From: a virus
Taxonomy: Duplodnaviria; Caudoviricetes
Length of the DNA stretch: 36,878 nucleotides
Direction: 5' to 3' (one strand)
Virus record (IMG/VR): IMGVR_UViG_3300023197_000202
Location: 1-36,878 of that record
A program made the position numbers and the translations under genes. Shown here in pieces: positions 1-36,878 of this stretch. Each line of letters opens with the position of its first letter. Position 1 is the first letter of the stretch. The notes beneath the pieces are model-generated. The model was given only the letters and a program-made list of their open reading frames with translations. It did not search any database and was not told where the DNA came from.

Positions 1-384
1 ATGCGTTGCTCATTTAAATACCACATCCCATGGAATATTGTGGAGAACGAAACCAAATCATACGGCATAGAGCTCGAATGTTGGGGTACCTGTAATCACG
101 ATGATTGCGACGAAGTACTTCCAATGGACATGGTTGCAATTGCTGTCAACAGTTCGAATGTCTTCTGCTCACCATCGTGTACTCGAGACTTCCTGGACTC
201 GACTACCGAAGACATTGAGTTCGTCATCCTGCACGATCCACAGCTACAGATCGATCGGGAGTACATAGGACTGGATAAGAGTACGGTAGATCTCGTCAGG
301 CCTGTTTCCGATCTCGAAGATGCACGCATGGCTGTCACCGACTGCGAGAACCTCTACGGGCACGAATTCCGGGTTGAGATATAG
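1..384 (+). CDS. Hypothetical Cys-rich (Zn-binding) protein; true start may be GTG at 40
   Basis: CxxxxC...FCSxxC motif and acidic composition; TATA-like TTTAAATA at 13-20 lies upstream of the in-frame GTG. Confidence 0.6.
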   Translation: MRCSFKYHIPWNIVENETKSYGIELECWGTCNHDDCDEVLPMDMVAIAVNSSNVFCSPSCTRDFLDSTTEDIEFVILHDPQLQIDREYIGLDKSTVDLVRPVSDLEDARMAVTDCENLYGHEFRVEI

Positions 385-610
385 CTAACGGGTAACGAAT
401 CTCCGTTGCGACAGTATCGGGACACTGTTGGAGGCGTGGGAATACCCCACACCTCGTGTAAATGCGTCGGTGTGAGACAAACACCGAGACTATCAGAGAC
501 TACTGGTACCCTCGTTCTACCCGACCACGAGCAGGATCATCGGGCCTACATCGTTTACCCCACGTAGTAGAATACGTTCGAATGTGTGGGGTAAACACTC
601 CGTACCGATT

Positions 611-1003
611 TCACTCGATGTCGTCTCGTTCGAACTCCAGAGCGTCCTCGTCGTCGAGGTGAAGGATGAGTTCGTCAAGCCGATCGACGACTTCCTCGTG
701 GTGGACATCAGCATTTGCCTCCATCTCATCCATCTTTTCGTTCAGAGACGACAGCTTGCCCTGAATATCGCCCGCGAAGCCCTCATCTGTCGTATCCTTC
801 GAGTTACCGAATGCCCAGGCGAACAGTGTCTTCACTCGTTCCTCCATGGTGGAGAGTCGTTCCTCTAACTCATCGTGATCAGAACCAGTAGCCTGGATCG
901 AGCCTCTCAGGCGGTTATAGATTATCCCGAGTAGTGCAAAGATAGCGCCGAACACGATCGTGATCAACGCTGCCCAGATAGAAGGTGGAAATAGGAATTC
1001 CAT
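611..1003 (-). CDS. Small membrane protein with coiled coil (holin-like position)
   Basis: N-terminal hydrophobic helix IWAALITIVFGAIFALLGIIY, acidic heptad-like C-terminus, last gene of the late operon. Confidence 0.65.
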   Translation of the reverse strand: MEFLFPPSIWAALITIVFGAIFALLGIIYNRLRGSIQATGSDHDELEERLSTMEERVKTLFAWAFGNSKDTTDEGFAGDIQGKLSSLNEKMDEMEANADVHHEEVVDRLDELILHLDDEDALEFERDDIE

Positions 1004-1056
1004 AGAATTGCGACTGAGAAAACTACCTGTAATTCAATCCGATATACTGTCAGTTC

Positions 1057-3750
1057 CTACAGATTCCGTCTATTACTCTTCACGTCGTTTCGCGTCTTCA
1101 CGAGCTCGGTATCGACGCGTCCCGAAATGTCAAAGTTCAACGACAGATTGCCATTAGTCCCGAGCGAGTACTGGATTTCTTCGAGACGTCCGTAGGAGGC
1201 CTCGTAGGTGGCACCAGTGATGGGGGCGCTATCAACGGTGTACTGTGTTCCACTGTCGACGATCGCGCTCGTGGTGTCCGACCGATCGTCGAAGCGAAGG
1301 TAGTACGGGAGATTGCTTAGATCAGCAGTCGTGCTCGTGGCCAGATCTTCGTAGGCGTACTGATCGATCTGGGCCGGCGTTCGTTCGGTGTAGAAGAAGC
1401 GAACGTCGTCAATCCCACCATCGAATGGGTTAGCCTTGTCCGAGTCGACGCCGATGTTGTACCGATCAACGTCTGCTTCGAGATCGACAGATGTGAAGCC
1501 GTCAGGATTCATCTCGTCCTTGAGTTGGCCATCGATGAAGACATCTATCTCACCCGTTTCCCCGAATATGACTGAGAGACGCTGCGTCTCTTCGTTATCC
1601 ACCACTTCGGGTTTGGAACGAGCTCGGTATGGATCCGAGGCATCGGGGGTTCCGAATCCAACGTCGACGCTGCCGTCGCCATAGAGCAGGATGAAATCGT
1701 TGTCCCCAGCATTACTGGAGTCATCCTCGGAGCTAATGATAGAGACATAGTCGTTTGCTCCCATCTCATCCAGGTTCCTGGGATAGATGAGTACCTCGAA
1801 GGTGAACCTGTCTGCAACCTCTACTCCAGGACTCTCCGCGTTGACTTCGACGTAATCGGGCGCACCGTCGGAGCCTCGGAAGTTTAACGCGTTCGTCCCG
1901 ATTCGGCCACCGTACCGGAAGGCATCACTCCAGGTTGACACAGGGTACGTGTAACCGACGTCAATCTGTTTTGGGACGACATCCATCGATCCGGACTCAT
2001 CCTTCTCATTGATCTTCTCTTGAAGCAGCACATCGGCTCGAGAGTCAACCTCAGACTGTGTCACAATCTCAGGGTTCTTCTCGTACTTGTGGACGGTTCG
2101 ATCAAGTACATCGATCTCGTCTTGATCCGAGACAGTCGCCTCGTTGTACGTCCCGTCGGACTTCGTCTTCCCCTGAACCGTGACTTTGTTCGCGTATTCC
2201 GAGTAGTCGAGTTTCCGCTGCTCCTGTTTGATACGCCAGAAGGGTTCTTCCTCAATGGTGTTCTGCGGGAAGGACTCGACGACGTCGTTCTCGTAATCTG
2301 TCAGCGCGAATCGGTACGTACCCCTCTCGTGGATTGATTTCAGAATATCAAACTTCGTGCCATTGAACTCGGCGTCGTCAATCGTGGAGAACTTGGACTC
2401 GTCGGGTGCGAAGATCTCAACCACCGAAACGTGGTGTCCGATCGTCTCCCCAGACTGAGTTTGCGTATCGGGGTACTCTCCATCGAAGATGAGTCGGATC
2501 GAGAAGTCCTGCCCCGTCCCATCCGAGAACTGGAAGTCGAAGTAGTGCTCGTTCGACACCCCAACGTGGGTATGTGTCTGACTCACAACCTCACCTGTGT
2601 CCTTGTTCTTGAGCTCAACAGTGAATTCAGGAAGTTTCTCCTCCGTCGTGATTACAGCGCCGAACCGATCGGTGGCAGACGAGGGTACAATGTCGGTACC
2701 AGAGTCCTGTTCGCCGTCGACGCGGACATCGTCTGGGTACCACTCAGGCCCTGTGTAGACGCCATCAACATTGGTTGAACCCGGAAGGGTGTACGTGCCG
2801 TACGTCTCGTCTGTAATCGTCTCAGCGTCGATATCGATCCACTCACCGGATCCCAAGCCCGACACCTCGATCCGGACGACGGAGGCTTCGTCGAGTTGAC
2901 TCGGGGCACTGTTCACCGTCGACAGACGGGTGTCGTTGAGTATGTCAACCCATTGGTGGGAGAGTGACGTCGAGGAAATGCTCCAGGTACGAACGTGTGT
3001 GCCTTCGATGTAGAAGTCGAGCGTCGCGTCCGAAACACTGGACGACTGGAGTCGGACGTTCCACGCATAGTTGTCGTTGTGATACCTGGCGTTCGTGTCC
3101 ATATCGTAGTCCAGGTAGGTGCCTCCACTACCGTCGAACCGAACAGCTGTCTCCTTCGAGTACGCACTGTCCGATGTGTCACTTCCGTCCGTCGCGATCG
3201 TCGAGGCCGACGTCGAGACATCCTCGGTGAAGTTGACTGGTTCGGTGTATACCTGGCTGTTCGTGATATTGTAGTGAGAGTGCGTGACGGGATCATCTGC
3301 GCCACCGTCGAATGAGAACCGTCGCTTCAGATCAGCATTTGAGCCGTCCTCGGCGTCGAACAGATCTCGGTTCGGAGGCAACACAGAGGCGTCGAAGCTC
3401 GTGTAGTTCTCCCAGTAGTCACGGAGGGCATCGAAGACGGTTGTGTTCGAATACGGTGCCGTGTCGGCCTGGTACTCGAGCTCGACGAGTATTCCACGTC
3501 CACTGAGTTTCGTCGACGAACTATCGAAGCTCGATTCAACGGACTCGAGAATTCCTTTGAAGATGACGTCGCCCTCGTAGTAGACGTAGATGGGCGTCAT
3601 CAGTTCCTCATCGAGGCCCTTGGTGTAGGGGATCGACGCGTCCCATGTCCCAACAGACGTCGGGTTCTCACTGATGTTCAGATCAGTCAGTTCGTCGTAG
3701 ACGATGGCAGCGCTATCGCTTCGCTTGCCACCAATAGAAAGCTCATACAT
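1057..3750 (-). CDS. Tail tip/baseplate hub protein with inserted carbohydrate-binding and LamG-like domains
   Basis: Two genes downstream of the tape measure; hub-like N-terminus and YANKVTVQG segment; LamG-type FDGGIDDVRFF...TPAQI motif near the C-terminus. Confidence 0.8.
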   Translation of the reverse strand: MYELSIGGKRSDSAAIVYDELTDLNISENPTSVGTWDASIPYTKGLDEELMTPIYVYYEGDVIFKGILESVESSFDSSSTKLSGRGILVELEYQADTAPYSNTTVFDALRDYWENYTSFDASVLPPNRDLFDAEDGSNADLKRRFSFDGGADDPVTHSHYNITNSQVYTEPVNFTEDVSTSASTIATDGSDTSDSAYSKETAVRFDGSGGTYLDYDMDTNARYHNDNYAWNVRLQSSSVSDATLDFYIEGTHVRTWSISSTSLSHQWVDILNDTRLSTVNSAPSQLDEASVVRIEVSGLGSGEWIDIDAETITDETYGTYTLPGSTNVDGVYTGPEWYPDDVRVDGEQDSGTDIVPSSATDRFGAVITTEEKLPEFTVELKNKDTGEVVSQTHTHVGVSNEHYFDFQFSDGTGQDFSIRLIFDGEYPDTQTQSGETIGHHVSVVEIFAPDESKFSTIDDAEFNGTKFDILKSIHERGTYRFALTDYENDVVESFPQNTIEEEPFWRIKQEQRKLDYSEYANKVTVQGKTKSDGTYNEATVSDQDEIDVLDRTVHKYEKNPEIVTQSEVDSRADVLLQEKINEKDESGSMDVVPKQIDVGYTYPVSTWSDAFRYGGRIGTNALNFRGSDGAPDYVEVNAESPGVEVADRFTFEVLIYPRNLDEMGANDYVSIISSEDDSSNAGDNDFILLYGDGSVDVGFGTPDASDPYRARSKPEVVDNEETQRLSVIFGETGEIDVFIDGQLKDEMNPDGFTSVDLEADVDRYNIGVDSDKANPFDGGIDDVRFFYTERTPAQIDQYAYEDLATSTTADLSNLPYYLRFDDRSDTTSAIVDSGTQYTVDSAPITGATYEASYGRLEEIQYSLGTNGNLSLNFDISGRVDTELVKTRNDVKSNRRNL

Positions 3751-3754
3751 AGCC

Positions 3755-4222
3755 TTAGAGTTCCGCCTTCAGATCGTTCTCCACATCGCTGCGAGCGTTG
3801 TACTCAGAGGCCTCGGCCAGGATATAGCACGACAGGGTGAGCCGTTCGCCTCCACCGACGTACTTCGTCCCATCACTACCTCCGGTGACAACTGCCCAGT
3901 AGCTTCCAACGTCGCCCACGTCAGCGCCTGGAACGAGTTTCACCAGCGTCGAGGTGAACGAGCTGTATGGGTGGATACGCTCGCGATACCAAGGTACGCC
4001 ACGAATGTCAGTCCCAGTATCGATCGTCGAGTCACCCGCGTAGCGAGCAAACTCGCGAAGATCGTTATAGTGAGAGACGTGGTTCGTGATTTCCTGTCCG
4101 AAAAAGAATGTCAGTGAAAACTCATCCCCAATACGGAACAACGGGAGGGAGTCACCCTCGACTCCCGACGCCGTCAGATTCCCAAAGTCCGCAGTCTCGA
4201 TAGTCCAAGTTACATCAGTCAT
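3755..4222 (-). CDS. Putative distal tail (Dit-like) protein
   Basis: 155 aa beta-rich ORF directly after the tape measure; synteny only. Confidence 0.6.
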   Translation of the reverse strand: MTDVTWTIETADFGNLTASGVEGDSLPLFRIGDEFSLTFFFGQEITNHVSHYNDLREFARYAGDSTIDTGTDIRGVPWYRERIHPYSSFTSTLVKLVPGADVGDVGSYWAVVTGGSDGTKYVGGGERLTLSCYILAEASEYNARSDVENDLKAEL

Positions 4223-4225
4223 AAA

Positions 4226-6823
4226 TTAGAGCCGATTGAGTCTGTCTTGCTTGTCCGCCTCGTTCTCTTCGACCACGAGCTCGGCCTTCTCTCGAATAAT
4301 ATCAGCGAGCACACCGTCGCCCTCGACACGGAGGCGGGCCGTCATCGAACCCGAACCCGAGCTCGTTCCCGCCGACAGGGGTGCTTCCGTCGCCGTCGCC
4401 GTCCCAGCTTCGTAGGCCGTGTCCAGGTACGAATTCAACCTGTCGAGTGGGACGACAGCCTCCTGGCCTGCCTCCCCAATCTGGGCGATCGTCGCTGAGT
4501 CAACGATGCCACCGTCTGCCAGCTGAGGCAGATCAAGTGACTGGCCACCGATCGACTCGCTCGGAATATCAAGATCGCCCCCACCGATTCGTTCCCCAGC
4601 AATCGTCGTCGACGGGAGATCCACGTCTCCGCCTCCGATCGTAACCTCTGGGATCGAAAGCGTATCTGGGATCGCGTTATTGAAGATGCTCTTGAAGTCG
4701 TTGACGACGCTTCGGATCTTACTTAGAATTCTGTCTCCGAGCGTATCCATCGTGTTCAGGACAGATCCCTTCAGCGTGTCGAAGATACCCAGGACGGCGT
4801 CCTTCACCTTATTGAAGGACTTCTTGTAGGTGAGGAAGATTCGCTTGAGTACCTTCTTGATGCCCGTCAAGAAGTTTGTCCTGATGAATTTGAGAATCTG
4901 ATTGAACGTCTTCGGGACGATTGAATTTCCAATCAGGAAGTTGTAGATGCGTTCGAAGGGAGCCTTCACTGCCTTCCAGATCAGACTCATGACGGCCTTC
5001 AGTCCCGACAGGAAGGACGTCTTCATGAACGTCAGAATCTTGTTGAACGTCCTCTGAGCGAATTCTTTGATGTAGGTGAACGCCTGCCTCCAGTCGCCTC
5101 GGATTAGTGCCAGAACCACCTTGATGGCCGTGAAGATGGCATCCATCGTGGTTCCGACGTAGAGGATCAGGAAGTCGAATATCGTCTTCGTGATCGTCAT
5201 GATCTCGTCGCCGTACTTGCTCCAGAAGGCGCTGATCTTGTTCCCAACTACAGTGATGTACTTCAGAAGGAAGTCCATCGTCTTCGACGTCTCAGAGGCA
5301 ATGTCCGAGAAGTTCTGCTCCCAGATCTTCCGGAGTCGCTTGATAAGTGGAATCGTGTAGTTCTGGACGACGAATTTGACGACAGCAAGAACCTTCTCGA
5401 GTGCCACCTGGAACTTGGCTCGCATTGCAGCCAACGTCTGCATCACCGAGTTGGCCTCGTCCCTGTTCTTCGCGAACGTCTGCTTAATCACGCCGAACGT
5501 GTTCATCACGACGTCCCGAATGCCAGCGAAGTTCGTATTCCAGGCCTTGTAGAGCGCGTACCCGGCAGCTGCTACGGCTCCAACGATGGCGATAATCGGG
5601 AGCAACGTCCCGGTGATACTGACTCCCAATGTCGCGATAACACCTGCGAGTCCACCCAGGACAGCCGTCAGGGCAATAATGACGGCTGGCATCCCATCCA
5701 ACTGCTTATTGAACCGAGCGAAGTCCTTGACGAGAGGCATCACCTTCTCGAGGGCGTCCGTCAGGACAGGGAGAATCGCGTTCCCCATCACGATAGCCAC
5801 GTTTCGGAGCTGATTCTTCAGCAGCTTGAGTTGGGCATTGAACGTGTCCGTCGAGGCCTCGAATTCCTTCTGCAGTGACGTCCCCGCCTCGTAGGCCTTG
5901 TTCGAGTCCTCAAGGGCTTGCCTCGTTCCATCGATATTCTGTGCCATCCCCGACAGAGCCTGACGTGACGTCGTCGACAGAGCACTCTTGAGAGCATTAG
6001 CCTGCTCGCCTCCATCCTTCATGGCCTCTGCCATCGAGAGCATGAGCTCGTTCGGAGACTCCTCTCGCATCGTCTCGAACTCCTCCTTCGTCATCCCGAG
6101 GGCGCTGGATAGATCTCCAACCTTCTTCGGGGACATCATCTCCTGACTGAGTCGCCGCATCCGAGTCCCGGCTCGCTCGGAGGACTCACTGACTTCATTG
6201 ATCGCTGCCGACATGCCAGCAATCTCCGTCTGACTCATACCCATCTGACTGAGAGCACCAGACGAGCGCATCATCGAGTCGACGATCTCCTGGGAACTCG
6301 TCGCATAGTTATTCGAGAGCGAGTTGATCGCGGAACCCAGGTTCTCGACTTCCGAAATCGGTGTATTCGTTAGCTCCGACAGCTTGGCGAGCGACTCCCC
6401 AGCCTCGTTGGCAGAGAGATTCGTCGCCTCAGACATCTTCGCAACCGAACGGGTGAAGTTCTCGATGTTCTTCGGGCCCTCGATCCCGAACCGGCCTGCG
6501 TCGGCTGCAAGGCCAGCCAGTTTGTTCTGCGCCATCGGAATCTCCGTCGCCATCTCACGGATCGACTCCGACATCTGCTCAGCTGTCTCCGGATTCGTTA
6601 CCTTCTCTACCTCTACCATCGCCTGTTCGAAATCAGCAGCAGCCTGAGCTGCTTTCCCAAGCGCAGCAACACCTGCTCCGGCCAGAACAGCACTTGCTCC
6701 TGCAACAGCAGACTTGACTCCACCTGCAGACTCTGCTACTCCGTCGAAGGCCTCAGAGGCACCTTCGTCGGATGCAGTAATTTCGACTGCGAGTTCCTGA
6801 TCTCCGCTTGGGGTTAATGACAT
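4226..6823 (-). CDS. Tail tape measure protein (TP901-type core)
   Basis: AADFEQAMVEVEKV...LGSAINSLSNN core, hydrophobic central segment, amphipathic aromatic repeats, C-terminal LADGGIV...IGEAGQEAVVPL motif. Confidence 0.95.
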   Translation of the reverse strand: MSLTPSGDQELAVEITASDEGASEAFDGVAESAGGVKSAVAGASAVLAGAGVAALGKAAQAAADFEQAMVEVEKVTNPETAEQMSESIREMATEIPMAQNKLAGLAADAGRFGIEGPKNIENFTRSVAKMSEATNLSANEAGESLAKLSELTNTPISEVENLGSAINSLSNNYATSSQEIVDSMMRSSGALSQMGMSQTEIAGMSAAINEVSESSERAGTRMRRLSQEMMSPKKVGDLSSALGMTKEEFETMREESPNELMLSMAEAMKDGGEQANALKSALSTTSRQALSGMAQNIDGTRQALEDSNKAYEAGTSLQKEFEASTDTFNAQLKLLKNQLRNVAIVMGNAILPVLTDALEKVMPLVKDFARFNKQLDGMPAVIIALTAVLGGLAGVIATLGVSITGTLLPIIAIVGAVAAAGYALYKAWNTNFAGIRDVVMNTFGVIKQTFAKNRDEANSVMQTLAAMRAKFQVALEKVLAVVKFVVQNYTIPLIKRLRKIWEQNFSDIASETSKTMDFLLKYITVVGNKISAFWSKYGDEIMTITKTIFDFLILYVGTTMDAIFTAIKVVLALIRGDWRQAFTYIKEFAQRTFNKILTFMKTSFLSGLKAVMSLIWKAVKAPFERIYNFLIGNSIVPKTFNQILKFIRTNFLTGIKKVLKRIFLTYKKSFNKVKDAVLGIFDTLKGSVLNTMDTLGDRILSKIRSVVNDFKSIFNNAIPDTLSIPEVTIGGGDVDLPSTTIAGERIGGGDLDIPSESIGGQSLDLPQLADGGIVDSATIAQIGEAGQEAVVPLDRLNSYLDTAYEAGTATATEAPLSAGTSSGSGSMTARLRVEGDGVLADIIREKAELVVEENEADKQDRLNRL

Positions 6824-6856
6824 AAATATGAAAAGTAAGAAAACGTCAAATCCGCA

Positions 6857-7144
6857 CTACTGCTGCTGATTCAATTCTTGCACCCACTCCTTGTCCGACT
6901 CTCTCGATTCACCCGGAGCACGCTTGTGCGGGCCACTTCCGCGTGTCTGGCCAGAATTCTCTGCCTTCTTTCTGTTCTGAACGTTCGCGCCCTCCAGGAG
7001 GACACGAGTCTCGGGTATCGTCAGTGAATAGAGGCTCGTGTCACCGACGAACTGGTACCCGTTGTCGTGTAACTGCTTGATCCAGAGTGCCTTCTCACTC
7101 AGGCCTGTTCGTTGGCGAGATCCATCAGCTGCTTCAACTTTCCC
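6857..7144 (-). CDS. Tail assembly chaperone -1 frameshift extension (gpGT-like)
   Basis: GGGAAAG on the minus strand at 7138-7144 in codons G GGA AAG; the -1 frame stays open for 95 codons (GKVEAADGSR...WVQELNQQQ) to TAG at 6857-6859. Confidence 0.85.
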   Translation of the reverse strand, partial: GKVEAADGSRQRTGLSEKALWIKQLHDNGYQFVGDTSLYSLTIPETRVLLEGANVQNRKKAENSGQTRGSGPHKRAPGESRESDKEWVQELNQQQ

Positions 7145-7551
7145 GGATCATCGATCTCGTTCAACATCTCGAGGTTCTCCATGTTCAACGCGTTCTGGAG
7201 ATCGTGCCCAGACGCTCGCAGGATTGCAGTCACAAGGGCGTCGCGCCCGAACCCGATCATGTCGTCTTCAACCCTCTCGGCGGTGACGTCGAAGTCGTCG
7301 CTCTCTCGAACGTCGTACCAGTGTTCGTTGAGAATTTCGGCCACATCTTCGGGCGAGAGCTCGGCGGGGTTCAGCTGTCCTTCAGAGCCACCATATTCGT
7401 TCAGATCACCCATCGTCATCGGGATCACACGAATGGATTCTTCGACTCCAGGAAGGGGCTCTGTTACTGGCTGTAGTTCGTCATCCTCGTTACGGGTAAC
7501 GAAGAAGTCGTCGGGCTTTGCGATATTCATCTCGTCGGTAGTCTCTGACAT
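7099..7551 (-). CDS. Tail assembly chaperone (gpG-like)
   Basis: Between tail tube and tape measure; acidic; slippery site near the 3' end. Confidence 0.85.
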   Translation of the reverse strand: MSETTDEMNIAKPDDFFVTRNEDDELQPVTEPLPGVEESIRVIPMTMGDLNEYGGSEGQLNPAELSPEDVAEILNEHWYDVRESDDFDVTAERVEDDMIGFGRDALVTAILRASGHDLQNALNMENLEMLNEIDDPGKLKQLMDLANEQA

Positions 7552-7647
7552 AATAGAATAGTCTCGTACGTTTGTCTCAGCGAACCGCGTTTCACACGGT
7601 GGTTGTAAGGTGAAAGCTGCGCGACGTAAGGGGGAGGACTAATGTCC

Positions 7648-8847
7648 TTAGTTGGGGGTGAAGGAGACGCCCTTGGCCTCAAACGTGGAGTCCTGCGTCG
7701 AAATCACATCACCTGCGCTGGGGCCGACTTCGCCAGGTGAGGAAAGAACAGCGTCGTGGAATGTAACCGAGCCACCATCGAAGTTCCAGACGAGATCGAA
7801 CTCATTCGTCTGAATGTGATCGTTCAGATTCTCCTGGCCCGAGAAGTTACCGGCCACCGTCGCGGTGAACTCGGTATCCTGCTGGCCGACGTGGATAGCC
7901 TGTTCGGAGCTACCCATGACGCCTGCCTTCTCATAGTTATTCGAGACGCTGAAGGATGCGGAACGAACCTCGGCAGCCAGATCGGATCCACCCTTCGTAA
8001 TCTGATCGTCGATGAACTGCTCGTAGCTCGAACCGACGGAGCTGGCGTGTGAACCAGAACCAAGGGCAGGGATTCCGAGATCGCCACCAGCCACATCGTA
8101 GACACTCGAACCGTTGAGTCGTGCGAGCTCATTCCCACCACTGTCTTCGATCACAACGTCGCCGACAGTTTCGGCATCGAGCTCGAGGGCGTCGATTGAA
8201 TCGAACGTCGCCGTCGTCGTGACAGACGTTGTTCCGTCGAGGGAGACATCTTCGGTGGTAGACGCGTCGTCGGACTCGATAGTTAGTGTCTGCGTGGAGT
8301 CAGACGAGTCAGTCGAGGACACACTTAGCGTCTCACCCGACGGCTGCTCTACCGTGTAGGCACGAGCAGACTTGACTTCGTAGGCGAGCGAGACGGCGAT
8401 CGGGAGGCCGGAACCAGGATCTCCCGAGAGCTCGTCCAGGTTCGGGTACGCACCCTTGGCAACCGTATAGGTTCGAGTGCCACCGTGATCGGCTCGATCA
8501 ACAATCGTGTGAGTATTTGCCACACCACCGTTTGCTGCGCGAACGATTGCGTCGCCAGAAGCATCGTTCGGATTCCCACCACCGTCGACGAAGAATTTCT
8601 GCAGGTGATACTCGATCGAGGCCGAGTGATCTTCGGGGCCTGCAAAGTGGTTCTGGACTTCGTAGTCGCCAACACCGCGCTGGGCTTCAATCTGTACGTC
8701 GGCCTCCGTCACCAGCGCAGTCTCGAGCGTATCCGAGTAGAGATTCCACGACGGATCAGCAGGGACGACGCCGGGACTGTCTTCTCGAACGAACTCGACA
8801 CGGTGGTTACGGATGCCTGAGTCGGGGTTAGTAGCCTGGTTAGACAT
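7648..8847 (-). CDS. Major tail (tube) protein, probably with an inserted extra domain
   Basis: Synteny after the tail terminator; beta-rich; 399 aa is long for a tube protein and it has a Ser/Thr/Asp-rich central segment. Confidence 0.8.
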   Translation of the reverse strand: MSNQATNPDSGIRNHRVEFVREDSPGVVPADPSWNLYSDTLETALVTEADVQIEAQRGVGDYEVQNHFAGPEDHSASIEYHLQKFFVDGGGNPNDASGDAIVRAANGGVANTHTIVDRADHGGTRTYTVAKGAYPNLDELSGDPGSGLPIAVSLAYEVKSARAYTVEQPSGETLSVSSTDSSDSTQTLTIESDDASTTEDVSLDGTTSVTTTATFDSIDALELDAETVGDVVIEDSGGNELARLNGSSVYDVAGGDLGIPALGSGSHASSVGSSYEQFIDDQITKGGSDLAAEVRSASFSVSNNYEKAGVMGSSEQAIHVGQQDTEFTATVAGNFSGQENLNDHIQTNEFDLVWNFDGGSVTFHDAVLSSPGEVGPSAGDVISTQDSTFEAKGVSFTPN

Positions 8848-8915
8848 AATAGAATACGTTGAAAATTATCGAAAATCGAATAGTTAGCAAGCAATACGGC
8901 TCGGATCAGACGCCC

Positions 8916-9401
8916 CTACCGAGGAGTTTTGATCCAAGTAAATCGGAGCTCGAATTGGACGGAGTGTTCGGACGGACTGACGTCCTGATCGACGAGTCTC
9001 GTTCGGGAGTCAACCGCGAGGGATCGAAGAGAACCAGGGGACTGATTCTCCCCGACGATGCGCTCGATTTCGTCGGCCATCTCCTCGGCCTGGAGTTGTT
9101 CCAAACCTCTGTCCTCGTAGTCGTCGCGAGAACCGGCCCAGGCTGTTACCAGAACAGTTCCGCTGCGTGTCTGGATACCACCCTGGCCACTACCGTCGAT
9201 AGCACTGAAGCCCGTCTCACCGCCTCCGAACGGACTCTCTTCATCGTTCGTCACCGAAATCTGGGGGGCAGACTTGCCATTTTCATACCACCCCGTGTGA
9301 ATGTCGTCTGATTCCAGGGCAACAGGGAAGGATGTCGAATCCAACGTGCTCTGGATCAGATCGCGAACGGTGAGTTTGACGTCAGCAATAGTCTGGGGCA
9401 T
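8916..9401 (-). CDS. Tail terminator/completion protein
   Basis: Position upstream of the tail tube; size and PQISV...VLVTAWA pattern. Confidence 0.65.
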   Translation of the reverse strand: MPQTIADVKLTVRDLIQSTLDSTSFPVALESDDIHTGWYENGKSAPQISVTNDEESPFGGGETGFSAIDGSGQGGIQTRSGTVLVTAWAGSRDDYEDRGLEQLQAEEMADEIERIVGENQSPGSLRSLAVDSRTRLVDQDVSPSEHSVQFELRFTWIKTPR

Positions 9402-9404
9402 AGA

Positions 9405-9794
9405 TTAGATCTCCGTACATTCGACAGCCAGCAGCGAGCGTTGGTTCCGAACAGTCACTGTCTGGTACCGCGACTCAGTCTGGGTGTCGACGAACTCAGT
9501 CGGTTTTGTCTCGTCATCCGTGCCAAGCTCGACGTCGACAGCATCAGGCTTCAGGTAGATGACGGCAGACACCGTCACATCGTCTCCATCAGGGCCTGCG
9601 GTACGACGGGGCTCATCTGGATATTCAATGGTGCCAGCTGCCGTAGACGACGACTCAGTCCAGTCGCCACCAGAGGCATACTCGTTCGTCCCACCACTCT
9701 CGTCCCAGTCATACTGGACGACGGTGAAGTCGTGGGCAACCTGATCGTGGACTCGTTGGACTGCACGAGTCGTCTGTGAGTAGAAAGACGTCAT
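9405..9794 (-). CDS. Head closure/head-tail joining protein
   Basis: Synteny; about 130 aa beta-rich; overlaps the upstream stop (ATGA). Confidence 0.6.
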   Translation of the reverse strand: MTSFYSQTTRAVQRVHDQVAHDFTVVQYDWDESGGTNEYASGGDWTESSSTAAGTIEYPDEPRRTAGPDGDDVTVSAVIYLKPDAVDVELGTDDETKPTEFVDTQTESRYQTVTVRNQRSLLAVECTEI

Positions 9795-10117
9795 TCAAGT
9801 CGTTCGGCAGTGATAGAATTCTTCAGTGTTCCCGTATCAACGGGAGCCTCTCGTTTCGCCTCAGCTTCGATTGTGAGTGCTAACTGTTCTGCGACTTCCT
9901 GGGGCGACTCGGCCCCAGTGAATGCTCGATCCATCGAGCGTACTGCCCGACGGACAGCCGGACGAAGGAAGGGTTGTGCCTGATTCGAGCTCGTTCCGAA
10001 CTCGACGTAGACAGCGTACTCCACGTTCGTCCCAACCACATATCGAGTCTCCCCAAACTCCTCGTAGTCGAGTGTGTCGAGGAGCGAGCTCATTCCGAAT
10101 AGAGACATCCCAGTCAT
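9791..10117 (-). CDS. HK97 gp10-like tail completion protein (permuted motif order)
   Basis: YAVYVEFGT..AQPFLRPA and APVDTGTLKNSI motifs. Confidence 0.85.
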   Translation of the reverse strand: MTGMSLFGMSSLLDTLDYEEFGETRYVVGTNVEYAVYVEFGTSSNQAQPFLRPAVRRAVRSMDRAFTGAESPQEVAEQLALTIEAEAKREAPVDTGTLKNSITAERLE

Positions 10118-10302
10118 GGCTCGACGTCCATCGTCGTGTCAGACTTGAGGAGTGTCTCGGACTGATTCCCAACTACGTAGATCCCCATCCAGCCGTCGTG
10201 CTTGATCGACTCGGTGTCGGGGCCAGACACGAGTCCAGGTGGAAATACACCTGGACGGTTGTCCTTCACAACGGGCAGGGGGTGGGGTTCAGAGGGAGAC
10301 AT
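10114..10302 (-). CDS. Small hypothetical protein
   Basis: Fills the gap in the operon with a 4-bp overlap to the next gene. Confidence 0.55.
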   Translation of the reverse strand: MSPSEPHPLPVVKDNRPGVFPPGLVSGPDTESIKHDGWMGIYVVGNQSETLLKSDTTMDVEP

Positions 10303-10333
10303 TGGGGTTCCAAGGAGGTGTATTCGTCAGATT

Positions 10334-10663
10334 CTACGTCGTAAGGGTGGTGAACCCGTTCGGACGTGCGAGCCGATTCGTCGGATCAGCGAGGACGGCA
10401 CGATGCCAGTATCGATCTCCACCAGCGTTGTATTCGATATCTACGGACTCGTGGGAGGCCGATTGAACGCGTGGATCCTTCGAGGACGCAAGGTGTGCAG
10501 CCAGATAGGTTTCGACGGCTGCCAGCGCGTCTTCATCCGATGTGTGTTCCGAACATCGGTTCTCGACGATGCGATGTGCGTCCTCGACGAAGGCAATGAG
10601 ATCGGACTCACTGAGATCCGTCTCGAAAATCTCGGCAACGTCGTGATAATTGATTCGTGACAT
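10334..10663 (-). CDS. Head-tail adaptor protein
   Basis: Directly after the major capsid gene; helical FVEDAHRIVE...YLAAHLA pattern typical of gp6/gp15-like adaptors. Confidence 0.75.
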   Translation of the reverse strand: MSRINYHDVAEIFETDLSESDLIAFVEDAHRIVENRCSEHTSDEDALAAVETYLAAHLASSKDPRVQSASHESVDIEYNAGGDRYWHRAVLADPTNRLARPNGFTTLTT

Positions 10664-10713
10664 GGGTAGAAGCCCCCACTACTCAGAACGAGTAGTGGAT
10701 GAAAGACGCCAGA

Positions 10714-11562
10714 TTACGCCTCGATCTTGACGCCGGCCTTCGGGCGAATGCACTTCCAGCCCATCCGGGTACGAACCTGGACGACACGCTTGTTCTTGGA
10801 CTCCTTCTCGTACTGCTCGGAGGTGAAGTCCTCTCGGACGGACTCGATGCCGTACCGATCGGTGTCGAACATCAGGCCCTCGCCTGCTCCGAGCGAACCA
10901 CCGTCACCGACGTAGATGTCGATGCCGGCGATCTGTCCGAAGGCACCATCGCGAACCGTCTCGTCACCGAGCTCGGTTGCGTGCGTGAACTTGTTGGACT
11001 TCATCAGATCGGCCTTCGACTGGGCCGAGACGATGAGCAGATCCGGTTCGTAGCTCTCATCTTCGAGGGCTGCCATCGCGTCGATAGCAGTCGCGTAGTC
11101 CATGGAGCCACCCGCGTCACCAATCGGGGAATCCTGGAGGTTGTTGTAGACAGAGTTGGTGCTGTCGTAGTCCGTAATCTCGGCTTCGGCAGCCGAGTCG
11201 AGAGCCTCTGCGAGCTCACGAGCCTTGTCCTCCGTCTGGAGGTTAAGGACGTCGAGCTTCGAGTCCTGGATGGCCTCGTACGTGAGCTCGACTTCTGCCC
11301 CGTACTTGTCGTGCGAGACAGTCACCTTGTCCATCTGCTCGTCGCTCGAGGGGAACGATTCACCCTCGGCCACGACGCCAGCGGACGCGGTGACATCCTG
11401 ACTGACAGGGATCTGGATAGTGCTGGAATCGCGATCCGTGCTGTCGATGCTACGGAAGGCTCGGCGATAAACCAGGTTCTCCTCCGCAACGCCTTCGATT
11501 TCCGCTCGAACCGCTTCCTGATCGATAACTTCGCTACTGTTGACAGTTCCGTCGTTAGTCAT
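10714..11562 (-). CDS. Major capsid protein, HK97 fold (no delta domain)
   Basis: VAEGE..P, KYG..VELTYEAIQDS and GAFGQIAGI motifs; follows the protease/scaffold gene. Confidence 0.92.
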   Translation of the reverse strand: MTNDGTVNSSEVIDQEAVRAEIEGVAEENLVYRRAFRSIDSTDRDSSTIQIPVSQDVTASAGVVAEGESFPSSDEQMDKVTVSHDKYGAEVELTYEAIQDSKLDVLNLQTEDKARELAEALDSAAEAEITDYDSTNSVYNNLQDSPIGDAGGSMDYATAIDAMAALEDESYEPDLLIVSAQSKADLMKSNKFTHATELGDETVRDGAFGQIAGIDIYVGDGGSLGAGEGLMFDTDRYGIESVREDFTSEQYEKESKNKRVVQVRTRMGWKCIRPKAGVKIEA

Positions 11563-11602
11563 TGTAAGAAAACCTCAGATAAATTAGAATTGAGTAAACG
11601 CG

Positions 11603-12838
11603 TTACTCCCGCAGCTCGGCCAGCTCTGCCTCGAATTCCGCCTTGGCTTTGCTCCAACCGAGTTCGTCGTACTTTGCTACCTTCTCCTCAAGCGAGGCGA
11701 TCTCCGCTTCGTTGTCTTCAGAAGTGGTAGAGAGCTCTTCCTCGGACGACGCGTCGCCCGTCTGTGGGGCAGGGACGTCATCCTGTGTCGAAACCTGAGC
11801 CTCGCTCTGTGCAAGCGACGCCTCTTCGGCTTCGAACTTCTCCTTGAGCGTGTCGAACGCGAAGGTTTCCGCCAGTTCCGACGCCGTAAACGGGCCGTCG
11901 TCAGCGAGTCGCTCGGCATATTCCATCCGAACCGACTCGAGCTCCTGACGAAGCTCCTCGTTCTCTGCTCGAAGTTCAGCAATATCCTCTTGGAGTTCAG
12001 CTTCCTGGGGTTCAGACTCGACGTCGGCTTCGTCGGCCTCAGTCAGTTCTGCTTCCGCTTCAGGATCGGCCTCGGCCTCGACATCAGTACCGTCGTCGAG
12101 CTCGGCTTCTTCGACTTCGGAGGCCTCAGCAGCCTCTTCGTCAAGTTCAGCCTCGTTGGCCTCACCCTCGGGAGCTTCGTCCAGAGAGTCAGTTTCAGTA
12201 TCAGTCATATTAGAATCGAAATCCGTAGTAGAACCAGTCCGAGTACTCTGCCCACCGTCCGCGATTTGGGCGTCATAGCGCTCGTCATCGTCTTCCAACA
12301 TCTCAGCCACGTCGTCGGTTGAGAGGGAAGCCAGCGCCTCGGCTGGACTTTCGCCAGACTTGACAGAATTCGACGGGGCAGCACCGCGTGGAACGACAGA
12401 GAGATCGAGGAACCGAATGTTCTCGACAATCATCGCTCCGTCATCAGTGTGCCCACCAACCGCGTGAACGGCGTGAATCGAAACCTCAAGCCGGCCACGT
12501 TGAATCTTCTCGGCAATTTCTTCGTCGTCAACCTCAGCCTCGTAGACGATACCGACACCGTCCGAGTACCCAACGTCGACGACTTCGCCGATGACAGATT
12601 CAACGCGTTCGTCATCATGGTTCTTCGTGAGGGGAACCCCCACGAGCGTGGATGCAGAGCGACGGAGTTCGTCGGCAGGCCACAACTTCGGGCCGTGCTC
12701 TCCAACCGTCACATCATCCTCTCCGATCGCGACACCGTGGACTCTATACGGAGCCTCGTCGCCATCGTGAGCCGAACATCGAGCAATCCCAGTCGGGGCT
12801 CCAGATGTCCGTTCGTGTGCATCAGATTCAGCAGTCAT
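11603..12838 (-). CDS. Prohead protease-scaffold fusion (start ATG 12838)
   Basis: N-terminal GVPLTKNH...EVSI...DLSVVPRGA protease-like domain, then an acidic linker and coiled-coil scaffold; the ATG sits just after the upstream stop. Confidence 0.85.
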   Translation of the reverse strand: MTAESDAHERTSGAPTGIARCSAHDGDEAPYRVHGVAIGEDDVTVGEHGPKLWPADELRRSASTLVGVPLTKNHDDERVESVIGEVVDVGYSDGVGIVYEAEVDDEEIAEKIQRGRLEVSIHAVHAVGGHTDDGAMIVENIRFLDLSVVPRGAAPSNSVKSGESPAEALASLSTDDVAEMLEDDDERYDAQIADGGQSTRTGSTTDFDSNMTDTETDSLDEAPEGEANEAELDEEAAEASEVEEAELDDGTDVEAEADPEAEAELTEADEADVESEPQEAELQEDIAELRAENEELRQELESVRMEYAERLADDGPFTASELAETFAFDTLKEKFEAEEASLAQSEAQVSTQDDVPAPQTGDASSEEELSTTSEDNEAEIASLEEKVAKYDELGWSKAKAEFEAELAELRE

Positions 12839-12842
12839 AGAA

Positions 12843-13163
12843 TTATTGAGAAATGATAATATCGTGGTAGCCGACGTTCGGGAATGTCTCGACACTCCCG
12901 TCCTCGTACGTCACGACAAATTCGGCTCGATACCGGCCAGGTGTGGCAGTATCTTCTTCGGCCCACGAGTAGCGAACGACGCCATTCGTTGCGTCGGCGA
13001 TCGTCGCGCCTGTGTCGATCGTGACGACCGCACCGCGAGGTTCGAGCATCGCGAACCGAACAGAGGCCCCAGTAAGGTTGATGGGTGAACCTGTTGAGTC
13101 AGTAAGCGTGGCCTCGATTACAGGCGCAGTGTCAGACGACTTGAGATAGAAGGTTCCACCCAT
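12843..13163 (-). CDS. BppU N-terminal-like small Ig/beta-sandwich virion protein
   Basis: DTAP..EATL..PINLTGASVRF..GVVRYSW..DT..G.Y.AEF..ETFP pattern. Confidence 0.7.
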   Translation of the reverse strand: MGGTFYLKSSDTAPVIEATLTDSTGSPINLTGASVRFAMLEPRGAVVTIDTGATIADATNGVVRYSWAEEDTATPGRYRAEFVVTYEDGSVETFPNVGYHDIIISQ

Positions 13164-13177
13164 CAGTAGAAATCAGA

Positions 13178-13567
13178 TTACTCCAGTTCCAGGCCGACGT
13201 TCGAGAGATCAAGCGTGTCGATCGCCGACAGATCGTAGCTCGAATCCAGTGCGTTCGTGAAGATCAGATCGCCACTCGTCGTGTCACGAACGTAGATGGC
13301 GTCGATAGTCTGAGTGGAGTCACTCGAATCGAAGGTGAGCGAGCCCAGATCGATTTCAGTCGTGCCACTGTTAGTCGCAACAGTGCCACCAGCCGACGTC
13401 TGGACTGCGTAGGCAGAACCACTTGGTTCAGTGGTGATACTGGAATAGGTAGCACTGTCGCTCAGTGCGTCTGTACTATCGTTATAGAGTCCGACGTCCA
13501 TGTCGCGCGAGCCGAGGGCTGCGGTAAGGACAAGATTCTCTCCGAGATCGTGTAGATTGGCAGGCAT
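13178..13567 (-). CDS. Small beta-sandwich virion (fibre-associated) protein; start ATG 13567
   Basis: VGLYN...EPSGSAYA...LTF pattern seen in small phage fibre-associated proteins; start chosen from the leader context. Confidence 0.6.
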   Translation of the reverse strand: MPANLHDLGENLVLTAALGSRDMDVGLYNDSTDALSDSATYSSITTEPSGSAYAVQTSAGGTVATNSGTTEIDLGSLTFDSSDSTQTIDAIYVRDTTSGDLIFTNALDSSYDLSAIDTLDLSNVGLELE

Positions 13568-13666
13568 AAGTTGTGAAAAACTGCGAATGAGTTCGGACAC
13601 CGTGTCCGTGCAATAGCTGATCAGCGACGTAGCGACAGAAACGAGAGCGCGTCCTCTACTACTCCT

Positions 13667-13708
13667 TACGTGCTCTACTTACGTGACACTTCTCCGATAC
13701 TGAGATAG
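13667..13708 (-). promoter_or_regulatory. Putative viral late promoter element, copy 2
   Basis: 32/42 ungapped identity with 22733-22774; both copies lie upstream of minus-strand structural operons. Confidence 0.7.
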
Positions 13709-13878
13709 GCCAAGATTTTCCAACCCATTGAACGAAAGTGGCCGTAATTCCCGATGAAGGTTCTGAGTGTGTGAACTATAACCCCTTATTTAGCAACTAT
13801 AACGTCTATTTGGTTCAGAGACTTTGAATTTAATTCACAGTCATAACAATTAAGGCATCTCTCGATAAACAGGATTCC

Positions 13879-14586
13879 ATGTCGCAACAGAGCGCGAAAG
13901 AAGACATCGTCCGCGAACTTCGGAATACCGATGAACCAGCCCTATCGGCCAAGCACTTGGCAGAGAATCTGGACTACTCAGTCCGAACGATCAACAATCA
14001 CGTTTCAGAGCTTGTAGACAAGGATCGGATCGAAGCGACACAAATCGGGAATGCAACAGCCTACTACATCCCAGTTGACGAACATACGTCACACAGGAAC
14101 CCTGAGCACACGTGTACTCGATGTGGACGAACAACGGCTCTACATGATTTCGCAAAGGTAGAGTTCGACACCTATTTTGATTCTGGAAACATCGAAGATT
14201 CCACGTCTGACTTCGACATTCTCTGCCGATTCTGTTATTCAGATATTATTTCTTGGGTTAACAACGACACGGCCACAATGGGGGAATACCGGCGTGTCCA
14301 TAACTGGTTAATTCCTGAGAATCAACTCAACGAGGTACGGAATGATCCAGACATCGTTACCGCTCCGAGTCTGGATCCCCTGGACGGTGATACCCGAGAG
14401 CTCTTCGAGATCATATCCGATGTCGCAGGAGACGAAGGGGCTCCAAAACCAGACGTAGAGTCGAGGGCCGAAGAGGCTGGCTTCCGGCCCGCAGAAACTG
14501 AAAGACTTCTGAAAGAACTACTCAGGAAAGGATACCTGTTCGAAACACTTGAAGGCCTTACGATGAACTACATCCCTGCAAAGTAA
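13879..14586 (+). CDS. HTH - Zn finger - winged helix protein (inserted accessory regulator)
   Basis: N-terminal LSAKHLAENLDYSVRTINNHV HTH, CTRC...CRFC, C-terminal wHTH-like ETERLLKELLRKGYLFE; opposite strand with an AT-rich upstream region. Confidence 0.8.
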   Translation: MSQQSAKEDIVRELRNTDEPALSAKHLAENLDYSVRTINNHVSELVDKDRIEATQIGNATAYYIPVDEHTSHRNPEHTCTRCGRTTALHDFAKVEFDTYFDSGNIEDSTSDFDILCRFCYSDIISWVNNDTATMGEYRRVHNWLIPENQLNEVRNDPDIVTAPSLDPLDGDTRELFEIISDVAGDEGAPKPDVESRAEEAGFRPAETERLLKELLRKGYLFETLEGLTMNYIPAK

Positions 14587-14593
14587 CGCAGGT

Positions 14594-17500
14594 TCACTGG
14601 TTGTCGGAGTCCGACAGCTCCGAGGTATTTTTCGACTTTGTGAGACTCGAGCCGTTGGATCCGACCAAGTCAGAGTTGTTCCTGGACGCATCGAAGGTTC
14701 GGATCTGACGGATGAATGTGAACGAGGTACGCATCTCCGTCGTCGCACCATACTTGCCCGCGAGTGCTTTGGAGAGTACACCAGCGTCGGCCTCGAACTC
14801 TGTTGCGGTACTCGCAACCTTCGTTGCACTCACACTCGACGCAGTGTACACGGGAGTGGAGGAGAAAGACGCGGAGGCGATCGTCTTTACCGACGTCGGC
14901 CTTGCAGTTGTCGTGCCCGACGGAGTCTGCATCGTCGTTGAGGCTGAGACAGGCGTCGAGGTAGCATCGGTACCCTTTCGGGCACTACCTGTCTTCGTCG
15001 CCGACGAGGCTGTAACTGTGGTGGCCACAGAGACAACCAGTCCGTCTCCAACGGTAGTCAACGGTGTGGTGCTGCCGGGCACCTTCGTCGACGAAACGTC
15101 TGCTGTACCGACACTGGACGGCGTCTGTGTCGACGCCGAAGCTGCCACCTTCGTGGCTGACGGAGTAGATGAGCTCGTTCCCGACGGCGTCTGCATTGTC
15201 GTTGACGCCGTCGCCTTCGTCGCGTCAGCGAAGACACCGTTTATTGCTGTGAACAGTGTCGCTGTCGAGACAACCTTTGTTGCGCTCGGAGACGCACTGG
15301 TTGCGCCGACAGGCGAGAACATCGTCGACGAACCTGCCACCTTCGTTCCAGACGGCGTCGCGATTCCAGTTCCCGATCCTGTCGACATCGTCGCAGTCCC
15401 ACCAGTCTTCGAAGCGCTCGCGCCCGACGAGCTCAATGCGTCAGGCGTGAACGGTGAGGCGGACGCTGACATCTTCGTCGACGCAGGCGTCGCGAGTCCC
15501 TCCCCAGACGCAGCAGACATTGTGGACGAGCCAGGCGTCTTCTCGACTGTGATCGACGCAGTACTGGTCGGAGTCCACGCACTCTGGTTCGCTGCGTACT
15601 CTGGGTACATTCCGAGATCGTAACTATACCCAGATGTGTCCAGAGTCTCGATGAAGGAACCGTCGCTCATATCGTACTGGTTGAGTACGACATCAGTTCC
15701 ATTGTAGAAGGTGGTGTAGAGATTTCCGTGGACTGTGACGTCAATCTCCTGTGGATTCGAATTGATCTCATTACTCCAATCAACAGTGTTATTATCAAGA
15801 TCGTACCGCTCAAGATAGTAGTCTGAATTACTGTCGAGGTATCCGACGTAGAGATTTGCATTGTCATCGACAACGCCAGCGTACACTGTTTCGTAATCGA
15901 CAGAATTCGTCGTAACAGTCGATCCATCACTGACATTCAGTTTCTTTATATCAGGGCCAATTCCACCAGTAATGTTAGCGTAAATATATCCAGCACCGTC
16001 GGTGAAGACTAAAGCATCACCACCGTAGTCGGTGGAGAAGTCACGTACCCAAGATTCACTCCCACCGCCAGCTCTGTCGTATCTGGTGACAGTACTGCCA
16101 CGTCCTCCGATGTAGATGTTCTCACTGGAATCGATAGCAGATGAAACGATGTCAGTCGAAACATTGCCAGTCCATACCTCATCACCTGTATCCTTGTTCA
16201 GTCTGAACAGTCTGTCTCCAGAATTGTCTACGAGGTAGAGCGTGTCCTCTCCAACCTTGAGAGAGACGGTGTCGAAAGTGAGAGAACTGTTACTCCACAA
16301 TTGAGATCCCGTCTCATCGTAGGCGTATACCTCGTTAGAACCAGAGTCCCCCACGTAGGCGATTCTATCAGAGTCAGTCTCAACAACATCTACAGATAGG
16401 CTCGTGACACTCCACTGCTTCGTCCCATCACTGTTGTACTTGTAGAGGCCGTTAACATTTCCAGCGTAGCTGAAGTCCGACTCAGATGGGAGTCCCGACG
16501 AAATCGTCGACGGCGTCGGGAAAGACGTGTCAGCTGTTACCTTCGACGACGACGCAGCCACGCCTCGGGATGCAGACGGCGTCTGCATCGTAGCGCTCGA
16601 CGTCATCTTCGTTGCAACAACAGGAACGGCAGCCCTCACTGTCTGCATCGAAGCACTGCCTCCGTACTTGGATGCAGAGGCAGCCGATGAGCTCGTTCCA
16701 GACGACGTTGCCATCGTCGTGGCCCCACTCACCTTCGTCGCGATCGGGGCCGACGTGGTAGCGCCTGAGACGGTATTGAGTCCGGATGTACTGGCAACCT
16801 TCGTGGCCGACGCAGCTGCAGCGATTGCACCCGAAGCTGTCTTTTGCGTGGAAGAGGAACCAACTTTCGTGGCCGTGGCCGACTTCTTTACAGTCGTGCT
16901 CCAGGAGTCGGGGAAGGACTCGTACTTTGGGTGGCCTGTGACACTCTCATTAAGTCCGTCGAATAAGAACGTATCACCTGAAGTCCAATCCTTTGACTGA
17001 TTCTCTGTGTCATATTTGAACAGCTCGTTGTTTCCTCGATCACCAACGTAGAGCTTCGACTCCGGAGTCAGGCTTAGATGACGTGCCTCACCAGCTATAT
17101 TTTTGTTTGAGAGAATTGTCCCGTCACTACTGTCGATGGTGACGATCTCCCCACCATCCCCACCGACGTGGATTATACCGTCATCTCGGACTACAATGTC
17201 GGAATAGAACTTCGAGACGTCGTGATCGCCTGCATGTCGCTCCCAGAGTCGGGTACCTCCAACGTCAGCATCATCATAAGCGATAATGTAGCCCGTGTGA
17301 TCTGACGTAATGATGGTTCCGTTGTACCAGGCAACACCCCAGATAGTGCCCTCACCTGCTGACTTCTGCCACTGAGTCGTACCAGTGGAATCAATCTTGG
17401 TGATACGCTGGTTAGACTCCTCAGAGACGTAGATATTATCGCTATCGTCAACTGTTATACCGAACGAATTTCCGGGATCGAAGTTCTCCCAAACAAGATC

Positions 17501-17812
17501 CCCAGTCGACACGTCGATCTTCTGGAGACGATTATAGTTGTCTCCTGCCCCGTAAACGTAGTTTCCATCTGAGGAGAAGACAAAGTCCTTGTGTTCAGCA
17601 TTGACATATGTGTCGTAGACGACATTGAAATTTGGGTCGAGCTTGACAGTGTTCTGATTGCCCGCACCAAAATAGATATTTCCGTCTACGTCAGTAGTAA
17701 CTGAACTAATAGAGCTGCCATAATCGTATCTGTCGAGTTCAGATCCATCACTGGGATCGATTTTGACGACAGCGTTCTCTTTTCCTGTATAAAGGTGGTG
17801 TGTAGTAGCCAT
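14594..17812 (-). CDS. Fibre/adhesin with two PQQ/WD-like beta-propellers and Ser/Thr/Ala repeat stalks
   Basis: Repeated D.DGNIYVG...KID..G...W blades in two blocks, separated and followed by 20-22 aa ATK repeats. Confidence 0.8.
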   Translation of the reverse strand: MATTHHLYTGKENAVVKIDPSDGSELDRYDYGSSISSVTTDVDGNIYFGAGNQNTVKLDPNFNVVYDTYVNAEHKDFVFSSDGNYVYGAGDNYNRLQKIDVSTGDLVWENFDPGNSFGITVDDSDNIYVSEESNQRITKIDSTGTTQWQKSAGEGTIWGVAWYNGTIITSDHTGYIIAYDDADVGGTRLWERHAGDHDVSKFYSDIVVRDDGIIHVGGDGGEIVTIDSSDGTILSNKNIAGEARHLSLTPESKLYVGDRGNNELFKYDTENQSKDWTSGDTFLFDGLNESVTGHPKYESFPDSWSTTVKKSATATKVGSSSTQKTASGAIAAAASATKVASTSGLNTVSGATTSAPIATKVSGATTMATSSGTSSSAASASKYGGSASMQTVRAAVPVVATKMTSSATMQTPSASRGVAASSSKVTADTSFPTPSTISSGLPSESDFSYAGNVNGLYKYNSDGTKQWSVTSLSVDVVETDSDRIAYVGDSGSNEVYAYDETGSQLWSNSSLTFDTVSLKVGEDTLYLVDNSGDRLFRLNKDTGDEVWTGNVSTDIVSSAIDSSENIYIGGRGSTVTRYDRAGGGSESWVRDFSTDYGGDALVFTDGAGYIYANITGGIGPDIKKLNVSDGSTVTTNSVDYETVYAGVVDDNANLYVGYLDSNSDYYLERYDLDNNTVDWSNEINSNPQEIDVTVHGNLYTTFYNGTDVVLNQYDMSDGSFIETLDTSGYSYDLGMYPEYAANQSAWTPTSTASITVEKTPGSSTMSAASGEGLATPASTKMSASASPFTPDALSSSGASASKTGGTATMSTGSGTGIATPSGTKVAGSSTMFSPVGATSASPSATKVVSTATLFTAINGVFADATKATASTTMQTPSGTSSSTPSATKVAASASTQTPSSVGTADVSSTKVPGSTTPLTTVGDGLVVSVATTVTASSATKTGSARKGTDATSTPVSASTTMQTPSGTTTARPTSVKTIASASFSSTPVYTASSVSATKVASTATEFEADAGVLSKALAGKYGATTEMRTSFTFIRQIRTFDASRNNSDLVGSNGSSLTKSKNTSELSDSDNQ

Positions 17813-17828
17813 GTATTAGAGTGTATTG

Positions 17829-18008
17829 TTACTGAGTATCAAAATGAAAGCCAGAGGCAGCTGTATAGCACAGTTCACCATCCTTGTCGGTAGGATCAGG
17901 AACTGAGTCCACGATGATTGAGCCCTTCTTTTTTTCGTCAGAGAGCTGATTCGGTTTATAATGAACACTGGTTACGCGATCGTCAACATCAGTCCAGATG
18001 GCAGGCAT
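17829..18008 (-). CDS. 59-aa putative fibre-associated chaperone (missing from the ORF track)
   Basis: MPAIWTDVDDRVTSVHYKPNQLSDEKKKGSIIVDSVPDPTDKDGELCYTAASGFHFDTQ; fills the gap between MuF and the fibre gene. Confidence 0.7.
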   Translation of the reverse strand: MPAIWTDVDDRVTSVHYKPNQLSDEKKKGSIIVDSVPDPTDKDGELCYTAASGFHFDTQ

Positions 18009-18074
18009 AATTGGATAGTAATCTGATAGTCAGTCTCGTAGCGATACGTAGCGACAATTATTGGCTCAGACAGC

Positions 18075-18902
18075 CTATGAGTTCGTCACAGGAAGCCAGG
18101 CGCAACGGCAGGACGGGTGGGCCGGGAGTTTCCCCCGTGCCTCCTCAAGCGTGTACGTGTTGCCCTGGAGGGAGGCGCAGATCGGACACACACGAGAGTC
18201 ACCGGCTGTACTCCATTCGACGTCAGCCTGTACCTCCTCGAAGCCCTCGCGTCCGAGGCGATCAAGTGTACCCTCTGCGTGAGCATGGATAATCTCAGTC
18301 CGGCCCAGAAGACGAGCTCGTGTAATCCCAACCTTGTCGACGCGATCGTTGATATTTCGGGCAGCATCGCGAGGGTTCAGGCCCTCCGATAGTGCCTCCG
18401 CCAGTTCGTCCCCGATCTCGTCGCTCATGTCGGAGGTGATCCCGTTCAGGTTCTCGAACACACGGGTGTGCAACTGTTCCAACTTCTGACGATGCACAGG
18501 TGTGTTGAACACGTCCGCGACGGATTCCTGCTGGACGTCGACACCTCGGCTCCGAAGTTCCTTTCCTGCGTCTTGAGCACCCTTCGAGTAGGCCTTCCGG
18601 AGATACTGAGCCGAGTAATGATTTCCACGACGGACAGCGTCTGGATTCTCGACGACGAGGACGCCGTTATCGATCTGTTTCTGCAGCCAGGCCTCGAAGC
18701 GACGACGCTTCTCCGAGTCAGAGAGAAACTGGTACTCTCGTGGATTCGGAGCAGCATTACGAACTCGCTGCGAACCCAGGTGGAGCACGTCACGCTCCTC
18801 GATGGCTGTGCGAAGCTGGCCCTTCAACTGTCGGAATCGTTTGTAGTACGCAGCTTCGTGCTTCTTCCGAAGCGACTTCGTCTGGGTTGGATCGAGACTC
18901 AT
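18075..18902 (-). CDS. MuF/SPP1 gp7-family minor head protein
   Basis: RARLLGRTE, W.TAGDSRVCPIC and PAHPSCRC motifs; follows the portal. Confidence 0.93.
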   Translation of the reverse strand: MSLDPTQTKSLRKKHEAAYYKRFRQLKGQLRTAIEERDVLHLGSQRVRNAAPNPREYQFLSDSEKRRRFEAWLQKQIDNGVLVVENPDAVRRGNHYSAQYLRKAYSKGAQDAGKELRSRGVDVQQESVADVFNTPVHRQKLEQLHTRVFENLNGITSDMSDEIGDELAEALSEGLNPRDAARNINDRVDKVGITRARLLGRTEIIHAHAEGTLDRLGREGFEEVQADVEWSTAGDSRVCPICASLQGNTYTLEEARGKLPAHPSCRCAWLPVTNS

Positions 18903-18995
18903 TAGAATTTGTTAGAGAGTATGTTTCGGCAGCTGGCACGGGAGTGAGAAGAGAGATGGCCCCGCTCCCGCACCAGCCAGTCGGTTAGTCAGGAA

Positions 18996-20543
18996 TCAGT
19001 CGTCAGTTGACTCAACGTCAGCCTCTGTCGAGCCACCATCGGGGACGGCTGGCTCTCCATAGGTTTCCGCGAATTGTTCGATAACCTGCTCGTCGTCCTC
19101 ACTGAATTCGCCCATTTCGTCAGAAAGGGCTGCCTCAGTAGCCTCCGACCCATCTTCGTCGGTGCTACCCCCACCATCTGCGTCGGGAGAACCATCATTT
19201 GTCGGGAGTCCAAGCATGTCTCGCGCTTCTTCGGGTGACACGACTTCCTGTGGATTCCCACCAGAGATACGTTCGATACCCTGTGCGAAACTCGTGAAGT
19301 CGTCAGCATCGAAATCGTCACGTTCGAGCGGGTTCTCTTCCGTCGACTCCTGAATCTTGAGCTCGATTGATTCAACGGCTGCCTCTCCGTAGCCCATCTC
19401 ACGAGCTTTGCGCTTGATCGAGGGCTCGAACATGTCCTCCAGACGACGACGTTCACCCTTCACCTTGCGCTCGTACTGATCCTGCTGCGTCTTCGTAATG
19501 TCACGATTGACGCTGTCTGCGTGCCCGATCTTGTACTTCGGCGTTGGCATCGCACTGATAATCTGTTCGACATACCAGTCGAGCAGCTCTTCGATCTCAG
19601 GAACGTCGCTCGAGATCGTTTCGACATCCACGTCGCCTGGGACGAAGTCCTTCTGTCCCGTACTCCAGTTGCCCTCTTTGTGGGACAGCTGGTAGTTCTT
19701 CATCTCCTCGTCAGGCCAAATACCTGCTCGGGGATCACTGACGTCTCCGTTGGGCTCACCCAGTTTGAAGATCCAATGTGGGTACCCCTTGGAGTGAACA
19801 GCTGAGGATAGATCGTCGAGCATCTGGCGCAGTTCGTCGATCTCCGAGGAAACTGGTGCAACAGACGAGGTACCGAATATGTCACCAGTATCCCCGTCCT
19901 GAACCATCTTCAGAACGTCATTCTGTGAGAGGAGAATCGTCTTTCGGGAGTCGAATGGGCCGGCAATGGCGTCGTTATCCCACTGGCCGTAGGCTGCTGC
20001 TTCCCCTCTCGGAGTCGTTACTGCGTCTTCCTGATCGACATCGTCGGGACGGATCAGGACGGCCTTGTTGTCGTACGTGTAGGCGTTCACCGTCGACGCG
20101 TTGATCATTCGGAAGCCCCACATCTGGTTCGGATCATTCAGCTTCGGAACGATCTCAACGAGTGCAGTTCCACGGACTTCCTTCTGGGTGATACAACTGT
20201 CCCAGAGTTCCGTGATACTGTGATCTGCTTCGCCGTTGATGATGGCACATTCGTCAAGCCACTCCTCCATGTCATCTTCGAGCTCATCACTGTCGGCCTC
20301 GATTCGGTGCCCTGGCTCAGTGATGTCCTCACCATACATCCGGATTGGAATCCGAACGAGTGAGCACACCTGGTACTGCTCCCAGAACTTTTCCAGATCA
20401 GAATCGTCAGGCGTGATCGTATCGATTTCGCGTGAATCTCTGTAGGGCCCGTACCCACCGTGCCGATCTTCGTTGATCGTGTCGGGCGTACCGTCCCCCA
20501 GGACTGCCTCTCGTAGAGTACCAAATGTGTTCAAAAAATCCAT
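18996..20543 (-). CDS. Portal protein
   Basis: 515 aa after TerL; VRGTALVEIV and DIFGTSSV portal-like segments. Confidence 0.85.
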   Translation of the reverse strand: MDFLNTFGTLREAVLGDGTPDTINEDRHGGYGPYRDSREIDTITPDDSDLEKFWEQYQVCSLVRIPIRMYGEDITEPGHRIEADSDELEDDMEEWLDECAIINGEADHSITELWDSCITQKEVRGTALVEIVPKLNDPNQMWGFRMINASTVNAYTYDNKAVLIRPDDVDQEDAVTTPRGEAAAYGQWDNDAIAGPFDSRKTILLSQNDVLKMVQDGDTGDIFGTSSVAPVSSEIDELRQMLDDLSSAVHSKGYPHWIFKLGEPNGDVSDPRAGIWPDEEMKNYQLSHKEGNWSTGQKDFVPGDVDVETISSDVPEIEELLDWYVEQIISAMPTPKYKIGHADSVNRDITKTQQDQYERKVKGERRRLEDMFEPSIKRKAREMGYGEAAVESIELKIQESTEENPLERDDFDADDFTSFAQGIERISGGNPQEVVSPEEARDMLGLPTNDGSPDADGGGSTDEDGSEATEAALSDEMGEFSEDDEQVIEQFAETYGEPAVPDGGSTEADVESTDD

Positions 20544-20555
20544 TTTATGAAAGAA

Positions 20556-22079
20556 TTAGTATGAATAGAAACTGTAGCCCGCTTGTTCGCCAGCTCGTTC
20601 GACGTTCATTCCCCACGCAGCCAGCGATGCTGCGTCAAGCAAGTCTGGCGATCGTCCGAGTGCATCAGACTTCTTCAAATCCGACTTGGACGTCGCCTTC
20701 CAGGTGACACCGGCTCTGAGTTCCTTCTCAGTGAGCTCGATATGCCTGGCAGCTGAACGAAGTTCGGTTGCGAGCTCGGAGTCGGGTTCAACCGCTCCAT
20801 CGTCGAGCCAGTTACCGAATTTAACGAGACTCTCAGTCCGTTTGTCGTTGAACTTGTCGCGCTCGATCGCCTTCTCACTCGATTTGAACCGCGTTACGTT
20901 GTACGTGCGACTGAGTTGATCTGCGACGCCTGAGCCCTCTCCAATAGCATCGATGATGACTGGAGCCTCACTGTCGCCGACGTGCTGCTCGACGAGGCGC
21001 TTGTTCACAGCGTGATCTCCTGGCGACTCGACGTCGGCCAAGATGTCGACACGATCGGGCGTGATGCCAGCAATGACGGTTCTGTCACCACCACCGCGTG
21101 CGACGTCGACACCGAACGCGTCGTACTCAATGTCGTCTGAGACGCGTTCCCATGACTCAATCGAAGATGAGACGTCTTCGACGTGGAAGGGACGAACCGA
21201 ACGTGAGCCATCGTCGGGGATACAACCGAGTCGACGACGGTACCACCGTTCGTCCAGATTGTCGACGGTTGGACGGAGAACATCGGCCTCTGCGTCCCGT
21301 TCAACCATCTCCATGCAGGCCTCGACGCCAGGGAAGTCCTTGCTCTGGTGCCAACTGTTCCAATCTTCCTTCACCTGGCTGAGATCGACGAGGCCGGGTA
21401 GCTTCGGAGCATCAACGAGTCCGGCGTCAACCTTGACGTTTCGAGACTCGAAGGAGGTGAAGTTCACCGTTCGAAACATTGGATCGGTGAGAACGTCCCA
21501 GAAGGAGTTGGCCTCCTCACGAGGCGGGTTTCCGATGACGACGAAGCGATCGTTGTCATCTGTGACAGAGGATCGTGCGGACTCGAGGACAGCTTCGTCG
21601 ACGCCAGGCTTGTCGGCCTCGTCGACGATGACGAGCATTTTCTCGGCGTGACGTCCTTCGAGTGAGTCTGGATGGGTGGCACTGACTGCTCGGAAGGACT
21701 TCGTTGGCTGCTCGTCGAACTCAATACGTGGTTGTGCCTCTTTCACCTCACCAGGGAGTGGGACGCCATTATCGCGAGCTTCGGAGAGTAATCGCTTGAC
21801 TTCGGGCCAAACCGTCTGCTCCATTTGGGCGTACGAGCCACTGGTGATCATCACACTCCCACCTGGATTACAATAGAGGAAGGAGAGGCACAGAACTGCG
21901 ACAGAATAGGACTTCCCGACACCGTTTCCGCTACAGATAGCAGTCTGACGATTCGTCGTGACGTGTCGAATAATCTCTGCCTGGACGTCAGTGAGCTCAG
22001 TACCCAGAATGTCGTTCGCGAAGTTTACGTAGCGCTCTTCGCCATCGACATACGACTCGAGAGGGTGGGAAGATGACAT
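20556..22079 (-). CDS. terL: Terminase large subunit
   Basis: Walker A SGNGVGKS, Walker B VIVDEA, IGNP, nuclease motifs GVDVARGGGD and SPDLLDA. Confidence 0.95.
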   Translation of the reverse strand: MSSSHPLESYVDGEERYVNFANDILGTELTDVQAEIIRHVTTNRQTAICSGNGVGKSYSVAVLCLSFLYCNPGGSVMITSGSYAQMEQTVWPEVKRLLSEARDNGVPLPGEVKEAQPRIEFDEQPTKSFRAVSATHPDSLEGRHAEKMLVIVDEADKPGVDEAVLESARSSVTDDNDRFVVIGNPPREEANSFWDVLTDPMFRTVNFTSFESRNVKVDAGLVDAPKLPGLVDLSQVKEDWNSWHQSKDFPGVEACMEMVERDAEADVLRPTVDNLDERWYRRRLGCIPDDGSRSVRPFHVEDVSSSIESWERVSDDIEYDAFGVDVARGGGDRTVIAGITPDRVDILADVESPGDHAVNKRLVEQHVGDSEAPVIIDAIGEGSGVADQLSRTYNVTRFKSSEKAIERDKFNDKRTESLVKFGNWLDDGAVEPDSELATELRSAARHIELTEKELRAGVTWKATSKSDLKKSDALGRSPDLLDAASLAAWGMNVERAGEQAGYSFYSY

Positions 22080-22101
22080 CCAGAGCAGAGCAAAAGTGCG
22101 G

Positions 22102-22530
22102 TTATTCGTCGTCGACAGCGTCTTCGGCTTCGGACAGCTGCCCCATCCAGTCAGACTGGGCCTCTGCCTTCGTCATCTCGGGGCCGTCTTCGAGGAGCCC
22201 GAGCTTTTCGAGCTCACGAGTCATGTTGGAGGCGAGCCGGTTGTAGGCGTCACGAGCTCGTTCGCTCGTATCGTCGAGGATGTCGTCCTCGAGCGTGTGC
22301 TCGTTATAGCGCCAGCGTTTGACGGTATCAACCGCTACGTTGCGAATCGCCTCACGTTCGTAGGCTCCAACTTCACCGTCGAACTTTGCGAGCAGATCCG
22401 TCGAGACTTCGACGACAAGCTCCTTCTCCGAGTCTGAGAGACGATTGTAGAGCTTCTCTCGATCGGAGAAAAGCGAGTGCTTCTCTCCATTACCGTTGCC
22501 AGGCTGGCCTCCCTTGGTTCTATCAGACAT
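22102..22530 (-). CDS. terS: Terminase small subunit (putative)
   Basis: GGQPGN.N.EKH.LF N-terminal motif; helical; immediately upstream of TerL. Confidence 0.8.
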   Translation of the reverse strand: MSDRTKGGQPGNGNGEKHSLFSDREKLYNRLSDSEKELVVEVSTDLLAKFDGEVGAYEREAIRNVAVDTVKRWRYNEHTLEDDILDDTSERARDAYNRLASNMTRELEKLGLLEDGPEMTKAEAQSDWMGQLSEAEDAVDDE

Positions 22531-22558
22531 AAATAGTATCAGTTGCGAAAGATGTCAG

Positions 22559-22651
22559 TCAGTTCTCTGATCTATGCGCCTTCTCGCGATGGTATTCTAA
22601 CTGCTTCTCGTTACCACAGAGACGGTTGCATTCAGAGCACTGAGCAAACAT
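22559..22651 (-). CDS. 30-aa C2H2 zinc-finger microprotein
   Basis: MFAQCSECNRLCGNEKQLEYHREKAHRSEN fits CxxC-x12-H-x4-H; the longer ORF call only runs through the promoter and a low-complexity tract. Confidence 0.6.
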   Translation of the reverse strand: MFAQCSECNRLCGNEKQLEYHREKAHRSEN

Positions 22652-22664
22652 TGGTTGCGACAAA

Positions 22665-22714
22665 ATAGATAGATAGAGAGATAGAAAGATGGAGAGAGAA
22701 GATAGAGAGAGGAG
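22665..22714. repeat. Purine-rich (GATA/GA) low-complexity tract
   Basis: atagatagatagagagatagaaagatggagagagaagatagagagaggag; pyrimidine-rich on the late transcript. Confidence 0.8.
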
Positions 22715-22732
22715 CGGGGCTGCATGCTCTAC

Positions 22733-22774
22733 TACGTGCTCCATCGACGTTACCCTTCTCAGGCATTGAGATAG
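22733..22774 (-). promoter_or_regulatory. Putative viral late promoter element, copy 1
   Basis: TACGTGCTC-n5-ACGT-nACnC-TTCTC-n6-TGAGATAG shared with 13667-13708; upstream of the terminase operon. Confidence 0.7.
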
Positions 22775-22857
22775 CACATCGTGTAGCTACGGAATTCGCG
22801 TACCCAATCAGATAATTTGCAGAACTTATATCGGTATAGTTTCTGTTTGAGTACTCA

Positions 22858-23682
22858 ATGGCACAAGAAGGATATCAAGATAGAGCATATATCTATGCAA
22901 GTTCATCTTCATTAGATGATCTCAAATCATGGGCCTCTAAAATGCGAACAAAGTCGGAAAAGAAAGGGATAAATTACCAAGGCCCTCACCCCCTTGAGCC
23001 AAAAGAGGTTGGAGGAATTACATTCTACACAAGAGCATTTGAGGTAACTCTCACTGACAAGTCAAGAGAGATCTTGGATACTGAACTTCCCGATGAAGTT
23101 TATATGGAAATGAGTCTGGGCAAGAATATATCCCCTGACGTTGAAGATATAATTCCAGATGAGAAATTACACGAGGCGGGTGAAGTAGATGAAAATTCGG
23201 CGGATTCTCAGGAAGATGAAGAGGCCAGCGAAGTTGAAACACTCTCACAAGAGTCAGAGATTGAAGCCTCTGAATCTGGTGAATCACAGACTTCGACAGA
23301 ATTGTCAGGTTCTGAGCAAGAGCCAAATCTAACAGAGCTACGTGAACAGGCTAATGAGGCTGCCGTCGAAGAAGTCCCTGAATCAGCGACAACATCATCA
23401 CAGACGAAACAGCAGTACAGTCGTGCCTCTGAAGTTCGTGATTACGTGATGGCCAGAGCAGATGGAGAATGTGAGGGTTGCGAAGAGCCCGCCCCATTCA
23501 CAAGCAAGACTGGAGAGCCCTATCTTCACGCACACCACGTCCATGAGCTCAGTAACGGAGGCTCAGATACACCTGATACTGTCATCGCTCTCTGTCCAAA
23601 TTGTCACTATCGAGTCCACCACGGAGAAGATGGAGAGGAGTACAATCAAGAACTGCGTGAAACACTCAACGACATTGAGTAA
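22858..23682 (+). CDS. uS10-like domain - acidic linker - HNH endonuclease fusion
   Basis: C-terminal CEGC...LHAHHV...GG.D...ALCPNCH HNH; N-terminal about 87 aa follow the uS10 pattern (KKGI..GPHPLEPK..R.FEV..LPDEV.ME); TTATAT box at 22826-22831. Confidence 0.85.
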   Translation: MAQEGYQDRAYIYASSSSLDDLKSWASKMRTKSEKKGINYQGPHPLEPKEVGGITFYTRAFEVTLTDKSREILDTELPDEVYMEMSLGKNISPDVEDIIPDEKLHEAGEVDENSADSQEDEEASEVETLSQESEIEASESGESQTSTELSGSEQEPNLTELREQANEAAVEEVPESATTSSQTKQQYSRASEVRDYVMARADGECEGCEEPAPFTSKTGEPYLHAHHVHELSNGGSDTPDTVIALCPNCHYRVHHGEDGEEYNQELRETLNDIE

Positions 23683-23693
23683 TAACTCTGGAG

Positions 23694-24311
23694 TTAATTA
23701 GGGGATATTTCTATGAGTGAAGGCTGCTCCTGCGGTTTTGACTCTCCAGTGGCTTTCCAACGATTGTATCCATCGTACGCTCTTGCGACTCGATCATCTT
23801 GATATCCACTATCCGAGAGCGCTTCTTCTGGTATCTTTTCGGGCTTGCGTCCGTCGGCGAACCATCGTCCAGTTCTCTTCCCATTCCCACTGTATAGCTT
23901 GAGTTGAATATCTATAGGCTGGAGGAAACTTGACGACGGCCCGTAAGGCTCGTACAGCCCTCTCTCCGTCAATAAAAATATCTTATGTCCATCTCGACTG
24001 GGAGCATCACTCGCCAAATCCGAAGCAGGATCAGTTTCACACTCTACGCCTACAATCGTACCGTCGTCCATCACGACTGCGACATCAATGCTCCACCTCT
24101 CGTATGATAGCTCCTCTATGATGTCTTCCGCTTCAAATCCTTGTGATAGCAAAAAGTAGACTGCTGTGTTCTTCATCCGAACATGGCCTGATTCTTCTGA
24201 ACCCCACTCTCCATCCAAGTGAGGCCAATCCAGTTCGGGCTTATTTCCGGACTTCACTATCAGAATAGACGCCTGTTCACGACATGAATTCTTCGCACGT
24301 ATATTCTTCAA
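23694..24311 (-). CDS. PD-(D/E)XK-like nuclease-fold protein
   Basis: H..MK..A...L...GF...EE....IDVAV...VGVECET pattern. Confidence 0.6.
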   Translation of the reverse strand: MKNIRAKNSCREQASILIVKSGNKPELDWPHLDGEWGSEESGHVRMKNTAVYFLLSQGFEAEDIIEELSYERWSIDVAVVMDDGTIVGVECETDPASDLASDAPSRDGHKIFLLTERGLYEPYGPSSSFLQPIDIQLKLYSGNGKRTGRWFADGRKPEKIPEEALSDSGYQDDRVARAYDGYNRWKATGESKPQEQPSLIEISPN

Positions 24312-24634
24312 TGGTGAGCCTTCGTCCGCTTTGTCATAGGATGGAGTCCCGCCATGTTCTCGTCACAGTCCTCACAGAGTGTGAGACGATTAACGAGTTC
24401 GTCTGGTTCAGACTCGTCGACGACATGTGTAACAAGTTCGTCGTCGCTACCACAGACGAGGCAGGCTCTGTCGTCACGCTCGAGGACGTCGGCCCGAAAG
24501 CTGTCTTCCTCGTTTTCACCCTCGGAGTCGTCGGCATCTACGTCGTCGCAAAAGCGTTGATGCGCACCCAGTCCTGCGCTCTTGAACTCCTCGCCACAGT
24601 ATTCGCACTCAACCATGTCAGCGTCTGCTGTCAT
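24308..24634 (-). CDS. Zn finger plus degenerate HNH-like protein
   Basis: CEYC...H..FC finger, then VLERDD.ACLVC...N.LTLCEDC with a weakened His motif. Confidence 0.7.
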   Translation of the reverse strand: MTADADMVECEYCGEEFKSAGLGAHQRFCDDVDADDSEGENEEDSFRADVLERDDRACLVCGSDDELVTHVVDESEPDELVNRLTLCEDCDENMAGLHPMTKRTKAHH

Positions 24635-24951
24635 GCCTGGCCCTCCGTGGCCTGCCCAAGCTGGGTGACGGTTTCAACCTCGATGACGTCGGCATCATCC
24701 ATCTCGAACTCCCGTTGAACGTGCGCTTCGTCGAATTCTATCCGGCTCTCGATGTGATCCCGAGCGTCGTCTCCGTCGCGGTGGAAATTGTCCACGTGAT
24801 TCAAGATCGCGTTAACTGTCGTCGTCACGATGTCATCTTGGAGTCGATCAAGATCGTCGTACTCGTCAAGAAGGATCTCGACAGGCACCTCGTAGCGATT
24901 AATCTCGATGTTGTCCAGAACTACCGTCTCATCGGCGTACTCGTCACTCAT
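24631..24951 (-). CDS. Hypothetical acidic protein
   Basis: Halophilic composition; 4-bp overlap with the next gene; TATA-like AT run upstream. Confidence 0.7.
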   Translation of the reverse strand: MSDEYADETVVLDNIEINRYEVPVEILLDEYDDLDRLQDDIVTTTVNAILNHVDNFHRDGDDARDHIESRIEFDEAHVQREFEMDDADVIEVETVTQLGQATEGQA

Positions 24952-25165
24952 TGGTATATAATATGGTATCCAGTCCTGTTACACTTCACCGGGACTGTGA
25001 TACTCTATAACCAATTTCAACTGTGAAACGGCCAATATCTGGAGGTTGATAACAGTAGTACTGCCGTCTGTATCGATGCTTGTTATCGTAGCTGTCGCAA
25101 GGTAGCTTAATCCCTCTAATTAAGAGTCTGACAGGGCTCGCGTAAAAAAGATTATTGCAACCGAC

Positions 25166-25411
25166 ATGATAATCAAGTATATGACGAATGAGGAGCGTAT
25201 TGAGGCTCGTATAGAATCTGAACTTAAATCAAAGCGATATAAACCCCATGAGAATGGAGAGCAAACTGTTAAAATCAAAATAGCAAGTGCCGGACTCACT
25301 GTAGACGAGGTTTTAGATCATAAGTGGGTGAAAGACGCTTATTCTGCTACTGACGGCGAATATACTGTCCATGTGAAGGCAGAATCGGATATCCATATCT
25401 CGGTAGTGTAA
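25166..25411 (+). CDS. Hypothetical protein (start may be 25181)
   Basis: AT-rich island; stop overlaps the next start (TAATG). Confidence 0.6.
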   Translation: MIIKYMTNEERIEARIESELKSKRYKPHENGEQTVKIKIASAGLTVDEVLDHKWVKDAYSATDGEYTVHVKAESDIHISVV

Positions 25412-25854
25412 TGAGTCAAGTTGTGGCCTTTTTAAAGAAAATATATCCAAATTTTTCCGAGGCCAGACAGTCAAGGCGCAAAATCAGGCAGCAGTATAGA
25501 AAGAATCAAAAGGCACTGGATCGGGATGACGATGTTGAGCTGGTAATGACAACAAATGATAATACTGGATATTTAACAAGCCGTTCTGAAGAAACCGCTA
25601 TTGAAGCCGATCACCTCATCCAGAAGCACGGATCCGAATCAGATCCACTTTCTTATAGAGTGACAGATGATAAGAATGCTGTAAAGACGGCATTCAGTAG
25701 TGTTATCACTGAAATCAGTAGGAGAAACTGGCTCAGTTATGCTATAGAGATTTTATTCATTGTTTTCGTAATTCTGTGCTTTAGCCTCTCAATCATACTT
25801 GGAGCATATAGTATTGAAAGTTTGATAACAGGTATAGCCGGATCAATAGCTTAG
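25411..25854 (+). CDS. Hypothetical membrane-anchored protein
   Basis: Basic N-terminus, long C-terminal hydrophobic segment; coupled to the upstream ORF. Confidence 0.65.
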   Translation: MSQVVAFLKKIYPNFSEARQSRRKIRQQYRKNQKALDRDDDVELVMTTNDNTGYLTSRSEETAIEADHLIQKHGSESDPLSYRVTDDKNAVKTAFSSVITEISRRNWLSYAIEILFIVFVILCFSLSIILGAYSIESLITGIAGSIA

Positions 25855-26008
25855 TTTTAGTGCTCTACACTTTAGATTTAATTTGAACTTTATTTACACT
25901 TATTGGTGATTATTAGAATACAATCGACTTTTCAACCACCAGGTGTCGCCCCTATTGGTTCAGAGAATGAAAATATACTTTTGAGACGACAATTTGTAGT
26001 GTGTTGCA

Positions 26009-26770
26009 TTATTCTAAGTCCTCCCATACATCCTCATAGGTAGAGTACTCCCTGTCTGGATGTGTCCATGAGTCCGGAGGTTCCCAGTCAATTTGTCCAT
26101 CTTCCTCAGTATACTCCCATTGGAAATCTTCTTCCGCTTGGTGTATGAAATGCTCAGCTTCTGCTTCTATGTCCATCGGTTCTGCACCCATTGATGCAAG
26201 TTGTCGATCAGCTAATTCTCCAATGAGGAAATTAGACGATGTAACGGCAAACCGAATTAGTGCTCGCGGATACTCCAGTTCCAACCAAGAATTGTGTCCA
26301 CACTCATTACGCACCTCTCGGACGAAGTGGAACAACTTTCGCTCATCATTAGAGATAATATCATTAGAATAGGCTGAATTGATTGCCGAGGCAAAGTTCG
26401 TAGATGGGTCGACATCCAATATATCTAAAAAATATGACTCAAAGAAGGAACACGCTCTCATGACGCAGGCATGTTCCTCATTATTCTCCCACAGTCTGTA
26501 GAATTCTCTCTGTTCAATGAGTAGCATCGGTATCTTTTCATCAAACAGATCCGCCCCTACTCGCTCCCAGTTTTTATATATGAATCTTAGCGCTTCATAC
26601 CGATGATCCTCTTCTGCAATCACCTTTGCAGTTGGTATGGCCTGATCTGGCGATATAACACCGTGCGAGCCGGGGGAAACGTCAGCTGCCCGTTCGTAAT
26701 CTTCCTCAGTTACCTCCTCTTCATAAACTGCCTGTATAGCCCTTATAAAAATTCCAATATTTCCACTCAT
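26009..26770 (-). CDS. HEPN-domain protein (putative RNase)
   Basis: ACSFFESY helix and Rx4H motif RNECGH in a helical context; AT-rich. Confidence 0.65.
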   Translation of the reverse strand: MSGNIGIFIRAIQAVYEEEVTEEDYERAADVSPGSHGVISPDQAIPTAKVIAEEDHRYEALRFIYKNWERVGADLFDEKIPMLLIEQREFYRLWENNEEHACVMRACSFFESYFLDILDVDPSTNFASAINSAYSNDIISNDERKLFHFVREVRNECGHNSWLELEYPRALIRFAVTSSNFLIGELADRQLASMGAEPMDIEAEAEHFIHQAEEDFQWEYTEEDGQIDWEPPDSWTHPDREYSTYEDVWEDLE

Positions 26771-27426
26771 AGTTACTATCCACTATTCCAAATTGAGTGT
26801 TAAAAATTTGACGGGGCTTGGAATCCCTCTGTTGAACCTAATAAAATCAAGAATCATTCTGGGAATAGACGCGACTGATTCACATATTGGCCTCAGTGTT
26901 TGAGGAGTATCTCCTTACTCTGAGAGCGATCGTGATTTTCCGTAGATCGTTCGCAGCAGACAGAGCAACTATCAGAGCCGACGATGGCCACCTTCGAGGC
27001 CGACACAGAGGCGAGCAGCAGCGTCTTAGAGGACGTCGTCAACAGTTTCGAGGAGACATCAGGATAACGTTGGAGGCGACACAGAGGCAGCTCTCGGATC
27101 GGACATGCGCAGTGTCTGATGGCACGTCAGAAAGGGACATAGCATCAGAGTCTCTTGGTTGTCTGATACACACAGCGGTGGACACCGTTGTTGTATTGTT
27201 GACAGGGAAGCAATACTTCGGGGACGAGGGCGAGATTCGAGTTCAACGAAGGTGAGAATAATTAAACAAGCGTAAGAAAATCGGGCAGATTCTGCAACTG
27301 TGGAGATCGAGGACAGCCGGTTCTGGCCTGATGACTGCGAGCTCGGCTGCCGTATGTTCAGACAAGAACGGGTTCTGTTGTCGCTCTGTAGGGTACTGGG
27401 GCTTCTTCTTGTACAACTACTGCCCC

Positions 27427-27650
27427 TTCGTATTCAACGATAGACGTCTTCTACTACCACAGTACTACCATCTAACACACAACAACGGTGCCAACTGCGG
27501 TTGCTGTACTGCTGTAGTGTACTTACAAAAAACATCCTTTTCGTATTCAATGTTTAGACGTCTTAGACTACGTATTACTACCTCTATACCACAACAACGG
27601 TGTTAACTGCTGTAGTGTACTAACTAACGGCAGTCCAGTTCGTATCCTAA
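27427..27650. repeat. Imperfect direct repeat, period about 113 bp (two units plus a partial third)
   Basis: Blocks TTCGTATTCAA, TAGACGTCTT, TACTACC, CACAACAACGGTG, AACTGC, CTGCTGTAGTGTACT recur in order from 27427 and 27540. Confidence 0.85.
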
Positions 27651-28493
27651 GTATACTGCTGTTATATAGAACGTAGTGGCCCCCCCCTCTTGTCCAACCC
27701 CTCTCGACTCAAGCCTGAACCGATTGAGAGCCAAATGTCGCCCTCTAATCGGGCCTGAATAGGCCGGAGTCCGATTTGGAGGATGCGCTACAGCCTCCAG
27801 ATCGATTCTAAGGAAATCTGTGGCCTCTCACGAGCGAACAGGGGAGGGGGCTAAGGGTTGGTTCGTTTGCCCCTCAGAGAACCGCGCGTGCGTCAGCTCA
27901 GAGCCATATTGCTTCTGAGGGGAATGAGGGCGAAAATAGGGTGCGACTGAGATGTGGTTTTCTTACGAATGTTCAAAAAGTCTCGATTCGACGGTTAGCC
28001 ACAGGGTGAGAAGCCACATTCAAGACATGTGATACATCCCCCACCGGGCTGCATGTGTTCTGAACGACACTCCGGACATTCACTATAGAATTCTGACATA
28101 GTAGATCAGTACAACGAGTGAAACGTTCGCCTGGCACCGATCCACGTCGTTTACAATCGAGAGAGGTGGCCCTCGAAGATAGTGAGAGCGTGTCCCATAC
28201 AACGTCTTACTCCGTCGCGACGATCGCAAACGTGTGTGGATGATGCCGAGACGTCGTCTCGGATATGGATGTAGATGCTTCATCACCCTGTATCTTCGGA
28301 CTCTTCAAGATTCGATCTATCACAATGCTTACTGGAAGAACCAGCAAGTATTGCCAAACTGTGGTGTCACGTACACAGTTCTAAATCAGATTCGGGCGCT
28401 GTCTTGTGGTTTGACGGTAGCCAAGTGTGGGTACAGACTTACTGATAGCATGGGCTATCTGTGACGGTGCTACCAGTTCGGGGACAATCAGGG

Positions 28494-28684
28494 CCTGGTA
28501 GTTCTGGACGGAGAACAACCACGTCGCCCTCGAGCTCGGCTCTCCCTCTCTACACTCATTACCGGTGCCAACCGCCGAGCGTATTTCCCGACGATCGTGC
28601 TGGCTTCGTCGACGATCAGGAGGACGTCGTCTGTCTCTCGAGACAGTCGTACCTGGTAGTCCTGGACGGAGGACTACCACGTCG
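28494..28684. repeat. Two 33-bp hairpin repeats 158 bp apart
   Basis: 28494-28526 and 28652-28684 are 30/33 identical; each has a 10-bp stem and a GGACGG loop. Confidence 0.85.
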
Positions 28685-29283
28685 GGCCCGAACCCGCACT
28701 GTCGGAGTAGACGGAGCGAGCAGCACCTGGACGAGAGTCTGGTTCGCTTTCGATGAATGGCTGGCGTCGACTCTGACGCTGTCAGGATCGCTTGTGACGC
28801 CTCTTATTCAGATTGTCAGGGATTTGGGACTTGAGAGACTGTTCACTGAGCCATACCCTATACTGCCCGATTTCAGAATCATTTATAAGGCCACTGAGCC
28901 CCTGTCTGGCCACACGATTTCGGGGCACCCCTTTATGTACCCTATGGGGGGTATTTTTCGACTGGATTGTCTCGAAGCCCATGTCTTGCAGGACGTGTGC
29001 TTCGAACCACTGGAGGGAGCTACAGGTACATCGTTTGATTGGACTCAGTATCCTGTATAGGGGGGACAGGGGTGCGTCTTCATAATCAGCCCGGATATTC
29101 GATGTACCTACCGATACATGGGTGACATCTCAAATCTGTGTTGAATCGGGTATACTGAGACATTAGTAGAAATCTACAGGTGCGTTTGTTGGATGTGAAC
29201 CTTGGGGTTAGACGTGCAACAATACACATCCAAGTTGAGAGAAGTAGAACAGTTCACAGTGTACATAGTGTATTTATGTAACC

Positions 29284-29976
29284 ATGCAGGAATTATTTTG
29301 CATGGAAACAGGGGAAAGTGAAACTGAGGATCCACCGCCTGAACGAGGACACGACGACAGTCCTGTGGAGCGATCGGAAGCAGATATTCGAGAGGAACTC
29401 TACGAACAGTTTGATGTAAGTAAGACTGAGGAGTTTGGTATCGAACGCATTATCCCTATTCTCGGGAGATCAATGGAAACTGAATCAAAATATGATATAG
29501 ACACACGTTTGAAAATATTGGCAGAGATCACGCTATTCCGGACGTATCTACGGGAGCCGAAGTTCAAGAATTTTGCCTGGACAGCAGTTCTGATTGGTAC
29601 CTATGACTTCCTCCATCCACTTACTCCAGGAATCTATCCGATTGTATTCATCGCACTTGCGACGATTAATGGATTTACGTCCTCCCTTCGCTCTCCTGTG
29701 ATGATGGTTGCCGAACTTGAGGGGTTGGAAGATGAAGATGGAGTGCCAGCAGATTATCGCGCGAAGGCCTCCTCAAGTGTCAACACAAATGTGACGCTCG
29801 TACTTTTTCTTATGGCTGTCTCCGTTCAAATACTGGTGACGAGCTCGATAGTACAGGGTGAACTGATTGCTCAGAACGTTGCTGGCGGGATGTGGCATCC
29901 AGCGATTTCTGCGACTGGGTTGGTATTATCCAGGGTGTTATATTACCGAATTCGTGGAGACAGCGATGAAGGTTGA
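29284..29976 (+). CDS. Multi-pass membrane protein of unknown function
   Basis: Acidic N-terminus and about four hydrophobic segments. Confidence 0.75.
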   Translation: MQELFCMETGESETEDPPPERGHDDSPVERSEADIREELYEQFDVSKTEEFGIERIIPILGRSMETESKYDIDTRLKILAEITLFRTYLREPKFKNFAWTAVLIGTYDFLHPLTPGIYPIVFIALATINGFTSSLRSPVMMVAELEGLEDEDGVPADYRAKASSSVNTNVTLVLFLMAVSVQILVTSSIVQGELIAQNVAGGMWHPAISATGLVLSRVLYYRIRGDSDEG

Positions 29977-30294
29977 TTGTTTCTGGTAGCCTGTTTGTGT
30001 TCCAGGAAGAGACTCTGTTTCAATAAACCAGTACTGTGATATGAGATTACGAATGTTCGTCGTCGTGATCAACTGGGAGCGCCTTGTCGATCAAGAGTCT
30101 GAGTCGGCCACGACGCAGCGCCAATGCCAGGAGGAACCCGAGTCCGAAGTCTTTGAATTCAATTGGCGAGAAAGAGATAGGGAGGGATTCGAACATATGC
30201 AAGCGTACGACACAGAGCGCTGCGAAACTTCTGACTGGACGAGATATGTATTAATTCGGGAAAGATACAAATGATAGTAACCTGATGAGTAAAT

Positions 30295-30573
30295 ATGATT
30301 AGCCGGAAATCGGAAATGAGCCCCGGAAACACTTATGTCGTGACTGTAGATCGAATCAGCGGAAGTGGTAATGGAATAGTCTCTCTTTCGGAGGGACACA
30401 TAAACTTGGGCTCAATGGATAAAAGACGTGTAGGGGATAAGGTTAGAATTAGATATTTTCGTGATGGAGACATAGAAATAGCTGATAACGTAGTTTCTCC
30501 CGGTACAGACTATGACTCTCTAAAAGAGGATCCAACAGAGAATAGAAATGATCTGCTCAACGGGCACCAGTAG
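30295..30573 (+). CDS. TRAM-like small RNA-binding domain protein
   Basis: PG.TY.VTVDRIS.SGNGIV...VGDKVRI pattern. Confidence 0.6.
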   Translation: MISRKSEMSPGNTYVVTVDRISGSGNGIVSLSEGHINLGSMDKRRVGDKVRIRYFRDGDIEIADNVVSPGTDYDSLKEDPTENRNDLLNGHQ

Positions 30574-30777
30574 TCAGAATTTGTACAGCTCGTGTAGCAC
30601 ACGACTCTTTGATAATTAGCGTGATACGTCCTCCCCTTAAATCATTCGTGGCGACTACAGAATATACGAGTCAGGAGGAGACGAACGAGCCTCCGTCTCA
30701 ATTCACGTAGCCAATACTTAAACCTGTAACCCATTTGAGTCCTGACAGAGCGAGGATTCAGGCGGGAACGTCGCAAC

Positions 30778-31179
30778 ATGGATGTTCCTACGACTGACTC
30801 ACCTGAGTCACCAAGCGCGTCGCCCGTAGACAAGTTCGCTCGTCACGGGCCACTGAACGTAGATCGAGAACAGATCGAGAAAATCGAGGCCGAAGCACGC
30901 TGTAACGATCCGGAACTACAGCTGCTACATGATGCCACCGTGTCCGAGTCTCGAAACGACGAGGCAGAGATTGAGGCCGAAATCGCGGACAGCGCCCCAG
31001 TAGAGCCCGACGGCGTCGACAGGGACGATCCGGAACACGACGCCGTCGTCGGGCCAGATCATCACGAGCCTCGTGCCCTACACGGTTCTGGGCCGATCGA
31101 GGACGATTTCGCGGTGACAGGAAGTCACCGTCGGCCCGACGACGCGGTTGGGGACGACGGCAGCTACCAGGGGTACTGA
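30778..31179 (+). CDS. Hypothetical acidic protein
   Basis: Halophilic composition; first gene of the replication operon. Confidence 0.65.
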   Translation: MDVPTTDSPESPSASPVDKFARHGPLNVDREQIEKIEAEARCNDPELQLLHDATVSESRNDEAEIEAEIADSAPVEPDGVDRDDPEHDAVVGPDHHEPRALHGSGPIEDDFAVTGSHRRPDDAVGDDGSYQGY

Positions 31180-31239
31180 ACGCAGCAAAATATCCTCTCA
31201 CGAGGAATTACGTCGCATCGTGGATGATGTGAATCGCTT

Positions 31240-32361
31240 ATGACTACGACGAAGACAGCTGACGAGACGACGACGGACGAAGAGATGTGTAAACACCTGG
31301 ACGAATCACCCTCGACAGAGATGCATCCTGTCATCGAAGAGGGACGTTTTCAGATTCCAGAGACGCTTCGGGAGAGAGAGGTGTTCATCGTCTACCGGCT
31401 CGAGACAGACGAGGACGGCGAGATTTCAAAAGTTCCGTACAAACCAACGACGAGTGGATTTTACAAGACTGATCCGACGTCTGCCGACGACGCAGTTGCC
31501 TTCGAGAAGGCAATGAATGTCGTCGATGAGTCTCGACGTCGCGGTGGAGAGAGAAAGAGCTTCGATGGAATAGGACTCGTCTGTGAGAAGGAGAGTCGGC
31601 TGGCGGGGTTTGATCTCGACGACTGCGTCGATCTCGAGTCTGGACATATCGCAGAGTACGCCCTCCAAATTATCTACGAGCTACCTGGTGGCTTCGTCGA
31701 GCTCAGTCAGAGTGGAACGGGCCTACACATCTACTTCCTGACAGACGGCCTTGAGGGTGGGTGTGCGAACAAAGTACCCGTGGGTGAGGACTCATCGATG
31801 GAGCTGGAGCTCTACGATGAGCACTACTTCTGTATAACGGGTAGAACTCTAAAGGGATTCTCGACGGAGATCACTGAGTGCGGAGCGGAGAGCCGTGCTA
31901 TTCAGAGAGCATGGATGCAGTCTGGAAGCGACGACTCAGACAGTTCGGGTTCGAGCTCGTCTGGAGGCAGGCGGACTAATACGTCGACGAAAAAGCTCCA
32001 GTGGGATCCAGGTACGTCTCCACCGGAAGCTAAGAAGCCGATGACGGATGAAGATCGCGAGCTGATCGAGACGGCGTGCGACGCCGACTCAGAGTTCGAG
32101 AATATCTGGAACAGCGAGCACGGGTGTTCAGACGCGAGCGTGGCCGACTTCAAACTCGCAAGCAAGCTCGCGTACTGGACGGCAGAGAATTATGGCACCT
32201 ACTATGAGTCGAACCCTGACGCTATGGAGAGAATGATGAGAGCGTCGGAACTGAATCGGCGAAAGTTCGACAAGGACTCGGGCGACTATTGCTACATCCG
32301 ACTCACGGTTGCGAAGGCGATACAGGCGTCCGACGGCGGTATCATCCCTGACGATCGATAG
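31240..32361 (+). CDS. NrS-1-type primase-polymerase with helix-bundle domain, no helicase
   Basis: KVPY, GIG...GFDLDDC, ELSQSGTGLHI, ELYD..YF.ITG; C-terminal D.S.AD..LA..LAYWT...R..S.L.R.KFD..Y...T..KAI. Confidence 0.88.
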   Translation: MTTTKTADETTTDEEMCKHLDESPSTEMHPVIEEGRFQIPETLREREVFIVYRLETDEDGEISKVPYKPTTSGFYKTDPTSADDAVAFEKAMNVVDESRRRGGERKSFDGIGLVCEKESRLAGFDLDDCVDLESGHIAEYALQIIYELPGGFVELSQSGTGLHIYFLTDGLEGGCANKVPVGEDSSMELELYDEHYFCITGRTLKGFSTEITECGAESRAIQRAWMQSGSDDSDSSGSSSSGGRRTNTSTKKLQWDPGTSPPEAKKPMTDEDRELIETACDADSEFENIWNSEHGCSDASVADFKLASKLAYWTAENYGTYYESNPDAMERMMRASELNRRKFDKDSGDYCYIRLTVAKAIQASDGGIIPDDR

Positions 32362-32443
32362 GGTTTACCCCTTTAAGTAGTGCGCTTCGACTACAGATTA
32401 GGTGAGTCCGGGAGGCAGGAACGATTTTCATTTTTTCGTCGCA

Positions 32444-32965
32444 ATGTCTGTAGAAGAGAGAGAAGTTGAAGCAGTAGAATCGAGCACAGATCGTCTCCGA
32501 CAGTTCCGACTTGCCAACGAGCACGTCGAGACGCTCTCGGATCTGGAGGGGAGCACGTTCCGGTGCAAGCATCTCGACGAGTTCGGACGGAGCGAGCTGT
32601 ACACCCTGAAGTCCGCTGGCCTCGTTGAAGACAGCGGATCGGACTGGGGACGTGTAATTGACTGGGAGCTCACAGACGACTGTAAAGCCGTACTGGAGGC
32701 AATCAGCGCGGACGAGGTTGACACACCGTTTCTGTCCGAGTACGTCCTGGACACCGTTGAACGCCACGAGGATCTACTTCAGGCACTACCCGAGTCCGAG
32801 TCGACGTTCGAGGCCAGCGACTTCGAGCTCAACGCCTCGCTGCTGGCTGCCCTCCGACGTGCGGGCCTGATCGAACGTGAGACGAAGCGTACGGGTGCTC
32901 CTGACACCTGGAGTGTGTCGGATCGGACAATGCGTCTTCGAGACTTCTTGGGGGCAGACGAATGA
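32444..32965 (+). CDS. Tandem winged-helix-like protein (start ATG 32444)
   Basis: Two similar halves, L..LKSAGLVE...W.LTD and L..LRRAGLIE...W.VSD; TTTAAG box near 32372. Confidence 0.7.
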   Translation: MSVEEREVEAVESSTDRLRQFRLANEHVETLSDLEGSTFRCKHLDEFGRSELYTLKSAGLVEDSGSDWGRVIDWELTDDCKAVLEAISADEVDTPFLSEYVLDTVERHEDLLQALPESESTFEASDFELNASLLAALRRAGLIERETKRTGAPDTWSVSDRTMRLRDFLGADE

Positions 32966-33090
32966 GACTGGACGTGGGCCCCGTACTCTCGATTGTATTT
33001 ATGACTATGATCGTGGCCACCATATGGGGGACACCGGGCGTCGTCTGTCTTTTCCTCGCAGCTGGCGTTTATTCCCTACTCTGGCGCTGA
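32962..33090 (+). CDS. 42-aa hydrophobic membrane microprotein (missing from the ORF track)
   Basis: MRLDVGPVLSIVFMTMIVATIWGTPGVVCLFLAAGVYSLLWR; ATGA overlap with the upstream stop. Confidence 0.55.
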   Translation: MRLDVGPVLSIVFMTMIVATIWGTPGVVCLFLAAGVYSLLWR

Positions 33091-33181
33091 CTCCCTTCCC
33101 CTCTACACACTCGTGTAAACCGCTGCCGTTCTCGAATACTCGTCTAACGTTGAGCGAACGTCTGGCGAGCTTCTGTCGCAA

Positions 33182-33799
33182 ATGAGTCTAACTGACTTCG
33201 GTAAGGAATCTGTCGAAGCGTACTGCAACAGCACGTCGTCGAGCACGAAGGATGGCCGAGTTTCTGGCCGAGTCCGGATTGAGCTCACCGACGAAGAAAT
33301 GTCTGACGTCGAAGAAATAGCGAAGGCGCGTAACAAGTCGTACGAGGACGGACGTACTGCAGACACGAACTACACCTCCGACGACGGCCTCGATCTCCAC
33401 GAGACGGGCCTCATGGCCGAGAAAGCCATGTCCCTACTCTACGAAGAGGCCGAGGTTGATCGCTCGATTTCAGCCACGGGGGACGACGGTATCGATTGCC
33501 TGCTCAAGATAGACGAGGACGTCAGTGTCGACGTCAAGGCCTCGACGTACGAGAACGGATGGTTGCTCCTCAAGCAGGGCTACGATCATGAGGAAGCCGA
33601 TGTGTTCGTCTCTACGTACGTTGACGAGGAGGCGAACGCAGTCGAGATAATCGGGTTCGAAACCAACGAGGAGCTCGTCCAGGACAGTATGCTGGAAGAG
33701 AGTCCTGCCCCGTACATGGATCACCAAAATTACACCAAGCGAAATAACTTCAAGGAGATGCCGGAACCAAATACGGATCGCGACTGGGAACAGACGTAG
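33182..33799 (+). CDS. PD-(D/E)XK restriction-endonuclease-fold protein
   Basis: G..AE.A...DDGID...VDVKAS catalytic pattern. Confidence 0.7.
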   Translation: MSLTDFGKESVEAYCNSTSSSTKDGRVSGRVRIELTDEEMSDVEEIAKARNKSYEDGRTADTNYTSDDGLDLHETGLMAEKAMSLLYEEAEVDRSISATGDDGIDCLLKIDEDVSVDVKASTYENGWLLLKQGYDHEEADVFVSTYVDEEANAVEIIGFETNEELVQDSMLEESPAPYMDHQNYTKRNNFKEMPEPNTDRDWEQT

Positions 33800-33803
33800 T
33801 CGA

Positions 33804-33936
33804 ACACACACCCCCCTTCTGTCATAAGCGCTCCCGGATACCGTCCGGGGGTATGTCGCAATTCGTCGTCACACACCCCTTACGTCATAAGCGGTTTTGA
33901 GAAGAATTAGTTACGTCACCCCGTACGTCACGAGCG
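33804..33936. repeat. ORB-like repeats downstream of cdc6 (three copies)
   Basis: CACCCC..TT.(C/T)GTCATAAGCG at 33804-33832 and 33870-33893, degenerate copy at 33917-33936. Confidence 0.75.
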
Positions 33937-33952
33937 ATACATCTGAGGCATA

Positions 33953-35173
33953 CTACTGGACTGACTGGATCTCATACAGCTTCTCAGAGAGTCCCTTGAA
34001 CCGAGACTCCTGTTCCAGTGCATCCAGGGCTTCGTCGACGCCAATCGCAAGCTCGAATTCGAGATGACGTCCTTCTCGGTGGCCTCGATTGATCTCCTTC
34101 GAGTCCGCGAACCCATGTGTCGTCATTGCCTGCAGGTGTTCGTACATCCGACGCTGTGTATAGGTTTCAGCCTCTATCATTTCCGTTACGTTTACATACT
34201 CATCGTAGATTTCTTTCGTCCGAGATGGTGTCTCTGATTTGAGCTCGAGAACCAGCAGCCCAGTGAGAGCTAACTTATCCTGAGTTGTCATCGAACGGAA
34301 ATTTTCGATCAGTTTTTCTCGATCGATCTGATCCTGAGCTCGCGAGACGTGTTCCTCTGTAACGCTTTCATCCACGTTGTGTCGAGCCAGTTCTCCAGCT
34401 CGATGAATGTACTCTATCGCCTGGCGAGCCGAACCGTGATCCTGTGCAGCCAAAGCAGCGCACTGTGGAATCACACCCGGCTCGAGGACACCGTCTTTGA
34501 AAGAAATTTCCACCCGTTGCTGGAGGATAGTCCGAAGTTGATCAGCGTCGTACGGCTCGAAGTGAATCTCTACAGCAGACAGGGTATCGTCAACCTTACG
34601 AGAGAACTGATTGTAGAATTCGAAATCGTTAGAGATTCCGACGATGCTTACCTGTGCTTCTTCGATTTTTCCGTTAGCTGCAGCACGTGGAATCTGATAG
34701 AGAATACTGTCGTCTGAGCCGACCGCGTCGATTTCGTCCAGAATAAGAATATGGAGCCCGCCAGTTTCCTCCAGATTATCGAACAAGCGCTTATTGAGAT
34801 CTCCAGTCGAGAATCCCTTCGGACGCTTTTCTGTGTCGTCTTCCAGTACGGTTAGAATCTCGCCGAGTACTTGATAAGAAGATTCTGCGTCCTGACAAGA
34901 GACGTAACTGATATTGAGCTCCTTATCAATATCACTCTCCTCGCTCTCGAAGTATTCTTGCAGATCTTCGAGCATGAACTTTGTAACCGCCGTCTTACCC
35001 TGTCCCGATTTTCCGTAGAGGAATAGATTGTGAGGAGTTGATCCGTTCGTGATGGGCCTCATTGCAAACTCAATCTTGTCCATTTCGTCCTCCCGCTCAG
35101 GGATCTCATCAGGCACCCAGTCTGTACGCAACACATCCTCGTCGGTGAAGATATCCACCTCCTCGTCAAACAT
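33953..35173 (-). CDS. cdc6: Orc1/Cdc6 replication initiator (start probably ATG 35173)
   Basis: Walker A GKSGQGKT, Walker B ILDEID, GISND, FEPYDADQL, GSARQAI, C-terminal winged helix; TTTAAATA box about 30 nt upstream. Confidence 0.95.
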   Translation of the reverse strand: MFDEEVDIFTDEDVLRTDWVPDEIPEREDEMDKIEFAMRPITNGSTPHNLFLYGKSGQGKTAVTKFMLEDLQEYFESEESDIDKELNISYVSCQDAESSYQVLGEILTVLEDDTEKRPKGFSTGDLNKRLFDNLEETGGLHILILDEIDAVGSDDSILYQIPRAAANGKIEEAQVSIVGISNDFEFYNQFSRKVDDTLSAVEIHFEPYDADQLRTILQQRVEISFKDGVLEPGVIPQCAALAAQDHGSARQAIEYIHRAGELARHNVDESVTEEHVSRAQDQIDREKLIENFRSMTTQDKLALTGLLVLELKSETPSRTKEIYDEYVNVTEMIEAETYTQRRMYEHLQAMTTHGFADSKEINRGHREGRHLEFELAIGVDEALDALEQESRFKGLSEKLYEIQSVQ

Positions 35174-35215
35174 CATGATGACAAGACTGTGACAAGCCAC
35201 GTATTTAAAACTACC

Positions 35216-35410
35216 TGTCATGAGCGACAGGGGCGTCATAGGCGAGTCAATTCTTTATATATCTACACACTGGGTGTCAGAAGCGACGCCCGCTCGTTCT
35301 CACTCTCTCTTCAGTTAGCGCAGATGACGTAAGGGGTGGGGGTGAAAATGTGCCAGAATCCCCCCATACTATTCTCGGTTAGCGCTTATGACGCAAGGGG
35401 TGGGTGTGTG
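35216..35410. promoter_or_regulatory. Putative replication origin: ORB-like repeats with G-strings
   Basis: GTTAGCGC..ATGACG.AAGGGGTGGG at 35314-35344 and 35378-35410; oppositely oriented partial copies at 35216-35228 and 35275-35287 around an AT-rich run. Confidence 0.75.
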
Positions 35411-35427
35411 AGCAGATAGACTCAGGG

Positions 35428-35709
35428 TTATTCCGACGTTTCCTCGAATCGTCGTTCGACGTGTGACTCCCAGTCTGCATCCCGAAGCGCTGCCTCAATC
35501 AGTCCCTGATTGAAGTGCTTGTTTTTTTCGACCTTCTCCTTGTCGTCGATTTCCCGGTGAGCGTTGTACTTTCGAAACAGTTCATCCACCTTCTCCCGGA
35601 GCTCATCGTCAAGGTATACTGGGTACACCTTCTTGTCTCGAATGCTATCGTTGTCCGTTTCCGAATCGTCTGAGTCTTCATTGTCCGATATGTCTGGATG
35701 AATTACCAT
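35428..35709 (-). CDS. Small RHH-like DNA-binding protein (start probably ATG 35709)
   Basis: VYPVYLDDELREKVD strand-helix pattern followed by EKNKHF...LIEAAL. Confidence 0.55.
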   Translation of the reverse strand: MVIHPDISDNEDSDDSETDNDSIRDKKVYPVYLDDELREKVDELFRKYNAHREIDDKEKVEKNKHFNQGLIEAALRDADWESHVERRFEETSE

Positions 35710-35855
35710 AGTAAAAATTTGGACATTCAACAACCTAAATGCTTCGATTTTAGTATTTTTGTGGCTAATTCATACTCATTTTAGGAAGAATATAGTATCT
35801 CGGGGTATATTTTTGGAACTATGCCCTGAATCAGTGGATTAGCATATTTGGCTTG

Positions 35856-36878
35856 TTAGAATGTATCATCAAGCTGACGCTGACGACGTGCTCTTTTTTG
35901 CTCTTCACTCCTGGCATCATAGTGTTCGTCAAGCCGTTTCCGGCTGACATTGCACCGTCCCGATACGACGTCCTTCTCGACATCAGCGTCGAGGAACATC
36001 GTTATCGAGGAACGTCGAATTGCGTGGGGACTAACCGAAGACGGGCACTGTGAGGCTGAGTCAGCAGATCTGTACGAGCAACCCTTTGTATCCTCCTCGT
36101 TGTGAGGACAATTCCCTGTCCTTTCACACGGTTGCGTTGCTCTGTATATATGAGACTGGATCGTCGTCTTCGCGATACGTCCCTGCCTGCTCGTGAGCAA
36201 CGGCTTGCGTCCATGATCGTCTTCAACCTCGTGACGATTCCTCCCGCAATAGGATTCGAGAGCCTCAACCAGTTCTTCGTCCAGTAACGAGATATGTCGC
36301 TCGCCACCCTCAGCACCTCGCTTCAGAGGCGTACCTGTCTCTGGCCGATGTCGGACTGAGATGTAGGCATCTTGTCCGAGCTTGATGTCGCCAATATCCA
36401 GGGCTCTGACAGCTCCAGTTCGCATCCCAGTCCGGAAAATGAGGTAGAAGAGGATGTGTCGGAGTGAACCGAAGTCGTATCGTGAATAGGCCTCGATGAT
36501 CTCCTCGGCAACCTCTTGGGAGACGTGATCGTCACGGCTCCGATCAGACTTTGCGACGGCGGGCGTTCTGATCCGATCAGCCGTGCCCGGCTTCACGTAA
36601 CCCTGCGTCACACACCATTCCGTGAAAACGCGGAGCGTCATCATCTGATTCCGAACCGTCATCGGAGCCAAGTCATCATCCTCTCGAGCCAGACGGAATG
36701 ATTCCGTTTCTCGGCCAGACAGTTCCCGCATATCTTCGAACCCCTCTTCTTCGCACCAGAGCCTGAACTGTTTGAGTCGATACCGGTGATTCTGTATCGT
36801 CGCGTCCGCAAGTTCGTTTCCTCGGGCGGTTAGATACTGCTCTATCGCTGCCGATGGTGGGATCTCTTCGGAGTACAT
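35856..36878 (-). CDS. int: Tyrosine recombinase/integrase, SNJ2-like
   Basis: TGMR, TPLK, SPHAIRR, RCNVS and HYD catalytic motifs with a C...CPH...C...C insert. Confidence 0.93.
   Translation of the reverse strand: MYSEEIPPSAAIEQYLTARGNELADATIQNHRYRLKQFRLWCEEEGFEDMRELSGRETESFRLAREDDDLAPMTVRNQMMTLRVFTEWCVTQGYVKPGTADRIRTPAVAKSDRSRDDHVSQEVAEEIIEAYSRYDFGSLRHILFYLIFRTGMRTGAVRALDIGDIKLGQDAYISVRHRPETGTPLKRGAEGGERHISLLDEELVEALESYCGRNRHEVEDDHGRKPLLTSRQGRIAKTTIQSHIYRATQPCERTGNCPHNEEDTKGCSYRSADSASQCPSSVSPHAIRRSSITMFLDADVEKDVVSGRCNVSRKRLDEHYDARSEEQKRARRQRQLDDTF

Follow-up and report, generated by a model that had tools for sequence, protein, structure and literature searches.

The gene at 22858..23682 encodes a protein (P0001) that joins a ribosomal protein uS10 domain, stripped of its extended rRNA-penetrating loop, to an HNH nuclease of the McrA type. 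It is probably a stand-alone, provirus-borne defence nuclease, a reading to which a probability of roughly 0.8 can be attached. A more tentative proposal, falling somewhat short of even odds, is that the loop-less uS10 domain equips this nuclease with a decoy or sensor for a protein of the invading virus. The protein is not a ribosomal protein, and its gene departs from canonical uS10 genes: a 274-aa fusion in a provirus insertion versus about 102 aa behind EF-1alpha (tef1a).

The window, meaning the whole stretch of 36,878 nucleotides analysed here (IMG/VR record IMGVR_UViG_3300023197_000202), has the gene set of a tailed virus on its minus strand, comprising tail, capsid, portal, terminase, primase-polymerase, Cdc6 and integrase. 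We infer that the source element is a provirus because it has an integrase and because related elements lie within chromosomes. No tRNA was found in the window, and the named relatives of the uS10-HNH gene are all haloarchaeal. The features of the locus are as follows.

22102..22530, minus strand: terminase small subunit (terS), phrog_9231 at E 2.7e-17
22540..24310, no strand: low-GC insertion of ~1.8 kb with approximate borders, flanked by terS and the provirus's own HNH-like gene
22820..22831, plus strand: BRE/TATA-like element CAGAAC TTATAT, at a distance suited to a leaderless transcript
22858..23682, plus strand: uS10-HNH gene (P0001), an ORF of 274 aa
22879..23121, plus strand: loop-less uS10 domain, residues about 8-88, from profile and predicted structure
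23005..23019, plus strand: short hairpin turn EVGGI, residues 50-54, replacing uS10 residues about 47-66
23140..23169, plus strand: conserved VEDIIPxxEL-like extension, residues 95-104, behind the uS10 domain
23170..23328, plus strand: variable acidic Ser/Thr-rich linker, residues 105-157
23329..23679, plus strand: McrA-type helix and zinc-binding HNH domain, residues 158-274
23694..24311, minus strand: convergent co-inserted 205-aa ORF with a PD-(D/E)xK-like stretch, the motif recognised by eye
24308..24634, minus strand: the provirus's own degenerate HNH-like gene, whose homologue lies directly before terS in 4/5 relatives

A loop-less uS10 domain on a McrA-type nuclease

The original prediction read the N-terminal domain as uS10 with its loop replaced by a short turn, and both parts of that reading are borne out. 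A single-sequence comparison with Pfam PF00338 (Ribosomal_S10) is weak (E 0.021 and 15.5 bits, where the cut-off is 21.2), and in a phmmer search of the PDB six of the eight matches are uS10, the best at E 0.0043 with the match split in two stretches. A family profile built from 17 N-terminal domains of uS10-HNH relatives reaches archaeal uS10 at E 6.6e-9, and the best 60 of its 118 rows are all uS10/S20. Profile positions 6-51 and 54-86 align to uS10 1-46 and 67-100, so that about 20 uS10 residues (47-66) are reduced to about two. This gap is common to all 21 loop-less rows, and the extended loop is absent in every one.

The predicted structure agrees. The AlphaFold model of the domain (pLDDT 78.8) has a beta-alpha-beta-beta-alpha-beta order with a short hairpin, and Foldseek places it closest to archaeal uS10 (best E 6.8e-8; TM 0.72-0.80 by query). 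The first 16 rows of a VIA search are ribosomal chains at Z 9.5-12.0, including 8hkx_S10P at Z 10.1 (rmsd 2.0, 81 residues aligned), with designed ferredoxins behind them at Z 9.5 or less. Thus uS10 ranks above generic ferredoxin-like folds in both searches, and the domain is more than an instance of such a fold. The top row of an ESM Atlas search is also uS10 (TM 0.59); a search of the same atlas by features gave no usable match. The third row is a bacterial cluster of 59 members, most of them Verrucomicrobiota; it has both NusB and Ribosomal_S10 families and looks like a natural fusion of the two.

The nearest structural precedent is the bacterial NusE/S10 delta-loop of 3d3b, 3d3c, 2kvq and 3r2c, which we take to be engineered constructs. 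Its truncation is nearly the same (rmsd 1.8-3.4 Å), and 3d3c matches the family profile in one stretch. In Foldseek the domain model superposes on the short NusE chains of 2kvq and 3d3b at 1.8-2.2 Å, with 1.8 Å over 83 columns for the 80-residue chain of 2kvq. The present domain differs in being natural, archaeal and fused to a nuclease; to our knowledge archaea lack NusB.

The C-terminal part matches PF01844 HNH at residues 205-255 (E 5.5e-9) and has the zinc/metal ligand pattern CxxC ... HH ... CxxCHxxxH. C205, C208, C246 and C249, together with H226, H227, H250 and H254, are invariant in 24 rows; the His residues presumably have the catalytic and ligand roles assigned to them in HNH enzymes. 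The HNH had been described as intact, which holds for the Cys/His pattern and not for the HNH Asn, replaced here by Thr241. Thr occupies this position in 108 of 115 clade members, Ser in 6 and Asn in 1. Bacterial SRA-HNH relatives also vary there, and activity is therefore still possible with Thr241. The closest solved HNH is that of EcoKMcrA (6ghc, E 7.4e-19), and PADLOC labels this part mREase_IV (E 3.3e-19); both PADLOC and PHROGs cover the HNH part of the protein only.

The linker between the two domains ranges from 53 to 115 aa across members, and its acidity is modest in many of them (−0.07 to −0.31 per residue). Autoinhibition by a DNA-mimicking linker was considered and dropped, since acidity varies between members. 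Conservation of domain, linker and HNH was compared in six pairs: the uS10 domain is more conserved than the linker in 6/6 and less conserved than the HNH in 4/6. That it is better conserved than the linker indicates a domain under constraint.

A recent insertion beside the terminase

The gene was predicted to stand alone on the opposite strand with its own TATA box. Its ORF is indeed on the plus strand with its neighbours on the other, and a TATA-like TTATAT lies at −32..−27 from its ATG. A spacing rule governs the TATA element ahead of leaderless archaeal transcripts, and the element was placed by it. The shuffle chance, for a pattern picked after viewing, is 0.039 for TTWWWW alone and 0.004 with the upstream AA. 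A sigma-70 promoter scan was set aside as inapplicable to archaea. A GA-rich simple repeat (22660-22712) lies between terS and this promoter, and a related contig is without 8 bases at 22679 within it. One contig spans the uS10-HNH gene without differences, and it may be the source itself rather than an independent copy.

The gene has a GC content of 0.457 against 0.55-0.59 for the virion genes, and a GC3 of 0.371 against 0.63-0.76. None of five related elements carries it at this site. Its low GC and this absence mark it as part of a recent insertion of ~1.8 kb that also brought the 205-aa ORF. The latter overlaps the stop of 24308-24634 and has no homologue at this place in any of the five relatives; it gave no family match and no tblastn match in 366 loci, and it was not found beside other family members.

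The position, about 330 bp from terS, would suit a plain viral packaging or homing HNH acting next to the terminase, but that reading is very improbable. A gp74-like packaging HNH would be co-oriented with terS and conserved before it; this one lies on the opposite strand, has low GC and is missing from all five relatives, four of which keep a separate homologue of 24308-24634 directly before terS. An insertion absent from every relative is not the packaging HNH. It is, moreover, of the McrA type, with homologues in chromosomal and plasmid defence regions. The gene at 24308-24634 itself combines a zinc finger with a degenerate HNH-like part whose catalytic His pattern looks lost.

In four of the five related proviruses (L363-L366) a type IIG R-M gene lies just upstream, at about this place before terS, one of them cut by a contig end. 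This suggests that the region upstream of terS is a hot spot for defence cargo. Elsewhere in the window, 25000-30600 is a further low-GC stretch (0.39-0.53) with ORFs that lack family matches, and 26009-26770 gives weak HEPN-like Pfam scores (E 0.035-0.12). A 1072-aa beta-propeller protein (14594-17812, minus strand) sits inside the head module, as it also does in the relative L362, and an opposite-strand HTH gene (13879-14586, plus strand) adjoins it.

The wider neighbourhood of the HNH clade bears out the expected defence-island context. Within about 6.5 kb, 17 of 21 clade loci have a PADLOC match at E<=1e-10, compared with 3 of 20 control stretches of 13 kb, where the matches are generic ATPases and a helicase. 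These figures rest on 99 neighbour ORFs of the 21 loci (98 of 157 picked, plus one more) and on 99 of 195 control ORFs, the longest per stretch. The neighbouring systems include type I and IIG R-M, BREX, DISARM, ShosTA, Tmt, GmrSD-like, Ssp and CARF components. Fusions with uS10 make up just two of these 21 loci, one with CARF nearby (L009) and one with no defence match (L106). At L009:1-8212 (Halohasta salina) the neighbours of the uS10-HNH gene are a transposase-like ORF, a 902-aa PLD-like protein, a GIY-YIG-like ORF and a CARF protein. Of these labels only CARF is search-based; the 902-aa protein also occurs near the HNH in L004.

The insertion, the McrA-type HNH and the defence neighbourhood together support the predicted provirus-borne defence role over packaging or homing. 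The shut-off nuclease offered as its alternative fits poorly with homologues in chromosomal defence islands. As in type IV enzymes, the context is that of defence islands and mobile elements, and no cognate methyltransferase accompanies the gene (no match among the window ORFs scanned). Where those enzymes have a known modified-base reader (SRA, EVE, YTH, wH or McrA-N), however, the N-terminal domain here is uS10. The protein is thus a variant of the reader-HNH defence nucleases that falls outside type IV by the reader criterion.

The family, its interchangeable modules and the source of the uS10 domain

A full-length search matched 245 proteins, 120 of which were listed. Haloarchaea hold at least 21 loop-less uS10-HNH fusions, counted as aligned rows, one of them (P0121) frameshifted before the HNH. 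Additional loop-less members are a 280-aa Haloarcula orthologue (P0122) and the Halohasta salina protein of L009, and a cultured Haloarcula carries the close orthologue WP_206508219.1. The form is rare in isolates, at 1 of 401 class genomes, and that genome is the centre of the search. In three further proteins the same HNH is joined to a uS10 domain that keeps its loop and passes the Pfam cut-off (PF00338 E 3.7e-9 to 4.5e-7); one of these represents a 15-member cluster, and the intact-loop form is absent from the 401 order-level genomes.

The domain appears tied to this nuclease. A phmmer search of 1.84 billion representatives with the uS10 domain gave three matches, all HNH fusions, and a profile search of longer proteins gave eight, namely seven HNH fusions and one frameshifted member; the domain was seen on no other effector among the longer proteins searched. 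A word-index search with residues 1-95 returned only the uS10-HNH protein itself. Scans of viral contigs with single domains found nothing, and 72,556 plasmids and 50,697 phages held no full-length match.

Judged from sequence relationships, the HNH belongs to a haloarchaeal branch of the SRA-HNH type IV restriction enzymes. At E<=1e-25 the full-length profile matches 49 of 401 genomes; the weaker matches and 22 viral loci are mostly SRA-HNH by eye, with weak SAD_SRA matches. The close haloarchaeal members form a subclade in which the linker is long and the N-terminus varies. In the 120 listed proteins, a census biased towards uS10 by the query, OB/TRAM-like modules account for 73 (11 of these also have a TFS-like ribbon) and loop-less uS10 for 22, two of which are annotated short; three carry an intact S10b, one only a ribbon, one an Lsm domain and 20 something else. 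HEAT repeats, HTH/wH and SRA also fill the N-terminal slot of the clade. The mosaic proteins at L005:9059-10375, L267:9710-11818 and L117:678-2879 have repeated OB/TRAM-like modules, up to about six, and also hold TFS-like ribbons, wH and SRA-like parts.

Several of these modules resemble host genes. The best outside matches of the zinc ribbons are host TFS-type genes (43-52% identity), the ribbon being named TFS-like from its sequence pattern. The Lsm domain on the HNH is 35-44% identical to the host's own Lsm gene and occurs in two different proteins:

L107:958-1662, plus strand: Lsm-HNH fusion of the same HNH clade
L264:9115-10410, minus strand: second, different Lsm-HNH (carried by G079), whose HNH is followed by a long C-terminal extension

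The OB module matched only HNH genes of the clade in five genomes and is therefore not a recent host capture. The N-terminal labels are scattered on an HNH tree of weak support, too weak for module shuffling to be taken as proven.

Two host paralogues are candidate sources of the uS10 domain. Two uS10 genes, S10a and S10b, are present in 25 of 26 haloarchaeal genomes. They correspond to HVO_0360 and HVO_1392 (rps10b), and the available text of PMC8305020 lists the role of S10b as an open issue. The three intact-loop domains are 53-63% identical to S10b and 21-23% to S10a, and they nest inside S10b in the trees; on this sequence evidence they were taken from rps10b.

The loop-less domains are more distant. 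P0001 is about 30-33% identical to any host uS10, and 18 of 21 loop-less domains prefer the S10b profile (34.5 versus 16.1 bits for P0001), which is the more diverse of the two. They form a fast-evolving group of their own (support 85/92-94) that the maximum-likelihood tree joins to S10b at 99/96, although long branches meet there. Neither a join of the loop-less domains with S10a (AU p 0.06) nor a single capture of uS10 (AU p 0.11) is rejected in the AU-tested tree, which left out the loop-less rows P0007, P0014, P0015, P0038 and P0121. Two captures give the best tree without being proven, and the loop-less domain seems nearer to S10b than to canonical uS10. Independent origins from S10a for P0011, P0020 and P0031, which prefer the S10a profile, are unsupported by the trees. 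This link to S10b, the McrA/SRA-HNH ancestry and the interchangeable N-terminal modules are what the original prediction missed.

What the uS10 domain may do

The decoy or sensor reading can be set out as a chain of conditional steps. Engineered bacterial S10 delta-loop stays out of ribosomes, and by analogy the loss of the loop would keep the archaeal domain out of them. The bait domain would then be bound by a viral factor whose usual target is host uS10 or S10b, and this binding would pair the HNH domains; McrA-type HNHs work as dimers according to the available text of PMC12707154. Cutting of DNA would restrict the invader or kill the cell, and the lysogen would be protected.

In plants, NLR integrated decoys place varied copies of pathogen-targeted host proteins on one effector scaffold. 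The present clade similarly has varied host-derived domains on one scaffold, namely uS10 in both loop-less and intact forms, Lsm and the TFS-like ribbon, which lends the decoy idea of the original prediction circumstantial support while the rest of it stays a proposal. TFS ribbons and HEAT repeats are protein-binding modules, and linkers of 53-115 aa are better suited to catching a partner than to cleavage at a set distance. Mimicry is weakened by the low identity of P0001 to host uS10 together with the replacement of Arg by aromatic residues at exposed sheet positions relative to it. It also counts against a decoy that most modules of the clade (OB/TRAM-like, wH, SRA) are nucleic-acid-binding folds.

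Those same modules, with Lsm, speak for a type IV-like reader-nuclease, a possible, if less probable, explanation. Here the loop-less uS10 would be an RRM-like reader in the slot that SRA holds in the parent SRA-HNH architecture, tethering the HNH to foreign DNA; candidate ligands are modified DNA, ssDNA or RNA at an R-loop. The exposed sheet would suit such a role, positions 11, 13 and 82 being mostly aromatic or Arg/His and strand 3 Arg-rich, and the net charge of the loop-less domains is near neutral (−8 to +3) compared with a mean of −7.6 for canonical S10a. However, uS10 is not known to read modified bases, HEAT repeats and TFS ribbons, which occupy this slot too, are not readers, and the conserved 95-104 extension may cover the aromatic patch. 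Enzymes of the reader-HNH kind (TagI, VcaM4I, McrA) are described in the available text of PMC12707154.

Docking onto a host machine, in which the uS10 domain would bind the Spt5 KOW, much as S10 does NusG in bacteria, and carry the HNH to transcribing RNA polymerase while TFS ribbons and Lsm act as parallel hooks onto polymerase and RNA, is unlikely, and less likely than either the decoy or the reader. All three readings have a defence nuclease in common. The 1.8 Å superposition noted above is on the NusE chain of a NusE:NusG-CTD complex, and the equivalent of M88 is hydrophobic or aromatic in 21/21 rows, where S10b mostly has T/V/A. The V84-equivalent of the NusG/KOW pocket, in contrast, is variable among the 21 rows and is Ser in this protein (numbering from the available text of PMC8116511, mapped here onto E. 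coli). That text treats an archaeal uS10-KOW contact as proposed or feasible only. A constitutive hook, moreover, gives no discrimination of self from non-self, and the intact-loop members derive from S10b, which is without the canonical pocket residues.

It is more doubtful still that uS10 serves only for oligomerisation, stability or expression, or is just a passenger of a recombinogenic HNH gene, with target choice made in the HNH part or in a partner. A slot that accepts many unrelated domains, module labels scattered on the weakly supported HNH tree and the frameshift of P0121 before its HNH would all fit a passenger. Yet the loop deletion is precise and shared, and the fold, the GP and P-D motifs, W25 (17/21) and the 95-104 extension (P100 in 17/21 rows, D/E/N at 97 in 21/21) are kept across 20-40% identity.

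EcoKMcrA (6ghc), ScoMcrA (5zmm) and the SRA-HNH/EVE-HNH enzymes TagI and VcaM4I have an N-terminal targeting slot as it does, and EcoKMcrA has a C-terminal zinc-bound HNH with the same His/Cys pattern. McrA is likewise a single gene on a prophage-like element, e14, in the available text of PMC12707154. In the uS10-HNH protein, however, a ribosomal-protein domain, and no known modified-base reader, fills the slot, and the haloarchaeal subclade is set apart from McrA and SRA-HNH by its variable linker, a HAHH motif and the change of the HNH Asn to Thr. With S10a and S10b the domain has fold and motifs in common, but it lacks the loop, is only about 30% identical, is fused to a nuclease and occurs sporadically where they are near-universal.

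Viral ribosomal proteins offer a further comparison. The available text of PMC6375957 names eS30, bS21, bL9, bL12 and HPF, thought to tune translation, with bL12 and bL9 domains inside larger viral polypeptides as uS10 is here; neither uS10 nor a nuclease fusion is among those it names. The available text of PMC13434031 has nothing on uS10-nuclease fusions. In the literature covered, largely outside subscription journals and bioRxiv supplements, no account was found of an S10-HNH fusion in archaea or viruses, of haloarchaeal HNH/McrA defence, or of an integrated decoy with an anti-phage HNH.

In this protein a loop-less uS10 occurs naturally away from the ribosome, joined to a restriction-type nuclease, and the gene offers a single-gene handle on the function of rps10b and on a non-ribosomal partner of archaeal uS10 such as Spt5. 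If the N-terminal parts are readers, a ribosomal protein has been turned into a restriction specificity domain. A broader and speculative possibility is that the clade is a haloarchaeal family of integrated-decoy immune proteins, in which one McrA-type HNH chassis has repeatedly captured parts of the host gene-expression machinery, uS10 twice, Lsm and TFS ribbons, as baits; the likeness to plant NLRs is a proposed analogy, and the archaeal scaffold differs in being a single-chain HNH nuclease. Were this so, it would be categorically new for archaea and a prokaryotic counterpart of the plant integrated decoys. Each bait would name a host target, and the baits together would list the host proteins attacked by archaeal viruses, with the loop-less uS10 pointing to a non-ribosomal, virus-targeted role of uS10 or S10b in archaea.
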